A stretch of DNA of 64,000 bases from NCBI GenBank assembly GCA_965262915.1, contig OZ253564.1, positions 4,192,001 to 4,256,000 on the forward strand. The letters run 5' to 3'. Below the pieces are notes generated by a model. The model was not told the DNA's origin. It was given only the letters and a program-made list of their open reading frames with translations, and ran no database searches. The number at the start of each line of letters is the position of its first letter. Within the stretch, counting starts at the first letter, position 1. Below are positions 1 through 64,000 of the stretch, piece by piece. The DNA comes from Candidatus Spongiisociaceae bacterium. Its GTDB lineage: Bacteria > Actinomycetota > Acidimicrobiia > Spongiisociales > Spongiisociaceae. A program made the translations under genes and the position numbers.

Positions 1-1142
1 CGGTCGATGTACACGGTCCCCTCCACGTCGACCGCCACCCGATCGATAGCCCTCAACAACATCGTCGTGGCGTCGTAGGCATGCCCCCAGTAGCCGGCCG
101 ACGGCTTCTCGCCGTAGGTCTCCACGTAGGCGGCCAGCAGACCATCGGCGGTCCGGCCGGTGATGCTGCTGGCGTTGCTGCCGAACCGCAGATCCGGACC
201 CGAGATGTAGACACCCTCGGACTCGGGCAACTCCATGAAGTTGTCCACCAGGAGCGCAGCGGACACGATCAACGTCACATCCTCGAGGGCGGGGACACTG
301 CCCACCTGCTGGACGATGAACCCTCCCTCGGGCATGAAGATAGGAAAGAACAACGCCTGTGGACTTCCCTCCGCTACCTCGGTGAGCACCGCGATCATGT
401 CGGTGTCACCCTTGTTGACTGCGCTGAAGCCCGTCACCTCGCCACCGAGATCCTCGTAGGCGTCCTTGAATGCCTGCACCAGACCCTGGGTGTAGGGATC
501 GCCGTCATGGATCGCGGCCGTTCTGGCGAACCCCAGTTCGTTCCGCACGAACAGAGCCACCGCCCGACCCTGGAACAGATCGTTGTGGGATATCCGGTAG
601 TAACCCGGCTGGTAGGCCGTACCGGGGTTTCCCTCCAGGTCCGATGTCAGCGCCGGTGATGTGTTGGAGGGTGCGATCATCACCATGCCCGCATCGGAGA
701 TCAAGGGTGAGGCGGCCACGGCCGCCGCCGAACAAGTAGTCCCGATCACCCCCACCACGCTGGGATCGGCCACGAGCGCTTGCGCAGTTGCCTGACCACC
801 CTCAGGTGAACACAGATCGTCCAGAGCGGAACCGAGAGAAACGCTACGACCGGCTACCGGCCCGTAATCGCCGATCGCCAACTCGGCTCCCCTCTGATTG
901 GGAATACCGAGGAAGGCCACATCCCCGCTTATGGAATTGAGCGACCGGATCTGGATCTCTTCGCCCGGGCCTACCTCCACCGCGCCAAAGGGACCTGCTG
1001 TGAACCCGGCCACCTCTCCAGATGCCTCGGTCGACGTCGGGGTGGTTGCATCAGTGGCCTCCGGCCCTGCTCCTTCTCCATTGTCACCGCAGGCCGAGGC
1101 GATCAGCAACAGACACAGCCCGACAATACCCAACCTACGCAT
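1..1142 (-). CDS. Branched-chain amino acid ABC transporter substrate-binding lipoprotein (3' end runs off the window)
   Basis: Hand-translated start MRRLGIVGLCLLLIASACGD (lipobox) after a GGAGGA RBS; clear paralogue of 6048..7385 (GTTCS, AIHDGDPYTQGL, AYDATT). Not in the ORF track because it is partial. Confidence 0.88.
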   Translation of the reverse strand, partial: MRRLGIVGLCLLLIASACGDNGEGAGPEATDATTPTSTEASGEVAGFTAGPFGAVEVGPGEEIQIRSLNSISGDVAFLGIPNQRGAELAIGDYGPVAGRSVSLGSALDDLCSPEGGQATAQALVADPSVVGVIGTTCSAAAVAASPLISDAGMVMIAPSNTSPALTSDLEGNPGTAYQPGYYRISHNDLFQGRAVALFVRNELGFARTAAIHDGDPYTQGLVQAFKDAYEDLGGEVTGFSAVNKGDTDMIAVLTEVAEGSPQALFFPIFMPEGGFIVQQVGSVPALEDVTLIVSAALLVDNFMELPESEGVYISGPDLRFGSNASSITGRTADGLLAAYVETYGEKPSAGYWGHAYDATTMLLRAIDRVAVDVEGTVYID

Positions 1143-1363
1143 CGCGATCTTCCTCCGGATCTGGCGGTCAGTCCCCGGACAAGAGTACTGGCCGCGACGC
1201 CGGACGCAGGTGACGATGGTGGGCGGGAGGCGAATCCTCGAATTCCACCGGGCCCTCGCCGACCGCTTCGTAAGACGCATGCGCGGAAGGTAGGACCGCA
1301 CATCTCTCCGGAATCGGTGAGTGACCCTTCCCGCCTGCTACGAACTGTCCCGGCCCGATGCGA

Positions 1364-2095
1364 TCAGGAATCCCCACCGCCCAGATACGAGGTACGCAGG
1401 TCGGGATGGGCCAGCAGGTTCTGGGCCGTGTCGTCCAAAACCACCCGCCCGGTTTGGAGAACCCAGCCACGGTCGGCGATCGAAAGAGCCATGTTGGCGT
1501 TCTGCTCCACCATGAACACCGTCATGCCCGCCTCGTGGATCTGTCTGATCAGCTCGAAGTTCTGCTGTACCAGGACCGGGGCGAGACCCATCGACGGTTC
1601 GTCCATCAGCAGTACACGCGGCCCGGCCATCAGCGCCCGGCCGATTGCAACCATCTGTTGTTCACCCCCCGAGAGAGTGCCCGCCTTCTGACCCAGCCGT
1701 TCCTCGACCCGCGGGAACAGGTCGAACACGCGCTCCATGTCGGCGGCGATCCCGTCCGTGTCTTTGCGTAGGTAAGCGCCCAGCTCGAGATTGTCCTTCA
1801 CGCTGAGACGCTTGAACAGGCGGCGGTTCTCCGGAACCATCGTCACGCCCTTGCGGACGCGGTAGCTGATTGGCCGGTCGTTGACCACTTCGCCGTCGAG
1901 CAGTACCTCGCCGGATGTGGGGGTGAGCATCCCGAGCAGCGTCTTGAGGGTGGTCGACTTCCCTGACGCGTTGCCTCCCAGGAGACAGACCAACTCTCCC
2001 TCGTAGATGGCCAGGTCCACGTCCCGCAAAGCGTGGACGGCGCCGTAGTGGACGTTCACCGACCTCATCTCCAGCAGCGGGTGGGAGTCCTTCAT
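1364..2095 (-). CDS. livF: BCAA ABC transporter ATP-binding protein LivF
   Basis: GGNASGKS Walker A, LSGGEQQM signature, LLMDEPSMGLAP. Confidence 0.93.
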   Translation of the reverse strand: MKDSHPLLEMRSVNVHYGAVHALRDVDLAIYEGELVCLLGGNASGKSTTLKTLLGMLTPTSGEVLLDGEVVNDRPISYRVRKGVTMVPENRRLFKRLSVKDNLELGAYLRKDTDGIAADMERVFDLFPRVEERLGQKAGTLSGGEQQMVAIGRALMAGPRVLLMDEPSMGLAPVLVQQNFELIRQIHEAGMTVFMVEQNANMALSIADRGWVLQTGRVVLDDTAQNLLAHPDLRTSYLGGGDS

Positions 2096-2873
2096 GTCGC
2101 CGCCCCATGGCCGAGATAAGCCTCTATCACGCGGGGATCCGCCGAGACGTCTTCATAGTCCCCGTCGGCGATCAGGACGCCATGGTCCAGAACGATCACC
2201 CGGTCCGAAACCTCGCGCACCACCTCCATATCGTGCTCGATGACCACGATGGTGTAACCCCACTCGTCACGGAGCCGGGCGATAAGCCCGGTGAGTTCCG
2301 CCGACTCCACAGGGTTCATTCCCGCCACCGGCTCGTCGAGGAGCAGTAGCTTGGGCTGGGTGGCCATGGCCCGGGCGATCTCGAGGCGCCGGCTGTTGGC
2401 ATACGAGAGCACCGCAGCTGGTTGATCGAGGCGAAAACCGATGAGACGGGTTCCGAAGAATGCCAGGATCTCCTCTGCCCGCTCGCGGATCTCGGCTTCC
2501 TCACGCCTGAAGGCCTTCGTGTAGAAAAGCGCGCCGAAGATACCCTGTTTGGTCCGGCAGTGCTGAGCCACCATGACGTTCTCGAGTACCGACATATTGG
2601 CGAAGAGCCGCACATTCTGAAAGGTGCGGGCGACGCCCTGGGATGTCACCTGGTTGGGATCGAGACCGAGGAGTGACTGGCCCTCGAAGACAATCTCGCC
2701 GGTACCCTCCACCGAAGCGGTTATGGCGTTGAACAGGGTGGTCTTGCCCGCGCCGTTCGGCCCGATCACCGAGACGATTTGACCCTCGTGTATCTGTATG
2801 TCCACCCCGGCCAGAGCCCGCAGACCACCGAACTCCACGGACAGACCGCGGATATCGAGAAGGGGCCGACCGT

Positions 2874-2877
<4 letters not shown>
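2092..2877 (-). CDS. livG: BCAA ABC transporter ATP-binding protein LivG
   Basis: GPNGAGKT, ARTFQNVRLF, LLLDEP, IEHDM, VIEAYLG C-terminus. Confidence 0.93.
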
Positions 2878-4699
<1,822 letters not shown>

Positions 4700-4703
<4 letters not shown>

Positions 4704-5806
4704 GCGCGATCCTCCGCCGACAGGCGTTCGCCGAACAGCCCGGAGGGTCTGATAAGCAGCACACCGATCAACATGGCGAATGCAACCGCGTCGCGGAGTT
4801 GGGACACTCCGCTGACGCCGAGAGGCTCGAGGATGAGTAGCGGACCGGTCGACTCCGCCAACCCGATTAACAACCCACCTGCCATGGATCCGCCTAGGTT
4901 GCCGATGCCTCCCACGACAGCCGAACTGAAAGCTTTGATGCCGGGAAGGAACCCGGTGTAGTGGATCACGCTGCGGAAGAGAACCCCCCACAGGATGCCG
5001 GCCACACCGGCCATGGCGCCGCCCACCGCGAACACCTTCACGATCGTCCGGTTCACGTCCACGCCCATGAGCCCGGCGATCTCGGCGTCCTCGGCAACGG
5101 CCCGCATCGCCTTGCCCGTCTTGGTCCGCTCCACCAAGAGCCACAGAGTCAGCATCGCCACGGCGGCCACGCATATCACCAGAATCTTGGTGCCCTCGAT
5201 TTGGATGAAAGTGCGCTTGGCGGTGAGCCAATCGGGCATGTCCGGGTACGATTTGCTGGTCGGACCGAGTAGCACCACCGACGTGTTCTGGATGAAGAAC
5301 GAGATGCCGATCGACGTGATCAGGGGGATGAGCCGGGGTGATCTCCGCAACGGCCGGTAGGCGATCCGCTCCATTACCACCGCTGTCAGGGTGCAGACGA
5401 TCATCGAGACCACCACGATGAAGATCAGCGATCCCAGGAAATTGCTTTCCCAGTATCCGGCGTCGGCCAGCTTGTTGGAGGTGATCATCCCGGTCATCGC
5501 CCCGACCATGAAAACCTCGCCATGGGCGAAGTTGATGAAACCGAGCACGCCGTAGACCATCGAGTAACCGAGAGCTATCAGACCGTACATGGCTCCCTGG
5601 GCGAGGCCGGAGATGATGAGCCCTCGGAATTGGGCCCCGGTCAACCCGGTTGCATCAGGATTTATCAAGCGGGCGAAGGGGTTGTCGACGTCCACCTGCT
5701 GGGCTAGGAACGCCAACAACCCCACCACTACCACAGTCAGGGCAGCAACCCGCAAGAGGGCTAAGAACCAGTCAACCTTGGTCCTGGGAACCCTATTGCT
5801 TGCCAT
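4700..5806 (-). CDS. livH: BCAA ABC transporter permease LivH
   Basis: YGLIALGYSMVYGVLGFINFAHGE, GKAMRAVAED, RPSGLFG. Confidence 0.93.
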
Positions 5807-5877
5807 TGACCGCTCTCAACGGGACGAACTCGAAAGCTAGCCTATCCATGCTCGATTCGAGATCGTCGGATTGCGAC

Positions 5878-6044
5878 TAGTGGTCTGTCTGCGAAACGGC
5901 GGCGTGGTATGCGCCGGGAACGGCGTTCCTCGCAAGGCTCGCCGACGAAGGCGTACCCGCAGCGGTACGTCAACGAGGCGGAACGCAGCGAGGGGCGTCG
6001 ATGGCTAGCAGAACACGCCAAGTTGTCTTGCAGACAGACTCCCA
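5878..6044. mobile_element. MITE family A, copy 1 (~165 bp, right end decayed)
   Basis: TA-GTGGTCTGTCTGC ... GCAGACAGACTCC ends; body homologous to copies at 29471, 35770 and 61483. Confidence 0.8.
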
Positions 6045-6047
6045 GGC

Positions 6048-7385
6048 TCAGCTGCCGCCTCCGGAATACACGACGTTGCCCATGCTTGCTTCAGGATCAG
6101 CGGCGCTCTCGTGGTAGACCACCGTAATCTTCTGGGAGCCGCAGTCACCGAAGTCGTCACAACTGATCAGGCCGATCAGACCCTGATAGTCCATGACGTT
6201 GTCGAGATGCTCGCGCACCCCCTGCCGGTCGATCATCAACGAACCGTCCTCCGCCACGTACGACGCGGCGGCGATGGCATCCAGCAAAAGGGTCGTGGCG
6301 TCGTAGCCATGCGCCCAGAACGGCGCGGCCGGCGCCTCACCATAGTCACTCTCGTAGGCAGCCAGGAAGTCGTTGGCCGACTTACCGGTACTCTCGTTGA
6401 CGTTCTCGCCGAACCGGGTATCAGGCCCTGAGAGATACATGCCCTCCGTCTGTGACAGCGCAAGATACTTAGTATTGAGCAGACCGTCGGCGGCAAGCAG
6501 CACCGTGTGCTCCAGACCGGAGACCCCGGGCGCCTGTTCGGCGATGAAGTCCCCGGCGGGTTGGAAGATCGGGAAGAACAACGCCTCCGGGCTACCGGCC
6601 GCGATCTCGGTGAGCACCGGAACCATGTCGGTGTCCTCCTTGTTCACAGCCGAGAAGCCGGTCACATCGCCCCCGAGCGCCGCGAACGCATCCGTGAACG
6701 CCTTCGCCAACCCCTGGGTGTAGGGATCGCCGTCATGGATGGCGGCCGCGGTGGTCAGACCCAGTTCACTGAAAACGAACTCGGCCATGACCCTGCCCTG
6801 GAACAGGTCGTTGTGAGCCGTGCGGTAGTAGCCGTAGCTGTAGTTCTCCCCCGCGTTACCCGCAAGGTCCGATGTCAGCGCGGGCGAGGTGTTACCACCC
6901 GAGATGAGCACCATTCCCGCGTCGGTGATCAGCGGAGCGGCCGCGGTGGCGGCACCCGAGCAGGATGTACCGATGACACCGATCACATCCTCGTCGGCAA
7001 CGATGACCTGAGCCGCGGCTTGGCCTCCGTCGTTGGAGCAGGTGTCATCGAGTCCGGTCCCGAGATCGACATCAAAACCATGAACCTGCCCGTAGTCGGC
7101 GATTGCCAGAACCACGGATCGCTCGATGGGCAGACCGAAGAATGCCACATCGCCCGTGATGGCATTGAGTGAGCGGATCTGGACGGCCTCGCCCGGGGCT
7201 ACCTCCACAACACCCAGCGAACCATCGCCGAGATGCTCCATCATCATTTCCTCTGCAGCGGGCGTGTCCTCGGCCGGCTCGCTCTCGTCTGCACACGCGG
7301 CTGCAACCAGTGCCAGGCATGAGAGCACAGCCAAGATCCGGATTCGAACTCCAGATCGCAGCGAGAAGATTCTGTATCCAAGCAT
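6048..7385 (-). CDS. BCAA ABC transporter substrate-binding lipoprotein (LivJ/K-like)
   Basis: Lipobox VAAAC, VIGTSCSGA, RTAHND, GYDAT; first gene of the liv operon; RBS AGGAGG. Confidence 0.9.
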   Translation of the reverse strand: MLGYRIFSLRSGVRIRILAVLSCLALVAAACADESEPAEDTPAAEEMMMEHLGDGSLGVVEVAPGEAVQIRSLNAITGDVAFFGLPIERSVVLAIADYGQVHGFDVDLGTGLDDTCSNDGGQAAAQVIVADEDVIGVIGTSCSGAATAAAPLITDAGMVLISGGNTSPALTSDLAGNAGENYSYGYYRTAHNDLFQGRVMAEFVFSELGLTTAAAIHDGDPYTQGLAKAFTDAFAALGGDVTGFSAVNKEDTDMVPVLTEIAAGSPEALFFPIFQPAGDFIAEQAPGVSGLEHTVLLAADGLLNTKYLALSQTEGMYLSGPDTRFGENVNESTGKSANDFLAAYESDYGEAPAAPFWAHGYDATTLLLDAIAAASYVAEDGSLMIDRQGVREHLDNVMDYQGLIGLISCDDFGDCGSQKITVVYHESAADPEASMGNVVYSGGGS

Positions 7386-7540
7386 GGATCTACCTCCTGA
7401 CTAGATGCTGTTGCCAGCCGTGTGGATGTCCTTAGGGTGTAGCCTAATGGGCTGGGTTAATCATCGCCCCGTTGGGCCGTCGAGAGTATCTAGCGTTGTC
7501 CGAAACTCGATTCACCACCCGGTAACCCGGATCTCGACAC

Positions 7541-8296
7541 CTACGACGATCCAGCGTGATCACCCATTGCTCTCACGCGGCCCACTTCGAAGCACGCCAG
7601 CGCCGCCGCCACCGAGGCGTTCAGGCTGGCCGTGCCTCGCGCCATCGGAATCGACACCAACACGTCGATACGCTCCTTGACGAGACGGCCGAGACCCCTG
7701 CCCTCAGCTCCCACGAATACCGCCACGGGCTCGGAAAGGAGGCCGAGACCGAATAGGGGCTCGGGTGCGGAAGGGTCGAGCCCCACCGTCCAGACACCGG
7801 CGCCTGAGACCCGCTGAGCGGCGACCGCGACGGAGGACACCGACGCCACCGGCAGGTGTTCGAGCGCTCCGGCCGCCGCCTTGAAGGCCAGAGCGGACAG
7901 AGGGGCCGCCCGGCGGCGCGGGACCACCATCCCGGTCATCCCCGCCGCCAGAGCCGACCGGGCGATAGCACCCACGTTGCGGGGATCCTCCAGGTGGTCG
8001 AGCACGAGGAGAGCCGGTTTCCCGTTCGGGGGATGCTCGGCAACCAGCCTGTCCAACGAGGCGAGGGGTATGGGCCGGGCCTTCGCCACCAGCCCCTGGG
8101 GAGATTCCGTCTCGGCGAGGGAAGCCACCGTGTCGACCAGCTTCACAGCCGTTCCCACGCGCCGGGCCTCCCCCACCAGGCGCTCCGCATCGCGGCGGGT
8201 GCGTTCCACGTAGAGCACCGTCACCCTCCCGGCGGCCAGGGCGGCCCTGACCGCATGAACCCCCTCGACCTTACCGCCGATACCAGCGGGTGCCAT
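7541..8296 (-). CDS. rlmB: 23S rRNA (G2251-2'-O)-methyltransferase, TrmH/SpoU family
   Basis: LDHLEDPRNVGAIARSA, GAEGRGL, SLNASVAA; canonical position after cysS. Confidence 0.88.
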   Translation of the reverse strand: MAPAGIGGKVEGVHAVRAALAAGRVTVLYVERTRRDAERLVGEARRVGTAVKLVDTVASLAETESPQGLVAKARPIPLASLDRLVAEHPPNGKPALLVLDHLEDPRNVGAIARSALAAGMTGMVVPRRRAAPLSALAFKAAAGALEHLPVASVSSVAVAAQRVSGAGVWTVGLDPSAPEPLFGLGLLSEPVAVFVGAEGRGLGRLVKERIDVLVSIPMARGTASLNASVAAALACFEVGRVRAMGDHAGSS

Positions 8297-9671
8297 CGGC
8301 CGAATCCTCGATCAGGATCCCGATACCGGCCAGGTCGTCGCGGATGGCGTCGGCGCGGCCCCAGTCCCGGGCATCCCTGGCACGGCCCCGGACCTCCACC
8401 AAGCCGGCCACCACCATCTCGGCACTCCCGGCGCCCACTCCGTGGGCGGCCGCCAGACCGACCAGGCGCCCGGCCAGATCCTCCAACCCGGACCGGGCCA
8501 GATCGATTCCGAGCACACCGGCCATTTCGGCCACCGCCGCCGCCAAGGGACGGGCGTCCTGGCCACGGTCCAACCGGGCGTTGCCCTCCCGAACCGTCTC
8601 GAACAGCACGGCCAGCGCCCCGGCAGTGTTGAAATCGTCGTCCATGGCCCCGCCGAAACGCTCGATCGCCCCGGCATCCGGTACCGGGGCCGTCTCCGAA
8701 CGGCGTAGAAAGGCCCGCAGCCTGGCCAGGCTGGCCACCGCCTCGTCCAGCGACTCCTCGGAGAACTCGAGTGGCGACCGGTAGGCGGCCCTGAGGTAGA
8801 ACAGCCGCACGGCCGGACCCCCGTGTTGTTGGATGGCTTCGGCAAGATCGATGACGTGCCCGGTCGACTTCGAGAGCTTCTCGCCGCGCAGGTTCACCAT
8901 GCCGTTGTGCAACCAGTAGCGCACGAACCGGCGGCCCGAGGAACCCTCCGACTGGGCGATCTCGTTTTCGTGATGGGGGAAGATGAGGTCGGCGCCTCCG
9001 GCATGGATATCGAAGGGCGTGCCCAGGTACTTGGCCGACATGGCCGAGCACTCGATGTGCCACCCCGGCCGTCCCGGACCCCAGGGAGAAGGCCAGGCCG
9101 GCTCGCCGGGCTTGGCGGCCTTCCACAGGGCGAAGTCCAGCGGATCCTCCTTGTCCAGCCCGGGCTCGATGCGCGCTCCGGCTCGCAGTTCGTCGACGTT
9201 CCTTCCCGAAAGCTTCCCGTAGCCCTCCAGACGGCGAACCCTGAAGTAGACATCGCCCCCGCCGGGATAGGCCAGCCCTCGATCGATCAACCGGCGGATC
9301 ATCGCCAGCATCTCCGGTATGTGATCGGTGGCGGTGGGTTCCATGTCCGGGTCGAGAACATTGAGAAGCCGGTAACCGGTACGGAAGCGGTCTGCCATGT
9401 CACGGGCCAGCTCCTCGGGGGTAACCCCCAGGCGGGCGGCATTGGCGATGATCTTGTCGTCGACATCGGTGACGTTCTGGACGTACAGGACGTCCCATCC
9501 CCTCCACATGAGGTACCGGCGGATCACGTCGAAGACGACCGCGCACCTGCCGTGCCCGAGATGCGGTGCCGACTGGACGGTCGGACCGCACACGTAGACA
9601 CGCACCCGCCCATCTTCCAGCGGTTCGAAGGCCTGGCGCGTCCTGCCGAGGGTGTTGTAGACCGTGGTCAC
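8271..9671 (-). CDS. cysS: Cysteine--tRNA ligase
   Basis: YVCGPTV, HLGH, GRPGWHIECSAM, FPHHENEIAQ, KLSKS; GTG start chosen at 9671. Confidence 0.96.
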   Translation of the reverse strand: MTTVYNTLGRTRQAFEPLEDGRVRVYVCGPTVQSAPHLGHGRCAVVFDVIRRYLMWRGWDVLYVQNVTDVDDKIIANAARLGVTPEELARDMADRFRTGYRLLNVLDPDMEPTATDHIPEMLAMIRRLIDRGLAYPGGGDVYFRVRRLEGYGKLSGRNVDELRAGARIEPGLDKEDPLDFALWKAAKPGEPAWPSPWGPGRPGWHIECSAMSAKYLGTPFDIHAGGADLIFPHHENEIAQSEGSSGRRFVRYWLHNGMVNLRGEKLSKSTGHVIDLAEAIQQHGGPAVRLFYLRAAYRSPLEFSEESLDEAVASLARLRAFLRRSETAPVPDAGAIERFGGAMDDDFNTAGALAVLFETVREGNARLDRGQDARPLAAAVAEMAGVLGIDLARSGLEDLAGRLVGLAAAHGVGAGSAEMVVAGLVEVRGRARDARDWGRADAIRDDLAGIGILIEDSADGTRWYRR

Positions 9672-9803
9672 GGTGTTCTCCTCATCCGGCACGCGGCCAG
9701 CCGACGGGCACCGGTCGGGCACTCCTCACCGGTGTGGACGCCGGACACCCGGGAGGATCCGTCGCGTAGGGATGGGCAAGGCACTGAGCGGAAGGGTACC
9801 CGG

Positions 9804-10328
9804 TCAGGTCGATACACCCGAAGAGGCATCCGGGACCACCGGACCCTTCACCAGCAGCACCGCCGCCCACGCCGCGACGCCCTCACCGCGACCGGTGAAC
9901 CCCATCCCGTCGGTGGTGGTGGCCTTGACCGACACGCGAACCGGGTCGACGCCCAGGACCGCCGCCAAGCGGGTGCGCATCTCGCCACGATGCGGGGCTA
10001 CCCGCACCGTCTCCGCGATCACCGTGAGATCCACGTTCCCGACGGTCATCCCCTCGGACGCCGCGAGCCCGACCACACCCCTCAGCAAGTCCATGCTGTC
10101 GGCGCCCTCCCACCGTGCCTCCCCCGACGGGAAGAAGGTACCCATATCACCGAGAGCTGCGGCGCCCAGGACCGCGTCGGCGACCGCGTGGGCGGCGACG
10201 TCCCCATCCGAGGTTGCCTCCAGCCCGAGACTCCGGTCCACCACGACCCCGGCCAGCATCAGCGGGGGCGTCCGTCCGAGGCGGTGGGCATCGAAGCCCA
10301 GACCGATCAGGGGAATGCCTGCGCTCAT
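9804..10328 (-). CDS. ispF: 2-C-methyl-D-erythritol 2,4-cyclodiphosphate synthase
   Basis: GLGFDAH, SDGDVAAHAVADA, VSVKATTTDGMGFTGRGEG. Confidence 0.94.
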   Translation of the reverse strand: MSAGIPLIGLGFDAHRLGRTPPLMLAGVVVDRSLGLEATSDGDVAAHAVADAVLGAAALGDMGTFFPSGEARWEGADSMDLLRGVVGLAASEGMTVGNVDLTVIAETVRVAPHRGEMRTRLAAVLGVDPVRVSVKATTTDGMGFTGRGEGVAAWAAVLLVKGPVVPDASSGVST

Positions 10329-11029
10329 GGCAGCAGGCCCCTCGCAAGGCTCCGGACGAGAGCCTCGGCCAGCACCAGATCCTCGGGATAGGTGATCTTC
10401 ATGGCCGCGCGATCGCCCGGGACCGTCACCACGCGACCTCCGATCCCCTCGATCAAGGCGGCGTCGTCGGGCGCCCGATCGGATGGTGGGCCGGCCGCGA
10501 AGGCCGCGTGAGCCCGCCGGAGGACCGGGGCGCGGAATACCTGGGGCGTCTGGGCCCCCATGACCGCGGTCCGGCTCAGGGTCCTCAACACCCGGCCCTC
10601 CCCGACATTGAGGCGCTTGATGGAATCGGGGATCGGCACCACCGGGATCACTCCGTCCGCCCGCCTCTCCCGGAGAGCGGCGTACATCCGCGTGATCATC
10701 GCGGCTGGAGCGAGCGGCCGGGCGGCATCGTGGACAGCCACCACCGCCGCCCCCTCACCTACCCTGGCCAGGCCCTGGGCTACCGAGTTGTGCCGCTCGG
10801 GCCCGCCTTCGACGCCGCCCGGCACAGGACCGACCACCACCACCCGGTGGGCACCGCTGTCGAGGAGTGCATCCCTCGCCCATTCCCAGAGCGCCTTGCC
10901 GCCCAACTCGACTTCGTGCTTGGGCGCCCCGAAACGCGACCCGCTTCCCGCCGCCACCACTATTCCCCAGATCTGCTCCCCGCCGGTTACGGGTGACGAC
11001 CGTCTGCGATCGACCAGGCTAGCGGTCAC
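10325..11029 (-). CDS. ispD: 2-C-methyl-D-erythritol 4-phosphate cytidylyltransferase
   Basis: AAGSGSRFG, VHDAARPL, QTPQVF, KITYPEDL. Confidence 0.94.
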   Translation of the reverse strand: MTASLVDRRRSSPVTGGEQIWGIVVAAGSGSRFGAPKHEVELGGKALWEWARDALLDSGAHRVVVVGPVPGGVEGGPERHNSVAQGLARVGEGAAVVAVHDAARPLAPAAMITRMYAALRERRADGVIPVVPIPDSIKRLNVGEGRVLRTLSRTAVMGAQTPQVFRAPVLRRAHAAFAAGPPSDRAPDDAALIEGIGGRVVTVPGDRAAMKITYPEDLVLAEALVRSLARGLLP

Positions 11030-11046
11030 CGATCAGACCGTCGCCG

Positions 11047-11292
11047 GGGGGTACTGAGAAACGGTTGAAATAGTTGGCCCGTCATCCGCTTAAGAGGGTG
11101 CGCGGATAGGCGGACCGTGACCGCCCCTGTCAATGAACCTACCCGGCTCCAGCTCGAAGAACCCCAGGTCATCGCTGTGTACTCATCAACGGTCGTACTC
11201 GGTGTTTCCCCAGGTGAGCACCTATCCGCGCACTCTCTAAGTGGCATTCTGTCATCGACCGTCGAGCCAGCGGGGGGTTTATCAGCACCCTC
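11047..11292. mobile_element. MITE family C copy, interrupted by a family B element
   Basis: Imperfect TIRs GGGGGTACTGAGAAAC / GTTTATCAGCACCCTC; with the inner element removed it aligns end to end (reverse complement) with 38350..38445. Confidence 0.75.
11094..11237. mobile_element. MITE family B (144 bp, TAA target duplication)
   Basis: TAA[GAGGGTGCGCGGATAGG ... CCTATCCGCGCACTCTC]TAA: 17-bp TIR with one mismatch and a 3-bp direct repeat. Confidence 0.82.
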
Positions 11293-12192
11293 CTATGCCT
11301 CGGAGTCCTCCGGCTTGGGGAGCACGCGATCGAGACGGCTGGTGGCTTCCTCGGTGTCGACGCCGAAGGCGAACTCGAGCTCGCTGATGAGTGTCACCCG
11401 CGCCCTGGAGAGCATCCGCTTCAACGCCGGCGAGATGCCTTTGACGATCTGGGCATGGGTCAGGTCACGGACGACCTCTGCCACCTGGTGTATATCCCCC
11501 GACGTCATCTTCTCGTTCAGGACCTTGTACCAGCGACTCCAGTTTTTACCCGCGGCCTGGGGATCCTCCTTGAAGATACGCAGAACCTTCCCGGCCGCCG
11601 TCTTCGAGATCACAGGCCTGATGGTCTGGTCGATCGTGTCCACCGGCACGAATACGGCGAGCTGCTCGGTGGCGATCTGGAGCACGAAATAGCTCCGGGT
11701 CTCACCGACTATCTCCTGATCAACCCGCTTGGTTATGACAGCCGCACCGTGATGAGGGTGCACCACCTTGTCTCCCACCTTGAACGAGGTCGGCCTCCTG
11801 GCGCCCGCCGCCCGGGATCTCGAAGCTCTGGATCTGGCGACCGATCTCTTGGCAGGCGCTCGCCTGGCAGGCGCCCTCTTGGCAGGCGCTCGCTTGGCGC
11901 GCGGCTTCTTGGCTGCCGGCTTCTTGGCCGCCGGCTTCTTGGCCGCCGGCTTCTTGGCCGCCGGTTTCTTGGCCGCCGGTTTCTTGGCCGCCGGCTTCTT
12001 GGCTGCCGGTTTCTTGGCTGCCGGTTTCTTGGCTGCCGGTTTCTGGGCCGTCCGGGATGCGGGCATCTGGTCGGCCGGATCGGCGGACCGGTCGTCGACG
12101 GTGCTCGTCACCGCCGGTTCGGTGACCACCGAAGGCTTGGCGGAACTGCTTTGGGAGTCTTGGGAAGGCTGTTTAGCTGGGGTCTCGATCAT
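11293..12192 (-). CDS. carD: CarD-family RNA polymerase-binding regulator with N-terminal Lys/Ala/Pro-rich extension
   Basis: [24 protein letters not shown] (conserved Trp), VAEVVRDL; carD-ispDF-cysS synteny; start uncertain. Confidence 0.88.
11902..12036. repeat. 15-bp tandem repeat x9 encoding PAAKK
   Basis: Unit cgg(c/t)ttcttggc(c/t)gc; variation only at third codon positions of the minus-strand frame. Confidence 0.95.
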
Positions 12193-12295
12193 CGAGATCG
12201 AGTTTACCGGATCGTAGCCATCTAGGGGAATGCTGGACGATGACGATCGCGGTTGGCGCGTTGCCCGCCCACCTGGTTGAGCGATGGGCCCGGAG

Positions 12296-13354
12296 TCAGC
12301 GCTCCGAATCGGGCTGGCGGTATTGCCGCTCGACCTGATCGAGATAACGCCGGAGTGACCGCGCCCGGGCCTCACCCACGCCGGACACCATGCTCAACTC
12401 CGCCATGGAGGACGCCAGGATCTTGTCAACGTCCCGGAAGTGTCCCACCAGGGCCTCGCAGGCCGATCGAGGCAGGCCCGGCGTATTGCTGACGAGCCGG
12501 TACCCCATCGGCCGGGCCTCGGTACCCGCACGCCCCAGCCCCAGCATCCGGCACAACCGATCGGTGTCGTACAGATCTTCCAGCGGCGTGGTCTCCAGCC
12601 CTCGGAACGTCTCGGCCACTTGGTCCCCGTTCTCGTGCAGGTAGTCGCGGCCAACCTGTTCCCGCATCTCCATCACCCCTACCACCAGATCGGCATGCTG
12701 GAGATCGACCATCCGCCGCTCCTTACCCAGGCCGACGGCCAGGCGCCCGACCCGCTCACCAATACGGCGTAACAGTTCGGTCCGCTGGAGCACCGTCATC
12801 GCGTCACCAAACGTCGCCTGGTCGTTGATCTCCAACCGGGTGAGATTCTCCTCCGCCTCCCTCAACCGGCGCCGGAAACGCTCGAGGGTCTGGAACTCCT
12901 GGTTGATACGCACGAGCAGTTCGGAAGGATTGCGGAGTCGGTGCTTCCGGTCCCCGTAGAACAGGATCCCCTGGCCGCGTTCCTCGCTGACTGCCACGAT
13001 CGGCCGATGGGTCATCCGGGCCATCCGCTCCGCGGTGCGGAAGCGGGCGCCCGTCTCGTCGGTGGTGATGGCGGGATCGGGAAGGAGATGCACGTTGGCG
13101 CCCACGATCCTGGTTCCGGAGTCGTCGAGGATGATGGCGCCGTCCATCTTGGCCAGTTCGGCGAGGCGGGCCGGGGTAAACCCGCTATCCTCAAGGCTGA
13201 ACCCACCGCTGCTGACGGACTCGATCTCGGGACCCGAGCCGATCACTACCAGCGCTCCGTTACCTTGGTGAACTATCCGCTCCAATGCGGCACGAAGCCC
13301 CGTGCCGGGGGCGACCCGCGACAAGACTTCGAGGAAATGGACCCGTTCAGTCAT
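12296..13354 (-). CDS. disA: DNA integrity scanning diadenylate cyclase DisA
   Basis: APGTGLR, ELAKMDGA, TGARFRTAER, C-terminal HhH VSGVGEARA. Confidence 0.92.
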   Translation of the reverse strand: MTERVHFLEVLSRVAPGTGLRAALERIVHQGNGALVVIGSGPEIESVSSGGFSLEDSGFTPARLAELAKMDGAIILDDSGTRIVGANVHLLPDPAITTDETGARFRTAERMARMTHRPIVAVSEERGQGILFYGDRKHRLRNPSELLVRINQEFQTLERFRRRLREAEENLTRLEINDQATFGDAMTVLQRTELLRRIGERVGRLAVGLGKERRMVDLQHADLVVGVMEMREQVGRDYLHENGDQVAETFRGLETTPLEDLYDTDRLCRMLGLGRAGTEARPMGYRLVSNTPGLPRSACEALVGHFRDVDKILASSMAELSMVSGVGEARARSLRRYLDQVERQYRQPDSER

Positions 13355-13609
13355 CGGTCCATCAGGCTAACGAGATTCGGGCGTAGGTGTCACTTCGAGA
13401 AGGGGTTGCAGTGAAGGCCCGCTCACCGGCGACTGCGGGCCCTCAACACTCGGTACAGCCCGACGCCCACGAGGATGAGCAACCCGATCCCCGCCAGCTC
13501 CGATGACATGGTCCACGGCTCGGCCGTTCGGATAGCTTCCAACTGCACCACCACAGATTGCCCAACTATCATCGCTGTGAGATTAGCGGCAATCAGGGAA
13601 GGCGCGGGC

Positions 13610-14509
13610 TTGAGCGATCGAAACCGAGGTGGATCGCGGGACGATCCATTGGACGACATCGACTTCGAGGAGTTCGAGCTCACGGAGCCCGAGAACTGGG
13701 ACGATGTAGAGGAGTACCGGCCATACGAGTCCCCGGGAGCGATTCTGACCTGCCCATCCTGCGGCGTCGGACAGAACGCCACGAACCGCCATTGCGAGCA
13801 GTGCGGAGCAAGGTTGGGCCAGCAGAGGATCGCGGTGGCGGCGCCACCCCTCCGCACCGTCAGCGCAGGTGGCCGGGCTCTGGGAATATTCCTGGCGGTG
13901 ATCGCCCTCGTAGTGGTCGCGGCGCTGGTCTATCCGGCTATCCGGGGCGACGACGAGACTGCCACGGTCTCGGAGCTGGAAGGAGGGACCACGACGACAA
14001 CACCTATAACGGCCACGACGCGGCCTCCGCTCGAGGAGATCACTCCCATCTCCATCAACTGTTCGAGCGAATACAACTCCAACCTCGGGTGCGATAACCT
14101 GATCGACGGCGAGGACACCTACTGGAACGACGAGAGCCTGCGGGGTGAGGATGCCCGTATAGCGGTCACCTTCGTGAACCCGGTAGCCCTCGAACAGGTC
14201 CAGATCATCAATGTCGCCAACGAGGAGAAGTTCCGCCGTAACTACCGGGTCAAGGCAGTGGAGATCTATGCGAACGATCTCCCCGGAGTACCGTTCGTGG
14301 GAGATTTACCCGATACGAACAACCGGCCACACGCAATAGAGACGGACACCAACCACACGTTGGAGCTCGAGATCCGGGTGACATCCACATGGTCCTCCGA
14401 GGCTCTCGCCGGGAACCAGGCATTCGATGAGCTGGCCATCGAGGAGATCAAGTTCTGGGGCCGCGTGCAGAGTTCCACGCCGCTGGAGAGCACCACCACC
14501 TCCGGGTGA
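13610..14509 (+). CDS. Membrane protein: zinc ribbon, one TM helix, Thr-rich linker, discoidin/F5-8-like extracellular domain
   Basis: CPSCG...HCEQCG, hydrophobic helix, NLIDGEDTYWND, LAIEEIKFWG; TTG start inferred. Confidence 0.75.
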   Translation: MSDRNRGGSRDDPLDDIDFEEFELTEPENWDDVEEYRPYESPGAILTCPSCGVGQNATNRHCEQCGARLGQQRIAVAAPPLRTVSAGGRALGIFLAVIALVVVAALVYPAIRGDDETATVSELEGGTTTTTPITATTRPPLEEITPISINCSSEYNSNLGCDNLIDGEDTYWNDESLRGEDARIAVTFVNPVALEQVQIINVANEEKFRRNYRVKAVEIYANDLPGVPFVGDLPDTNNRPHAIETDTNHTLELEIRVTSTWSSEALAGNQAFDELAIEEIKFWGRVQSSTPLESTTTSG

Positions 14510-15729
14510 TGCCCGCGTTCTTCGATCCCTCCGATCCCGACTTCATAGCCGATCCCTATCCGACCCTCAACGCCCTGCGCGAGGCAGGACCGTTGCACCG
14601 CGATGCCGAGTGGAACCTGTGGCTGGTGACCCGATTCAGAGATGTGCGAGCGGTCCAGCTCGACAGGCGCCTGGGAAGGGTGAAGCAGGGATACGCTCTC
14701 CCCACCGACCTTCGTCCGATCCGTGAACTGGGGCTGGAAGGATGGGAACCGTATTATCGGGTGGAGCGTCACTCCCTGCTGATGCTGGAACCGCCGGAAC
14801 ACACCCGGCTCCGGTCGCTGGTGAATCGGGCATTCACCCCCAGACGGGTGCGGGAGTTGAGGACACCCGTGACCTCAATCGCCGATTCCCTGCTGGACGG
14901 CCTTCGCGACCGATCGACCTTCGACCTCCTCGCCGATTACGCTCAGCCCTACTCGGTCCGGGTGATAGCCACGCTGCTCGGCGCCCCGGTCGACGACGCC
15001 GACCTCCTTGCAGACTGGTCGCACGCCATCGTGAAGATGTACGAACTCCACACGACGCCCGTCCAGGCGCAAGCCGCCATCGATGCCTCTCGACAGTTCG
15101 CCGACTGGACCACCGCTCTCATCGCCGCTCGCCGGGCCGATCCCCGGGACGATCTCATAACCGCGCTGTGCTTCGCAGAAACGGCCCAGGGGACGCTTAC
15201 CGACGCCGAGATCATCTCCACCGTAGTCCTCCTGCTCAATGCCGGACATGAAGCCACTGTGAACACGATGGGCAACGGGATCGTCGCCGCCATGCAAAAC
15301 GGCGGCGCCTGGCGGCAACTAGCCGATCGCGCCGTTCTGCCCGGGGTGGCCATCGAGGAGATGATGCGCTTCGACCCCCCGCTCCAGCTCTTCGAGCGGT
15401 ACGTGCTCCGGGAGGGGGTGGAGATAGCAGGCACCCCCATCCCGCCGGGCGACAAGGTGGCCATGTTGTTCGGATCGGCCAATCGCGACCCGCGGAGGTT
15501 CGAGGCGCCCGATGAGTTCCGTATCGGTCGGGGTGACCCGGACCACATAACCTTCGGCGCGGGGGTCCACTTCTGCCTGGGGGCGCCCCTCGCCCGCCTC
15601 GAACTCGAGATCGCCCTCGACCGACTGACGGCGGCCTTCCCCGACGCCATCCTCGCCGGCCGACCCAGGCGAGAGGACGGGTTCGTCATCCGCGGCTACC
15701 GGACGGTCGAACTCTCACCGTTCGGATAG
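14506..15729 (+). CDS. Cytochrome P450
   Basis: AGHEAT I-helix, EEMMR (ExxR), FGAGVHFCLG heme motif. Confidence 0.96.
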   Translation: MMPAFFDPSDPDFIADPYPTLNALREAGPLHRDAEWNLWLVTRFRDVRAVQLDRRLGRVKQGYALPTDLRPIRELGLEGWEPYYRVERHSLLMLEPPEHTRLRSLVNRAFTPRRVRELRTPVTSIADSLLDGLRDRSTFDLLADYAQPYSVRVIATLLGAPVDDADLLADWSHAIVKMYELHTTPVQAQAAIDASRQFADWTTALIAARRADPRDDLITALCFAETAQGTLTDAEIISTVVLLLNAGHEATVNTMGNGIVAAMQNGGAWRQLADRAVLPGVAIEEMMRFDPPLQLFERYVLREGVEIAGTPIPPGDKVAMLFGSANRDPRRFEAPDEFRIGRGDPDHITFGAGVHFCLGAPLARLELEIALDRLTAAFPDAILAGRPRREDGFVIRGYRTVELSPFG

Positions 15730-15736
15730 TTGCCCT

Positions 15737-16693
15737 ATGGCTTCGGCTGGGAAAGAACTTCCCATGGCTTCGGTAGCGGTGCTCGGTTCGTTCAACATGG
15801 ACCTCGTTGTCCAAGCCGACCACCTGCCCCGGCCCGGCCGGACGGTGCTCGGCCGGTCCTTCCACCGCGGCCCGGGAGGTAAGGGATCCAACCAGGCGAT
15901 TGCCGCACGCCGTCTGGGCGCGGACGTCAGCTTCATCGGCGCGGTAGGCGATGACGACTTCGGCCGCGCCGCACGCCGTCTTCTCGAGGCTGAAGGCGTG
16001 GACACCGCCGGCCTTGCCACCGTCGGCTCCCCGACCGGAGTAGCCCTGATCGTGGTGGACACCGACGGAGAGAACCAGATCGCCGTGGCGCCCGGCGCCA
16101 ACTCGCGGATAACCCCGGGGATGGTCGTGGGTTACAAGTCCGCCATAGCGAATGCCGACGTGCTGCTGGCCCAGCTCGAAACCCCGCTGGACGCCTTCCT
16201 GGCCGCGGCCAGGATCGCTCGGGCTCACGGGACGGTAGTGATACTCAACCCCGCACCTGCGATGCAACTACCCGAGCGGGTATGGGCGCTCACGGATGTC
16301 CTGACCCCGAACCAGCACGAAATATTGGAGCTGTTCGGGAGTCGAAAGGTCGAGCCGGCTATGTTCGAGCACCGGCGGTCGCGCCTCGAACTCATAGTCA
16401 CCCGCGGTCGGGAAGGCGCAGCGTGGATCGGTGCCACCGGAACGCGGACCTACCTTGCCTTCCCCGCCCAGGCCATCGACACTACCGGGGCCGGAGACGC
16501 CTTCAACGCCGGCTTGGCCGTCGGCATCGCAGAGGAAGGGATCGAGGCCGGGATCGTCCTGGGGCTGCGCGCCGGGGCGTTCGCAGTCACGCGTATCGGG
16601 GTTCTCGACGGCTTGGCAACCCGTGCCGAACTTGACTCGGTGTTCCCGACGCCTCATCCACTTTCCGGGAGTCCCGAGAGGAGCACATCATGA
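15737..16693 (+). CDS. rbsK: Ribokinase (PfkB family)
   Basis: GSFNMDL, GGKGSNQA, DTTGAGDAF. Confidence 0.9.
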   Translation: MASAGKELPMASVAVLGSFNMDLVVQADHLPRPGRTVLGRSFHRGPGGKGSNQAIAARRLGADVSFIGAVGDDDFGRAARRLLEAEGVDTAGLATVGSPTGVALIVVDTDGENQIAVAPGANSRITPGMVVGYKSAIANADVLLAQLETPLDAFLAAARIARAHGTVVILNPAPAMQLPERVWALTDVLTPNQHEILELFGSRKVEPAMFEHRRSRLELIVTRGREGAAWIGATGTRTYLAFPAQAIDTTGAGDAFNAGLAVGIAEEGIEAGIVLGLRAGAFAVTRIGVLDGLATRAELDSVFPTPHPLSGSPERSTS

Positions 16694-17622
16694 CCGTACG
16701 AATGGTGATCGACACTGATACCGCCTCGGACGACGCGGTCGCCCTGGCTATGGCGTTGCGGCATCCACGAGTGGAGGTGGTGGCCATCACGACGGTGGCC
16801 GGCAACTGCCCGGTCGACCAGTCGACCCGCAACGCCCTGTACACGGCGGAGTTGTGCGGCGCCGATGTCCCGGTGTACCAGGGTGCGGCAGGCCCGCTAC
16901 TGGTAGGCGCTCGCTTCGCTACCTGGTTCCACGGCAAGGACGGGCTGGGTGACCAGGGATACCCACCTCCGGAACGGGAGCCCGAGGCTGCCGATGCCAC
17001 GACGGCGCTCGTAGCCACTATCCGCGCCAACCCCGGATTGACCCTCGTGACCCTGGGCCCGTTGACCAACATCGTGATGGCTCTTCGGCAGGCCCCCGAC
17101 ATCGTCGACCTCGTGGGTAGGTGCGTGGTGATGGGGGGAACCGTGAATGCCGTCGGCAACGTGACCCCCGCCGCCGAGTTCAACCTCTGGTTCGATCCGC
17201 ACGCGGCCCGTGCCGTGTTCGCATCCGGCCTCCCCATCGAAATGGCGCCTTGGGAGCTCTGCCGGGGTGAGGCCGGCTTCGACCGGGAGGAGAAGGACGC
17301 CCTCAAAGCACTGGAGACTCCCCTCGCCCATTTCTTCGTGGACTGCAATGCCACCGCCGTCGAAGCCGCTCGGAGGCAGTCCGGAACCAACCGGATGGAA
17401 CTACCCGATCCCACCGCCATGGCGATCGCCCTGGACAGGGACTCCGTGGTCACCCATGCCACCCGGCACCATGTCGAGGTGGAAGCCGACAGCCCGCTGA
17501 CAAGGGGAATGTCGGTGGTCGACTCCCTGGATGTCACCGGCGAGCCCCCCAACACTGAAGTGGTGCGGGCCATAGACACGCGTCGCTTCAAGCAGATGGT
17601 GTTCGAGGCGGCCCGTAGCTAG
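16690..17622 (+). CDS. Nucleoside hydrolase (IUNH family)
   Basis: IDTDTASDD, TVAGN, HGKDGLG, LGPLTN, AEFN. Confidence 0.92.
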   Translation: MTVRMVIDTDTASDDAVALAMALRHPRVEVVAITTVAGNCPVDQSTRNALYTAELCGADVPVYQGAAGPLLVGARFATWFHGKDGLGDQGYPPPEREPEAADATTALVATIRANPGLTLVTLGPLTNIVMALRQAPDIVDLVGRCVVMGGTVNAVGNVTPAAEFNLWFDPHAARAVFASGLPIEMAPWELCRGEAGFDREEKDALKALETPLAHFFVDCNATAVEAARRQSGTNRMELPDPTAMAIALDRDSVVTHATRHHVEVEADSPLTRGMSVVDSLDVTGEPPNTEVVRAIDTRRFKQMVFEAARS

Positions 17623-17654
17623 CCCCAATTCTTCATGGGGTTGGTGGTGGGGGT

Positions 17655-17737
17655 GGGTGCCGGTTGCCGGTTATCTGTTTGCAGTACTTTGGAATCCAAT
17701 ACGGCACCTGGCACCTGGCACCTGGCACCTGGCACCC
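17655..17737. repeat. Heptamer repeat (GGCACCT)4+1 with inverted degenerate heptamers
   Basis: GGCACCT x4 at 17703-17730 plus GGCACCC; GGGTGCC GGTTGCC GGTTATC upstream; between convergent genes. Confidence 0.9.
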
Positions 17738-17740
17738 GAC

Positions 17741-19024
17741 CTAGCTCTCGCCCTTCCGGAACGGGAGGCCGTCGGCGGCGGGGGGACGGAGGCGGGAGGT
17801 GGCGAACAACAACACCACCAGCACCGCTATGTGGGGTGTGATAGCGGGGAGCTGGTTGGGAACACCGGTCGAGTTGGCGTACCAGAACCCGACGGCAACG
17901 GCGACGATCACCAGCTGCAGGGTGCCCAGGCGGCCACTCCGGCGGAGGAGGCGCCACAGGATGAGCAGGCCGACGGCGATGGCGACCAGCAGGAGGAGCG
18001 CGTGGGCGGCGTTCTCGTCCCGCAGCCGCAGGGTCTCGGTGAAGCCGAAGAGGATTGCACCGCGCGCGGTACCGATCGGGTTCCAGTTGCCGAAGATCAT
18101 GGTGGCCAGTCCGATGTAGCCCTTCCCCTGGGTCTGGCCCTCCTTGTAGAGACCCGATAGCTGGATGGCCAGGAAGCCACCGCCCAACCCGGCCAGGGCT
18201 CCGCTGATCATCACTCCGTAGTACTTGTACTTGTACACATTGACGCCCAGCGAGTCGGCGGCGTGGGGATGCTCGCCGCAACTCCGCAACCTCAGACCGA
18301 ACCGGGTCCGCCACAGCACGAAGATGGACAGCGGAATGATGAGATAGGCGATCAGCGTCAACCACGACATCTGGAACATGAAACCCCGCAGGATCCCGGC
18401 GAGATCCGATAGCCAGAACACCTCTCCCCGTTCGATGGCCCCCAGGAGGTCGGGACTCTTCCAGCCGAACATGGTTCCGCCCGCCAGGATCGGGAGGGCG
18501 AAATCGCTCACGCCGGTGATGGTGGGCGACTGGGTGATCGACCCGCCCCGGTCGGAGAAATGCAGGTCGGACAGGAAGCGGGTCAGCCCGGGCGCCATGA
18601 GGTTGATGGCCACCCCGGCAACGATGTGATCCACGTTGAAACCGACCGCCGCCACCGCCATCATCAGACCGCCCACACCGCCCGCGACGGCCGCCAGCAG
18701 CATCCCGAACCAGGGCCCGCCGATCATCGTCCCGAAAGCCCCGAACCAGGTCCCCAGGATCAGCATGCCCTCGAGACCGATGTTGACCACTCCGGATCGT
18801 TCGGAGAACAACCCGCCCAATCCGGCCATGAGGATCGGGACCGACCAAGCCAGGGCTATCGACCATGTTCCGCTCGAGGTCAGATCGTCGGTGGCCTGCT
18901 TGGCGAACAGTTGGGTAGCGGCGAGCAGGAGGACCGCACCCAGGCCGTAGACGAGCCAGCGGCGCCTCCCCTGCCGGAGGATTGTCCGGAGGCTGATCAT
19001 CGGTCGCTCGCGCACAATGCTCAC
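17741..19024 (-). CDS. Nucleoside ABC transporter permease
   Basis: SERSGVVNIGLEG, GLRLRSCGEHP, GKGYIGLA. Confidence 0.92.
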   Translation of the reverse strand: MSIVRERPMISLRTILRQGRRRWLVYGLGAVLLLAATQLFAKQATDDLTSSGTWSIALAWSVPILMAGLGGLFSERSGVVNIGLEGMLILGTWFGAFGTMIGGPWFGMLLAAVAGGVGGLMMAVAAVGFNVDHIVAGVAINLMAPGLTRFLSDLHFSDRGGSITQSPTITGVSDFALPILAGGTMFGWKSPDLLGAIERGEVFWLSDLAGILRGFMFQMSWLTLIAYLIIPLSIFVLWRTRFGLRLRSCGEHPHAADSLGVNVYKYKYYGVMISGALAGLGGGFLAIQLSGLYKEGQTQGKGYIGLATMIFGNWNPIGTARGAILFGFTETLRLRDENAAHALLLLVAIAVGLLILWRLLRRSGRLGTLQLVIVAVAVGFWYANSTGVPNQLPAITPHIAVLVVLLFATSRLRPPAADGLPFRKGES

Positions 19025-20151
19025 GTGTCGACCTCCTTGACCGCAAGCCCCGGTGCATCGCCGACCTGTGCCGCCGCAGCCGCAGCCGCCTCGATCCGCC
19101 TCCGCCGCTGGGCCAGCGCGTACGCGATCACCGCGAACAGAATGATGACGCCGACCATGATCGTGACGATCTCCCGGGGGGCGTCGCCCCTTACCTCCAG
19201 CACCCCGGAGGCCCGCTCCAGCCAGCCGAAGGCCACGGCCGCGATAGCCGCTCCCACCGCGTGGTTACGGCCGAGCAGGGCCACCGCGATGCCTGCGAAA
19301 CCCAGGCCCTGCGGGAACCGGAGGCTGTAGAAGTGCTGGTCACCCAACAGATCAGCCATCCCCACCAGGCCCGCCACCGCGCCGCTGAGCAGCATGGCCA
19401 GAACGATGGTCCGCTTGGGCGGCACCCCGCTCGCCTCCGCCGCCCACGGGTTGGCCCCGGTGGCCCGCAGGTCGTATCCGAGACGGGTCCGGTTGATGAT
19501 GAGGTGGTAGGCGATGCCGACCGCCGCCGCAACCAGGATGAAGCCGGTCAACTCCACACGCTTGATCTCCCGGGTGACCAGCTCGAGGATCGGGTTGAGG
19601 CTCGGGAACCAGCCGGTGGTGGCGATGTCACCAAGCCGGGTATCCAGGGACTCGGACTCGATGCTCCACCGGCCCAGGAGGAAGGAGACCGCGCCGGCCA
19701 CGGCGATGGCGTTGAGCATGATGGTGGAGATCACCTCGTGGACGTTGCGCGTCACCTTCATCCATCCGGCCAGTCCCGCCCAGGCGGCGCCCACGATCAT
19801 CGCAACGACCAGGATGATGGCGACATGGAGAGGAGGGAACAGCGAGCCGACACCGGCGCCCACATAGGCGGCAAGGAACGCGGCGAGGATGTACTGCCCT
19901 TCCACACCGATCTGGAACAGGTTCATCCTCATGGCGATGGCGAAGGCGATACCGGAGAGGTAGAGCGGCGTAGCCCGGTTGAAGGCCTCGACGAGGGTCT
20001 CGAGCCGGGTGCCGTACTCGAGGACGTTGCCGAAGGCGACGAACGGGTCGGCTCCGGAGACGAACAGGATCAGAGAGGCGACGGCGATGGCGAGTAGCAC
20101 TGCCGCCACCGGCGGACCCAACACCCTCCGGATGGCGCGCAACCGACTCAT
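19021..20151 (-). CDS. Nucleoside ABC transporter permease
   Basis: FQIGVEGQ, VHEVISTIMLN, GFAGIAVALLGRN. Confidence 0.92.
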   Translation of the reverse strand: MSRLRAIRRVLGPPVAAVLLAIAVASLILFVSGADPFVAFGNVLEYGTRLETLVEAFNRATPLYLSGIAFAIAMRMNLFQIGVEGQYILAAFLAAYVGAGVGSLFPPLHVAIILVVAMIVGAAWAGLAGWMKVTRNVHEVISTIMLNAIAVAGAVSFLLGRWSIESESLDTRLGDIATTGWFPSLNPILELVTREIKRVELTGFILVAAAVGIAYHLIINRTRLGYDLRATGANPWAAEASGVPPKRTIVLAMLLSGAVAGLVGMADLLGDQHFYSLRFPQGLGFAGIAVALLGRNHAVGAAIAAVAFGWLERASGVLEVRGDAPREIVTIMVGVIILFAVIAYALAQRRRRIEAAAAAAAQVGDAPGLAVKEVDT

Positions 20152-21719
20152 GCGGCGGCGCCGGTCATGTAGGCCCCCAGCTCGCGGGGACCGACCTCCG
20201 CCGGATCGAGCCGGGCCACGATCTCACCGCGCAGCATGACCAGCAGCGTGTCGCTGAGTCCGATCAGTTCCTCAAGGTCGGCCGAGACCAGCAGGACGCC
20301 CAGCCCCCCCGCCCTCGCCCGACGGAGTTCCTCCCAGATCGCCGCCTGTGATCCGACATCGATGCCCCTGGTGGGATGGGCGGCGATCAGGGGGTTGCAT
20401 CCGGTCGACATCTCCCGGCCTACGACCAGCTTCTGCTGGTTGCCCCCGGACAAGGCGTGGACAGGCGTGTGCACCCCGGGGGTACGCACGTCGAAGTGCC
20501 GGATCACATCCGAGGCATGGCCCTTGGAGGCGTCCTCATCGATCCACAGACCCGAACGCAGAAACGGCGGCTGCGTCTGGTGGCCCAGAAAGCTGTTCTC
20601 CCATACCGGGGCAGGGAGTAACAGGCCCCGTCGGTGGCGATCCTCGGGAATGTATCCGAGGCCAGCCTCGCGCCGCCGCCTCACCGACCAATCGGTGACG
20701 TCTTCACCATGAAGATGGATCGAGCCTTCCGTCACCAGGGCGATTCCCAGGATCGCTTCCACCAACTCGGCCTGACCGTTGCCCTCCACGCCAGCCACAC
20801 CGACGATCTCGCCACATTGGACGGAGAACCCGACGCTCCGCAGTCTCGTCACCCCTGCCTCATCCGCCGCCGAGATCCCCCTGACCTCGATTGCGGTCCG
20901 GTCGGTGACGGTTACCTCACGCGTCTCGGGCGTGGGTAGTTCGGATCCGACCATCAACTCGGCAAGATCCTGGGCGGTCACGTCCTCCGGCTTCACGGTG
21001 GCAACCGACCTACCCTGCCGAAGCACCGTGATCGTGTCAGCGATCGCCAGCACCTCGTCCAGCTTGTGATCGATGAAGATGATGGTATGTCCCTCCGCCT
21101 TCAGTTCCCTCATGTTGCGGAACAACTCCTCCACCTCTTGGGGAACCAGAACCGCGGTAGGTTCGTCCAGGATCAGGATGCGGGCCCCCCGGTAGAGCAC
21201 CTTGATGATCTCGATTCTCTGCCGTTCCCCGACCTCCAAGGTCCCGACCATGTCGTCGAGGTCGAGCTCCAGACCGTAAGCATCCCCCAGCCGACGGAGT
21301 CGAGCTCGAGCGGTGGCAAAGTCGACGAGCGACAGGGCTCGAAAGAGGAGCTGCAGAAGCCGAGCTCGAGCGCGGAGGGAATCGCCGAGCGATCCCTTGG
21401 CGGGCTCCGCACCGAGGATCACGTTCTCGAGGACCGTGAGGTTGTCGGCCAGCATAAAATGCTGGTGAACCATCCCAATCCCGACATCGATGGCGTCCTT
21501 GGGCGACGAGAACCGGCGCTTGTCCCCCAGTACCTCGATCCGACCCTCATCGGGCGGCTGCATGCCGTACAGGATCTTCATCAACGTCGACTTGCCGGCA
21601 CCGTTCTCACCGCATATCGCGTGGATCTCGCCGGCCTCGACGGTCAGGTCAATCGCGTCGTTAGCGACCACGCCTGGAAAACGCTTGGTGATACCGGTCA
21701 GCCGGACCGCGGCACTCAT
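20148..21719 (-). CDS. Nucleoside ABC transporter ATP-binding protein (two ABC domains)
   Basis: GENGAGKS, LDEPTAVL, LSGGNQQK, HPTRGIDVG. Confidence 0.94.
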   Translation of the reverse strand: MSAAVRLTGITKRFPGVVANDAIDLTVEAGEIHAICGENGAGKSTLMKILYGMQPPDEGRIEVLGDKRRFSSPKDAIDVGIGMVHQHFMLADNLTVLENVILGAEPAKGSLGDSLRARARLLQLLFRALSLVDFATARARLRRLGDAYGLELDLDDMVGTLEVGERQRIEIIKVLYRGARILILDEPTAVLVPQEVEELFRNMRELKAEGHTIIFIDHKLDEVLAIADTITVLRQGRSVATVKPEDVTAQDLAELMVGSELPTPETREVTVTDRTAIEVRGISAADEAGVTRLRSVGFSVQCGEIVGVAGVEGNGQAELVEAILGIALVTEGSIHLHGEDVTDWSVRRRREAGLGYIPEDRHRRGLLLPAPVWENSFLGHQTQPPFLRSGLWIDEDASKGHASDVIRHFDVRTPGVHTPVHALSGGNQQKLVVGREMSTGCNPLIAAHPTRGIDVGSQAAIWEELRRARAGGLGVLLVSADLEELIGLSDTLLVMLRGEIVARLDPAEVGPRELGAYMTGAAA

Positions 21720-21778
21720 GCGCTCATCCCATACTCAGCCCCAGCACATTCGTTCCGCCGAGTTCCTTCCGACTCCGC

Positions 21779-23830
21779 TCACCCTGCGTAAACGGCGGGG
21801 TCGCGGCTTACCACGATCTCGCCCGAGACGATCTTCTCCTTGAACCCGTCGAGCTGAGCCGCTATATCGCCCACGTGCCCGCCGGTGGTCGAATACCCGA
21901 CCCCATCCACCGACAGGTCGAACCTCTGCTCACCCGCGGCGAACGTACCCGCCTGCACCGCCCGGATAGTGTCGAACACCGCTACGTCCACCCGCTTCAG
22001 CATCGACGTCAGAATGTATGGCTGGAAGTCCTCACCGGCCGTCAGGTACTGATCCGAATCCACCCCGATCGCCCACACATGGGTGTTGTTCGCCTCCGAG
22101 TAATCCTTGGCGGCCTGGAACAGCCCCCCACCCGTACCGCCCGCCGCGTGATAGACCACATCGGCGCCCTGCTCGAACATCGACTGGGCAATCACCCGCC
22201 CAGCCGCCGGATCGTTGAAACCACTGAAATCAGGCGGCTCCGTCACGTACTGGGAGATCACCTGGATGGACGGATCCACCGCCTGCACACCCGCCAGGAA
22301 CCCGGCCTCGAAAGCATGGATCAAAGGAATGTTAACCCCACCTATGTAGCCGACGATACCGCTCTCGGTCTTCAACGCAGCGGCCGCCCCGACCAAGAAC
22401 GAGCCCTGCTCCTCCGAGAACAACAACCCGGCCACATTCGGAGCGTCCACAGACGAGTCCACGATCGCGAAGCTGGTCTCGGGAAACTCTGCGGCCACAG
22501 CGGCCATCGGCTCAGCGAACAGGAACCCGACCCCGATCACCAGATCGGCTCCCTCCGACGCCTGAAGCGCCAGCAGCTCCTCACGGTTGGTCCCGTCCTC
22601 GTTGGCTGAAGCCTCCGAGAAGGTGACACCCAGCTCGGTGGAGGCCCGATCGAGGCCCGCCGCCGCCGCATCGTTGAACGACTGGTCCCCCCGACCGCCG
22701 ATGTCATAAACCAAACCGATCCTGATCGAAGGCAGAACAACCTCTAGTTCGGCGGGGTCGCGGCTTACCACGATCTCGCCCGAGACGATCTTCTCCTTGA
22801 ACCCGTCGAGCTGAGCCGCTATATCGCCCACGTGCCCGCCGGTGGTCGAATACCCGACCCCATCCACCGACAGGTCGAACCTCTGCTCACCCGCGGCGAA
22901 CGTACCCGCCTGCACCGCCCGGATAGTGTCGAACACCGCTACGTCCACCCGCTTCAGCATCGACGTCAGAATGTATGGCTGGAAGTCCTCACCGGCCGTC
23001 AGGTACTGATCCGAATCCACCCCGATCGCCCACACATGGGTGTTGTTCGCCTCCGAGTAATCCTTGGCGGCCTGGAACAGCCCCCCACCCGTACCGCCCG
23101 CCGCGTGATAGACCACATCGGCGCCCTGCTCGAACATCGACTGGGCAATCACCCGCCCAGCCGCCGGATCGTTGAAACCACTGAAATCAGGCGGCTCCGT
23201 CACGTACTGGGAGATCACCTGGATGGACGGATCCACCGCCTGCACACCCGCCAGGAACCCGGCCTCGAAAGCATGGATCAAAGGAATGTTAACCCCACCT
23301 ATGTAGCCGACGATACCGCTCTCGGTCTTCAACGCAGCGGCCGCCCCGACCAAGAACGAGCCCTGCTCCTCCGAGAACAACAACCCGGCCACATTCGGAG
23401 CGTCCACAGACGAGTCCACGATCGCGAAGCTGGTCTCGGGAAACTCTGCGGCCACAGCGGCCATCGGCTCAGCGAACAGGAACCCGACCCCGATCACCAG
23501 ATCGGCTCCCTCCGACGCCTGAAGCGCCAGCAGCTCCTCACGGTTGGTCCCGTCCTCGTTGGCTGAAGCCTCCGAGAAGGTGACACCCAGCTCGGTGGAG
23601 GCCCGATCGAGGCCCGCCGCCGCCGCATCGTTGAACGACTGGTCCCCCCGACCGCCGATGTCATAAACCAAACCGATCCTGATCGGCTCACCTGCCGGGG
23701 CCTGGGTGGCTGAGGGGGTCTCGGAGGTTGCCTGGGTTGTGGTCGTCCCCGGCTCCTCATCACCGCCGCAAGCCGCTGCCAGCAACGCGAACGCCGCCAG
23801 CGCGATGAACAACCTCGTCTTTGTGTACAT
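21779..23830 (-). CDS. BMP-family nucleoside-binding lipoprotein with two tandem BMP domains
   Basis: Lipobox LAAACG, GGRGDQSFND, EQGSFLVG, IGVDSDQ, SMLKRVD each twice; ATG 23830 with AGGAGG RBS. Confidence 0.92.
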   Translation of the reverse strand: MYTKTRLFIALAAFALLAAACGGDEEPGTTTTQATSETPSATQAPAGEPIRIGLVYDIGGRGDQSFNDAAAAGLDRASTELGVTFSEASANEDGTNREELLALQASEGADLVIGVGFLFAEPMAAVAAEFPETSFAIVDSSVDAPNVAGLLFSEEQGSFLVGAAAALKTESGIVGYIGGVNIPLIHAFEAGFLAGVQAVDPSIQVISQYVTEPPDFSGFNDPAAGRVIAQSMFEQGADVVYHAAGGTGGGLFQAAKDYSEANNTHVWAIGVDSDQYLTAGEDFQPYILTSMLKRVDVAVFDTIRAVQAGTFAAGEQRFDLSVDGVGYSTTGGHVGDIAAQLDGFKEKIVSGEIVVSRDPAELEVVLPSIRIGLVYDIGGRGDQSFNDAAAAGLDRASTELGVTFSEASANEDGTNREELLALQASEGADLVIGVGFLFAEPMAAVAAEFPETSFAIVDSSVDAPNVAGLLFSEEQGSFLVGAAAALKTESGIVGYIGGVNIPLIHAFEAGFLAGVQAVDPSIQVISQYVTEPPDFSGFNDPAAGRVIAQSMFEQGADVVYHAAGGTGGGLFQAAKDYSEANNTHVWAIGVDSDQYLTAGEDFQPYILTSMLKRVDVAVFDTIRAVQAGTFAAGEQRFDLSVDGVGYSTTGGHVGDIAAQLDGFKEKIVSGEIVVSRDPAVYAG
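21793..23685. repeat. 936-bp direct repeat (21793-22728 and 22750-23685) with 21-bp unique spacer
   Basis: Offset 957; alternative-frame ORFs 21875..22609 and 22832..23566 translate identically; no mismatch seen by eye. Confidence 0.93.
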
Positions 23831-23997
23831 GGTCTCAGTTCCTCCTACTCGCACCCCCGCCACAGGGATACCCGCTCCGACAGTCTACGCCGCCCGGAGT
23901 CCGGTAGCCAGTGGCGGAGCCGGCGGCCGGTGGACAAATAGTGGTGGGCAGATAGTGGACGGACTACCGGCGGGCAGTGGCCGGTAGGCCGGTGTGG

Positions 23998-26478
23998 CTA
24001 CGAGCCGGAGTCGACCAGGTCTACGGGTGGGATGTCGGGCGTGTCGACCATTTCGAAGAACAGGCCCTCGCCCTCGGGGTCCGCATCCACCACGATGGTG
24101 GTACCGGACCGGTACTCGCCCAGCAATACCTGCTCGGCCAGCGGGTCCTCCAGGAACCGCTGGATGGCCCGCCTCAGAGGACGGGCGCCGAGTTGGCGGT
24201 CATAGCCGATCCTGACCAGGAACGTCTTGGCCGCGTCGCTCAGGACCAGGTTGAGCGCTTGGGTGGCGAGTTGTTCACGGTCCCTCACCAGCAGCAGGTC
24301 GACGATCTGCTTGACCTCGTCCTCCGTGAGCTGGTGGAAAACGATCACCTCGTCGATCCGGTTGAGGAACTCGGGACGGAAGTGGCGCTTGAGCTCGTCG
24401 GTCAGCTTCTGCTTCATCTTCTCGTAGCTGACCTCATGGCTCTCGTGCTGGAAGCCCACCGACCGCTTGTGGAGGGCCTCCGAACCCAGGTTGGAGGTCA
24501 TGATGATGACGGTGTTCTTGAAGTCCACCGTCCGACCCTGGGCGTCGGTCAGCCGGCCGTCCTCCAGGATCTGCAGCAGGGTGTTGAAGACATCGGAATG
24601 GGCTTTCTCGATCTCGTCGAAGAGCACCACCGAGAAGGGCTTCCGCCGGACCGACTCGGTGAGTTGCCCGCCCTCGCCGTAGCCCACGTACCCGGGTGGG
24701 GATCCCAGCAGGCGGCTGACCGTGTGCTTCTCCATGTACTCGGACATGTCGAGCTGGATGAGGGAGTCCTCGTCGCCGAACAGGAACTCGGCGAGGGCCT
24801 TGGCGGTCTCGGTCTTTCCTACTCCCGACGGACCCAGGAAGACGAAGGACCCGCTGGGCCGCTTGGGGTCCTTGAGGCCAGCTCTCGTGCGCCTGATCGC
24901 CCGGCTCACCGCCGAAATCCCGTCGTGCTGCCCGATGATCCGCTTGTGCAGTTCCTCCTCCATGTGGACCAACCGGGCGGTCTCCTCCTCGGTCAGGCGG
25001 TGGACGGGGATGCCGGTCCATTGTGCCAGCACGTCGGCGATCTCGTCTTCGTCTATCACCGAATCGTCGGTCGCGCCCAGCTCGGATTGCCGCCGGGCCC
25101 GGTCAGAGAGCAGGGCCCGTTCCTGGTCACGGAGCTGGGCGGCCCGCTCGAACTGCTGGGCCGACACGGCCTGCATCTTGTCCTTGCGCACCGCGCTCAA
25201 CTGATCATCGATCTGCTTGACCTGGGGGCTGGAACTGATGCGGAAGATGCGGTTGCGGCTGCCGGCCTCGTCGATCAGGTCTATGGCCTTGTCGGGCAGG
25301 AACCGGTCCGAGATGTAGCGGTCCGCCAGGTTGGCGGCCGTCTTGAGGGCGCTGTCGGTGAAGCGCACCGAATGGTGGGCCTCGTAGCGATCCCTCAGAC
25401 CATGGAGGATGAGCACCGTCTCGGCCACCGTGGGTTCGTCGACGTGGATCGGCTGGAAACGCCGTTCCAACGCCGAGTCCTTCTCCAGGTACTTGCGGTA
25501 CTCCTCGAGGGTGGTAGCGCCCACCGTCTGGAGTTCGCCCCGGGCCAGCATGGGTTTGAGGATGCTGGCGGCGTCGATGGCTCCTTCGGCTGCACCGGCG
25601 CCCACCAGGGTGTGGATCTCGTCTATGAAGAGGATGATGTCCCCTCGGGTCTTGATCTCCTTCAGTACCTTCTTGAGGCGCTCCTCGAAGTCCCCCCGGT
25701 ACCGGGAGCCGGCCACCAGCGCCCCGAGGTCAAGCGTGTATATGGACTTCGACGTGAGGGTGTCGGGAACCTCCGAGGCCACGATGCGCTGAGCCAGACC
25801 CTCCACGATGGCGGTCTTCCCCACCCCCGGTTCGCCGATCAGTACCGGGTTGTTCTTGGAACGCCGCGACAGGATCTGCATGACCCGCTCTATCTCGGTA
25901 CGGCGTCCTATGACCGGGTCGAGGTCATGGTCGCGGGCCATGGTGGTCAGGTTGCGGCCAAACTGGTCGAGCACGGTGGATCCCGATACCGGGGATCCCC
26001 TCCCCGAGGGCGCGGTGCCGGCCGGTGCGGGCTCGTCGCCCGAGCCTCCGGACAGCAACTGGATGACCGTGTGGCGCACCTTGGGGAGGTCGGCGCCCAG
26101 CTTCTCGAGCACTTGGGCGGCGACGCCGTCCCCTTCCCGGATCAGGCCCAGCAGGATGTGCTCGGTACCGATGTAGTTGTGCCCCAACTGCAGAGCTTCG
26201 CGCAGGCTCAACTCCAGTACCTTCTTGGCCCGGGGGGTGAACGGTATGTGGCCGGACGGAGACTGGTGACCCTGGCCGATGGTATCCACAACCTGGCTGC
26301 GCACCGAATCGAGGCGAATGCCGAGACTCTGGAGACCGCGGGCCGCCACGCCCTCTCCCTCGTGGATCAGGCCCAACAGGATGTGCTCGGTACCGATGTA
26401 GTTGTGGTTGAGTAACCGGGCCTCTTCCTGTGCCAGCACCACCACCCGACGGGCGCGGTCGGTGAAGCGTTCAAACAC
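23998..26478 (-). CDS. clpC: ATP-dependent Clp protease ATP-binding subunit ClpC
   Basis: [21 protein letters not shown]-domain, GEPGVGKT and GPSGVGKT Walker A motifs, GARPLRR. Confidence 0.97.
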
Positions 26479-26653
26479 AGCCGATCAACCTCCATGGTCT
26501 GGCAGCTTTGCGTCTTACGGAATACAAGCTTAGGTGCACAAGTCTTTCCGTCGCGACTATACCCCGGGGGGGCTGACTATGGCGATCCCGATCAACGATC
26601 GACATACGCTTACCATAGGCCGTGACGATGACTCCAACGCTCGCTCAACAGCA

Positions 26654-27685
26654 ATGGTGACTCCGGTCCTGCGGAACCTGATCGACATACCGGACCTATG
26701 GGAGCGGATCGAACGGGTGGAGAGCCGGCTGTTCGAGGTCTCCTCGTCCGCTCACCCCTTCCTGACCGAGATCGCCCAGCATCTGCTGGCAGCCGGGGGT
26801 AAGAGGTTCCGTCCGATCCTCTCCCAGCTGGCGTCGGAGTTCGGTCCGTCGCGCGACCACCGGCTGATCGAGGCAGGGGCAGCCGTGGAACTGATCCATA
26901 TCGGATCCCTGTACCACGACGACGTGATCGACGGGGCGGAGACCCGCCGCGGGACGACGTCGGTCAACACCAGATGGAGTAACGCCCAAGCGATCCTGGC
27001 CGGCGACTTCCTCATCTCCCGTGCTTCGGAGTTGGCCGCTACGAGCCTGGGCGAGGAAGCGGTCCGCCTACTGGCCCGCACCTACACCGAGTTGGTGGTG
27101 GGCCAGGCGCTCGAACTCCGGCTGACCGGAGACCTTACCCACGGCCCGGAGGATTACCACCGCGTCATAAGCGGCAAGACCGCCAGCCTCATCAGGACCT
27201 CCGCCCGGATCGGCGCTCTGGCTGCCGATGCCCCGCGGGAAGTCGTGGAGGCATTGTCCGCCGCCACTTGGCAGCTGGGAATGGTATTCCAACTCACCGA
27301 CGACGCCCTCGACCTGGTAGCAACCGACGAGCAACTGGGCAAGCCGGCCGGGAGCGACATCCATCAGGGGGTGTACACCCTTCCGGTACTCCATGCTCTC
27401 GAGGGACCCGCCGGGAACCGCATCGCCACCCTGCTGGCCGGAGGCATACCGTTCGACGACAGGACGGTGAGGGAGGTGATCGGCCTGATCCAGGAGGGTG
27501 ATTACCTCGACCACGTCCTCGACGAGTGCACCGACCGCCTGAGGCAGGCCTCGGATGCCATCGCCACGCTCCCCGACATCGAGGCTCGCTCGGTCCTCGT
27601 CCGGATGGGGACCTTCCTGGTGGACCGGGTCCACGCAGTCAGTCAGCCTGAATCCACCGATTCATATTCCGAAAACCAATCCTGA
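26654..27685 (+). CDS. Polyprenyl diphosphate synthase
   Basis: GGKRFRP, HDDVID, RRG, KTA, QLTDDALD; start uncertain. Confidence 0.92.
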   Translation: MVTPVLRNLIDIPDLWERIERVESRLFEVSSSAHPFLTEIAQHLLAAGGKRFRPILSQLASEFGPSRDHRLIEAGAAVELIHIGSLYHDDVIDGAETRRGTTSVNTRWSNAQAILAGDFLISRASELAATSLGEEAVRLLARTYTELVVGQALELRLTGDLTHGPEDYHRVISGKTASLIRTSARIGALAADAPREVVEALSAATWQLGMVFQLTDDALDLVATDEQLGKPAGSDIHQGVYTLPVLHALEGPAGNRIATLLAGGIPFDDRTVREVIGLIQEGDYLDHVLDECTDRLRQASDAIATLPDIEARSVLVRMGTFLVDRVHAVSQPESTDSYSENQS

Positions 27686-27847
27686 CCAGGGCGATCTCCG
27701 GGATCCACCACTCACAGGAAGTTGCTCCTCTTCCCAGGACCGAACCATCCTTACCAATAGCTATCGCCGCAGATCAGGAGGCATTTCCACCATATCTCTA
27801 TGTCCGCTGCGCCCTCCCCATCGGTGGATTCAGGGTCAGTGACCGGC

Positions 27848-27918
27848 GGGTGCCAGTTGTCAGGTGCCAGACAACCAGCACCTGGCACCTGGCACCTGGC
27901 ACCTGGCACCTGGCACCT
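27848..27918. repeat. Heptamer repeat (GGCACCT)5 with inverted heptamers
   Basis: GGGTGCC AGTTGTC AGGTGCC / GACAACC AGCACCT (GGCACCT)5; last unit overlaps the lysS stop. Confidence 0.9.
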
Positions 27919-29443
27919 ACCTGGCTTCGGGACGCAGGTGGGGGAAGAGCACCACCTCTCGCAGGTTTCTCTGATCGGTGAGCAACATCACGAGCCGGTC
28001 CACGCCGATACCCAGACCGCCCGTCGGAGGCAAACCCACCTCGAGAGCCCGCAGGAAGTCCTCGTCGACCGGGTGGGCCGATTGGTCCCCCGCCGCCCGG
28101 GCGGCGGCCTGAGCCTCGAAGCGGCCTCTCTGGTCGATCGGATCGTTCAGCTCGGTGAAGGCGTCGGCGTGCTCGCTTCCGGCTATGAACAACTCGAACC
28201 GCTCGACCAGACCGTCGATCGAGCGGTGCCGGCGGGCCAGTGGCGAGATGTCGATGGGATGGTCGATGACGAAGGTCGGCTCCCATAACCCCGGTACTAC
28301 CCGGTGGTCGAAGATCTCCTCGACCAACTTCCCGAACCCCCAAGTGGCATCGGTCTCGACCCCGGCCCGATCGGCCAGGCTCCTCAGCCGGGACGGTGGC
28401 GTCGAGGGTGTGACAGGTGCATCCAGCGCCTCTCCCACCAGCTCCAGCATGGGCACGCGCCGGTAGGGAGGCCGGAGATCGATCGGCCGACCCTGGTAGG
28501 TGAGGCGGGATGTTCCGACTACCCGCCGAGCCACCGCCGGGATGACCTCCTCCATCAACTCCATGATGTCCCGGTAGTCGGCCAGCGCCTGGTAGGCCTC
28601 GAGAGTGGTGAACTCCGGGTTGTGCGTGGAGTCGATGCCTTCGTTGCGGAACACCCGGCCCAACTCGAAGACCCGCTCCATGCCTCCCACCACCAGCCTC
28701 TTCAGATGGAGTTCGGTGGCGATCCGCAGATACATCTCGATCCCGAGAGCGTTGTGATAGGTCTCGAAGGGCCGGGCCAGCGCCCCGCCCGCCTGGATCT
28801 GGAGCACAGGGGTCTCCACCTCGATGAAGCCCCTTCCTTCGAACTGGCTCCGCAACTCGGACACCACCCCGGCCCGCGCCTCGGCGACGTGCCGGGCTTC
28901 CGGGTTGACCAGCAGGTCCAACTCGCGCCGGCGGAAACGCCGCTCCTTGTCCCTCAGGCCGTGCCACTTCGCAGGTAGGGGACGCAGACCCTTGGCCAGC
29001 AGAGCGAAATCGCCTACACCTACGCTAAGCTCACCCCGGCGGGTTGTCATCACCTCCCCCCTCGCCCACACCCAGTCGCCGGTGTCCAGATCCCCGAAAG
29101 CAGCCCACGCGGCGTCGCCGAGCCCCCGCTCGTCCACAAAAAGCTGGATACGTCCCGAATAGTCCTGGAGCACCCCGAACACCAGCCGGCCCAGACGGCG
29201 CAGGTTCATGAGCCGCCCGGCCACCTCCACCACCTCGCCGGTATTCACGTCGGGGTCGAGGCCGGCGAAGCGGTCATGGAGATCGGAGGCCGAGGAGTCG
29301 CGGGTGTAACCGAGCGGGTAGGGGTCGATGCCCCGGGAGCGCAGGCGGTCGACCTTCTCGAGCCGCTGAGCGGTGAGGGGATGGTCGGCGAGCCCGACGC
29401 CCTCCTGGATGTCGCTCTGGGGCGTTTCACCGGGTTCGTTCAT
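27917..29443 (-). CDS. lysS: Lysine--tRNA ligase (class II)
   Basis: YLRIATELHLKRL, FRNEGIDSTHNPEFT, GLGIGVDRL; ATG 29443 chosen downstream of the MITE. Confidence 0.96.
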   Translation of the reverse strand: MNEPGETPQSDIQEGVGLADHPLTAQRLEKVDRLRSRGIDPYPLGYTRDSSASDLHDRFAGLDPDVNTGEVVEVAGRLMNLRRLGRLVFGVLQDYSGRIQLFVDERGLGDAAWAAFGDLDTGDWVWARGEVMTTRRGELSVGVGDFALLAKGLRPLPAKWHGLRDKERRFRRRELDLLVNPEARHVAEARAGVVSELRSQFEGRGFIEVETPVLQIQAGGALARPFETYHNALGIEMYLRIATELHLKRLVVGGMERVFELGRVFRNEGIDSTHNPEFTTLEAYQALADYRDIMELMEEVIPAVARRVVGTSRLTYQGRPIDLRPPYRRVPMLELVGEALDAPVTPSTPPSRLRSLADRAGVETDATWGFGKLVEEIFDHRVVPGLWEPTFVIDHPIDISPLARRHRSIDGLVERFELFIAGSEHADAFTELNDPIDQRGRFEAQAAARAAGDQSAHPVDEDFLRALEVGLPPTGGLGIGVDRLVMLLTDQRNLREVVLFPHLRPEAR

Positions 29444-29470
29444 ACGACGGGAAGGGTACCGCAGGCGAAC

Positions 29471-29637
29471 TAGTGGTCCGTCTGTGAAACGGCGGCGTGG
29501 TATGCGCCGGCAGCGGCGTTCCTCACAAGGCCCGCCGACGAAGGCGTACCCGCAGCGGTACATAGAGGAGGCGGAACACAGCGAGGGACGCCGATGGCTG
29601 CCGGAGCACGCCAAGTTAATCTGCAGGCAGACCACCA
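29471..29637. mobile_element. MITE family A, copy 2
   Basis: TA-GTGGTCCGTCTG ... CAGGCAGACCAC-CA; shared core GACGAAGGCGTACCCGCAGCGGTAC. Confidence 0.82.
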
Positions 29638-29639
29638 AC

Positions 29640-30416
29640 TCAGCGGTTGCGCTCCCATACGAGGCGGAGCCCCTCCAGCGTGAGGGTGTGATCCACCTTC
29701 GTAACGAGTCGGCACAGGGGAACGATGAGGGGAGCGATCCCGCCGGTGGCCACCACGTTCGTGCATTCGCCACCCCCGCCACCGACTTGATCGATGATCC
29801 GTCCCAGGATCCCGTCCACCAGACCGGCATACCCGTATAGGAGGCCGCTTTGGATAGCCTCGACGGTGCCCTTGCCCACCACCGATCGGGGCTCGATCAG
29901 ATCCACCCGTCTCAGGGCGGCGGTGGCCGCCACCAGGGCCTCCATCGACACCTCGAGGCCGGGAGCGATAGCGCCACCGATGTAGTCACCGGAGCGATCC
30001 ACCACATCGAAGGTCGTGGCCGTACCAAAGTCGACCACCACCGCCGGCACGCCGTAGCGCTCGCGGGCCGCCACGGAGTTGACGACCCTGTCGGCCCCCA
30101 CTTCCCGCGGGTTGTCGATCTTGATGGCCATCCCCGTACGGACACCGGGTCCGACGACCAGAACCCGGGTTCCCACCAGCTTCTCGAGGGCCGATTGCAG
30201 GGCGGTCGCCACCGGCGGCACCACAGACGACATCGCCGCCCCCTCGAAGTCCTCGGACCGGTAACCGGTGGGAGCCAGCAACCCCCTGAGCAGGATGGAG
30301 AACTCGTCCTCCGTACGCTCCCGGCCGCTGGAGAGGCGCCACTGCTCGATCACCCTGCGGCCGGATATGACGCCGATCACTGTCTGGGTGTTACCGACAT
30401 CGACAGCCAGGAACAT
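29640..30416 (-). CDS. coaX: Type III pantothenate kinase
   Basis: AVDVGNT, EVGADR, VDFGTATT, GGAIAPG, VATGG. Confidence 0.95.
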   Translation of the reverse strand: MFLAVDVGNTQTVIGVISGRRVIEQWRLSSGRERTEDEFSILLRGLLAPTGYRSEDFEGAAMSSVVPPVATALQSALEKLVGTRVLVVGPGVRTGMAIKIDNPREVGADRVVNSVAARERYGVPAVVVDFGTATTFDVVDRSGDYIGGAIAPGLEVSMEALVAATAALRRVDLIEPRSVVGKGTVEAIQSGLLYGYAGLVDGILGRIIDQVGGGGGECTNVVATGGIAPLIVPLCRLVTKVDHTLTLEGLRLVWERNR

Positions 30417-30426
30417 CAACTTCTCC

Positions 30427-30517
30427 AGTGGTCAGTGGTCAGGTGCCAGGTGCCAGGTGCCAGGTGCCAGGTGCCAGGTGCCAGGTGCCAGGTGCCAGGT
30501 GCCAGGTGCCGGGTGCC
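30427..30517. repeat. Heptamer tandem repeat (AGGTGCC)10
   Basis: Ten perfect units 30441-30510, flanked by AGTGGTC x2 and GGGTGCC; opposite orientation to the arrays at 17.7 and 27.9 kb. Confidence 0.95.
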
Positions 30518-31479
30518 GGTGATATTTCACGGGTGCACGAGCCGAGGGCTTTCCGACTATCGGATGCCGCCCGGCTGACCGTACTGTAGAGCACGCTGGG
30601 TCGTTCCAACCACACGCCGCGATCCGCTTCGGCGACCCGGTCGCCGACCGAGAACCGCACGTTGTCGATGAGGCGAACCGGACCGATACGGGCGGCGGCG
30701 GCGAGCACTACCTCCCCTTCTACGCAGGAAACCGGAGCCATGGTGGTGGCGTCGCACGTCTCGGCATACTCGATCGCGGCGGGGTCGAGGGCGTTCCGGA
30801 CCGCCCCCTCGAGAGCACCCGCCCCTCGCTCACCGGCCTCGAACAGCCCGGCCGCCTCCATCAGGCCATGGGAGAGTCCCAGGGCCTTCTCCCGGTGAGC
30901 GCCGAGCAGCACGTTCCGGGACGACAGCGCCAGGCCGTCGGCTTCGCGGATCAGGGGGCAGCCCACCACCTCCAGGGGAAAGCCCAGATCGGACGCCAGC
31001 CGGGTCACCATCGCCAGCTGCTGGGCGTCCTTGCGGCCGAAGTAGGCGACATCGGGCTGCAGTCCCGCGAACAGCTTGGTCACCACCGTCGCCACGCCCG
31101 TCATGTGACCGGGCCGGTACACACCTTCCAGTCGATCCCCGATTCCCGCCACCGATACCTCGGTGAGCGGCGCGGTGGGAAACATCTCGGCGGCTTCGGG
31201 AACCACCATCACATCCACGCCGACCTCTTCCGCCAGGGCCAGATCACGGTCGTGATCGACCGGGTAGCGAGCCAGGTCGGCCGGTTCCTCGAACTGCAGG
31301 GGATTCACGTACAGCGTGGCCACGGTCTGATCACACTCGGCCACAGACCTCTCCATGAGGGAGAGATGGCCCTCGTGGAAGAAACCCATGGTCGGGACGA
31401 GACCGACCAACCCGCGTGCCATGGTCCGGGCCTCCGCCATAGTCCCCACGACCTTCACGCGGAGCGGCTCCTCACCCAT
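30439..31479 (-). CDS. panC: Pantoate--beta-alanine ligase with repeat-derived C-terminal tail
   Basis: VPTMGFFHEGH, VNPLQF, FGRKDAQQ, GLALSSRN, RLIDN. Confidence 0.94.
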   Translation of the reverse strand: MGEEPLRVKVVGTMAEARTMARGLVGLVPTMGFFHEGHLSLMERSVAECDQTVATLYVNPLQFEEPADLARYPVDHDRDLALAEEVGVDVMVVPEAAEMFPTAPLTEVSVAGIGDRLEGVYRPGHMTGVATVVTKLFAGLQPDVAYFGRKDAQQLAMVTRLASDLGFPLEVVGCPLIREADGLALSSRNVLLGAHREKALGLSHGLMEAAGLFEAGERGAGALEGAVRNALDPAAIEYAETCDATTMAPVSCVEGEVVLAAAARIGPVRLIDNVRFSVGDRVAEADRGVWLERPSVLYSTVSRAASDSRKALGSCTREISPAPGTWHLAPGTWHLAPGTWHLAPGT

Positions 31480-31561
31480 GCGGCGCCCGGTCGCCGACCC
31501 TTGCCGGACCGAGACGGATCGGCGGTGGCCACGAACGTCCAGCCACGGCCGGCCATCGAAT

Positions 31562-32374
31562 TCACGCCAGGGCGTCCTCCATCAACTCGGCGGTACCGGC
31601 CACGGCCGCCGTGGCGCGGGCGAAGGTCCTGAACGCCTCGGACGCGAGGGGCGCATGGAGATCCACGGCCTCCAGCTGACTGCGCACGGTTCCCGTATCA
31701 CCCCGGGCGATGGGACCGGTGAGAGCGGAGCCTATCCCCAGATCGAAGGCGTTGGCGACCACCTGCTCGACCAGGGGCCGGGCTACCCGGAGATCGACTG
31801 CCGCCTTACTGAACAGAGCTTCGGCCACCGCCAGGGCCGTCAACACGTAGTTGGAGGATGCGGCGGCTGCGGCGTGGTAGAGCGGCTTGACCTCATCCGC
31901 AATGCGGAAAGGCCGGCAACCCAAGGAGCCCGCCAGATCCTTGAGTACTTCTCCCAACCGCTCGCCGGCGGTGATCCCTATGTGAGCGCCTCTGAGCGAA
32001 CGGGACCCGGTGTGCCAATCGGGGAGGGTCTGCAGAGGATGGAAGGAGCCGGTGTCCAGCCCGGCTTCGCGCAAGGGACCCAGCGCCCCGACCGGCGCCA
32101 GACCCGACAGATGGACGGCTCGCGGGACGCCGACCGCTCTCCCTGCGAGCGCCCGTGCGGTGTCGAAGATCACATCGTCGCGGACCGCCACCACGAGGAG
32201 ATCGGCCTCGGGCATGGGGTCACCGATCAGGCGGGCCTCTCGACCGAGATGGCGGGCCACACCCTGGTCGTCCTTCCGCCGGGCGAAGACGCCGACGATG
32301 TCGTGACCCGCAGAGTGGGCCGCGACCGCCAACGATCCACCTGCCCTGCCGGGCCCGACAACGATGATGCGCAC
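31562..32374 (-). CDS. Rossmann-like/DUF2520 oxidoreductase (possible PanG-type ketopantoate reductase)
   Basis: GPGRAG, HLSG, FHPLQT, YHAAA, LTGPIARGD; directly upstream of panC. Confidence 0.85.
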   Translation of the reverse strand: MRIIVVGPGRAGGSLAVAAHSAGHDIVGVFARRKDDQGVARHLGREARLIGDPMPEADLLVVAVRDDVIFDTARALAGRAVGVPRAVHLSGLAPVGALGPLREAGLDTGSFHPLQTLPDWHTGSRSLRGAHIGITAGERLGEVLKDLAGSLGCRPFRIADEVKPLYHAAAAASSNYVLTALAVAEALFSKAAVDLRVARPLVEQVVANAFDLGIGSALTGPIARGDTGTVRSQLEAVDLHAPLASEAFRTFARATAAVAGTAELMEDALA

Positions 32375-32422
32375 TTCTACTCCCGGTTGCGGTCCGTGTA
32401 TCGGTACCGATCCGAGATCAGA

Positions 32423-32953
32423 TTAGGAGAGTCCCGGCCGATCCACCAGCGGCCGAGCCTCGTCTCCCCGCCAGCCGAGTCCCTCGATCCTGCGGAGAGG
32501 CTGGTCAGCCACGCCGGGCAGCAGGTCCGCCACGAGGGTGCCGTCCGGATCACGGATGCCGGGCCAGACCTCCACCAGCGGCTCCAGCACGAAGCGGCGT
32601 TCCCGGTAGCGGGGATGCGGTACCGTGACCGCGGCCGTGCGGATCGACGTGTCGCCGTGAAGTATCAGATCGAGGTCGATCAAGCGCGGACCCCACCGTC
32701 GGCCCCGCACGCGGCCCAGCGCGGTCTCTATCGACAGCAGGCGACCCACCATTGCCTCCGCTCCCAGCGGGGTTTCCACGACCGCTACCGCGTTGTAGAA
32801 CGGATCCTGGGGTACTCCACCCACGGGTTCGGTCTCGTAGAGACGGGACAGGGCAACCAAGTTGCCCAAGCCCTCCAGCCGGACCGCCGCCGAGTAGAGA
32901 TTGGCCAACCGGTCGCCCATGTTGGAACCCAGGGATATGACAGCCGGCGGCAT
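32423..32953 (-). CDS. folK: 2-amino-4-hydroxy-6-hydroxymethyldihydropteridine diphosphokinase
   Basis: SLGSNMGD, YETEPVG, RWGPRLIDLD, VPHPR, RRFVL. Confidence 0.94.
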   Translation of the reverse strand: MPPAVISLGSNMGDRLANLYSAAVRLEGLGNLVALSRLYETEPVGGVPQDPFYNAVAVVETPLGAEAMVGRLLSIETALGRVRGRRWGPRLIDLDLILHGDTSIRTAAVTVPHPRYRERRFVLEPLVEVWPGIRDPDGTLVADLLPGVADQPLRRIEGLGWRGDEARPLVDRPGLS

Positions 32954-32958
32954 GCGGG

Positions 32959-33807
32959 TCAGGTATGAGGGGAATGCCGGACGACCGTCACCGCCACGTC
33001 CTCGAACCCCACCCTGATCGGCGCCTCCGGTTTGTGCACCGTCACCTCCACCCGGATGACCCGCCTGTTCTCGAGAACCAGGTCCGCCACCCGCTCGGCG
33101 ACCGTCTCGATCAGGTTCCACTGCTCGCCCGACACCCGGCGGTGGATCGCCTCCGCCACAAGCCCGTAGTCGAGTGTGTTGGAGAGGTCGTCGGTGCGGG
33201 CCGCCGCCGACACGTCCAGCCGGGCCATCACATCCACGACGAAGGTCTGGCCCTCCGCCCGCTCCTCCTCGGTCACTCCGTGGCGGGCCGGTATGCGAAG
33301 ACCCTTCAACGTGATCGAGTCGACCGGAGCGCGGGCGTAAACCGGACCCGACCCGGGTGGGTCCTCGCCCGCACCTCCGGACAGTAACCGGAGGACCGAA
33401 TGGCGAATCTCGGAAAGGTCAGCGCCGATCTCATCCAAGACCTGAGCGGCGACACCGTCCCCTTCCCGAATCAGGCCCAGCAGGATGTGCTCGGTACCGA
33501 TGTAGTTGTGCCCCAACTGCAGAGCTTCGCGCAAGCTCAACTCCAGTACCTTCTTGGCCCGGGGGGTGAACGGTATGTGCCCGGAGAGGGACTGGTGACC
33601 CTTGCCGGTTTTCTCCAGCACCTGGCTGCGCACCGAATCGAAGCGAATGCCGAGACTCTGGAGACCGCGGGCCGCCACGCCCTCTCCCTCGTGGATCAGG
33701 CCCAACAGGATGTGCTCGGTACCGATGTAGTGGTGGTTGAGCAGCCCGGCCTCTTCCTGTGCCAGCACCACCACCCGGCGGGCGGGGTCGGTGAAACGTT
33801 CAAACAC
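32959..33807 (-). CDS. folB: Fusion: ClpC N-terminal (Clp repeat) domain + dihydroneopterin aldolase
   Basis: Residues 1-145 closely match ClpC of this window; C-half DSITLKGL..HGV..EER..GQ, TLDY, LIET, VHKP is FolB; folB position before folK. Confidence 0.92.
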   Translation of the reverse strand: MFERFTDPARRVVVLAQEEAGLLNHHYIGTEHILLGLIHEGEGVAARGLQSLGIRFDSVRSQVLEKTGKGHQSLSGHIPFTPRAKKVLELSLREALQLGHNYIGTEHILLGLIREGDGVAAQVLDEIGADLSEIRHSVLRLLSGGAGEDPPGSGPVYARAPVDSITLKGLRIPARHGVTEEERAEGQTFVVDVMARLDVSAAARTDDLSNTLDYGLVAEAIHRRVSGEQWNLIETVAERVADLVLENRRVIRVEVTVHKPEAPIRVGFEDVAVTVVRHSPHT

Positions 33808-33858
33808 GGCCGGCCCGACTCTCCGAGCTCAACCGGATCGCACCCGCCGGAGCCGCAT

Positions 33859-34338
33859 TCAACCCCCCGCCGCCGGAATCAGCGCCCGGGCGCGGGGACC
33901 GAGCGGTCTCCCGATGATCTCCTGTATGACCATGGCGGCGATCCGTTGGTCCTTCACCAGGCCCGCGAACACCACGTACCCGGCCAGGATCCCCGCCACC
34001 GCATCGTCCACGAAGTCGCGGTGGACCAGTACCCGGGCGTCCGGGCGGGCCAACGCATCGTGGATGGTGGCGAAGGCCAGGTCGACGGCGGACCGGTCGG
34101 AATCGAGATCGACCGGCGCCACGTGCACCTCAAGGCCCGCCCCCTCGTAGCTGTTGACGTTCTGGGCTCCCGGAAGCAGCGACACCACCGTCGTGAACTC
34201 CTCCTCCACCAGCCAGGCGATCTCCTCCTCGCGGCGCACCCGACGGTGCTGGAATCCCTGACCCCCGATCCGCGCCGAAGTGGCCAGCCGACTCCCGATC
34301 ACCCAGGCAAAATCACGCGGCTTCAGTCCTGTCTTCAT
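33859..34338 (-). CDS. Protein-tyrosine/dual-specificity phosphatase-like protein lacking the catalytic CX5R motif
   Basis: FAWVIGSRLA, FTTVVSL, VLVHRDFVDDAVAGILAGY in the position of VLVHCxxGxxRTG; overlaps the folP end. Confidence 0.6.
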   Translation of the reverse strand: MKTGLKPRDFAWVIGSRLATSARIGGQGFQHRRVRREEEIAWLVEEEFTTVVSLLPGAQNVNSYEGAGLEVHVAPVDLDSDRSAVDLAFATIHDALARPDARVLVHRDFVDDAVAGILAGYVVFAGLVKDQRIAAMVIQEIIGRPLGPRARALIPAAGG

Positions 34339-35185
34339 CACCATCACCCATCTGACGCACCATAGCGTCAGCCAGAGCCAACGCGTCGCGGGTTGTTGCA
34401 ACATCGTGAACTCTCACGATCGAGGCGCCGTTCATGGCACAGATCCCGGACGAGACGGCTGTCACCACGTCCCGCTCCTCGACGGACCGCCCGGTGAGCG
34501 CACCGAGAAAGGCCTTCCGGGAGGTCCCCACCAGGACGGGCACGCCGTCGGCGGCCAGCACCGGCAACCCGTTCAGCAGGGCCAGGTTGTGCGCGATCGT
34601 CTTGCCGAATCCGATGCCGGGATCGATCGCCATCGCCCGCCGGTCGACCCCCGCTGCTTCCCCCGCCTCGATCCTGTGCCGGAGGTATCGGCGGATCTCC
34701 CCGACCACGTCGTCATAGGTGGGATCCTTCTGCATGGTGCGCGGGTTGCCGCGCATGTGCATCAGGACGACGCCTACCCTCGACGAGGCACACACCTCGG
34801 CCATTCCCTCGGCTTCGAAGGCGGTCACGTCGTTGACCACCACCGCTCCCGCCGCGACGGCCTCCGCCGCCACCTTCGGCTTCGAGGTGTTGATCGATAC
34901 CCGGACGTCGCGGGCGGCCAAGCGTTCCACCACGCCCACGACCCGCCGCAACTCCTCCGCCTCCTCCACCTCATCGGCGCCGGGCCGGGTGGACTCACCG
35001 CCCACATCCACCAGATGGGCGCCCTGGTCCCGGAGGCGGAGACCGTGGGCGACGGCGCGGTCCTCGTGGAGGAAGCGCCCCCCGTCCGAAAAGGAATCGG
35101 GCGTGGCATTGACCACCCCCATCACCAGCGTGCCCTCGTTGGGATCGAGGACCGCCCCCCGAACGTGCCATGTCGGTCGTTTCAA
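34313..35185 (-). CDS. folP: Dihydropteroate synthase
   Basis: [44 protein letters not shown]; TTG start overlapping the folE stop. Confidence 0.95.
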
Positions 35186-35763
35186 GCGCAGACCCGGTTG
35201 ATAAGCGCGAGAGCTTCGGCCCGCGTGGCGGGGTTGCTGCGGAACTGGCCCCTGACCGCCGAGGTCTGGGTCACCGTGCCTGGTTTGCCGACACCACGCA
35301 TCTCCATGCAGAGATGCCGGGCCTCCACCACGACGAGCGCGCCCCGGGGCTCCAGCACCTCCATGAGCGAATCCGCCACCTGGGTGGTGAACCGTTCCTG
35401 CATCTGCGGTCGGCGGGCGAACCCCTCCACCAGGCGGGCCAGTTTGGAGAGACCCGTGACCTTCCCGTCCGGGACGTACGCCACATGGGCCTTGCCATGG
35501 AAGGGTAAAAAGTGGTGCTCGCACATCGAATAGAAGGGAATGTCACGCACCAGCACCATCTCCTGATGGCCATCGGCCACGAACACCCGGTACAGATCCT
35601 CTCGCGGATCACGGTGCATTCCCTCGAATACCTCGGCAAACATGCGGGCGACGCGGGCGGGCGTATCGATCAGACCCTCCCGGCCGGGGTCCTCGCCGAT
35701 CGCCTTGAGTATCTGACGCATGGCGTCTTCGATCGCCTGCTGATCGATCACCCAGCCCGACAT
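35182..35763 (-). CDS. folE: GTP cyclohydrolase I
   Basis: [36 protein letters not shown]. Confidence 0.96.
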
Positions 35764-35769
35764 GGGTTC

Positions 35770-35935
35770 TAGTGGTCCGTCTGTGAGACGGAGGCGTGGC
35801 ATGCGCCGCCGACGGGGTACCGCGCCAGGCCCGCCGACGATGGCGTACCCGCAGCATACGTCGAGGAGGCGGAACGCAGCGAAGGGCGTCGCCGGCGTGC
35901 AGGGCATGGTGTGTTGTCTTCCAGGCAGACCACTA
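35770..35935. mobile_element. MITE family A, copy 3 (both ends intact, TA flanks within CTAG)
   Basis: CTAGTGGTCCGTCTG ... CAGGCAGACCACTAG. Confidence 0.85.
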
Positions 35936-36008
35936 GAGGGTGCGCGCATGGGCGGACGCGGCCGCCCCTATCCATAAGAGGGTGCGCGGGTAGGTGCTCA
36001 CCCTCTTA
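35936..36008. mobile_element. Fragments of MITE family B ends
   Basis: GAGGGTGCGCGCATGGGCGGACGCGGCCGCCCC matches the left end and GAGGGTGCGCGGGTAGGTGCTCACC the reverse-complemented right end of 11094..11237. Confidence 0.7.
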
Positions 36009-37937
36009 GCCGGAGACCGTGGAGTCCGCTGCCCGAGCCGCCGCCACCCCCTCGGCCAGGGCCGGACCGCTCACCAGGGGAGCCTGGATCCGGGGACCGG
36101 CACCCTCGACCGTCTCCCACTTGGGAACGTCATGGAGAACGGCGGTGATATCCTCCGCTCGCAGGGTCTCCATCTCGAGGAGCCGATCCGCCAGCCGGTG
36201 CAGGGCATCGATGTGGGTGGTGAGAATCCGGTTCGCCTCGTCATGCGCCTGGCCCAGCAAGGCCCGCACCTCGTCGTCGATGGCTGCCGCCACCTCGTCG
36301 GAGTAGTCCTGCTGGCTGGAGTAATCGCGCCCGAGAAACACCTCCCCATGGTTCTTCCCGAACTTCATCGGGCCCAGGTTGTCGCTCATCCCGTATTCCA
36401 TGACCATGCGGCGGGCCTGCTCGGTGGCCTTCTCGATGTCGTTGGACGCGCCGGTGGTCGGATCGCAGAAGATCAGATCCTCGGCGGCCCGGCCGCCCAT
36501 GAGCATGGCGAGTTGGTCGGTCAGCTCCGAGCGCCGCATGTAGTTGCGGTCCTCCGTCGGGAGAGCGAGCGTGTAGCCCCCTGCGCGACCCCGCGGGATG
36601 ATGGTGACCTTGTGGATCGGATCGGCGTTGGGCAGCGCGAACCCCACGAGGGCGTGACCCCCCTCGTGGTACGCGGTGATCTTCCTCTCCCGATCGGTCA
36701 TGACCCGGCTCTTGCGCTCCGGGCCGGCGATCACCCGATCGATCGCCTCCTCCAACTCGGCGGGTCCCACGCTGGCCCTGTCGCGGCGGGCGGCCAGCAG
36801 GGCGGCCTCGTTGATCAGGTTGGCCAGGTCGGCGCCGGTGAAGCCGGGGGTCTGGCGGGCGATCGTCTCCATGTCAACGTCGTCGGATATGGGCTTGCCC
36901 TTGGCATGCACGCCGAGGATGGCCCGCCGTCCCCTGAGATCGGGGCGGTCGACCACGATCTGGCGGTCGAAGCGTCCCGGCCGGAGCAGGGCAGGATCGA
37001 GGATGTCGGGCCGGTTGGTACCGGCGATGACGATCACCCCGCTCGCCACGTCGAACCCGTCCAACTCGACCAGCAGCTGGTTGAGGGTCTGTTCCCGCTC
37101 GTCGTGACCGCCCCCCAGACCGGCCCCGCGATGCCGTCCCACGGCGTCGATCTCATCGATGAAGATGATGGCCGGCGCCGCCGACTTGGCCTGGCTGAAC
37201 AGGTCACGTACGCGGCTGGCGCCCACCCCCACGAACATCTCCACGAAGTCGGAGCCGGAGATCGAGAAGAAGGGCACCTCGGCCTCACCGGACACCGCCC
37301 TCGCCAGGAGCGTCTTGCCGGTGCCTGGGGAACCGTACAGGAGGACTCCCTTGGGGATCTTGGCCCCCATCGCCCTGAACTTCTGGGGAGCCTCGAGGAA
37401 GTCCTTGATCTCACTGAGCTCCTCGATAGCCTCCTCGAGCCCGGCCACGTCCTCGAAGGTCACCTTGGGCTGGTCCTTGGTCACCTGCTTGGCCTTGGCC
37501 TTGCCGAACTGCATTATCCGGCTTCCCCCGCTCTGCATCTGCATGATCACGAAGATCATGAAGCCGAAGATGAGCAGCCACGGCAGTATGCCGAGTATCA
37601 GGTCCCAGAACCCGGGGGGCTCGGGATCGATGACCACCTTGACCTCGTTGGCCAGCAGTATCTCGGTGAGGGTTCCCTCGTACTCCGCCGGGTACAGGAC
37701 ACGGAAGTCGCCGGGGACCTCCGGCGAGGCAGCCCCGGGCTCGAGGGTCCCTTCTATGGCGTTGGACCGCTCGAGGATGGTCACCTCGGCCACCGCGCCG
37801 CTCTTCACCACCGCATCGAACACGGTCAGGTCGATTTCCTCGACCCGCGCGGCCCCGTTCAAGAGACGCTGCCCCATCAATACGAGCGCCATGACCACGA
37901 GACCGTATACGAAGATGGTGCGGGTGGTCCTACTCAC
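36006..37937 (-). CDS. ftsH: ATP-dependent zinc metalloprotease FtsH
   Basis: Two TM helices, [26 protein letters not shown]. Confidence 0.97.
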
Positions 37938-38145
37938 TGTCTTTCTTCCCCATGCTGTTGCCCTGCTAAGCCCTGGTGGTTGGCGAGACCCGGCTTTGTG
38001 CTCGTACGAGGGGGTTCTGTCCGGCCCATCCTAAGAGACTGGCGGGAATATCATGCTAAAACCTCACCACCGGCGGGGGAAGCTCGAAACAGGTGGACCA
38101 TCTTCCACCGGAGCGCCCCGGAGGCGAACCTCGGTTGACCGAGTT

Positions 38146-38186
38146 CTCCGACTATCCATGCAACCTCCGACTATCCATGCAACCTC
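38146..38186. repeat. 19-bp perfect tandem duplication CTCCGACTATCCATGCAAC
   Basis: 38146-38164 and 38165-38183, followed by CTC. Confidence 0.9.
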
Positions 38187-38247
38187 TCGTGCGGACCTCT
38201 CCCGATTATGCCCTACCGCGCCCGCCGCTCCAAGAGGTTCGTCCCAG

Positions 38248-38345
38248 GAGGGTGGTGCAAGACCCCTTCACGGCCCGTCGGTCGATGACACAACGTCTGT
38301 TGAGAAGAAGACGGGCGTTGCTCCCCACCGTCTTACAGCACACTC
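38248..38345. mobile_element. MITE family C copy
   Basis: TIRs GAGGGTGGTGCAAGAC / GTCTTACAGCACACTC; aligns along its length with 51667..51766. Confidence 0.75.
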
Positions 38346-38349
38346 CTCG

Positions 38350-38445
38350 GAGGGTACTGAGAAACCCCCGTTGGCCCGACGGTCGATGACAGGATGCCGG
38401 GTCAGCGAACGACAGGCCGACTACTTACCCTTCTTGAGCACCCTC
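38350..38445. mobile_element. MITE family C copy overlapping the hpt 3' end
   Basis: GAGGGTACTGAGAAACCCCC..CGGTCGATGACA..TTCTTGAGCACCCTC; homologue of the 11047..11292 outer element. Confidence 0.75.
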
Positions 38446-38973
38446 CTCCAGGGAGTGCTGTTCGAGCACCCCGATGTAGGGGAGGTTCCGGTACAGCTGG
38501 TCGAAGTCGAGTCCGTAACCGACCACGAACTCGGGACCGATCGTGAAGCCGACGTAGCGGGCTTCCACAGGTACCCGTTGCATGCCTTCCTTGAGCAGGA
38601 GGGTGGCCAACTCGATCGAGGCCGGCTTGCGCAATCTCAAGGTCTTGAGCAGGTAGTCGAGGGTGAGGCCCGAATCGACGATGTCCTCCACCAGCAGAAC
38701 GTGCCGCCCCGCGATCTCCTCGTCCAGATCCTTGAGGATACGAACCACCCCCGAGGTCTTGGCAGCCGATCCGTACGACGACACCGCCATGAAGTCGAAC
38801 TCGACCGGGACCCTTATGTGCCGGGCCAGGTCGGCCATCACCATGAAGGCCCCCCGGAGAATGCCCACCAGGAGCAAGGCCTGGCCTTCGTAGTCCCGGG
38901 TGATCTCCTCGCCCAGCTCGCGCAGCCGCGCGGCGATCTCCTCCTCGCTGATCAGCACCCTACCGGCTTCCAC
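38425..38973 (-). CDS. hpt: Hypoxanthine phosphoribosyltransferase
   Basis: VSSYG, LLVEDIVDSGLTL, FVVGYGLD; GTG start with GGAG RBS. Confidence 0.96.
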   Translation of the reverse strand: MEAGRVLISEEEIAARLRELGEEITRDYEGQALLLVGILRGAFMVMADLARHIRVPVEFDFMAVSSYGSAAKTSGVVRILKDLDEEIAGRHVLLVEDIVDSGLTLDYLLKTLRLRKPASIELATLLLKEGMQRVPVEARYVGFTIGPEFVVGYGLDFDQLYRNLPYIGVLEQHSLEEGAQEG

Positions 38974-40265
38974 GTCTCCTCCCGGGTCGCAGACACCAGA
39001 ACGTAGCCCATCGTACCGCCGGTCACCCAACCCACGTAGGCTCTCCGTACGCCGGGAATCCAGGTCGCCCGGCCATCCACCTCCAGAACCGGCCAGTTGT
39101 CCCGGTCGCGCTGCGGGATCCCGGCCTCCGCCATGGCGTCCGAGGCCCGCTTGCGCCCCCGGCGCATGGCGAGGCGATCATCGGGCGCCACTCTCCTGAC
39201 AACCGCCTCCCGCCCCCCGAACACAGCGAGGTCGAACACCTGACACCACGCGGAGAACGGGTACGCATCGGGCCGGCCTGCGCATTCCCGGGCCTTCCAG
39301 GTCCATGTTCCCCAACGGAGAGGCCTCTTGATGTCCCACAGAAGGCCGGGAGCCTCTGGCTGCCGTGACCCGGCGCCGATCCGTACGTGGGCGCCGATCC
39401 GTGCTACGGGGTGTCCTCCGGTGACAAGCGTCGGCGCCCCCCCGTCCGCTACTGCCAGGACCCGCTCGACGTCCCGCCTCGTGCCCGGGTAACCGCTGCC
39501 CACCACCCGCAAGGCCCGGCGCGCCACCCGACCGGCTACCGCCCGGGGCAGGGTCCGGAGCACGGCGGCGGGAACCCGCACCGAACCCTCGCTCTTCTCG
39601 ACCCTCACCTCGGCGCCCAGCGCGTCGAGGAAGCCGACATCGGTCTCCACCAGGCGGGCCAGATCCGCCAGCCGCACACCGATACCGGGAGCGAGGGCGC
39701 CTTCCCAGAGAGCCAGCGCACGGCGGATCCGGACCCGGCGGAAGGAATCGTCGTCGTTGGCCGGATCATCTACGAACGGAAGCCGCAACAGGGTGGCCAA
39801 CTCCCGTGTCTCGTCACGGGTCACGTCCAGCATCGGGCGGATCAGAGCATTCCGATAACGCCGGATCCCCCTCAGCCCGTCGAGGCCGGCGCCCCATACC
39901 AGGTTGCCGAGCACCGTCTCCGCCTGGTCGGTCTGCGTGTGGCCAGTGACGATCCGCTCCCCGGTCCGCACCTGTTCCTCGAGCGCCCGGTAGCGTGCCG
40001 CCCGAGCCACCGCTTCGGCCGAACCCGGGCCGGAGGTATCCACCCGTACGCGCTCCAGATCCATGTCGAGCCGGCCTGCCACCGCGATCGCGGCGGCCTC
40101 CATGCGATCCGAACCGGGCCAGCCGTGATGGACATGAACCGCCCTGGCCTCCCGCCCGTACTGCCGGACGGCCCAGGCCAGAACGGCGCTGTCCGCTCCC
40201 CCGCTCAGCGCCACTACCAGGGGGCATCCCGTGTTTTCCAGGGAGTGCCCCACCCTGGCGACCAC
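38952..40265 (-). CDS. tilS: tRNA(Ile)-lysidine synthetase
   Basis: ALSGGADS PP-loop, HVHHG, GHTQTDQAET, RPML, DPAN; start uncertain. Confidence 0.92.
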   Translation of the reverse strand: MVARVGHSLENTGCPLVVALSGGADSAVLAWAVRQYGREARAVHVHHGWPGSDRMEAAAIAVAGRLDMDLERVRVDTSGPGSAEAVARAARYRALEEQVRTGERIVTGHTQTDQAETVLGNLVWGAGLDGLRGIRRYRNALIRPMLDVTRDETRELATLLRLPFVDDPANDDDSFRRVRIRRALALWEGALAPGIGVRLADLARLVETDVGFLDALGAEVRVEKSEGSVRVPAAVLRTLPRAVAGRVARRALRVVGSGYPGTRRDVERVLAVADGGAPTLVTGGHPVARIGAHVRIGAGSRQPEAPGLLWDIKRPLRWGTWTWKARECAGRPDAYPFSAWCQVFDLAVFGGREAVVRRVAPDDRLAMRRGRKRASDAMAEAGIPQRDRDNWPVLEVDGRATWIPGVRRAYVGWVTGGTMGYVLVSATREETWKPVGC

Positions 40266-40282
40266 CGTCGACCCGAGCCGGT

Positions 40283-41320
40283 TCAGCCTACGCGAGCCAG
40301 CCACGATTCGGGGGCCTTGATCTCCTGGCGGGTAGGCAAGGTATCGGGCGACTCCCATGCCCGGTCGACCGCCGACCAACCGGCCCGCTCCGCCACATGG
40401 AGGATGAAGTCCCTGCCCTCCTCATACTGGCGCATCTTCATCTCCAAGCCGGTGAGCCTCAACAGCGCCGCCACCCGCGGGTTGTCGCGGCGCCGTGCGA
40501 CCAGGGAGGACATCCGCCGCCAGGTGACCAGATGCCGGGCCCCGATCCGATCCATCACCACATGGCCGTGGCCCTCCAGCAAGGACATCAGTGCTTGGAC
40601 CTTGTCGAGTTGCCGACGCTCGGCCGGAGTGGCCACCAGGCCGGGGAGCCCGGCCTCGTCCAGCCGGAACCGACCCTCCGCGCCGGCCCGCCGGATCTCC
40701 GACACCACGACCGACAGCCGCGATTCATCGGTCTTGGAGAGGGACACGAGAGTCGTGGCCAGATCGAGGAAGTATTCCCCGAGCCACGGCACGCCGACGA
40801 ACTGAAACCGGTGGGTTGCCTCGTGAAGCGCCACCCAGAACCGGAACTCGGCCGGACGGAACTGGTGCTTGCGCTCGAACTCCAGAATGTTGGGCGCCGG
40901 CAGGCAGATCTCGTCGCCGCCCTCAGCCGAGGGAAGGACCAGCTCGTACTGACCGAGCACCCGGCGGGACAGCACCCCCAGCAGAGCGCCCATCTCGATG
41001 GCCATCATCCGTCGCGAGAGACTGCCGTCGACGCCTGCCTCCACCAACCGTCCTTCCACCTCCTCCTCGACCGGTCTCATCAACGTCGAGAAGAAGGCCA
41101 GGTTCCGCTCCACCCATGCGATGCGATCGATGACCGCCACCGACGGGTCACCATCCCCGGAGAGCCCGGTCTCCTCCTCCACCAGGGCACAGGCCCGGTG
41201 GACCAGTCCGGGCGCCATCTCCTCGAGAGCACGCCGGTGGTAGCTCTCCGCCGGAGGGTAGGAACCGGCCAGCCGGGCGGCGACACGGACCGCCAGCTCC
41301 AAATGCAACCCTTCGGTCAT
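40283..41320 (-). CDS. Zinc-dependent metalloprotease (zincin-like, actinobacterial family found upstream of tilS)
   Basis: RVLGQY, LHEATH, MSLLEGHG, KMRQYEEG. Confidence 0.85.
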   Translation of the reverse strand: MTEGLHLELAVRVAARLAGSYPPAESYHRRALEEMAPGLVHRACALVEEETGLSGDGDPSVAVIDRIAWVERNLAFFSTLMRPVEEEVEGRLVEAGVDGSLSRRMMAIEMGALLGVLSRRVLGQYELVLPSAEGGDEICLPAPNILEFERKHQFRPAEFRFWVALHEATHRFQFVGVPWLGEYFLDLATTLVSLSKTDESRLSVVVSEIRRAGAEGRFRLDEAGLPGLVATPAERRQLDKVQALMSLLEGHGHVVMDRIGARHLVTWRRMSSLVARRRDNPRVAALLRLTGLEMKMRQYEEGRDFILHVAERAGWSAVDRAWESPDTLPTRQEIKAPESWLARVG

Positions 41321-41372
41321 ATGGCGACCCCGATAGCCAACCGGAACCGATGGTGACCCGGTCTCGCGGACC

Positions 41373-41693
41373 TCACCTGATCACACGGTACCGGTTCTTG
41401 GTGACCCTGACGAAGTACATGATGATGGCCCCCACGACCGCCACCGTGCCCAGCAGCATGGTGGCCGGTACGAGGAACCGGTACGACCACTCCGGCTCGG
41501 GTTCGGCCGTGTCCTCGTCCGGTACAGGTATGGCGGGCTCGGGGACCTCGGCGGCCGGGGCCTCGGCCGGGTCGCCCTCCTGGGCCGCTGCCGGAGCGAC
41601 CACTAGGACCCCCACCGACACGCACAGCAGCGCTGCCAGCAGTGCCAACGGGATGGCCGCGGCGGACACCCCCGATCGGACGACGCGTGACAT
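41373..41693 (-). CDS. Small exported/membrane-anchored protein (signal peptide, acidic Pro-rich linker, C-terminal TM helix)
   Basis: Hydrophobic N-terminus ending AAAQ, EPEWSYRFL, second hydrophobic helix, basic tail. Confidence 0.7.
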   Translation of the reverse strand: MSRVVRSGVSAAAIPLALLAALLCVSVGVLVVAPAAAQEGDPAEAPAAEVPEPAIPVPDEDTAEPEPEWSYRFLVPATMLLGTVAVVGAIIMYFVRVTKNRYRVIR

Positions 41694-41700
41694 GGCGGCG

Positions 41701-41706
41701 ATTGTA
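41701..41706 (-). promoter_or_regulatory. Putative -10 box TACAAT for a leaderless transcript
   Basis: TACAAT 7 nt upstream of ATG 41693, no Shine-Dalgarno. Confidence 0.5.
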
Positions 41707-41832
41707 CCAGCCCCCACGGGCCGCTCCCTCGCCCGCATCCCGTGGTCGGCGGGCAGGAAAACCTGCCGCACCCCGGCGCACCGGCGACGCCGGCGCGGAG
41801 AGCCGCCGTCCCGCCACACCGGAGGCGGACCG

Positions 41833-42768
41833 CTACCGCCTCCCATGAGACCAGTCGGGGGGTAGCTCGACGGGGAGCGGCTGGCGGAACACGCCGTCCG
41901 GTACGGGAGAACCGGTACGGATCAGCGCCAGGTTCCAGGACGGTGACGAACCTAGCGCCCAGCGGAGCAAGGACACCGCCGCGCGACCCGTCGAGCGGGC
42001 GCCCCGAACCTCCCTAACACCGAGGACGCGGCGAACCCGAGGGGGTGTGACCGCCACCGCAGCCCGGTACAGGAAGCCGTACCCGATCTTCTGGGCCGGG
42101 TCGAGGGGCGGGTCGGCCAGGAACGCCAGCGCGTTCCTCATGCCGGGCGACGGTCCCAGGTCGGGATGCTCCTCGATCCATCGGCTCAACGAGGCGGCAT
42201 CGTCGGGAACGGGATCGGCGTCCAGCATCCGGCCGATCCTGGCCTGCTCCCGGACGAACCGGTCGGCCTCGTCCGACGAGACAGGACGGGGGCCGTAGGC
42301 CTGGTGGGCAGCCAGGAAAGAGTCGGTCAACACGTTGTGGACCCAGGCCGACAGGGCAGGAACCCCTGCCGAATAGGCCCGCCCCCGGTGGGATCTCCCC
42401 ACCACCGTGGCGTGGGCCCTCCGGACCAGGCTCACCGCGCGTTCCACCTCGCGGACCGCGCCGAAGGTGGTGGCCGTGACATAGGCCGAGGTACGTGACA
42501 GGCGACCCAGGGGATCCTCCCTGTACCGCGAGTGGTCCGCCACCCCCGCCACCACCTCGGGGTGGGCGGTCTGGACCAGCAAGGCGCGGATGCCGCCCAC
42601 GAAGGCTGCTATATCACCGATCAGAGGCCACGACACGGCGCCGGGACCGCATACCCCGGGGTCGCCGGGATACTGCAGGGTGTTGGCAAGCGGGTATTCA
42701 GCATGGCGGAAGGGGCCGGTGGCCGAGGCCCGTACCCGCTTCCGGAAGGATTCCGTTGCCCCTCTCAC
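41833..42768 (-). CDS. MpaB/DUF2236 oxygenase-like protein
   Basis: GPGAVSW, GGIRALLVQTAHP, DHS, RLSRT, WVH; start uncertain. Confidence 0.82.
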   Translation of the reverse strand: MRGATESFRKRVRASATGPFRHAEYPLANTLQYPGDPGVCGPGAVSWPLIGDIAAFVGGIRALLVQTAHPEVVAGVADHSRYREDPLGRLSRTSAYVTATTFGAVREVERAVSLVRRAHATVVGRSHRGRAYSAGVPALSAWVHNVLTDSFLAAHQAYGPRPVSSDEADRFVREQARIGRMLDADPVPDDAASLSRWIEEHPDLGPSPGMRNALAFLADPPLDPAQKIGYGFLYRAAVAVTPPRVRRVLGVREVRGARSTGRAAVSLLRWALGSSPSWNLALIRTGSPVPDGVFRQPLPVELPPDWSHGRR

Positions 42769-42781
42769 AGGCCCGATCCGG

Positions 42782-43030
42782 TCAGTGGCGGGTGAGATCC
42801 CGGATGGAGCGGCGGATGCGCTCGACCATGTCGGGGGGGGCCTCGATGTGGGCTCGCTCACGGATGAAACGCAGCAGTCGCTGTTCGAACTCGTAGGCGC
42901 GCTCGCAGTTCAGGCACCTGCGCAGGTGCAGGCGGATCCGCACCTTGCGTACCGCCCGGATCTCCCCGTCGAGATACGAATAGACCCGGGAGAGCGCCCG
43001 GACACATGTGTCTCTACGTATCATTCTCAT
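42782..43030 (-). CDS. rshA: Zinc-binding anti-sigma factor (RshA/RsrA-like)
   Basis: C...YLDGE...[11 protein letters not shown] motif directly after the ECF sigma gene. Confidence 0.85.
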
Positions 43031-43598
43031 CTCCGGTCGCGCGGGTGAACCCCTGCTCCCTCGCCGTGGCCCACAATAGCTTCTGCAGAGCCTTCCGACC
43101 GCGATGAAGGCGGGACATCACCGTCCCGATCGGGATACCGAGCATCGCAGCGATCTCCTTGTAGGAAAAACCTTGGAGGTCGGCCAGCAGCACCGGCATC
43201 CGGAAGGGCTCGGGGAGCCTGTCTATCGCCCGCCGCACATCCGCCCCCTCCAACGCCTCGAACACCTGATCCTCCGCCGACCGCGCCAACCGGTTGGCCT
43301 CGGCCGGCGCGAGCCTGCGGTACAGGTACAGGTCTTCAACCTCTCCCAGATCCACCTCGTGAGGACGGCGCTGCTGCCTGCGGTACCGGTTGATGAAGGT
43401 ATTGGTGAGGATCCGGTAGAGCCATGCCCGCAGGTTGGTACCTTCGGCAAAGCCGGCGTAGCCGCGGTAGGCCTTCAGGAAGGTCTCCTGAACCAGGTCC
43501 TCGGCGTCGGCCGGATTGCGGGTCATACGAAGTGCTGCCGAATAGAGACGGTGGGCGTACACCAGCGCATCGCGCTCGAAGTTTACCCTATCCGCCAT
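43014..43598 (-). CDS. sigH: ECF sigma factor, SigH/SigR-like
   Basis: [40 protein letters not shown]. Confidence 0.88.
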
Positions 43599-43699
43599 CT
43601 CCCCTGCCCTGCTCGACTGCCGTCCGGTCTCCGGCCTGTACACCCCCGCCCATCGAAGGACACCGGACATCCGGCGACGGGAGCGGCGGCGCGCCCCGG

Positions 43700-43772
43700 A
43701 GCCGGAGAGGGGAATCGAACCCCTGACCTGCTCATTACGAGTGAGCCGCTCTGCCGACTGAGCTACTCCGGC
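43700..43772 (-). tRNA. tRNA-Thr (anticodon CGT)
   Basis: GCCGGAGTAGCTCAGTCGGCAGAGCGGCTCACTCGTAATGAGCAGGTCAGGGGTTCGATTCCCCTCTCCGGCT folds as a cloverleaf; full CCA not encoded. Confidence 0.96.
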
Positions 43773-43823
43773 GCGGCGACCGATGTTAGTAGGGTGCCGG
43801 ACAACTCGACCGACCAGGCCGGG

Positions 43824-43858
43824 GATCGGTGGTCGGCGATGGGTGGTCGGCGATCGGT
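43824..43858. repeat. Alternating heptamer repeat GATCGGT/GGTCGGC
   Basis: GATCGGT GGTCGGC GATGGGT GGTCGGC GATCGGT upstream of the tRNA. Confidence 0.65.
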
Positions 43859-43922
43859 CGCTCACATACCTGCATCGTAACAGTAGCTAGTGATGTATTG
43901 CCTGTGCTGCGCTTGCTGCCGC

Positions 43923-44549
43923 TCACCGGTCACCGGACAGCAACCCGATCTCATAGTCAAGAGCAGACCGCAGGGCCTCGGTCAAGGCGCTCACCGGGTC
44001 CGGCCGGTCGACGAACCCGGCGGGTTCGATGGCGCAGCCCACCACCACCCGGATGGGCGCCCGGCTGATCCGCATGGTGTCGGCCGGCATGGCATGCTGG
44101 CTTCCCCACACCACCACGGGTACCGCGGGAACACCTGCCCGTAACGCCAGCCAGGCGGCCCCTCGGTTGAGCGGGGAGTCTCCCCAGCGCCGGACCCTGC
44201 GGCCCTCGGGGAACACGCCGACTATCCCGCCCGATGCCAGGTGCCGGAGCGCGGTCTTCAAGGGCCCGGTCGGGTACCGACCCTCTCTGGGCAGTGGCAC
44301 GGCGCCGAAGACCCGAAAGATCGCATCGAGGACGGCGGAGTTTCCCCATAGTTCGTCGAGGGCCAGGAAACGTACCGGGCGCCGGATCGCCAACCCCGCG
44401 AGCGGTGGATCGAGGTGAGAGAAGTGGTTGATCACCGCCAGGTAGGGACCTTTCGGAGGTGGGCACCTCCGTACCACGGAATAGGGAAACCACGCGGCCA
44501 GCACCCTGGCCACCGGCCAGCAAAGGGTCCAGAGTGCTCGGCGCGGCAA
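43923..44549 (-). CDS. Lysophospholipid acyltransferase (PlsC family)
   Basis: NHFSHLD (HX4D), FPEGRR. Confidence 0.9.
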   Translation of the reverse strand: MPRRALWTLCWPVARVLAAWFPYSVVRRCPPPKGPYLAVINHFSHLDPPLAGLAIRRPVRFLALDELWGNSAVLDAIFRVFGAVPLPREGRYPTGPLKTALRHLASGGIVGVFPEGRRVRRWGDSPLNRGAAWLALRAGVPAVPVVVWGSQHAMPADTMRISRAPIRVVVGCAIEPAGFVDRPDPVSALTEALRSALDYEIGLLSGDR

Positions 44550-44577
44550 TCCGGCCGCGGCCCTCAGCGCGATGCTG

Positions 44578-45651
44578 TCACCCCTCCCTGGCTCGAACCC
44601 AGAGTGCCGCCAGCTGATCCTCCGTTCCCAAGGAGATGAGGAGATCCTCCGGCAACAGGACGAAGTGACGCGACGGGTTGGTCACGAACGACCCGCCCCG
44701 GCGCACCGCCAGCACGGTCGCCCCGGTCGTGCTCCTGATGGCGCAGTCCGCCAAGGACCGATCGGCGAACGGCGATCCGCCGGGGATGTTGGTCTCCGCT
44801 AATCGCACTTCCAGCTCGGCGTGCTGCATCACGACGTCGAGGAACTCGGAGACGTCGGGATGGGACACCAGGGCGGCCATGCGGGCTCCACCGATCTGCT
44901 GGGGATTGACCACGCGGTCTGCCCCGGCCTGGCGCAGCTTGGGGGCGGTGGCCGACTCGTTGGCCCGCGCCACGATGAAGACATCGGGATTGATGGAGCG
45001 GGCGGTGAGCGCTATGAACAGGTTGTCCACATCGGAGTCGAGAGCGATGACCAGGGTCTTGGCTCGTTCCAGACCGGCCTGGACGAGGACGTCGTCCTCC
45101 GTGGCATCCCCGACCACCACCTGGTGTTCGTCGGCGGCTTGACTGTATTCCGGCTCCTGCTGGTCGATGATGACCACACTCTCTCCGGCCCTGATCAGCT
45201 CCCCCTCGATGGCCCGGCCCACCTGCCCGTACCCGCACAGGACCACATGGCCTCTCAGCCGATCGATTCTTCGTTGCATACGCCGCCTCCGGAATTGGCC
45301 GTCGAGCCGGCCCTCGAACATCGTCTCGATCAGTACACCCAGCGTATAGAGCGACGTGCCCGTGCCGAACAGGATGAGAAAGACCGTGAACACCTTATAG
45401 CGCTCCGCGACCTCACCGACCTCACGGTATCCCACGGTCGAGATGGTGATCACCGTCTGGTACACGGCATCGAGCAGATCGAGTCCGAGCGCCACGTAGC
45501 CGCCTGTCCCCGCCGCGAGAACGAGAGCAAGCACTCCGATTCCGGCCCGGAACCGCCCCCAGGGATCCCCGGGGACACGCTCGAGAGGCCGTCTTCGGGA
45601 TATGAACTTCACGGTCCCCGAGGATAGGTGGTCGTCCGGCGCAGCCGCCAC
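44578..45651 (-). CDS. Potassium channel protein with TrkA-N/TrkA-C (RCK) domains
   Basis: TISTVGY filter, CGYGQVG, GDAT, AGADRVVNP; start uncertain. Confidence 0.92.
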   Translation of the reverse strand: MAAAPDDHLSSGTVKFISRRRPLERVPGDPWGRFRAGIGVLALVLAAGTGGYVALGLDLLDAVYQTVITISTVGYREVGEVAERYKVFTVFLILFGTGTSLYTLGVLIETMFEGRLDGQFRRRRMQRRIDRLRGHVVLCGYGQVGRAIEGELIRAGESVVIIDQQEPEYSQAADEHQVVVGDATEDDVLVQAGLERAKTLVIALDSDVDNLFIALTARSINPDVFIVARANESATAPKLRQAGADRVVNPQQIGGARMAALVSHPDVSEFLDVVMQHAELEVRLAETNIPGGSPFADRSLADCAIRSTTGATVLAVRRGGSFVTNPSRHFVLLPEDLLISLGTEDQLAALWVRAREG

Positions 45652-45814
45652 GGATCAGGACGCCCGGTCGGATGCCGCAGGCGGCTGTTCCCCGGCCCCC
45701 TCGTAGACCTACCGGGCGGGACCGGACGGCCTCTTCCTGCCCGGGTCCCCCACGGCCGGACGCCGGTCTCAGGACCGACCCGATCCCTTCGACGAAGGCA
45801 CCCCTCGGAAGGAA

Positions 45815-47062
45815 TCAGACCGAGGCCAGCAGGCCTGCGCCTGCCGCGGTGAGCACCACGACCAACCAGGAGGGAAGCTTCCAGAACGCCAGCATCCCGA
45901 AAGCGACCACCGCCAGTCCGAAGTCTTCCGGACCGAGGATCGCGCTCGACCAGAGCGGGTCGTACAGAGCCGAGAGCAATATCCCCACCACGACCGCGTT
46001 GACCCCGCGCAGCACCGCCTGTACCTCCACGCGCGAGCGCAGCGCCCCGAAGGACGGCAGAGTGGCGACCACGATCAGGAGGGACGGCAGGTAGAGGGCG
46101 GTCATCGCGAGCGCCGCGCCGGCCAATCCGTTCGGCTCCGGACCCATCGAGGCTCCGAGATAGGCCGCAAAGGTGAAGATCGGCCCGGGGATCGCCTGAG
46201 CGGCGCCGAAACCAGCCAGGAAAACCTCTTGGCCGACCCACCCGGACCCCACGACCTCTCTCTCGAGGAGAGGAAGGACCACCGGCCCGCCGCCGAACAC
46301 CAGGGCGCCGGAGCCGTAGAAGGCATCGGCTGTCTCGACGGCGTGGGAATCGAACGCGGCTCGAGCTGCCGGCAGGAGAGCCAGGAGAGCGAAGAAGAGG
46401 ACGGTGCTCACCAGTGCCGCCCTCCGGCCTGTACCCAGGCGGTGTGAGCGGGCAACGGCCGTCTCCTCACGCAGAAAGAACCAACCCAGGATCCCGCCGA
46501 TAGCGATCACGACCAGGATGGTCGTCCGTGTCGACGAAGGGAACGCGATGAGGGCCGTCGTGGACAGCAGCGCCATCGAACTCCGGATCCTGTCAGGAGC
46601 CAGTCGGCGCCACAGCTTCCAGACCGCGAGCGCCACCACCGGCACCGCCACGACCACCAGGCCATGGATCCATCCGGCGGCTTGCTCCGTCAGCCGGGAA
46701 GCCGTCAACCCGAGCGCGGTGAGCAAGACTGCCGAAGGCAGCGTGAACCCGATCCACGCCGCGAACCCGCCCGGAAGCCCGCCCCGGATGATCCCGATGG
46801 CCATGCCGAGCTTGCTGCTCCCAGCCCCCGGAAAGACCTGCGAAAGGGCGACGAGATCAGCGAACGTCTCCTCGTCCACCCATCGCCGGCGCTCGACGTA
46901 CTCTTCCTCGAAGTAGGCGAAGTGGGCGATCGGACCACCGAAGGAGGTCAACCCGAGCCGGAGCGCCACCAGGAAGATCCGGATGACGGAACTCCGCTCA
47001 GGGTCCAGGGTTCCAGAACCTGAAGCGTTGCCCGGTTCGGCATGGATGCCGGCGCCCGTCAC
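45815..47062 (-). CDS. chrA: Chromate efflux transporter
   Basis: LGLTSFGGP, FGGGPVVLPLL, AQAIPGP two-repeat CHR architecture. Confidence 0.9.
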   Translation of the reverse strand: MTGAGIHAEPGNASGSGTLDPERSSVIRIFLVALRLGLTSFGGPIAHFAYFEEEYVERRRWVDEETFADLVALSQVFPGAGSSKLGMAIGIIRGGLPGGFAAWIGFTLPSAVLLTALGLTASRLTEQAAGWIHGLVVVAVPVVALAVWKLWRRLAPDRIRSSMALLSTTALIAFPSSTRTTILVVIAIGGILGWFFLREETAVARSHRLGTGRRAALVSTVLFFALLALLPAARAAFDSHAVETADAFYGSGALVFGGGPVVLPLLEREVVGSGWVGQEVFLAGFGAAQAIPGPIFTFAAYLGASMGPEPNGLAGAALAMTALYLPSLLIVVATLPSFGALRSRVEVQAVLRGVNAVVVGILLSALYDPLWSSAILGPEDFGLAVVAFGMLAFWKLPSWLVVVLTAAGAGLLASV

Positions 47063-47164
47063 AGAGTTCCCTCGTATAGCTGTCGGTAGCGCGCAACGAT
47101 ACCCACACCCCTGGGTCCTCAGCCGGGGGAAGCCATCCTCCCGCAGCCCGGGTTGTGTAGGGGC

Positions 47165-48280
47165 TCAGCTCTCCAGTACTTCTATGACGGCCGCCATGAA
47201 CCGCCGGCCGGTGGCGCCGTCGATGATTCGATGATCGTAGGAGAGGCTCAGAGGGAACTGCCTGCCGATCTCCATCCTGTTCCCCCTCACCACCGGACGC
47301 CGTTCGGAGCGCCCCACCGACAGGATGGCGGAAGTACCGTACGGGATTATCGGGGTACCCCAGCCTCCGCCGACCGCGCCGATGTTCGAGACCGTGAAGG
47401 TCTGACCACGGAGTTCGTCGATCTGCAAGGTCCGGGCCTTCGCGCCGGCCGCCAACCTTCGAACCTCGCCGGCGAGTTCTTCCATTGACAGGGTGTCGGC
47501 GTCGCGGACCACAGCGACCATGAGGCCGTCGGGAGTGTCGACCGCGAATCCGATGTCGTAGAAACGGCGCTCGAGGATGTCGTCGCCCTCCACTGCGGCA
47601 TTGAAGACCGGGAACCGAACCAGGACGGGACCGAGGCGGGCGATCAGGAGAGCCTCCACCGGTGGTTTACCCAGTCGTTCCCGCTCGGCCAGTAACGGGT
47701 CCGAGTCGGCGTATCCGTAGGTGGTGACGTGGGGTATCTCCCGCCAGGAGCGGGACAGGTTCTCCGAGATGATCCTACGGAGACGGGACATCGGTACCCG
47801 TACGGTCGGACGGGTGGAGGCGGCACCCCTGACATCCTGTTCCGTGATGCGTCCTAGCGGGCCCGTGCCCGAGATGATCGACAGATCCACCCCCAGTTCG
47901 TCGGCCAGCCTGCGGACGAGCGGCAAAGCAAGGGGTCGGCGGGAGGCGGCCGTGCCGGCCTCCGGCAGAACACCTATCACGGGCGCCGAGGGCTCTTCGA
48001 CCTCGGACCGTGCCGGTTTGGATTCCTCCCGCCAGCGCTCGCCGGGCTCTCCGACAACCGCGAGGAGAGAATCGACCTCTACCGTGTCACCGTTCTCCCC
48101 GCCACGGTGCAGCAACACCCCTGCGAAGGGTGAAGGAATGTCGATGATCGCCTTGTCGGTCTCCACCTCCACAAGGGGCTCGTCAAGACCGACGGTGTCA
48201 CCCACATCGACGTACCAGGAGACGATTGTTGCCTCGACAAGTCCTTCTCCGATATCCGGAAGGTGAAATTGGTGCACCAT
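47165..48280 (-). CDS. 2-oxoacid dehydrogenase E2 (dihydrolipoamide acyltransferase)
   Basis: Lipoyl ETDKA, E3-binding PLVRRLA..GTGPLGRI, DHRIIDG. Confidence 0.94.
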   Translation of the reverse strand: MVHQFHLPDIGEGLVEATIVSWYVDVGDTVGLDEPLVEVETDKAIIDIPSPFAGVLLHRGGENGDTVEVDSLLAVVGEPGERWREESKPARSEVEEPSAPVIGVLPEAGTAASRRPLALPLVRRLADELGVDLSIISGTGPLGRITEQDVRGAASTRPTVRVPMSRLRRIISENLSRSWREIPHVTTYGYADSDPLLAERERLGKPPVEALLIARLGPVLVRFPVFNAAVEGDDILERRFYDIGFAVDTPDGLMVAVVRDADTLSMEELAGEVRRLAAGAKARTLQIDELRGQTFTVSNIGAVGGGWGTPIIPYGTSAILSVGRSERRPVVRGNRMEIGRQFPLSLSYDHRIIDGATGRRFMAAVIEVLES

Positions 48281-48281
48281 C

Positions 48282-49256
48282 TCAATCCTCCAAAGTGGAG
48301 CGGGCGGCGGAAACGATTCGACCGACCGAAGGCATGTAGTGGCGTTCGGCTAGCCGCAGGGGAACCACGACATCCCATCCTGTCACCCGCTGCACGGGAG
48401 CCCGGAGCGAGTACAGCGCTTTCTCCTGTATCAATGCCACTATCTCAGCGGCAAAGCCCCCGGTGAGCGGGGCTTCATGGACTATGACGGCCCGGCCCGT
48501 CTTCACCACCGACGAGACGACCGTGTCCACGTCGAGCGGAACGAGAGTTCCGAGATCTATCACCTCGGCGGAGACTCCGTACACGGCCAGCCGGGCGGCG
48601 GCCTCAATGGTCTCCCGCATCATCGCTCCGTAGGCGATGAGCGACACGTCGGAACCCCGTCGCTCGACCATTGCCGAACCGATGGACGTCGCGTACCGGC
48701 CGTCGGGTACCTCACCACGAGCCGCGCGATACAGCCGGATGGGCTCCATGTAGATCACCGGATCGGGATCCTCGACCGCCGCCAAGAGAAGGCCCTTGGC
48801 GTTTTCGGGGGTGGAAGCGACGACCACCTTGAGTCCGGGTATGTGGGTGTAGATGGCCTCGGTGGACTCGCTGTGATGTTCAGCGGCGCCGATTCCCCCG
48901 CCATAGGGGAGGCGGATCACCATCGGGGCCGTGAATCGGTGCCGAGACCGGTTGCGGATCCTGGCGACGTGATTGATTACCTGGTCATAGGCAGGGTAGG
49001 AGAATCCCATGAACTGGATCTCGACGATAGGTCGCATGCCGGCAACCGCCATGCCGAACGCCGCCCCGACAATTCCCGACTCGGCAACCGGCGTATCGAT
49101 CACCCGCTCGGGGCCATACTTCCGCTGTAGCCCGTCGGTTATACGGAAGACGCCCCCGGTCATCCCGATGTCCTCACCGATGATGACCACCCGGGGATCT
49201 TCGAGCGCAAGGTCGAGAGCCGAGTTGAGAGCCTGAGCCAGGGTCATGACGCTCAT
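48282..49256 (-). CDS. 2-oxoacid dehydrogenase E1 beta subunit
   Basis: GEDIG, GGVFR, DTPVAE, EIQF, EHHSES. Confidence 0.94.
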   Translation of the reverse strand: MSVMTLAQALNSALDLALEDPRVVIIGEDIGMTGGVFRITDGLQRKYGPERVIDTPVAESGIVGAAFGMAVAGMRPIVEIQFMGFSYPAYDQVINHVARIRNRSRHRFTAPMVIRLPYGGGIGAAEHHSESTEAIYTHIPGLKVVVASTPENAKGLLLAAVEDPDPVIYMEPIRLYRAARGEVPDGRYATSIGSAMVERRGSDVSLIAYGAMMRETIEAAARLAVYGVSAEVIDLGTLVPLDVDTVVSSVVKTGRAVIVHEAPLTGGFAAEIVALIQEKALYSLRAPVQRVTGWDVVVPLRLAERHYMPSVGRIVSAARSTLED

Positions 49257-50293
49257 CGCGAGAACCGCTGTGCCAAGATCCGCTGAACGACCAGGGGGGC
49301 CGTCGGCTCCTCGTACATGGCGTCGAATATCTCTCCGGCAGTGAATGACTCGATGGATTCGGCCTCGGCCACCGCCGCCTCGATTCGCCGCGATGACCGG
49401 TCCTCCAGTTCGGCCTGCCATCGGTCGTCCCAGGCACCCTGTATCTCCAGCCAGAGGCGAACCCGCTCCAGGGGGTCCCTGCCTTGCCATGCGACCAGAT
49501 CCTCCTCCCGGCGGTAGCGCCGGTGGTCATCCGCGGTGGTATGGCCGTGGATCCGGTATGTGAGGGCCTCGATCAGGGTCGGGCCTTCCGCGGCGCGGGC
49601 CCTGTCGACCGCCTCGGTAACCACCTGTTCCACCGCCAGTACATCGTTCCCATCGACGACAACTCCTGGTAAGCCGTAGGCAGTCGCTTTCTGGGCTATG
49701 GTCTCCGACGCTGTCTGGCCGGCGCGAGGCATCGAAATGGCCCAACCGTTGTTCTGGCAGAAGAAAACCGTGGGCGTGCGGTAAACCCCTGCGAAGTTCA
49801 TGGCTTCGTGGAAGTCGCCCTCCGAAGTGGCTCCATCCCCGAACATCGTCAGGGCTACGGCATCGGTTCCTTTCATCTTCTCCGCCCAGGAGATACCGAC
49901 CGCGTGGATCATGTGTCCGCCCACTGTTACCGACGGCGGTAGCACCCTGACTCCCTCGGGTGGACGGCCTCCCCGCTCGTCACCCATTCTCGCCAGAAGC
50001 AGGTTGCTCCACGGATAGCCGTGGAAGTGCATGGCCGCCGCGTCCCGGTAGCTGGCAACCAGCCAGTCTTTAGGCATCAGCGGTGCGACTGCTCCGATCT
50101 GGGCCGCTTCCTGACCCTCGTACGGGGCGTAGGTAGCCAGCCGACCCTGGCGCTGGAGGGCCGACGCCTTGTGATCGTAGAGACGCGCCTCCACCAGTGC
50201 GGCGTACCTCTTGCGGACGGTCCGGAGATCGGGCGCTGTCCGATCGGAGTGAATACCGTCCGAGGTGAGTATCTGGCGAGGATTGAGATGCAT
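49253..50293 (-). CDS. pdhA: 2-oxoacid dehydrogenase E1 alpha subunit (pyruvate/branched-chain type)
   Basis: LQRQGR, GQEA, GDGATSEGD..NN TPP motif, HTTADD. Confidence 0.9.
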   Translation of the reverse strand: MHLNPRQILTSDGIHSDRTAPDLRTVRKRYAALVEARLYDHKASALQRQGRLATYAPYEGQEAAQIGAVAPLMPKDWLVASYRDAAAMHFHGYPWSNLLLARMGDERGGRPPEGVRVLPPSVTVGGHMIHAVGISWAEKMKGTDAVALTMFGDGATSEGDFHEAMNFAGVYRTPTVFFCQNNGWAISMPRAGQTASETIAQKATAYGLPGVVVDGNDVLAVEQVVTEAVDRARAAEGPTLIEALTYRIHGHTTADDHRRYRREEDLVAWQGRDPLERVRLWLEIQGAWDDRWQAELEDRSSRRIEAAVAEAESIESFTAGEIFDAMYEEPTAPLVVQRILAQRFSR

Positions 50294-50419
50294 GGTGCGA
50301 GAGGCTACAACTCCGAAGGAACCAACTGGTTCCGCGAGCCTGGCGTGGACATGCCGGGCGGGGGACCGAGAGGAAGACGACGCGTAGCATTGTCGGCACG
50401 ACCTACAGAAGGGGCAGGC

Positions 50420-50746
50420 ATGAGCAGCGAGACATTGGTGGAGTTGACTCCGGCCGCAGCCGGGAAAGTCATCGAGCTCGGGGCAGGCGGGCCGGACCGA
50501 GCTTACCTGCATGTCTACCCGGCAGGACAGGGATGCTGCCGCACGGTCTACGGCCTGGCCTTCCTACGCAAGGTCGACGACGAATTCGAGGTGATGGAGA
50601 GCCACGGGGTCAAGGTGGCGGTGGCAAACGCGGCTCGCGACACGATCCGGGGCGTGGAGATCGACTTTGTCCAGACGCCTCAAGGCGAAGGCTTCACCGT
50701 CATCAACCAGACTCCGACCGCCGGTGGCGGCTGCGCGTGCCACTGA
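50420..50746 (+). CDS. HesB/IscA-family Fe-S cluster carrier
   Basis: LTPAAA, GQGCC, IDF, terminal GCACH. Confidence 0.85.
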   Translation: MSSETLVELTPAAAGKVIELGAGGPDRAYLHVYPAGQGCCRTVYGLAFLRKVDDEFEVMESHGVKVAVANAARDTIRGVEIDFVQTPQGEGFTVINQTPTAGGGCACH

Positions 50747-50973
50747 ACTAGACCCATCCGACCTGTCGGGCAGTGAGCCAACAGGTTAGGTACACAACGG
50801 TGTGTGACCAGGCTTTTGGCTTCTCCCGATCAACCGAGTGGAGCCATCGGTCACATGCCCCGGTCACGCATCGCAGGCCAATATCGGACTACGATACCAG
50901 GGGCACCGAAGGGCATACCGCTCCACCCACGATCACCCACGGCTTCCTGCCAGCCTCATGCGTGGGGGAAAGC

Positions 50974-51636
50974 TCAGACTTTGCGGGCAAATAGCAGGCC
51001 ATCGCCGATCGGAACGAGTGACACCTCGACCCGGCTGTCCCTACCCGCCAGCGTGTTGAGTTCACGCAGCGTCAAGGTGATGTCGTCAGAGCGCCCCGGG
51101 TCGGCGACGTAGCCTCCCCAGAGAGCATTGTCGACCAGTAGGAGGCCACCCTTCCGCAGGAGTTGCAAGCAGAGCTCGTAGTACCAGGGGTAGGTGCCCT
51201 TGTCGGCATCGATGAAGGCGAAGTCGTAGGTCTCCCCCTCCCCGGAGGCGATCATCCGTTCCAGCGTCTCCGCGGCTGGGCCGATCCGCAGGTCAATCCG
51301 GCCGCTAACCCCGGCTCTGTCCCAGTAACGGCGGGCAATGTCGGTGTACTCGACGCTGATGTCGCACGCGACGAGGAGACCGTCATGCGGAAGGGCCCGG
51401 GCCACGCAAAGGCTGCTGTAGCCGGTGAAGACCCCCACCTCGATGGCCCGGGTGACGCCCACCAGCTTCACGAGAAGGCCCATGAGCTGACCCTGATCGG
51501 GCGATATCTGCATCCCGCCTTCCGGAAGCCGCACGGTCTCCTCGCGTAGCTCGGCCAGAAGTGCGTCCTCCCGGAGGGTGGCCGAGAGGATGTAGTCGTA
51601 GAGCTCCGGCGCTATGAAGGCGTTGCGATTGGCCAT
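50974..51636 (-). CDS. SAM-dependent O-methyltransferase (caffeoyl-CoA/catechol type)
   Basis: MQISPDQG, EVGVFTGYS, FIDADK, DNALW, IGDG. Confidence 0.92.
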   Translation of the reverse strand: MANRNAFIAPELYDYILSATLREDALLAELREETVRLPEGGMQISPDQGQLMGLLVKLVGVTRAIEVGVFTGYSSLCVARALPHDGLLVACDISVEYTDIARRYWDRAGVSGRIDLRIGPAAETLERMIASGEGETYDFAFIDADKGTYPWYYELCLQLLRKGGLLLVDNALWGGYVADPGRSDDITLTLRELNTLAGRDSRVEVSLVPIGDGLLFARKV

Positions 51637-51666
51637 GGCGAATGGAACTCTAGAGCAATCGTCCGG

Positions 51667-51766
51667 GAGAGTGGCGGAAAAACCTCCTGGAGCGCGTCGG
51701 CCGATGACATGATGTCTGTTCAGAGGAAGACGGACCGTTGCTCCCCGCCGTTCTTGCAGCACCCTC
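51667..51766. mobile_element. MITE family C copy with perfect 4-bp CCGG flanking duplication
   Basis: CCGG[GAGAGTGGCGGAAAAAC ... GTTCTTGCAGCACCCTC]CCGG; homologous to 38248..38345. Confidence 0.78.
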
Positions 51767-51879
51767 CCGGCGCCCCGCCAAGACGGCTAGGGCGGCGGTC
51801 GGATCTCAATCACCGGACGGGTGGGGGTCAGCGACCATCCGTAGAGTCCCCGCCACCTGCCGGCGCCTTCCGACACTTG

Positions 51880-52953
51880 TCAGGAATCCGCGCCCAGGCT
51901 GGCGAACAGCCAGGCGAGGACCAGTCTCGGACGCTGGTTGCGGCGGAGTTGGACCGCGGCGTCCAGAACCAACTCGGCCGAGCGGATCGCCCGCCGGGGA
52001 GGTGTCCTGGCCAACTCGGTAGGTCCGAGGTCGGGATTGCGGACCGGCCCGCCGAACTGGGCGGATACCGAATCGAGATACCACGATGCCAGCATCTCCA
52101 GACCGGTCACCACCAGGGCGTTACCGGTCCGGCGAAGGGCCCGGTCGTGCCGCTCCACCAGTGCCTTGGGCACCGGAGAACCGCGGGACTCGAGCTCGTC
52201 CATCTCCTTGCGCCGACGCTGCTTGATGCCTTCCAGCAGGGGTCGGTGGGCACCCAGCATCTCCTCGGCCAGGCGGAAACCGTCGCCCGGCCGGGGCGTC
52301 ACCAGACCGGGGACCGCCAACCAGCGCCGACGGAATCCGGCGACCTCCTCGTTGGTCACCAGGTCGAGCGCCAATCCGGGACTGCCGCCGGCGATACGGG
52401 CGGTCATGGCGGCTCGGTCGGCCTCGACACCTCGATCCGCCAGGGCGTCGGCCAGGTCCGCGTCGGAGACCCGTCCGAACCTGATGATGCGGCAGCGGCT
52501 GGCGACGGTAGCCGGCAGGTCGTCCTCCGACTCGGCGACGATGATGAACACGGTTCCAGCAGGAGGCTCCTCGAGCGTCTTGAGCAGCGCGTTGGCCGCC
52601 GCCTCTGTCATCGTCGAGGCATCGTCGAAGATGAACACCTTGAACCGGCCCTCCACCGCTCGGAGGCTGGCGCCGGCGATCGCCCGGCGGGCCTGGTCGA
52701 CCCCGAGGGCGGTGCGGCCTTCCGGCCCGATGACCGTGACGTCCGGATGGCAGTGCCTCATCACCCGGCCCCGGCTCCGCTCCGACCCGCCCACCAGCGC
52801 CGCGGCGAAGGCAAGGGCCACGGTCGCCTTGCCGACATTGGACGATCCGGCGAACAGGTAGGCATGGGCGGGCGCGGGCACCTCGTGCTCCAGGTTCGCC
52901 AGCGTGGCCCGGTGTCCGATGATCCCGTCGTAGGTGTTCGTGCCCTCTTTCAC
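51880..52953 (-). CDS. holB: DNA polymerase III delta' subunit
   Basis: HAYLFAG, HPDV, AANALLKTLEEP, TVASRC; follows tmk. Confidence 0.9.
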   Translation of the reverse strand: MKEGTNTYDGIIGHRATLANLEHEVPAPAHAYLFAGSSNVGKATVALAFAAALVGGSERSRGRVMRHCHPDVTVIGPEGRTALGVDQARRAIAGASLRAVEGRFKVFIFDDASTMTEAAANALLKTLEEPPAGTVFIIVAESEDDLPATVASRCRIIRFGRVSDADLADALADRGVEADRAAMTARIAGGSPGLALDLVTNEEVAGFRRRWLAVPGLVTPRPGDGFRLAEEMLGAHRPLLEGIKQRRRKEMDELESRGSPVPKALVERHDRALRRTGNALVVTGLEMLASWYLDSVSAQFGGPVRNPDLGPTELARTPPRRAIRSAELVLDAAVQLRRNQRPRLVLAWLFASLGADS

Positions 52954-53549
52954 AGCCGGGCCTCCACCGCCGCCCGGACATCGGAGATGACCTGGCCGAA
53001 CGAACGCTCGCCATCCACCACCACGAAGCGCGACGGCTCCCGCCGGGCCAACTCATCGAATGCCTCCGCTACCTTGGCAAGGAGGGCGCCGCCTTCCGAC
53101 CCGATGCGATCGGCCCTTTGCTGCCGCGCCAATCCTGTGCGGGGGTCGACGGTGAGGAGAAGCACCATGTCGGGCCAGGTCCCTGCCAGACCTGGTTCGT
53201 TCACCCGGCGGATCCGGTCCACTCCGAGGCCCCGGCCGGCGCCCTGATAGGCGAGGGAGGAATACACGGACCGGTCGCTCACCACCCAGGCGCCTCGTGA
53301 CAGGGCCGGGCGAACGATCTCGTCGACCAGGTGGGCCCGATCGGCCGCGAACAACAGCGCCTCCGCCCAGGGAGCGACCACAGGACCGTCGAGCAGGACC
53401 CGGCGGATCGAGTGGCCGAGCCGAGTACCGCCGGGTTCCCGAACGCACACCACCTCATGGCCCGCCTCCTCGAGGAGGCGGCGGAGCTCCGCCTGGACGC
53501 TGGTCTTCCCGGCCCCGTCGATGCCTTCCAGCGCGATGTAGCGGCTCAC
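52950..53549 (-). CDS. tmk: Thymidylate kinase
   Basis: EGIDGAGKT, REPGGT, DRSVYSSLAYQG. Confidence 0.96.
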   Translation of the reverse strand: MSRYIALEGIDGAGKTSVQAELRRLLEEAGHEVVCVREPGGTRLGHSIRRVLLDGPVVAPWAEALLFAADRAHLVDEIVRPALSRGAWVVSDRSVYSSLAYQGAGRGLGVDRIRRVNEPGLAGTWPDMVLLLTVDPRTGLARQQRADRIGSEGGALLAKVAEAFDELARREPSRFVVVDGERSFGQVISDVRAAVEARL

Positions 53550-53580
53550 CCGAGCCCACCGTTGCGGCCGGTGGCGGCGC

Positions 53581-54948
53581 TCATTCGTCGTAGGGTGTGT
53601 CGCGACGCTTGCCCTTGATCAGGCCGAAGGCACGTGAGGTATCCCTGATCGAGTGGCGTAGCTGCGGCGGCAGATCCGGTCTGATCAGGGCGGACCGGAT
53701 CGCCACCATCGACGCGAGACCCGTTCCGAGGATCAGGGCGCCCGAGAGCGCGAACACGCTGCGGATACCGTTGTCGAGGGGAGGCGGGAAGAGCCCGTCG
53801 AGGGCGGAGGCCACCAGCACGGCCAGGGTGAAGGAGACCAGCATGCCGGTTCTCACCAGCGTGAAGAGGGCAGCGAAGGTACGCCCGCGCAAGGTGTCGT
53901 CGACGACGCCATGGAGATGGGTAAAGCCCATCACGTACGCGAATCCGGTACCCACACCCGCCACGAGCACCCAGCCGGATGCTCCCGTGACCGTACCCGC
54001 AAAGGCCGCCAGACCGATCGACAACCCGGTGACGCCGAGGCTCAGGGCATAGGTCAGGTCGTAGCGGGTCCGGTCGGTGGTGAACATGGCCACCCCTAGC
54101 ATCCCGAGACCCACCCCTACACCCAGAGCGGTTACCAGTACGCCGAAGCCCGTGTCGCCGCCGCCCAGCACATCCTGGGCGAAGGATTGTCCCAGCGGGA
54201 GGAGGGCGCTTCCCCCGAACAGGGCGACCGCCATCCCGAACACCACCCGTCGGACTGTGCGGGTCTGGGTGACGAAGGCAAATCCCTCCACCAGATCGCG
54301 CAGGGGTTGACGCCAGTCGCCCTCGTCGGCTGGCCGGTCGACGCCGCGGTCGGCCAGGGTCGGCTTAGGTATGGCGATGGTTGCCACGATCGCTCCCGAG
54401 ACCATGAAGGTCACAGCATCGAAGGCGAAGGCCAGGTCGGGAGCACGGTCGATCGGACCCAGGATTCCGATGGCGGAGAAGATGGCGGCCAGGCCTGCCC
54501 AGGTAGCGGCCCCTATGGGCGCGGTCCCGTATGCCGCGGCCGCCGAGAGACTGTTGGCCCTCACCAGTTGCTCGCGTTTGATCAGGGTGGGAACCGCGGC
54601 TTCCCGGGCGGGCTGGCGGATCATCGCCAGGATCTCGAGGATCGACGAGATGATGGCGATGGTCACCAGATCGTCGGCAAGCACGAATCCGAGCACCACC
54701 ACGCCCCGGCCCACATCCGAGAGCACCATGACCCACTTGCGGTCCAGCCGGTCGGCGACCACCCCCGCCAGGGAGCCGAGCAGGAGACCGGGTACGATCC
54801 TGCTGATGAGAGGTACGAGGACCGCGCTCCGGCCGCCGATCTGGTTGGCAAGAGCCAGGGTGGCGAAGAAGGTGATCCAGTCGCCCCAGGAAGAGGAGGC
54901 GCTGGCCCACCAGAGCCTCGAGAACGGCCCTCTGCGTAAGAGTTCTAT
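53581..54948 (-). CDS. MFS transporter (start codon non-canonical or lost)
   Basis: In-frame LLRRGPFSRLWWASASSSWGDW, motif A GVVADRLDRK, LRGRTFA; typical MFS-tmk-holB order. Confidence 0.82.
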   Translation of the reverse strand: MELLRRGPFSRLWWASASSSWGDWITFFATLALANQIGGRSAVLVPLISRIVPGLLLGSLAGVVADRLDRKWVMVLSDVGRGVVVLGFVLADDLVTIAIISSILEILAMIRQPAREAAVPTLIKREQLVRANSLSAAAAYGTAPIGAATWAGLAAIFSAIGILGPIDRAPDLAFAFDAVTFMVSGAIVATIAIPKPTLADRGVDRPADEGDWRQPLRDLVEGFAFVTQTRTVRRVVFGMAVALFGGSALLPLGQSFAQDVLGGGDTGFGVLVTALGVGVGLGMLGVAMFTTDRTRYDLTYALSLGVTGLSIGLAAFAGTVTGASGWVLVAGVGTGFAYVMGFTHLHGVVDDTLRGRTFAALFTLVRTGMLVSFTLAVLVASALDGLFPPPLDNGIRSVFALSGALILGTGLASMVAIRSALIRPDLPPQLRHSIRDTSRAFGLIKGKRRDTPYDE

Positions 54949-55049
54949 TACAACCCCCGACCGGTGTCCCGCGAAGCTACCAGGCAGCCGTACCGGACCC
55001 CACAGCCCCCGCGAGCGGATTCCACCGGCGCCCGGGTGCCGTGCCCGTC

Positions 55050-55080
55050 TTGACAGGCTTGCCCTCTACAGATTAATCAT
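55050..55080 (+). promoter_or_regulatory. Possible topA promoter
   Basis: Perfect TTGACA at 55050 followed by AT-rich GATTAATCAT just upstream of the ATG; -10 match imperfect. Confidence 0.35.
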
Positions 55081-55086
55081 GGCTTC

Positions 55087-57684
55087 ATGTCAAGACCTCT
55101 GATCATCGTTGAGTCGGCGACCAAAGCCCGAACCATCGCCGGCTACCTCGGCAAGGGTTACCGGGTGGAGTCCTCGCAAGGTCACATCCGCGATCTTCCC
55201 AACAACGCCAAACAGATCCCGGCCCGTTACAAGAAGGAGCAGTGGGCCAAGAACTGGGGCGTCGACGTGGACCACGACTTCCGACCGCTCTACATCGTTC
55301 CTCCCGAAAGCCGTAAGACCGTCCAGACGCTGAAGCGCCTGGTCAAGGAGGCCTCGGAACTGTATCTGGCCACCGACGAGGACCGAGAGGGGGAGGCGAT
55401 CGCCTGGCATCTGGCCGAGGTGCTCAAGCCGAAGGTGCCGATGCGCCGCATGGTGTTCCACGAGATCACCCCCGCCGCGATCCGGCGCGCCCTGGAGAAC
55501 CCGCGCTCCATCAACGACGACCTCGTCGAAGCCCAGGAAGCTCGCCGGACCCTGGACCGCCTGGTCGGCTACGGGGTGTCGCCGGTCCTATGGCGAAAGG
55601 TGAAGCGGGGTTTGTCGGCGGGCCGCGTCCAGAGCGTGGCGGTCCGGTTGGTCGTGGAGCGGGAGCGCCGACGGATCGCTTTCAGGTCGGCGGGGTTCTG
55701 GAGCATCGAAGGGATCTTCGCTACCGCGACCGGGCAGGCCTTCACCGCCGCTCTGGTGGCTGTCGACGGTACCCGCCCCGCGGCCGGCAAGGACTTCAAC
55801 CAACGGGGCGAGTTGACCACTACGAGGGTCCTGCGGCTCGACGAGACCCGGGCCACGTCCCTGGCGGCCCGGATCGAAGGCGGCCGCTACACGGTTCGAT
55901 CGGTGGAGACCAAGCCCTACACCCGCCACCCCTACGCCCCCTTCCGTACCTCGACCCTCCAGCAGGAAGCCTCCCGCAAGCTGCGGTTCGGCGCCTCCCG
56001 GACGATGATCGCCGCCCAGAGGCTCTACGAGCGCGGCCACATCACCTACATGCGGACCGACAGCACCAACCTATCGGAGACGGCCCTGAAGACCGCCCGC
56101 TCGGAGATCGCCAAGCGCTACGGATCCCAGTACCTGGCCACCAAGCCACGCCGCTACGTCAACAAGGTGAAGAACGCCCAGGAGGCCCACGAGGCCATCC
56201 GCCCGGCCGGCGATTCGTGGAGGACGCCGCAGGAGATATCCGCCCTGGTCGGCGACCGCGACCAGCAGCGCGTGTACCGCCTGATCTGGACCCGGACCCT
56301 CGCCTCCCAGATGGCGCCGGCCCGCGGCATGAGAACCCGCGTCCGGCTCGGTGGCCCGATCACCGGGGGCACCGATGTCGAGTTCGGTGCGTCGGGCCGG
56401 ACGGTGAGCTTCCCCGGATTCCTGCGGGTATACGTCGAGGGGCAGGACGATCCCAAGGCCGATGTCGACGACCGCGAGCGCCATCTCCCCTCGCTGCAGG
56501 TGGATGATCGGGTCGACGCCCGGGACATCGCGGCCAAAGGACACGAGACCCAACCACCCTATCGTTTCACCGAAGCCTCGCTCATCAAGGAACTCGAGGA
56601 CAAGGGCATCGGCCGCCCTTCCACCTACGCTTCGATCATATCCACGATCATCGGGCGCGGCTACGTCTTCAAGAAGGGGACCGCCCTGGTCCCGTCCATC
56701 ACCGGCTTCGCCACCACCCAGCTTCTCGAGCGTCACTTCGAATACCTGGTCGACTTCGGCTTCACCGCCCGGATGGAGGACGACCTCGACAAGATCGCGC
56801 GCGGCGAGGAGGACAAGGTTCCCTGGTTGCACCGTTTCTTCCACGGCAACGGAACCCGGGGACTCCACTACCTCGTGTCGAGCGAGCATGTGGACGGGAT
56901 CGATCCCCGCCAGATCAACTTCAGCGTGGGCGAGGACCCCCAGGGGGTTCCGGTGGTGGTCCGGGTGGGTAAGTACGGTCCCTACGTCGCACGGGGCGAC
57001 GACCGGGCCTCGGTGCCCGAGGACCTGGTGCCCGATGAACTGTCGCTGGAGCGGGCCATCGAGATGCTGGAGGCCCCCCAGGGGGACAAGATCCTGGGAA
57101 CCGACCCCGACTCGGGCCTCACCGTCCTGGCCCGGATCGGCCGCTACGGACCCTACGTGCAGCTCGGCGAGGATATCCAAGGGGCCGGGAAGAAGCCGAA
57201 GCGGGCTGGGCTGTTCCGCAACATGGTCATCGACGAGTTGGCCCTCGACGACGCCCTGCGGCTCCTCTCCCTCCCCCGCCGGGTCGGCAAGCACCCCGAC
57301 ACGGGTGAGGAGATCGTGGCGGGGAACGGACGATACGGGCCCTATCTGAGGATGGGCAAGACGTACCGGAACCTCGACGACCCGCGGCGGCTTTTCGATA
57401 TCACGCTCGAATCAGCGGTCAAGGTTCTCAGCGCCCCCAAACAGACCCGAGGCCGGGCGGCCGCACCCCCGCTCAAGGAACTCGGCAACGATCCGGTGTC
57501 GGGAGGAAAGGTCGTCGTCAAGACGGGCCGGTACGGACCCTACGTGACCGACGGGATCGTCAATGCGTCAGTACGCCAAGACGCTCTCGAGCAACTCGAC
57601 CTCGAGCAGGCTGCCGTCCTACTGGCCCGCCGGAGAGAGAAGCTGAAAGAACAGGGCAAGTGGCCCCCCAAGAAGCGCCGGTAG
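55087..57684 (+). CDS. topA: DNA topoisomerase I with actinobacterial C-terminal repeats
   Basis: IVES, ATDEDREGE, SAGRVQ, ITYMRTD, GRYGPY repeats. Confidence 0.97.
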   Translation: MSRPLIIVESATKARTIAGYLGKGYRVESSQGHIRDLPNNAKQIPARYKKEQWAKNWGVDVDHDFRPLYIVPPESRKTVQTLKRLVKEASELYLATDEDREGEAIAWHLAEVLKPKVPMRRMVFHEITPAAIRRALENPRSINDDLVEAQEARRTLDRLVGYGVSPVLWRKVKRGLSAGRVQSVAVRLVVERERRRIAFRSAGFWSIEGIFATATGQAFTAALVAVDGTRPAAGKDFNQRGELTTTRVLRLDETRATSLAARIEGGRYTVRSVETKPYTRHPYAPFRTSTLQQEASRKLRFGASRTMIAAQRLYERGHITYMRTDSTNLSETALKTARSEIAKRYGSQYLATKPRRYVNKVKNAQEAHEAIRPAGDSWRTPQEISALVGDRDQQRVYRLIWTRTLASQMAPARGMRTRVRLGGPITGGTDVEFGASGRTVSFPGFLRVYVEGQDDPKADVDDRERHLPSLQVDDRVDARDIAAKGHETQPPYRFTEASLIKELEDKGIGRPSTYASIISTIIGRGYVFKKGTALVPSITGFATTQLLERHFEYLVDFGFTARMEDDLDKIARGEEDKVPWLHRFFHGNGTRGLHYLVSSEHVDGIDPRQINFSVGEDPQGVPVVVRVGKYGPYVARGDDRASVPEDLVPDELSLERAIEMLEAPQGDKILGTDPDSGLTVLARIGRYGPYVQLGEDIQGAGKKPKRAGLFRNMVIDELALDDALRLLSLPRRVGKHPDTGEEIVAGNGRYGPYLRMGKTYRNLDDPRRLFDITLESAVKVLSAPKQTRGRAAAPPLKELGNDPVSGGKVVVKTGRYGPYVTDGIVNASVRQDALEQLDLEQAAVLLARRREKLKEQGKWPPKKRR

Positions 57685-57756
57685 GAGAGCGGCTAGGGTT
57701 ACCGGGGAAGCAACGAGGTTCACAGTGCCGAGTCCGGTGCCTCTGGCCGGATCGGA

Positions 57757-57915
57757 CAACCGGATGACCTCGACATCGGCCCTGTGATGACGTCGGATCC
57801 TTAAGTCCCCGGAGACCAGAGGCCAACCCGGCTCCACTGCTCTCGCGTAGATCCGATGGTCGGCGGGATCGCCCGAAGACGACCGAGGCAGCGAGCACGC
57901 GGCCACTACGAGGAC
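57757..57915 (-). pseudogene. C-terminal remnant of a VapC (PIN) toxin
   Basis: SLPRSSSGDPADHRIYARAVEPGWPLVSGDLRIRRH resembles the VapC22-type LP..FPGDPADRLIYATA....LVT.D motif; N-terminal part missing. Confidence 0.72.
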
Positions 57916-58054
57916 CGGCCGGTCCTCACGTGGGTACCAGTCGCGCCACCGTGCCACCATGCTTTGTGATCTTGATCTCCGCGCCCGTTGCTACGTCGTT
58001 AAGCAGGCTCAGGATCCGAGCCTTCGCTTGAGTAACGGTCAACTACATCAACAT
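57916..58054 (-). pseudogene. Phd/YefM-type (VapB) antitoxin pseudogene
   Basis: Hand translation MLM*LTVTQAKARILSLLNDVATGAEIKITKHGGTVARLVPT*GP with two in-frame stops. Confidence 0.78.
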
Positions 58055-58079
58055 ATGTCTGTCATAGTAGGTCAGTCCG

Positions 58080-58553
58080 TTATCGACTCTGTCCAGCCTT
58101 GCATAGATCTCTTCTATCCAGGAGACGTCTGTGACTGTCCTTGAAGCTCTTATACATGAGAGTACTGTATATTCGACCTCTCCGGCCGTCAACCAGGCCC
58201 TTCTTTTTAAAATCCGTCTGTAGCGCCCTATCATTGGAGTATAGGAGCCTAGCAGGGCTGATCTGGGCTAGGGCTATAATGTGTGGATCGTCCGAGATAT
58301 AACCTCCCAAATCTTGGAGCTCTGTCGTCTTTCGATCCACTTCATCATCATCAAATGATAGGGCTTTCCCCGCAAGTAGGGCCTGTCTTATCCACTCCCA
58401 TATCGGAGTCCGGTAGAGCTCTTCACGGAGTTTCCCACCGACTACGAGCGGTAGTTTCCCAGAATCAACGCGATCAAGGAATCTCGTACCAGCCTCATGC
58501 CGATCGGTTCCTTTGAGCTCGTGAGCCACGTTCGCGTCGATAATCGCGCACAT
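58080..58553 (-). CDS. PIN-domain nuclease-like protein
   Basis: IIDANV, REEL, SDDPHIIALA, YSNDRAL acidic motif set; ATG overlaps the ATPase stop (TGATG). Confidence 0.78.
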   Translation of the reverse strand: MCAIIDANVAHELKGTDRHEAGTRFLDRVDSGKLPLVVGGKLREELYRTPIWEWIRQALLAGKALSFDDDEVDRKTTELQDLGGYISDDPHIIALAQISPARLLYSNDRALQTDFKKKGLVDGRRGRIYSTLMYKSFKDSHRRLLDRRDLCKAGQSR

Positions 58554-59914
58554 CAGAGTCCGATAGACCTCCGGCTCTCCTTCATGAAGAACCGGCGATA
58601 ACCTGTCGGAGCCCCCAAAATGTTGCCTTCCTCATCGAATCTTAGCGAATGGATGCGTACGCCTGAGTCAGCGCGCTCGAAGAACAACACCGATACATCA
58701 TCAGGAGTCAACGAAGATGCCCCATCTCGCACATCCATACGGATACGATCGATAATGTGGTCGCTGTGTGTCTCGATTACCAGCTGCCTATCACGGTCGG
58801 CCTCCTGACAGAACAAGCTGCCGAGGGCAGCCTGCGCGCTGGGGTGTAGGTGAACCTCGGGTTGCTGCAACAGGAGTACGTTCGGTGCGTCCTCCCTCAA
58901 GAGCTCGGTCACCAATGGAAGTACCTGGCTTATTCCGTAGCCTACGTCGATCAGATTGTGTCGTGTCCCCTTCCTCTCCGAGGTGGACTGTCGGATCTGG
59001 ATCTGGAACGGCCCACCATCCCTCTCACCGAGTTGTTTGATAAGTATCTCATCGAATAGCCCGGCACCTCTCCCAAAGCCCTCGACCCTACTCCGGAGTT
59101 CTTCCCAGTTAGAGTTGTCCTGGGAGTAAAGGCTGGCGAGATACATCGGAATATAGTCGCCTTCTGGATCCCATGTCGGTCGGGATGGATCATAGGTTCT
59201 GTGGGGCTTAGATCGGACCGGTGCACTGGCAAAGGGGCGTCTCCAAGGAGGCCCATCACAGGAGTGAACCAGTCTCGTGATGGCATCTAGATCTCGCTCT
59301 GTGAAAGCCGGTGAGCCTGATAGGCGTTCGAGAGCACCTTCTCCCGGCACATCCTCGTGGAGATATGGGTGCAAATAGAAGAAGACCGGAGTTAGATAGT
59401 CTTCGAACTCTAACCTACCACCAACCCGTACAAACCGTGGATGTTGATTTATTCTCTGCTCCCAGCTACCTCTGGCTGTCGACAATCGGATCCGATCAAC
59501 ATGATTCCGGTTATAGATCTCCTCAATGGAGTTTTCTCCATGAGAGTAGAACCTCCGTATAGGGATCGGCCTCGTACCTATTTTCTTGAATGTAGTTTCG
59601 AAATACAGCGGGTTCTCATGGATTCCTATATCCTCATCTTTGTGGAAGACTTCAAAGCCTCCTATAAAGCTATCGGTTAGCGAACCGGACTCATTATTGT
59701 CATACGTTATTTCACGAAAGCTTCCTAGATCGTAAGGTTCCTCTTTGAAGTCCGGTATCCGCTGCCCATAGGCAACATCCCAGAGTGCCCTAATCAAGGC
59801 CAAGAAGGAGGTCTTACCTGTGCTGTTCTCACCGATGAGCAGGGTCAATGGGGCCAGACGGGCGGTCTGCTTCTCGTGAAAGCAGCGGTAATTGCCAAGC
59901 GTGATGCTGTCCAT
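58553..59914 (-). CDS. ABC-type ATPase (AAA_15/AAA_21-like, DUF3696-like tail)
   Basis: NYRCF, GENSTGKT, DVGYGISQ, LLLQQPEVHLHP, IETHSDH. Confidence 0.88.
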   Translation of the reverse strand: MDSITLGNYRCFHEKQTARLAPLTLLIGENSTGKTSFLALIRALWDVAYGQRIPDFKEEPYDLGSFREITYDNNESGSLTDSFIGGFEVFHKDEDIGIHENPLYFETTFKKIGTRPIPIRRFYSHGENSIEEIYNRNHVDRIRLSTARGSWEQRINQHPRFVRVGGRLEFEDYLTPVFFYLHPYLHEDVPGEGALERLSGSPAFTERDLDAITRLVHSCDGPPWRRPFASAPVRSKPHRTYDPSRPTWDPEGDYIPMYLASLYSQDNSNWEELRSRVEGFGRGAGLFDEILIKQLGERDGGPFQIQIRQSTSERKGTRHNLIDVGYGISQVLPLVTELLREDAPNVLLLQQPEVHLHPSAQAALGSLFCQEADRDRQLVIETHSDHIIDRIRMDVRDGASSLTPDDVSVLFFERADSGVRIHSLRFDEEGNILGAPTGYRRFFMKESRRSIGL

Positions 59915-59980
59915 TGTTCTGCTCTCCTACGGCTCCGAGCGGCTAAGGCCGAGTCGCCCAAGCGTATCATTCCCCTGTAT

Positions 59981-60337
59981 CTACACCACAACGGTTTGTC
60001 GGGTGAGGTGTTTGGTGATCCGACCCAACACCGCGGGTAGGTCTCTGAAGAAGAGGTCGTCTGCCTTGGCAGTTGTGCATCTGGATCCGATCAGTGTCCA
60101 ATCGATTCGGTCTTTGGCTGCGATCGTCAAGGCAAGCGCTTCGTGCCAGGTTACGAACGTGCCGTCGGTGGTCTGCATGAGACGGTCCATCATGAGGTGG
60201 TTGACCGAGATGACCCGTAATATGAAACCTTCAACCTCTACCATCTCGGGTGGGTCCACACCCAACAGCGTCCGGGTCGGTACCTCGATAGCGATCTCCT
60301 CATCCCCGGAGCCGCAAACCCAATGCCGTCCGTCGCG
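59981..60337 (-). pseudogene. 5'-truncated gene, possibly the C-terminal half of a nucleotidyltransferase-like protein
   Basis: Open frame RDGRHW..IAIEVP..L..VISVNHLMMDRL..IDW begins directly after the upstream gene's stop, with no convincing start or RBS. Confidence 0.45.
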
Positions 60338-61450
60338 CTACTCGACCGGCTCTCCCGAGCCTCGCGCACCTGCTCCGAGCGCAAGGACAGCCAATCCTAC
60401 GCCCGCCCCTACGTAGGGGACCAGCAACAGGACACCCAGCGGAATCGCAGGCAGGACGAACGCGCCGTAGGAACTCAACCGGCCGCGGCCGAGGAGCCGT
60501 CCCAATGTGATCAGCACCGGTACCGGTGCGGTCGACACCAGGTAGAGCAATGCCAGCAGCACCACCGGAAACACCGCCGCACCCGCCAACGCCGACCCGA
60601 TCGCCACCTTCGGTGGACCAAGTAGTACACCGGCGATCGCAACGGCTACGGGTAGTACCAGGATGCCCAGGTGGGCCACTCCGCGCAGTAGTGACCGCAC
60701 CGGGTGGTGGGCCAGGTACGTAACCGATCGTTCGACCTCCTCGGGCCGCAACCGGATCCTGAGAATGCCGTAGGCGAGCAGCAACACGAAGGCAATGAAC
60801 CCGACCATCAGTACAACAGCCCGGAACCTGAAATCAGGAGAGAGGGGAAGGCGACGGACCACGGTGCCGCCGATGACCGCATCGGAGTGGATGATCGCCT
60901 CACGGCTGCTCCTGTATCCCAGGTCCTCGGTTATCCGGGCGTCTTCGAGCACCAGCATCCTTCCCACGGTCATCTCCACATCACGCCCCACCGAACCGGC
61001 AATGGTGGTGGAACCGAACGTGCGGCCGCCCATGTCGTGGCCCACGTCACCCCAGGCGAGCAACGATCTCGACCAGATCAGGGAATCGCCGACGATAGAC
61101 CCGGCGAGGCGGATGTCCCGGCCCAGACCGACCACGTCTCCTCCCACCTCGGAGGCGATCTCGAGGTCCACCCCGGCCAACCGGACCGAACCGTCCACCA
61201 CACCCGTGATGCTTGCTGTAGTGGCGAACCCGATGACGTCGCCCTCCACCCGACCGGAGACCACCAGTCGCTCGGTGGCCAGCACGACCAGATCACCCTC
61301 GATGGTTCCCGCGATCCTCACTACGGAGCCGGCCACGTAGAGAGCCTCCTCCACCACTTCACCTTCCCGGATGAGGAAGATGCCCGCCGAAGCCGTCCGT
61401 AGGGCCTGGGGTACGTCGGCGGCCACCAGCAGCAGCAGGGCCAACCCCAT
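60338..61450 (-). CDS. Bactofilin-like beta-helix repeat protein with C-terminal membrane helices
   Basis: Repeated V/I.G.V.GD units, signal-like N-terminus, about 5 TM segments. Confidence 0.75.
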   Translation of the reverse strand: MGLALLLLVAADVPQALRTASAGIFLIREGEVVEEALYVAGSVVRIAGTIEGDLVVLATERLVVSGRVEGDVIGFATTASITGVVDGSVRLAGVDLEIASEVGGDVVGLGRDIRLAGSIVGDSLIWSRSLLAWGDVGHDMGGRTFGSTTIAGSVGRDVEMTVGRMLVLEDARITEDLGYRSSREAIIHSDAVIGGTVVRRLPLSPDFRFRAVVLMVGFIAFVLLLAYGILRIRLRPEEVERSVTYLAHHPVRSLLRGVAHLGILVLPVAVAIAGVLLGPPKVAIGSALAGAAVFPVVLLALLYLVSTAPVPVLITLGRLLGRGRLSSYGAFVLPAIPLGVLLLVPYVGAGVGLAVLALGAGARGSGEPVE

Positions 61451-61482
61451 CCCGACGGGGCCGGCTACACGGCTCCGGCCAC

Positions 61483-61556
61483 TAGTGGTCTGTCTGCAAG
61501 ATGATCGAGCGCGCCCTGCCTGCATACCACGCCGCCATTTCACAGACAGACCACTA
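61483..61556. mobile_element. MITE family A, internally deleted copy in opposite orientation
   Basis: TA[GTGGTCTGTCTG ... CAGACAGACCAC]TA perfect 12-bp TIR; reverse complement begins GTGGTCTGTCTGTGAAATGGCGGCGTGGTATGC like copies 1-2. Confidence 0.85.
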
Positions 61557-62996
61557 ACCACCGGCCTGGGCCAGGAACCCGAGGAGCGGACTTGGGAAGA
61601 TCCCGAACACCACCGTGGCGGCTGCCGAGAAGAGCAGCACCCAGCGGACGTTCGCCGTCGGCACCACATCCGCCCCGCTCCCCTCGCCGGGCCGGAAGTA
61701 CATGAGCACCACCAGGCGGAGGTAGAAGAAGAAGGCGGCCACCGAGGATGCCAGCCCCACGATCACCAGCCATTCGTACCCGCCCTGCCAGGCGGCACTG
61801 AAGACCTGGAACTTTCCGATGAACCCGGTGGTGAGCGGCATCCCGGACATGGCGATCATCAGCGTGGCCAGGACGGCCGCCACCACCGGGGAGCGCCGCC
61901 CCAGCCCCCGGTAGTCCTCGAAGCGGCTACCGGACGTGGCGGGGCCGCTCACGGCGGTGACGGCGGCGAAGGCGCCCACCAGCATCACCGCGTAGGTGGC
62001 CAGGTAGAACACCACCCCGTCTCGCCCCTCGATGCCTGCTGTCATGCCCGTGAGGATGAACCCGGCGTGCGCCACACCCGAGTAGGCCAGCATCCGCCGC
62101 ACGTCGGACTGCTGGATTGCCAGGAGGGTTCCGAGCGTCACCGACACGGCGGCCATGACCGCCACGCCGTCACCCCACGGTCCCCGGAACCGATCGAATC
62201 CGATGAACAGGATGTTGATGAGCGCCGCGAAACCGCCCACCTTGGCGGCGGCCGCCATGAAACCAACCACCCCCGAGGGGGCGCCCTGGTACACGTCCGG
62301 AGCCCAGGAGTGGAACGGCGCCGCGGTCACCTTGAAACCCAACCCCACCACCAGCAACGCCATGCCGATGAGGATCACCGCCGGCCGCCACACATGGACG
62401 CTCGCCAGGAAACCCGCCGCCGCGACGATGTTGGTGGTCCCGGTTCCGGCGTAGGTGAGCGCCCCGCCGTAGATGAAGATGGCCGACGCGAAGGCGCCCA
62501 GCAGGAAGTACTTCATGGCCGCTTCGTCGCCTGCCTGGGAATCGCGCACTATGCCGGCCAGCACGTAAAGGGCGATCGATCCTATCTCCAGCGCTACGAA
62601 CACCATGACGAGATCGGCAGAGGCACCCATGAGCATGAACCCGGCGGTGGACACCAGCACCAGGCTGAGGCCTTCGGCCATCCGGCGTCCGAGCCCTACC
62701 AGCATCTCCCAGGCGGTGAGGGTCCCGAGCACCGCCACGACCAGCAGGACAACCCGCGCATGCACGGAAAGATGATGGAGGAAGAGAGTCCCGCCGAAGG
62801 ACAGCCCGGCGCCGTCCACCTCCAACCTGTACCACTGCCCCCCGATCGCCACCGCCACGGCCAGGTAGGTGACGGCGGCCAGCCATCCGTGGACCCGCGG
62901 TGACGGCCGGGCGAACACGTCGACCATCAGCACCGCTACCGCCCCCATCACCAGCAGCATCTCCGGGGCGATAGCGAGGTACGAGACGTCGGTCAC
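61554..62996 (-). CDS. nuoN: NADH-quinone oxidoreductase subunit N
   Basis: EAAMKYFLLG, FKVTAAPFHSWAPDVYQGAP, RMLAYS. Confidence 0.95.
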   Translation of the reverse strand: MTDVSYLAIAPEMLLVMGAVAVLMVDVFARPSPRVHGWLAAVTYLAVAVAIGGQWYRLEVDGAGLSFGGTLFLHHLSVHARVVLLVVAVLGTLTAWEMLVGLGRRMAEGLSLVLVSTAGFMLMGASADLVMVFVALEIGSIALYVLAGIVRDSQAGDEAAMKYFLLGAFASAIFIYGGALTYAGTGTTNIVAAAGFLASVHVWRPAVILIGMALLVVGLGFKVTAAPFHSWAPDVYQGAPSGVVGFMAAAAKVGGFAALINILFIGFDRFRGPWGDGVAVMAAVSVTLGTLLAIQQSDVRRMLAYSGVAHAGFILTGMTAGIEGRDGVVFYLATYAVMLVGAFAAVTAVSGPATSGSRFEDYRGLGRRSPVVAAVLATLMIAMSGMPLTTGFIGKFQVFSAAWQGGYEWLVIVGLASSVAAFFFYLRLVVLMYFRPGEGSGADVVPTANVRWVLLFSAAATVVFGIFPSPLLGFLAQAGG

Positions 62997-64000
62997 TCGC
63001 CGCCCCCGGTGAGGATCAAGCCGGGCCCGCCCGGCTCCGGGGCCACGAAACCGGTGGTCGCCTCGATCCGGGCAAGCACCGCATCGGTGGATGGTTCGAT
63101 CACGTCCAGCGCCACCTTGGGATAGATGCCGAGCAGGATGATCAGCGCAACCAGCGGTACGAACACGAGGGTCTCACCGATCGACAGGTCCGCCACCCGC
63201 TGGTTGGCCGGGTCGGTGAGCTTGCCGGTGAAGACCCGCTCGTAGGCCCACAGCATGTAGACCGCGGCCAGGATCACGCCGACCGCAGCCAGCACCGTGT
63301 ACACGGGCAGGGTGGGGTAGCTCCCCATGAGGATCAGGAACTCACCCACGAAGCCATTGAGACCGGGAAGGCCGATGGAGGCGAACGCTATGAACAGGAA
63401 CATCCCGGCGAACACCGGCATCGAGGAGGCCAGCCCACCGAAGTCGGCGATTGCCTTGGTGTGGCGGCGCTCGTACAGGATCCCCACCAGAAGGAACAGG
63501 GCGCCGGTGGTGAGCCCGTGGTTGATCATCTGCACCACTCCCCCCTGGAGGCTCTGGGAGGTCAGGGCGAAGGTCCCCAGCACGATGAAGCCCAGGTGGC
63601 TGACCGACGAGTACGCCACCAGCTTCTTGAGGTCGGGCTGCACGATCGCCACCACCGCCCCGTAGATCACCCCCACCACGGCCAGGGTGGCCAGCAGCGG
63701 TACGAACTCCAGGGTGGCTTCCGGGAAGAGGGGCAGGTTGAACCTCAGCAACCCGTACGTACCGAGCTTCAGCAGCACCCCGGCCAGGAGCACCGAACCG
63801 GCGGTGGGAGCCTCGACATGGGCGTCCGGCAACCAGGTGTGGAAGGGGAACACCGGTACCTTGATGGCGAAGGCAAGGGCGAAGGCCCCGAACAGCCATC
63901 TCTGGGTGATGGGACCGAGTTCCAGGTCGAGCATCCCGAGGTAGGAGAAGCCCAGTTCCCCCGTCTGATCCCGGTGGATGAAGGCCAGGGCGATTATCCC
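62993..64000 (-). CDS. nuoM: NADH-quinone oxidoreductase subunit M (5' end outside window)
   Basis: KVPVFPFHTWLPDAHVEAPT, LLKLGTYG, AYSSVSH, GFVGEF. Confidence 0.95.
   Translation of the reverse strand, partial: GIIALAFIHRDQTGELGFSYLGMLDLELGPITQRWLFGAFALAFAIKVPVFPFHTWLPDAHVEAPTAGSVLLAGVLLKLGTYGLLRFNLPLFPEATLEFVPLLATLAVVGVIYGAVVAIVQPDLKKLVAYSSVSHLGFIVLGTFALTSQSLQGGVVQMINHGLTTGALFLLVGILYERRHTKAIADFGGLASSMPVFAGMFLFIAFASIGLPGLNGFVGEFLILMGSYPTLPVYTVLAAVGVILAAVYMLWAYERVFTGKLTDPANQRVADLSIGETLVFVPLVALIILLGIYPKVALDVIEPSTDAVLARIEATTGFVAPEPGGPGLILTGGGE

Follow-up and report, generated by a model that had tools for sequence, protein, structure and literature searches.

A dihydroneopterin aldolase with a fused ClpC-type N-terminal domain in Acidimicrobiia, and indications of its gene conversion with clpC

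The locus and the ClpN-FolB gene

The window analysed here is a stretch of 64,000 nucleotides from a Candidatus Spongiisociaceae bacterium (contig OZ253564.1, positions 4,192,001 to 4,256,000). Pfam matches give the gene order tilS, hpt, ftsH, folE, folP, a conserved open reading frame (ORF181), a gene for a Clp_N domain fused to FolB (ClpN-FolB), folK, DUF2520, panC, coaX, lysS, polyprenyl synthase and clpC, the polyprenyl synthase gene between lysS and clpC being on the opposite strand. We take this arrangement around clpC and the fol genes to be the usual actinobacterial one, with mycobacteria as the comparison. The fusion gene is located in the folate operon (folE-folP-ORF181-fusion-folK), and its start is 7.3 kb from that of clpC (Table 1). 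ORF181 marks the insertion point, folB following it directly in relatives that lack the fusion. At the other end, the likely ATG of folK (32953-32955) is found 3 nt past the fusion stop codon. The GGAGAG upstream of the fusion resembles a GGAGG at the equivalent place upstream of clpC.

Table 1. Features of the clpC and folate loci in the window
Feature	Coordinates	Strand	Evidence
clpC, full-length unfoldase, 826 aa	23998..26478	-	ORF list; Clp_N matches in an 828-codon open frame
clpC 5′ end, N-domain codons 1-150, probable source and conversion partner of the fused N-domain	26029..26478	-	Sequence comparison
folK (HPPK)	32423..32955	-	Pfam; start from ORF translation
ClpN-FolB fusion gene	32959..33807	-	ORF list; Pfam Clp_N + FolB; 282 codons plus stop (32959-32961)
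FolB (dihydroneopterin aldolase) domain, residues 163-282	32962..33321	-	Pfam; 1nbu alignment
Gly/Pro flexible linker, residues 146-162	33322..33372	-	Low pLDDT; variable length in homologues
ClpC-derived N-domain, residues 1-145	33373..33807	-	Pfam, phmmer, AlphaFold2; 91% DNA identity to clpC 5′ end
GGAGAG Shine-Dalgarno-like site	33819..33824	-	11 nt 5′ of the fusion GTG; read from sequence
ORF181, conserved 181-aa ORF between folP and folB	33859..34404	-	ORF list; no Pfam match

In the whole genome (5.06 Mb, single contig) the fusion is the only match to FolB, and three proteins carry Clp_N: ClpC, the fusion and an 866-aa protein at 48 kb. An McsB-type arginine kinase (PF00217) was not found in the genome.

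The fusion gene begins with GTG, and its product of 282 aa contains two Clp_N repeats (E 3.1e-32) followed by FolB at residues 165-275 (E 3.1e-35). Against PF02152 the latter scores 121.5 bits (cut-off 31.8) over profile positions 1-112 of 113, and it aligns without gaps to structure 1nbu (E 1.7e-27), the fusion residue number being that of the chain plus 160. E182, Y214, E234 and K259 show no variation across 42 aligned fused proteins, which comprise the window protein and 41 of the 43 fused clusters described below, two partial clusters being omitted. We take these four residues to be the catalytic Glu, Tyr, Glu and Lys found at positions 22, 54, 74 and 99-100 of the solved enzymes. The FolB part is thus predicted to be a normal, catalytically complete dihydroneopterin aldolase.

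The N-terminal part is a ClpC-type N-domain (PF02861) of about 145 residues, with two Clp_N repeats and 8 helices; phmmer matches it to mycobacterial ClpC1 N-domain structures with E values of about 1e-67. The two domains are joined by a disordered linker of 15 aa, GGAGEDPPGSGPVYARAP, the length of which ranges from about 14 to 60 aa across the 42 fused homologues. Its first part is still derived from the ClpC linker between N-domain and D1, homology to clpC stopping at codon ~143-162. An AlphaFold2 model built from the 42-sequence alignment has pLDDT values of about 90 for the N-domain and about 75-90 for FolB, falling below 50 at residues 145-160; the pTM of 0.56 suggests that the N-domain and FolB adopt no fixed orientation to each other. 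The AAA+ modules D1 and D2 are absent, the protein ending with FolB at residue 282, and the fusion is therefore not an unfoldase. No in-frame ATG, GTG or TTG occurs between codons 129 and 166 of the fusion in this genome, and the first candidate beyond these is the TTG at codon 167, within the invariant first strand (D163-L167). FolB should therefore be made only with the N-domain attached in this genome. The initial annotation, which had read this frame as ClpN-FolB with a Pro/Gly linker, with the Glu, Tyr, Glu and Lys motifs retained and as the only folB of the fol operon, agrees with these results at each of these points.

ClpN-FolB is one intact, real gene and not an assembly chimera. Two nearly identical copies of an N-domain 7 kb apart could mislead an assembler, and short-read contigs do break at the stretches common to both copies, so that a false joining of clpC to folB had to be considered. 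Contigs from two independent studies nevertheless bridge the junction with 0 mismatches (X10 record 3, 33025-33499; X3 record 27, 33032-33499), running through the FolB domain, the linker and part of the N-domain, and hence across the interval near 33330-33380 at which the initial annotation, itself doubtful of a chimera, had placed the critical joint. The fused N-domain moreover differs from that of ClpC at 19 amino acid positions, and the same gene recurs in 13 genomes, with orthologues on contigs of up to 3.7 Mb; we regard the probability of a chimera as negligible. The stretch itself also occurs in 16 public runs, which belong to at least 7 studies, the two just mentioned among them. Neither of two RNA-labelled runs covers the gene cleanly enough to show expression: X17 covers 33069-33411 with 0-1 differences, its RNA label being a guess, and X19 covers only 33446-33900, where its longest piece has 26 differences and may come from another organism or from the clpC copy.

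Of the 120 best database clusters listed, 43 share the Clp_N + FolB architecture, a frequency well above what chance would give. These clusters are 54-97% identical, derive from several sources and include the long contigs just mentioned; at NCBI some bear the name "dihydroneopterin aldolase [Acidimicrobiia bacterium]". Among the best 150 matches listed from 1.84 billion representatives, P0174 is a full fused protein (confirmed by Pfam) and P0066 a partial one. An intact full-length fusion is carried by 13 of 61 related genomes, in three families of one Acidimicrobiia order: G000, G001, G002, G004 and G007 of the same genus; G018; G021, G022 and G028; G032 and G043; and G035 and G055. Family f5 is represented in this count by G032 and G043, both unpublished genomes. 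When 401 genomes drawn evenly from the class were screened (E <= 1e-35), the fusion appeared only in G000 and G004, both of family f1; families f5 and f8, which carry the fusion among the 61 relatives, did not show in this sample. The TGA seen inside the G035 and G055 matches lies outside the gene, and both frames are intact. G011 was rejected as a fourth fused lineage, the partner of its Clp_N domain being RidA and not FolB.

Origin, probable exchange of DNA with clpC, and loss

The fused and the ClpC N-domains share 133 of 169 residues by BLASTP, and the 19 differences counted within residues 1-145 match the roughly 19 substitutions of the initial annotation. Relative to ClpC N-domains of the same family the identity of fused N-domains is 79-85%. 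At the DNA level the 5′ ends of the fusion and clpC are 91% identical and both open with GTG TTT GAA, again as first noted; upstream of the genes the DNA is unrelated, save for a weak resemblance near the Shine-Dalgarno site. The long identical tracts also reported at the outset prove to be runs of 89, 64 and 45 nt, whereas between orthologous clpC genes they reach at most 36 nt.

The likeness is distributed as a mosaic. In G000, 45-nt windows of the fusion show 0-2 differences from clpC over nt 91-180 and 226-360, and 10-15 over nt 181-225 and 361-450. Of 150 third codon positions, 26 distinguish the G000 fusion from its own clpC, and 57-68 are different between species. The dS to the own clpC is 0.19-0.30 in G000, G018, G004 and G043, compared with about 0.75-0.9 between species. 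A DNA tree of 44 N-domains does not unite the fusions as one clade, at least 6 label changes being forced, and the fusions of G000, G018 and G004 each pair with the clpC of their own genome (support 100/96 to 100/99). A single clade of the nine family f1 fusions is rejected (delta lnL 155, AU p 2e-61); monophyly of the fusion N-domains of G000, G001, G002 and G007, a group named after the tree had been seen, is only marginally rejected (p 0.046).

The pairing with the own clpC, combined with the mosaic of identical tracts, indicates that gene conversion has probably occurred repeatedly. This is the simplest reading of the likeness; less probably, the 5′ end of clpC was duplicated again and again into an identical site. 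We likewise read the long identical tracts as conversion tracts from clpC, and not simply as the mark of a young duplication. Exchange may also run from the fusion to clpC: the ClpC of G004 has Y90, S136 and T140, which are unique among 28 ClpC sequences and are common to its own fusion.

Other features point to a single architecture underlying these exchanges. In 7 of 7 genomes examined the likeness to clpC sets in within 7 nt of the start codon, and the insertion point after ORF181 is the same across the fused genomes compared. The linkers and FolB domains of G000, G001, G002 and G007 form one clade (100/97), and Q140R is present in 9 of 13 fusions, from three genera, and in 0 of 28 ClpC. 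The comparisons show that an ancestral member of one Acidimicrobiia order acquired, ahead of folB, a copy of the 5′ end of clpC, beginning at approximately the ribosome binding site or the start codon and extending to about codon 162. The copied piece comprised the N-domain and part of the flexible linker.

The fused N-domain is dispensable in many close relatives. Plain FolB proteins occur in them, some within the same genus, and in a tree of ClpC bodies (residues after 165; 26 genomes) fused and unfused genomes are interleaved, with 8 state changes of which at least 6 are forced. Retention of the N-domain in relatives, on which the initial annotation had made its reading depend, is confirmed for the 13 genomes with an intact copy and fails for the many close relatives in which the domain is lost or absent. 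Secondary loss is apparent from two sequences. G013, the sister of the fused G022, retains the first 21 codons of a fusion-type N-domain followed by a stop; about 358 nt are deleted and its FolB starts at a new ATG in the old linker. The G046 fusion is frameshifted after approximately codon 88, possibly through a sequencing error. A candidate relic in G019 (residues 110-278, two stops) was not counted, since it coincides in part with the end of the ORF181 homologue upstream. The fused folB of G001 groups with those of G002 and G007, whereas its ClpC body groups with that of the unfused G003, a conflict which hints at exchange of the fused allele between species.

Selection on the fused N-domain

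The N-domains of orthologous fusions have omega values of 0.13-0.47 (13 pairs), which do not fit the neutral evolution that the initial annotation had entertained as an objection. For FolB the values are 0.14-0.36 (20 pairs), and for the ClpC N-domain of the same genome pairs 0.00-0.06 (12 of 13, the clpC locus of G055 being missing from the comparison). Most positions of the ClpC N-domain are invariant in 28 of 28 ClpC. By this measure the fused N-domain is shown to be under purifying selection about as strong as that on FolB, and roughly ten times more relaxed than the nearly frozen N-domain of ClpC. A donor under such strong constraint can, through conversion alone, depress the measured omega and preserve groove residues. 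In the most diverged fusions, the f8 pair G035/G055, however, nothing suggests recent conversion (dN from the cognate clpC is 0.28) and omega is still 0.21, with dS near saturation.

Twelve residues (F2, E3, R4, V13, V14, Q17, H77, F80, K85, E89, L92 and L96) define the ligand groove; according to the excerpted text of PMC11791199 they are contacts of cyclomarin, ecumicin or rufomycin in the ClpC1 N-domain. Their conservation in the 42 fused sequences is 0.80-1.00, the mean being 0.958, while the domain as a whole has 0.841. That mean was reached by no more than 51 of 20,000 randomly drawn sets of 12 positions, in a test that pools buried and exposed positions and uses 42 sequences related to each other. 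The groove is therefore, so far as the alignment can tell, preferentially conserved in the fusions, and the ligand-contacting residues expected of a ClpC mimic are retained.

The residues that we take to map the phosphoarginine (pArg) sites onto the fusion (R4, T6, T30, E31, T81, T105 and E106) are not conserved above background in the 42 sequences, 2778 of 20,000 random sets doing as well. More than 90% of the 42 sequences retain the first T6/GTEH site, and in 16 of 42 a Gly or Ala stands in place of E106 in the second GTEH motif. F2, R4, T6, Q17, F80, K85 and E89 are retained in the fused N-domain. The initial annotation was right that F2, F80, K85 and E89 are kept and that position 8 is Pro in the window protein; the replacement of R8 is nonetheless not a feature of the family, Arg being found in 24 of the 39 fused sequences that have the position and another residue in 15. 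The changes at E106 and R8 suggest that not all receptor functions have been kept. ClpC-invariant positions have altered elsewhere too: N26 in 9 of 13 fusion genomes, Y102 in 7 of 13 and Q140 in 12 of 13, mostly to R.

Possible function and relation to known Clp receptor proteins

We tentatively propose as the most likely reading, at somewhat less than an even chance, that ClpN-FolB is an active FolB oligomer displaying several mimics of the ClpC receptor, and acts as a competitor or sponge. The initial annotation had suggested, as may be the case, an octamer whose eight Clp N-domains form a decoy or adaptor between proteolysis and folate synthesis. Since members of the FolB family form tetramers or octamers, each particle of the fusion would carry between four and eight flexibly tethered ClpC receptor domains that lack an ATPase. 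Through the conserved hydrophobic H1/H5 groove and the first T6/GTEH site, these domains might bind the same clients as the ClpC receptor, the candidates being pArg-like tags, unfolded segments and receptor-targeting peptides. Since the fusion cannot unfold a client, clients would be bound and held, making it a multivalent competitor, sponge or holdase that could buffer ClpC, with gene conversion keeping the mimic similar to the real receptor. A precedent for sponge or competitor roles is provided by ATPase-less N-domain paralogues in the excerpted texts of PMC13345244 and PMC10864484. The source of any pArg in this organism would be unknown, as is stated for mycobacteria in PMC13345244. Against the sponge reading one may set the dispensability of the N-domain in relatives and the PF00217 search of this genome, in which no kinase was found.

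A wider version of the proposal is doubtful, and we offer it as such. The FolB oligomer would be a natural multivalent receptor mimic held in step by ongoing conversion and titrating receptor-directed ligands, whether these are proteins that are unfolded or bear pArg tags, or peptides with which competitors target the receptor. Conversion, possibly in both directions, could feed variants into the frozen ClpC N-domain, and the FolB and RidA fusions would form, with tandem N-domain arrays, one undescribed class of polyvalent ATPase-less Clp receptor decoys.

Three other accounts of the fused domain deserve mention. It may be a tolerated passenger, a chance partial duplication of clpC landing in frame on an essential gene, with no function related to ligands; it would survive by doing no harm provided that it folds, and gene conversion would patch it. 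This is unlikely, albeit credible, and it would fit the patchy distribution with its repeated losses (the 8 changes, at least 6 of them forced, the G013 deletion relic and the G046 frameshift), the variation at many ClpC-invariant positions, and the ability of conversion tracts to explain conserved stretches. Yet omega is as low as in the catalytic FolB domain, the long-diverged f8 pair included, the frame is intact in 13 genomes of three families, the groove residues are more conserved than the rest of the domain, and similar ATPase-less N-domain proteins recur independently.

A stress sensor acting in cis appears improbable. A pArg-type or unfolded ligand on the tethered receptor would here shift the tetramer-octamer equilibrium or the activity of FolB, and so couple proteotoxic stress to folate synthesis. 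The disordered linker of about 14 to 60 aa makes a poor allosteric coupler, the pTM of 0.56 speaks for no fixed contact between the domains, and relatives manage folate synthesis without the N-domain; on the other hand, the domain sits on the sole FolB match of the genome, the first T6/GTEH site is kept as described above, and the closest solved FolB has two deposited forms, 1nbu and 1z9w, which we take to be octamer and tetramer. Moreover, pArg binding to mycobacterial ClpC2 disrupts its oligomerisation and switches the output of the protein, according to the excerpted text of PMC13345244. It is very improbable that the frame gives two products, FolB alone (through an internal start or cleavage of the linker) and a free ClpC2-like N-domain. 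The linker is exposed and disordered, and the G013 FolB does use a new ATG in the linker region after its deletion, but the stretch without in-frame starts at codons 129-166, with the TTG at codon 167 as the first, opposes it.

Returning to the receptor mimic, the ClpC N-domain is the receptor for substrates and for several natural antibiotics on an essential protease, and its ATPase-less copies ClpC2 and ClpC3 have been recognised only recently as sponges or sensors. ClpN-FolB represents a different route to such a copy, grafted on an essential enzyme of an oligomer-forming family and refreshed, it appears, from clpC, with sister genomes with and without the N-domain as natural controls. Should the mimic bind ClpC ligands, it would offer a simple system for Clp receptor buffering, for how a decoy stays matched to its target, and for whether a drug-target domain that is otherwise invariant receives variants from such paralogues. 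Even without any ligand, the fused N-domain clearly exemplifies how a domain and a paralogue of it within a fusion protein evolve in concert, the paralogue being lost repeatedly.

Fused sequences are already public, annotated simply as FolB, and we found no published description of the fusion in the literature searched. That search found no paper joining "dihydroneopterin aldolase" with "Clp N-terminal", and nothing relevant on FolB, ClpC, fusion and Acidimicrobiia or on ClpC1 self-resistance N-domain homologues. FolB, ClpC2 and fusions are not mentioned in the main text of a catalogue of actinobacterial Clp unfoldases (PMC10149685), and no description of Clp_N arrays or of ClpN-RidA was found in the literature searched.

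We rate the fusion as belonging with the ATPase-less ClpC receptor paralogues, on the theme of ClpC2 and ClpC3, with an unusual evolutionary mode. The excerpted texts of PMC13345244 and PMC10864484 describe mycobacterial ClpC2 and ClpC3 as N-domain paralogues without ATPase that bind the same antibiotics as ClpC1 and serve as sponges or competitors for its ligands; ClpC2 binds pArg and is also a pArg-responsive repressor, and one of its two pArg sites is conserved (PMC13345244). The fusion resembles both in having a ClpC receptor-like domain without AAA+ modules and in keeping the residues of the cyclomarin/rufomycin groove, and it resembles ClpC2 further in that one of its sites is often degenerate. 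It is not an orthologue of ClpC2: the fused domain matches ClpC2 structures at E 6e-24 to 1e-18, far from the ClpC1 value given above, and a stand-alone Clp N-domain protein, 8b9o, at 8e-24. ClpC2, which represses its own promoter, has its DNA-binding and oligomerisation part at the N-terminus and the Clp module at the C-terminus; in the fusion Clp_N is N-terminal and there is no DNA-binding or repressor part, so that with only Clp_N and FolB it falls outside the ClpC2-type regulators. Unlike ClpC2 and ClpC3, it has a metabolic enzyme as partner and is a recent paralogue that is apparently still exchanging DNA with clpC.

Compared with ClpC and ClpC1, the fusion has the two Clp repeats and F2, R4, T6, Q17, F80, K85 and E89, but in its 282 aa it lacks D1, M and D2, and it has evolved about ten times faster at non-synonymous sites, with recurrent changes at N26, Q140, Y102, E106 and R8. 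As a FolB it is like the actinobacterial enzymes (1nbu/1z9w) in its gapless alignment, conserved catalytic residues and place in the operon, and differs from them by an N-terminal extension of 162 residues; the FolB fusion met in the PDB search (2cg8) is C-terminal, to HPPK.

Other ATPase-less Clp_N proteins were also encountered. G011, of the same order, has a partial Clp_N + RidA protein, and P0265 is a full-length cluster of this kind (285 aa; 1 of 23 matches). In G049 a Clp_N domain with a hydrophobic tail is found beside clpC, and in G031 one with a Cys-rich tail. Many of the best matches listed among the 1.84 billion representatives are proteins with several matched stretches; 7 of the 11 scanned with Pfam have 4-15 Clp_N repeats in 309-1762 aa and no other domain above the curated cut-off, an AAA+ domain not being found in any of the seven. 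Such tandem arrays contain from 2 to 7 or more ATPase-less N-domains. An array is multivalent through the repeats of its single chain, whereas ClpN-FolB would owe its multivalency to oligomerisation of the enzyme partner. FolB and RidA are both families of small homo-oligomeric enzymes, and the arrays together with the two kinds of fusion suggest that the presentation of multiple ATPase-less receptor domains on one particle is a recurrent design.

Possible exchange of the fused allele within and between genomes

The fused folB allele of relative G001 (L010) clusters with those of G002 and G007 (L008/L009; support 98/96), while its ClpC body, the residues after 165, clusters with that of G003 (L028; support 97), which carries a plain FolB. 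The fusion and the clpC of G001 are separated by a dS of 1.33. These observations hint that the fused allele was exchanged laterally within the genus. In relative G004 the ClpC N-domain (L012) carries Y90, S136 and T140, three residues that occur in the genome's own ClpN-FolB copy and in none of the other ClpC N-domains in the set of 28. This sharing suggests that gene conversion may have run from ClpN-FolB into the essential clpC.

Other features of the window

A conserved ORF retains its position in relatives, fused and unfused alike. A Pfam search of its product gave no match; its motifs (…HRRVRR…, …LVHRDFVDD…) give only an impression of a phosphatase-like fold. The gene for the PnrA/Bmp-type lipoprotein contains an internal perfect tandem duplication with a period of 957 nt, for which the repeat finder listed 300 nt at 100% identity, and about 730 nt of which is confirmed by two identical 244-aa ORFs on the opposite strand. 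Either a domain was duplicated in frame very recently, or the repeat is an artefact of the assembly. Both GCACCTG heptamer arrays lie at gene boundaries, in opposite orientations, and several overlapping ORF translations gain Cys-Gln-Val-Pro-Gly-Ala-Arg-like repeats from them.

Features of the window and ClpC-like N-domain proteins of related genomes (G, genome; L, locus; C, contig)
Feature	Location	Coordinates	Strand	Remarks
PnrA/Bmp-type substrate-binding lipoprotein ORF, 694 aa	window	21779-23863	(-)	
GCACCTG array, 5.9 copies	window	27878-27918		close to lysS stop
GCACCTG array, 11.9 copies	window	30440-30521		panC end / coaX start
Conserved ORF, 181 aa	window	33859-34404	(-)	between folP and folB
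ClpC-like N-domain + RidA/L-PSP domain	L027 (G011:C174)	1364-2116		one protein; also cluster P0265
ClpC-like N-domain + hydrophobic tail, 280 aa	L046 (G049:C20)	1541-2380		immediately upstream of clpC (2705)
Clp_N + Cys-rich tail, 197 aa	L047 (G031)			

Other proteins with ClpC-like N-domains

Among 1.84 billion representatives, the top-scoring relatives of the fused N-domain are seven metagenomic array proteins of 309-1762 aa (P0121, P0122, P0123, P0125, P0128, P0002 and P0036), each with 4-15 Clp_N repeats (approximately 2 to 7 or more N-domains); an AAA+ module was not found in any of the seven. The hydrophobic tail of the 280-aa protein probably spans the membrane. Clp_N joined to RidA, seen in one fused cluster among 23 RidA matches, is a second ClpN-enzyme fusion in the Acidimicrobiia, rarer than ClpN-FolB.

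Follow-up and report, generated by a model that had tools for sequence, protein, structure and literature searches.

An ABC ATPase–PIN gene pair that is a sister family of HEC-03 and probably forms a self-contained conflict module

The window, that is, the whole stretch of 64,000 nucleotides analysed here, carries on its reverse strand an ABC ATPase gene followed directly by a gene for a small PIN protein (Table 1). As the earlier note had claimed, both frames are intact and overlap at a TGATG junction, where the stop of the ATPase gene and the start of the PIN gene share one base; among the relatives (n = 79 loci), the ATPase-to-PIN gap is 3 nt at 37 loci, 2 nt at nine and −1 nt at five. The AT-richer block noted before was borne out by a sliding scan, in which G+C falls to 0.47–0.57 (47–57%) from about position 57750 to 60250 against 0.64–0.70 on either side. 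The pair itself has a G+C of 0.52, compared with 0.66 for the remainder of the window, and in 69 of 71 loci the ATPase–PIN pair is poorer in G+C than its flanks, the mean difference being 8.2 points. The proposed setting between topA (Topoisom_bac, 5e-115) and the nuoN region also holds, with a 443-aa gene standing between the low-G+C island and nuoN; the NuoN/NuoM-like flank genes lie on the reverse strand and match Proton_antipo_M at 1e-62 and 5e-59.

Table 1. Features of the ATPase–PIN locus (window coordinates; a dot stands for no strand).
Feature	Position	Strand	Basis
topA	55087-57684	+	Pfam Topoisom_bac 5e-115
Frame with a VapC-C-terminus-like stretch, overlapping the end of topA	57619..57960	-	by eye in translation
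Low-G+C block with the ATPase–PIN pair and two flanking small frames	57750..60250	.	G+C scan
Phd/YefM-type antitoxin remnant, N-terminal 38 codons then stop	57929..58042	-	Pfam PhdYeFM_antitox
Single-domain VapC-like PIN gene, 157 aa (D6, E45, D89, D108, D114), as modelled	58080..58553	-	predicted structure, relatives
TGATG stop/start overlap	58551..58555	-	junction CTC TGA TG TGC
ABC ATPase gene, OLD/NsnB type with DUF3696 tail, 453 aa	58553..59914	-	ORF list, Pfam, PADLOC
C-terminal DUF3696 tail, residues 398-453	58556..58723	-	Pfam DUF3696
Walker B/D-loop LLLQQPEVHLHP, residues 347-358, QQ replacing the usual acidic dyad	58841..58876	-	sequence
Hypervariable insert, ATPase residues 88-228	59231..59653	-	column conservation
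Walker A GENSTGKTS, residues 28-36	59807..59833	-	read from sequence
Open frame upstream of the ATPase gene	59984..60337	-	ESM Atlas feature matches
443-aa gene between the low-G+C island and nuoN	60338-61669	-	ORF list

Decayed genes had been described on both sides of the pair, and this was borne out in part. On the left, the Phd/YefM piece matches PhdYeFM_antitox (E 4.9e-6) at 26.7 bits, below the 29.8-bit cut-off. After that piece, in another frame, comes the VapC-C-terminus-like stretch of 57619..57960, which has no Pfam match at E ≤ 1 and might, on weak grounds, be a toxin remnant. On the right, decay of the frame at 59984–60337 was not demonstrated. This frame gave ESM Atlas scores of 0.93–0.96 to clusters in which 11–45% of the members carry DUF2204, DUF6036 or AbiEii, and no match in Pfam, PADLOC, NCBIfam or PHROG; it may be a small gene of nucleotidyltransferase-like type, whole or as a remnant, and we keep it as a lead. 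An Rfam scan of positions 57400–60600 returned no match at E ≤ 1, a promoter/terminator scan found none upstream of the ATPase gene, with counts near those of shuffles, and a repeat scan yielded merely short two-copy matches. In two further public runs, the source sample possibly among them, contigs carry the 2.6-kb stretch unchanged or with one base different. No RNA data set is listed among the public runs that hold the ATPase–PIN stretch. Four short contigs (151–219 letters, 100% identity) fall within the two genes in two runs only guessed to be RNA, and do not demonstrate transcription.

The ATPase matches AAA_15 (1.4e-20) and AAA_21 (1.6e-18) in Pfam, and its residues 402–438 match DUF3696 (9.6e-5; 23 bits, cut-off 22). 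Its best PADLOC match is NsnB (7.3e-46), followed by PDC-M55A (1.5e-33), HEC-03B (3.6e-25) and AriA (1.3e-23); a PtuA match of about 1e-10 is limited to the N-terminus. The motifs previously read in the protein are present: a Walker A in which G28, N30, S31, G33, K34, T35 and S36 are invariant (39 sequences), an ABC signature (DVGYGISQ, residues 323–330) and an H-loop (ETHSD, residues 381–385). The absence of the usual Walker B acidic residues was confirmed, Q350 and Q351 being invariant in 78 of 78 sequences. Across all loci collected, QQ occurs in 92 of 93 '..PExHLHP' contexts, and the sole EQ belongs to the HEC-03 ATPase of the same genome. Residues 88–228 form a hypervariable insert, with a mean top-residue share of 0.35 and 5 of 141 columns at ≥0.9, against a share of 0.74–0.83 in the rest of the ATPase. 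We propose that this insert may be a sensing surface and that the DUF3696 tail may be the docking site for the PIN protein, the latter by analogy with the NsnB–NsnC models of PMC12065111.

Direct scans of the PIN protein (Pfam, PADLOC, NCBIfam and PHROGs) gave no match, in Pfam at E ≤ 1, and phmmer against PDB sequences returned nothing useful; the family profile against PDB gave a lone VapC match at E 0.61. A Pfam PIN match (E ≤ 1, best 4e-7) is found in 24 of 25 family members. The AlphaFold2 model has a pLDDT of 91.8 and aligns by VIA-align to VapC 5x3t_B with a Z of 9.9 and an rmsd of 3.1 over 122 residues; VapC structures score Z 9.9, 9.4 and 9.3, PIN proteins make up the 50 rows listed, and the best Foldseek match is 1w8i (E 5.4e-4). 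The acidic residues are near-invariant over 254 sequences: D89 occurs in 254 of them, E45 in 253, D114 in 252, D108 in 250 and D6 in 249. D6, E45, D89 and D108 lie at strand ends and helix starts, in agreement with the secondary structure of the model. The partner models as a single-domain VapC-like PIN protein with its D-E-D-D acidic residues kept, and the earlier note's reading of a PIN effector with intact acidic motifs is upheld. C2, H91, C151 and an N-terminal MCAIxDANV are conserved features of the family's own.

In 79 of 80 loci, drawn from at least 12 phyla, the PIN gene is immediately preceded by the end of an ATPase homologue (47–68% identity), and the single unpaired locus has merely 121 bases upstream. 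All eight of the more divergent PIN copies (37–51% identity, from five related genomes) have the ATPase directly upstream, and the singleton proteins P0300, P0302 and P0235 fuse an ATPase part to PIN. The pairing is near-obligate, and the expected co-occurrence of the homologues was found. The defence-island enrichment expected along with it was not shown, since few of the 141 neighbours are defence-like (AAA_15/AAA_21 ATPases 5, DUF1156 2, DUF499 2). Immediate neighbours are mostly metabolic genes, and no third gene is conserved beside the pair, the largest neighbour cluster being a generic short-chain dehydrogenase at 14 of 79 loci. A 1:1 complex prediction, whose runs share at least 79% of contacts with a partner pLDDT of at least 80, weakly suggests contact between the two proteins: it scored 0.55 (runs 0.56, 0.55 and 0.24) against 0.04 for the best of three controls, in a range (≤0.60) that in calibration held 7 of 80 solved complexes and both mismatches. 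That calibration saw 58 of the 80 solved complexes reach the tool's mark, as did 2 of 110 mismatched pairs.

Two congeneric genomes carry orthologues of both genes at this locus, at 59–68% identity; together with the 945 relatives of the PIN protein at E ≤ 1e-3, these orthologues indicate that the two genes are not chance open reading frames. At 50% identity the window-type family falls into at least 1,884 clusters. Of 41 related genomes, counting that of the window, 10 have the PIN gene and the other 31 give no match to the PIN query. Among the seven further genomes of the genus, four give no match, and in two of these (G001 and G002) the island is missing, topA bordering directly on the 443-aa gene. 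The pair is absent from the two congeners whose topA is most similar (81–84% identity), in which 196–273 bases separate topA from the 443-aa gene. Some genomes hold several copies of the pair, with tandem copies in L002 and L080. Low G+C, patchy presence and several copies were counted in favour of a mobile or defence-like signature. In the ATPase tree, sequences of one phylum mostly fall together, with 17 label changes where shuffled labels average 37.3; the window's ATPase clusters with other Acidimicrobiia copies, and a search of 72,556 plasmids and 50,697 phages returned no match. In view of the phylum-clustered tree and the shared congener locus, the pair behaves less as a newly mobile cassette would than its low G+C suggests. 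The recent insertion into the source genome that the earlier note implied was rejected, since the pair holds this locus in two congeners and groups with other Acidimicrobiia copies.

The closest named system is HEC-03 (Hma-embedded candidate 03; Payne et al.), an ABC ATPase with a VapC-like PIN whose phage defence required both genes; its authors left open the importance of ATP binding versus hydrolysis (bioRxiv 10.1101/2024.01.29.577857). The combination of ABC ATPase and PIN is therefore not the unnamed pairing it had been taken for, HEC-03 being already named and lab-tested; Menshen NsnB/NsnC and the pairs in a BREX survey (PMC12839542) follow a like logic. A canonical HEC-03 lies at 2.22 Mb of the same genome, its ATPase matching PADLOC model PDLC04148 at 8.9e-140 (model positions 1–451) and its PIN matching PDLC04147 at 3.0e-27. 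In contrast, the window ATPase matches PDLC04148 in its C-terminal third only (model positions 283–432 of 458, E 3.6e-25 and 1.5e-21), PDLC04147 has no match to the window PIN at E ≤ 10 in its own genome, and the HEC-03 models match 0 of 25 window-family PIN members at E ≤ 1. From this partial ATPase match and absent PIN match, we conclude that the window pair is a real sister family of HEC-03 that PADLOC misses: the kind is already known, the branch is new. The two systems are alike in layout, with a co-directional ABC ATPase of ~450–500 aa carrying a DUF3696-type tail followed by a VapC-like PIN of ~160 aa. Neither ATPase has the catalytic glutamate after Walker B, the genome's HEC-03 reading EQ and the window ATPase QQ, so that both positions are glutamine only in the latter. 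The hhalign alignment of the window ATPase to the HEC-03 ATPase of the same genome reached 99.8% over residues 225–439 (206 columns, tail included); when the two PIN families were compared by profile, only 21 columns aligned, at 28% probability. An EAGxRFxxW-like motif common to both PIN families was rejected as evidence of homology, since it occupies differing positions in the fold. Our literature searches met no printed description of the window-type family, which the supplements of PMC12065111 and PMC12839542 may list.

Menshen provides the best PADLOC match of the window ATPase, NsnB, and the ABC + DUF3696 architecture is common to both. As described in PMC12065111, the Walker B of NsnB reads EN and likewise lacks the catalytic glutamate, and NsnC begins with a PIN-like domain that the DUF3696 tails hold in the NsnB–NsnC models. 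The effectors differ: NsnC has an inactive PIN and a C-terminal nuclease, whereas the window partner is a lone PIN with its catalytic residues kept. The window locus has no gene resembling NsnA (ParB-DUF262 + ParBDB), DUF262 is absent from the 25 most frequent of 107 neighbour families (141 neighbours) and no upstream gene is conserved. Four GmrSD_N (DUF262) genes lie at 0.25, 1.44, 2.84 and 4.38 Mb of the genome, the nearest ~128 kb from the pair at 4.25 Mb. The Menshen survey was seeded on DUF262 and hence could not have found pairs free of NsnA (PMC12065111). PARIS (AriA + AriB) and Septu (PtuA + PtuB) likewise join an OLD-family ABC ATPase sensor to a separate nuclease effector, and the earlier comparison with them is upheld. 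Their effectors are TOPRIM/DUF4435 (AriB) and HNH (PtuB), and the window PIN has no PADLOC match; the window ATPase differs from theirs in its DUF3696 tail and Walker B QQ. The VapC of VapBC shares the PIN fold and the acidic residues of the window PIN. Known VapB antitoxins are small and DNA-binding, and are not ABC ATPases of 450 aa. No small VapB-type antitoxin gene stands directly upstream of the window-type PIN, the place being taken by the ATPase in 79 of 80 loci.

Taken together, these features make it probable that the pair is a self-contained two-gene conflict module, the HEC-03 sister family and a sensor-less relative of Menshen NsnB/NsnC. Its function is most likely of the abortive-infection type, and a defence role would follow by analogy with HEC-03. 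In such a module, the ATPase would bind ATP with slow or no hydrolysis and serve as a clamp or switch whose DUF3696 tail keeps the PIN protein inactive; an infection cue would be recognised by the hypervariable insert (residues 88–228), and this trigger would release or activate the PIN RNase, which would cut cellular or phage RNA (tRNA, rRNA or mRNA) and so arrest growth of the infected cell.

A selfish, toxin-antitoxin-like addiction module, in which the ATPase is the large proteic antitoxin of a VapC-type toxin with no part in phage defence, is unlikely. The VapC-like PIN, the standing of the pair alone among housekeeping genes in most loci, the several copies in some genomes and the Phd/YefM remnant beside the window pair would all suit it. 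Against it, VapB antitoxins are small and DNA-binding, a contrast also drawn for HEC-03, and defence by this relative required both genes (bioRxiv 10.1101/2024.01.29.577857); moreover, a hypervariable insert in an otherwise conserved ATPase is more in keeping with a sensor than with a simple inhibitor. The addiction-module and defence readings are compatible with each other.

We hold it quite improbable that the pair is the accessory effector layer of a larger system, whether BREX-related, restriction-modification, or Menshen with its NsnA elsewhere. In BREX and BREX-related neighbourhoods, OLD-type ABC ATPases occur in pairs with PIN endoRNases (PMC12839542), which speaks for such a layer, as do the DUF1156 and DUF499 neighbours, the BLAST clusters of a DUF1156-type methylase and a DUF499-type protein (7 of 79 loci each) and the PIN relative P0303, fused to methyltransferase domains PF02384, PF07669 and PF20473. 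However, no such partner is adjacent in the window or in most of the 79 loci, and the genome's own DUF262 genes are distant. It is very unlikely that we are dealing with a housekeeping RNA-processing or quality-control pair, or with a relic silent in the source genome. Synteny in two congeners and the phylum-grouped tree are what such a pair might show, but 31 of the 41 related genomes, four of the seven other congeners among them, give no match to the PIN query, the island is missing between topA and the 443-aa gene in G001 and G002, low G+C recurs in 69 of 71 loci, both frames are intact, and the stretch is preserved to within one base in the two other public runs, possibly of the source sample.

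The architecture of the pair is already known, but the family is large and spread over many phyla of uncultured bacteria. Defence censuses made with PADLOC v2.0.0 models would not count this family, since it escapes those models, and dedicated models would mend the omission. With its invariant Walker B QQ, the family offers a natural experiment on ATP binding versus hydrolysis, and one genome holding both the canonical HEC-03 and the sister pair allows a direct comparison of the two. A bolder reading, to which we give little credence, is that in this tool-invisible branch (at least 1,884 clusters) the ATPase has permanently lost both Walker B acids and become a pure nucleotide-occupancy sensor, the RNase being licensed by collapse of the ATP or nucleotide pool and not by recognition of a phage protein. 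Within that reading, C2, H91 and C151 of the PIN protein might form a metal or redox site, providing a second control.

The ATPase and PIN genes share one base between the stop codon of the first and the start codon of the second (junction CTC TGA TG TGC), within an island (about 57750-60250) where G+C is 0.47-0.57 against 0.64-0.70 on both flanks. The topA gene and nuoN region reported to flank it in the earlier note are both present, on the evidence of Topoisom_bac and Proton_antipo_M matches. The 443-aa protein is conserved beside topA in the genus (52-69% identity), and its only match, a weak one, is bactofilin-like (E 0.012). Downstream of the PIN gene, a 38-codon remnant of a Phd/YefM antitoxin (Pfam 4.9e-6, below the cut-off) is followed in a different frame by a stretch that resembles the C-terminus of VapC and extends into topA at its 3' end, and the region is likely a decayed toxin-antitoxin pair. 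Upstream of the ATPase gene, an open frame of 118 codons, or 94 from its first start codon, is missing at the same locus of two congeners; language-model leads only connect it to small nucleotidyltransferase clusters of the DUF6036/DUF2204/AbiEii type. The two copies of a 12-nt direct repeat (11/12 identical), which may be due to chance, flank the pair and the antitoxin remnant.

Features of the gene pair, its surroundings and related loci
Feature	Coordinates	Strand	Length	Remark
ABC ATPase ORF	58553..59914	-	453 aa	
PIN-protein ORF	58080..58553	-	157 aa	
topA		+		flank of island; Topoisom_bac 5e-115, Toprim, C-terminal repeats
Two Proton_antipo_M genes		-		flank of island; NuoN/NuoM kind
443-aa gene	60338-61669	-	443 aa	between island and nuoN
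Likely decayed toxin-antitoxin pair	57619-58042	-		Phd/YefM remnant, VapC-like stretch
Open frame	59984-60337	-	118 codons	
Direct repeat, first copy	57687-57698		12 nt	just past topA stop
Direct repeat, second copy	59937-59948		12 nt	just upstream of ATPase start
Second pair of the same genome	L082:472-2456 (G000:C1 ~2220657-2222641)			at ~2.22 Mb
Second module, locus L002	L002:2761-4573			directly upstream of first
Second module, locus L080	L080:2509-4647			directly upstream of first
Second module, related genome G014	G014:C1:2023343-2031439			directly upstream of first

The small protein has no match in Pfam, PADLOC, NCBIfam or PHROGs. A word-indexed search returned 945 relatives at E<=1e-3, and a profile of 25 relatives retrieved 1,884 cluster representatives at 50% identity, 1,288 of them at E<=1e-10. 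Pfam PIN is matched at E<=1 by 24 of these 25 relatives (best 4e-7), the window's own protein being unmatched. An AlphaFold2 model built on the 25-relative alignment reached a mean pLDDT of 91.8, and its top Foldseek matches in the PDB are PIN/VapC structures (1w8i, E 5.4e-4, then VapC2, FitB and VapC11). Alignment with VIA-align to VapC 5x3t_B gave Z 9.9 and an rmsd of 3.1 over 122 residues, with PIN-domain proteins throughout among the matches listed (50 rows). Of 254 aligned family members, 249 keep D6, 253 E45, 254 D89, 250 D108 and 252 D114. Thus, by fold and by acidic residues, the small protein is a PIN protein with its catalytic set retained. Near-invariant too are C2 (248 of the 254), H91 (253) and C151 (246), and H141 is found in 196; these residues may together serve as a metal site or a disulfide site. 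A conserved C-terminal cysteine (C152) also occurs in the PIN family of HEC-03, a defence pair of an ABC ATPase and a PIN protein.

The larger protein matches AAA_15 (1.4e-20) and AAA_21 (1.6e-18), with DUF3696 at residues 402-438 (9.6e-5, 23 bits for a Pfam cut-off of 22). Its top PADLOC matches are NsnB of the Menshen system (7.3e-46), PDC-M55A (1.5e-33), HEC-03B (3.6e-25) and AriA (1.3e-23). The ATPase motifs described earlier are present in the sequence as GENSTGKTS, DVGYGISQ, LLLQQPEVHLHP and ETHSD. The residues QQ directly precede PEVHLHP in all 78 ATPase sequences, and in 92 of the 93 PEVHLHP-type contexts from the loci collected; in ABC ATPases these two positions are occupied by the Walker B aspartate and the catalytic glutamate. 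The Menshen report gives the Walker B motif as hhhhDE and that of NsnB as EN (PMC12065111). Core and tail of the ATPase are well conserved (mean top-residue share 0.74-0.83). The share falls to 0.35 in the hypervariable residues 88-228, where 5 of 141 columns reach 0.9 or more.

Searching a single genome from each species gave 350 loci encoding PIN relatives, the best 80 of which were used. An ATPase homologue (tblastn, 47-68% identity) ends directly before the PIN gene in 79 of these best 80 of 350; the sole locus without a match has just 121 bases of upstream sequence. Among the 79, intergenic gaps of 3 nt (37 loci), 2 nt (9) and -1 nt (5) predominate. The ATPase also lies directly upstream of all eight more divergent PIN copies (37-51% identity) in five related genomes, and the conserved pairing that the earlier note proposed to look for is borne out in both sets. 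We noted second ATPase-PIN modules, tandem or close, at three loci (listed in the table), where the ATPases of the copies are 35-46% identical and both carry QQ. In one further protein (P0303, 1325 aa), a PIN of the window's family is fused N-terminal to N6_Mtase, Eco57I and PF20473 domains; this single record looks like a restriction-modification enzyme.

Complex prediction with the full-length ATPase and PIN at 1:1, run on custom alignments in one job, gave a median score of 0.55 (runs 0.56, 0.55 and 0.24), and the best of three controls scored 0.04. In the tool's calibration, 58 of 80 solved complexes reached this mark, as did 2 of 110 mismatched pairs; just 7 of the 80 solved complexes reached it at 0.60 or less, yet so did both mismatched pairs. 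Contacts agreed between runs to at least 79%, and partner pLDDT was at least 80. The prediction lends weak support to contact between the two proteins; the Menshen work suggests 2:1 as the relevant form (PMC12065111). An ATPase part is joined to PIN in three singleton proteins, P0300 and P0302 from the longer-protein search and P0235 from the representatives search, which may be read-through calls.

The claim that this pairing belongs to no named system was wrong, since HEC-03, Menshen and a BREX survey precede it. HEC-03, an ABC ATPase with a VapC-like PIN protein, was tested and cut plaquing of at least two phages, both genes being required; its authors leave undecided which of ATP binding and hydrolysis matters (Payne et al., bioRxiv 10.1101/2024.01.29.577857). 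Menshen comprises the ParB-DUF262 sensor NsnA, the ABC ATPase NsnB, which carries a DUF3696 tail, and NsnC, in which an inactive PIN is combined with a nuclease; the PIN-like domain is held by the DUF3696 tails in AlphaFold 3 models (Li et al., PMC12065111). The survey in the same work was seeded on DUF262, so that pairs lacking NsnA were beyond its reach (PMC12065111). The BREX survey of 594 taxa lists pairs of an OLD-type ABC ATPase and a PIN endoRNase among alternative nucleases (PMC12839542). Menshen identity was rejected: the locus lacks NsnA, and the partner is a single-domain protein that retains its catalytic set, whereas the PIN-like domain of NsnC is inactive. HEC-03 offers a control within the same genome, as the second pair (L082), a 502-aa ATPase (AAA_21, AAA_15, DUF3696) overlapping by 4 nt with a 160-aa PIN protein, is canonical HEC-03: the HEC-03 ATPase model matches it over positions 1-451 of 458 (8.9e-140) and the PIN model at 3.0e-27, and its small protein also adopts a PIN fold (pLDDT 94.9, Z 10.4 to VapC21). 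In the window's ATPase the same model matches over positions 283-432 only (1.5e-21), the HEC-03 PIN model does not find the window's PIN at E<=10, and none of 25 PIN-family members matches any HEC-03 model at E<=1. The window and L082 ATPases are homologous over residues 225-439 (99.8% probability, 30% identity, 206 columns), and the two PIN families align over just 21 columns (28% probability). Walker B reads EQ in the canonical copy, in contrast to QQ in the window's ATPase. By the available models the window's pair therefore falls outside HEC-03, and it is a sister family with the same architecture. The pair is real and intact, of a known kind but within it an unnamed family, which goes undetected by the PADLOC v2.0.0 models.

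The conserved operon encodes a Walker-B-deficient ABC ATPase, predicted to be competent for ATP binding, and a PIN protein with catalytic residues. If HEC-03, Menshen, PARIS and Septu are a guide, an ATPase oligomer would hold the PIN protein via the ATPase tail, the hypervariable insert would sense an infection cue, and the PIN RNase would be released or activated, leading to cell arrest. The main rival explanation, a plain toxin-antitoxin pair, is compatible with this defence mechanism. The defence-island enrichment that was to be checked was not evident among the nearest upstream and downstream ORFs of the loci (n=141 once six near-duplicate Caldilineaceae loci and another three ORFs had been set aside): metabolic families lead the Pfam matches (adh_short 7, GMC oxidoreductase 5) and few are defence-like (AAA_15/AAA_21 5, DUF1156 2, DUF499 2, DUF4143 2). 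No conserved third gene was found across the 79 loci, the largest neighbour cluster (14/79) being a generic short-chain dehydrogenase. Together, these two results indicate that the module is self-contained.

The best 80 of the 350 loci all come from metagenome-assembled genomes, mainly of Chloroflexota (Dehalococcoidia, Caldilineaceae), Latescibacterota, Binatota, Pseudomonadota, Nitrospirota and Acidimicrobiia, and the PIN is absent from 72,556 plasmids and 50,697 phages; most of the family appears to reside in lineages that are uncultured. In a FastTree phylogeny of 78 ATPases, the window's protein falls among other Acidimicrobiia copies (starred branch), and the phylum labels require 17 changes (minimum 11, mean after shuffling 37.3), the exceptions being a few very short cross-phylum pairs. 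Two such pairs of sister ATPases (loci L057 and L079, L054 and L026) come from bins labelled Latescibacterota and Gemmatimonadota, their similarity reflecting either recent transfer or mis-binned contigs. Nearer to the window, the PIN occurs in 10 of 41 related genomes, its own included (9 of 24 in the family, 0 of 16 in the order's other families). In two congeners (topA 81-84% identical) the island is missing and 196-273 bases separate topA from the 443-aa gene. Two further congeners (topA 76-77%) carry the pair in the same place, again at low G+C (0.49-0.54), but lack the small frames that flank it in the window. Of the best 80 loci, 71 have 2.5 kb of sequence on either side, and in 69 of these the G+C of the pair is below that of its flanks, the mean difference being 8.2 points (mean 0.53 versus 0.61). 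Taken with the same-place copies in congeners, this makes low G+C a property of the family rather than a sign of fresh arrival here. It spans phyla and holds even where inheritance of the pair looks vertical. The history of the locus fits either a single ancient gain followed by losses or a hot spot that acquired the pair repeatedly. Two other public runs, which may include the source sample, have contigs with the whole 2.6-kb stretch, identical in one and with 1 difference in the other.
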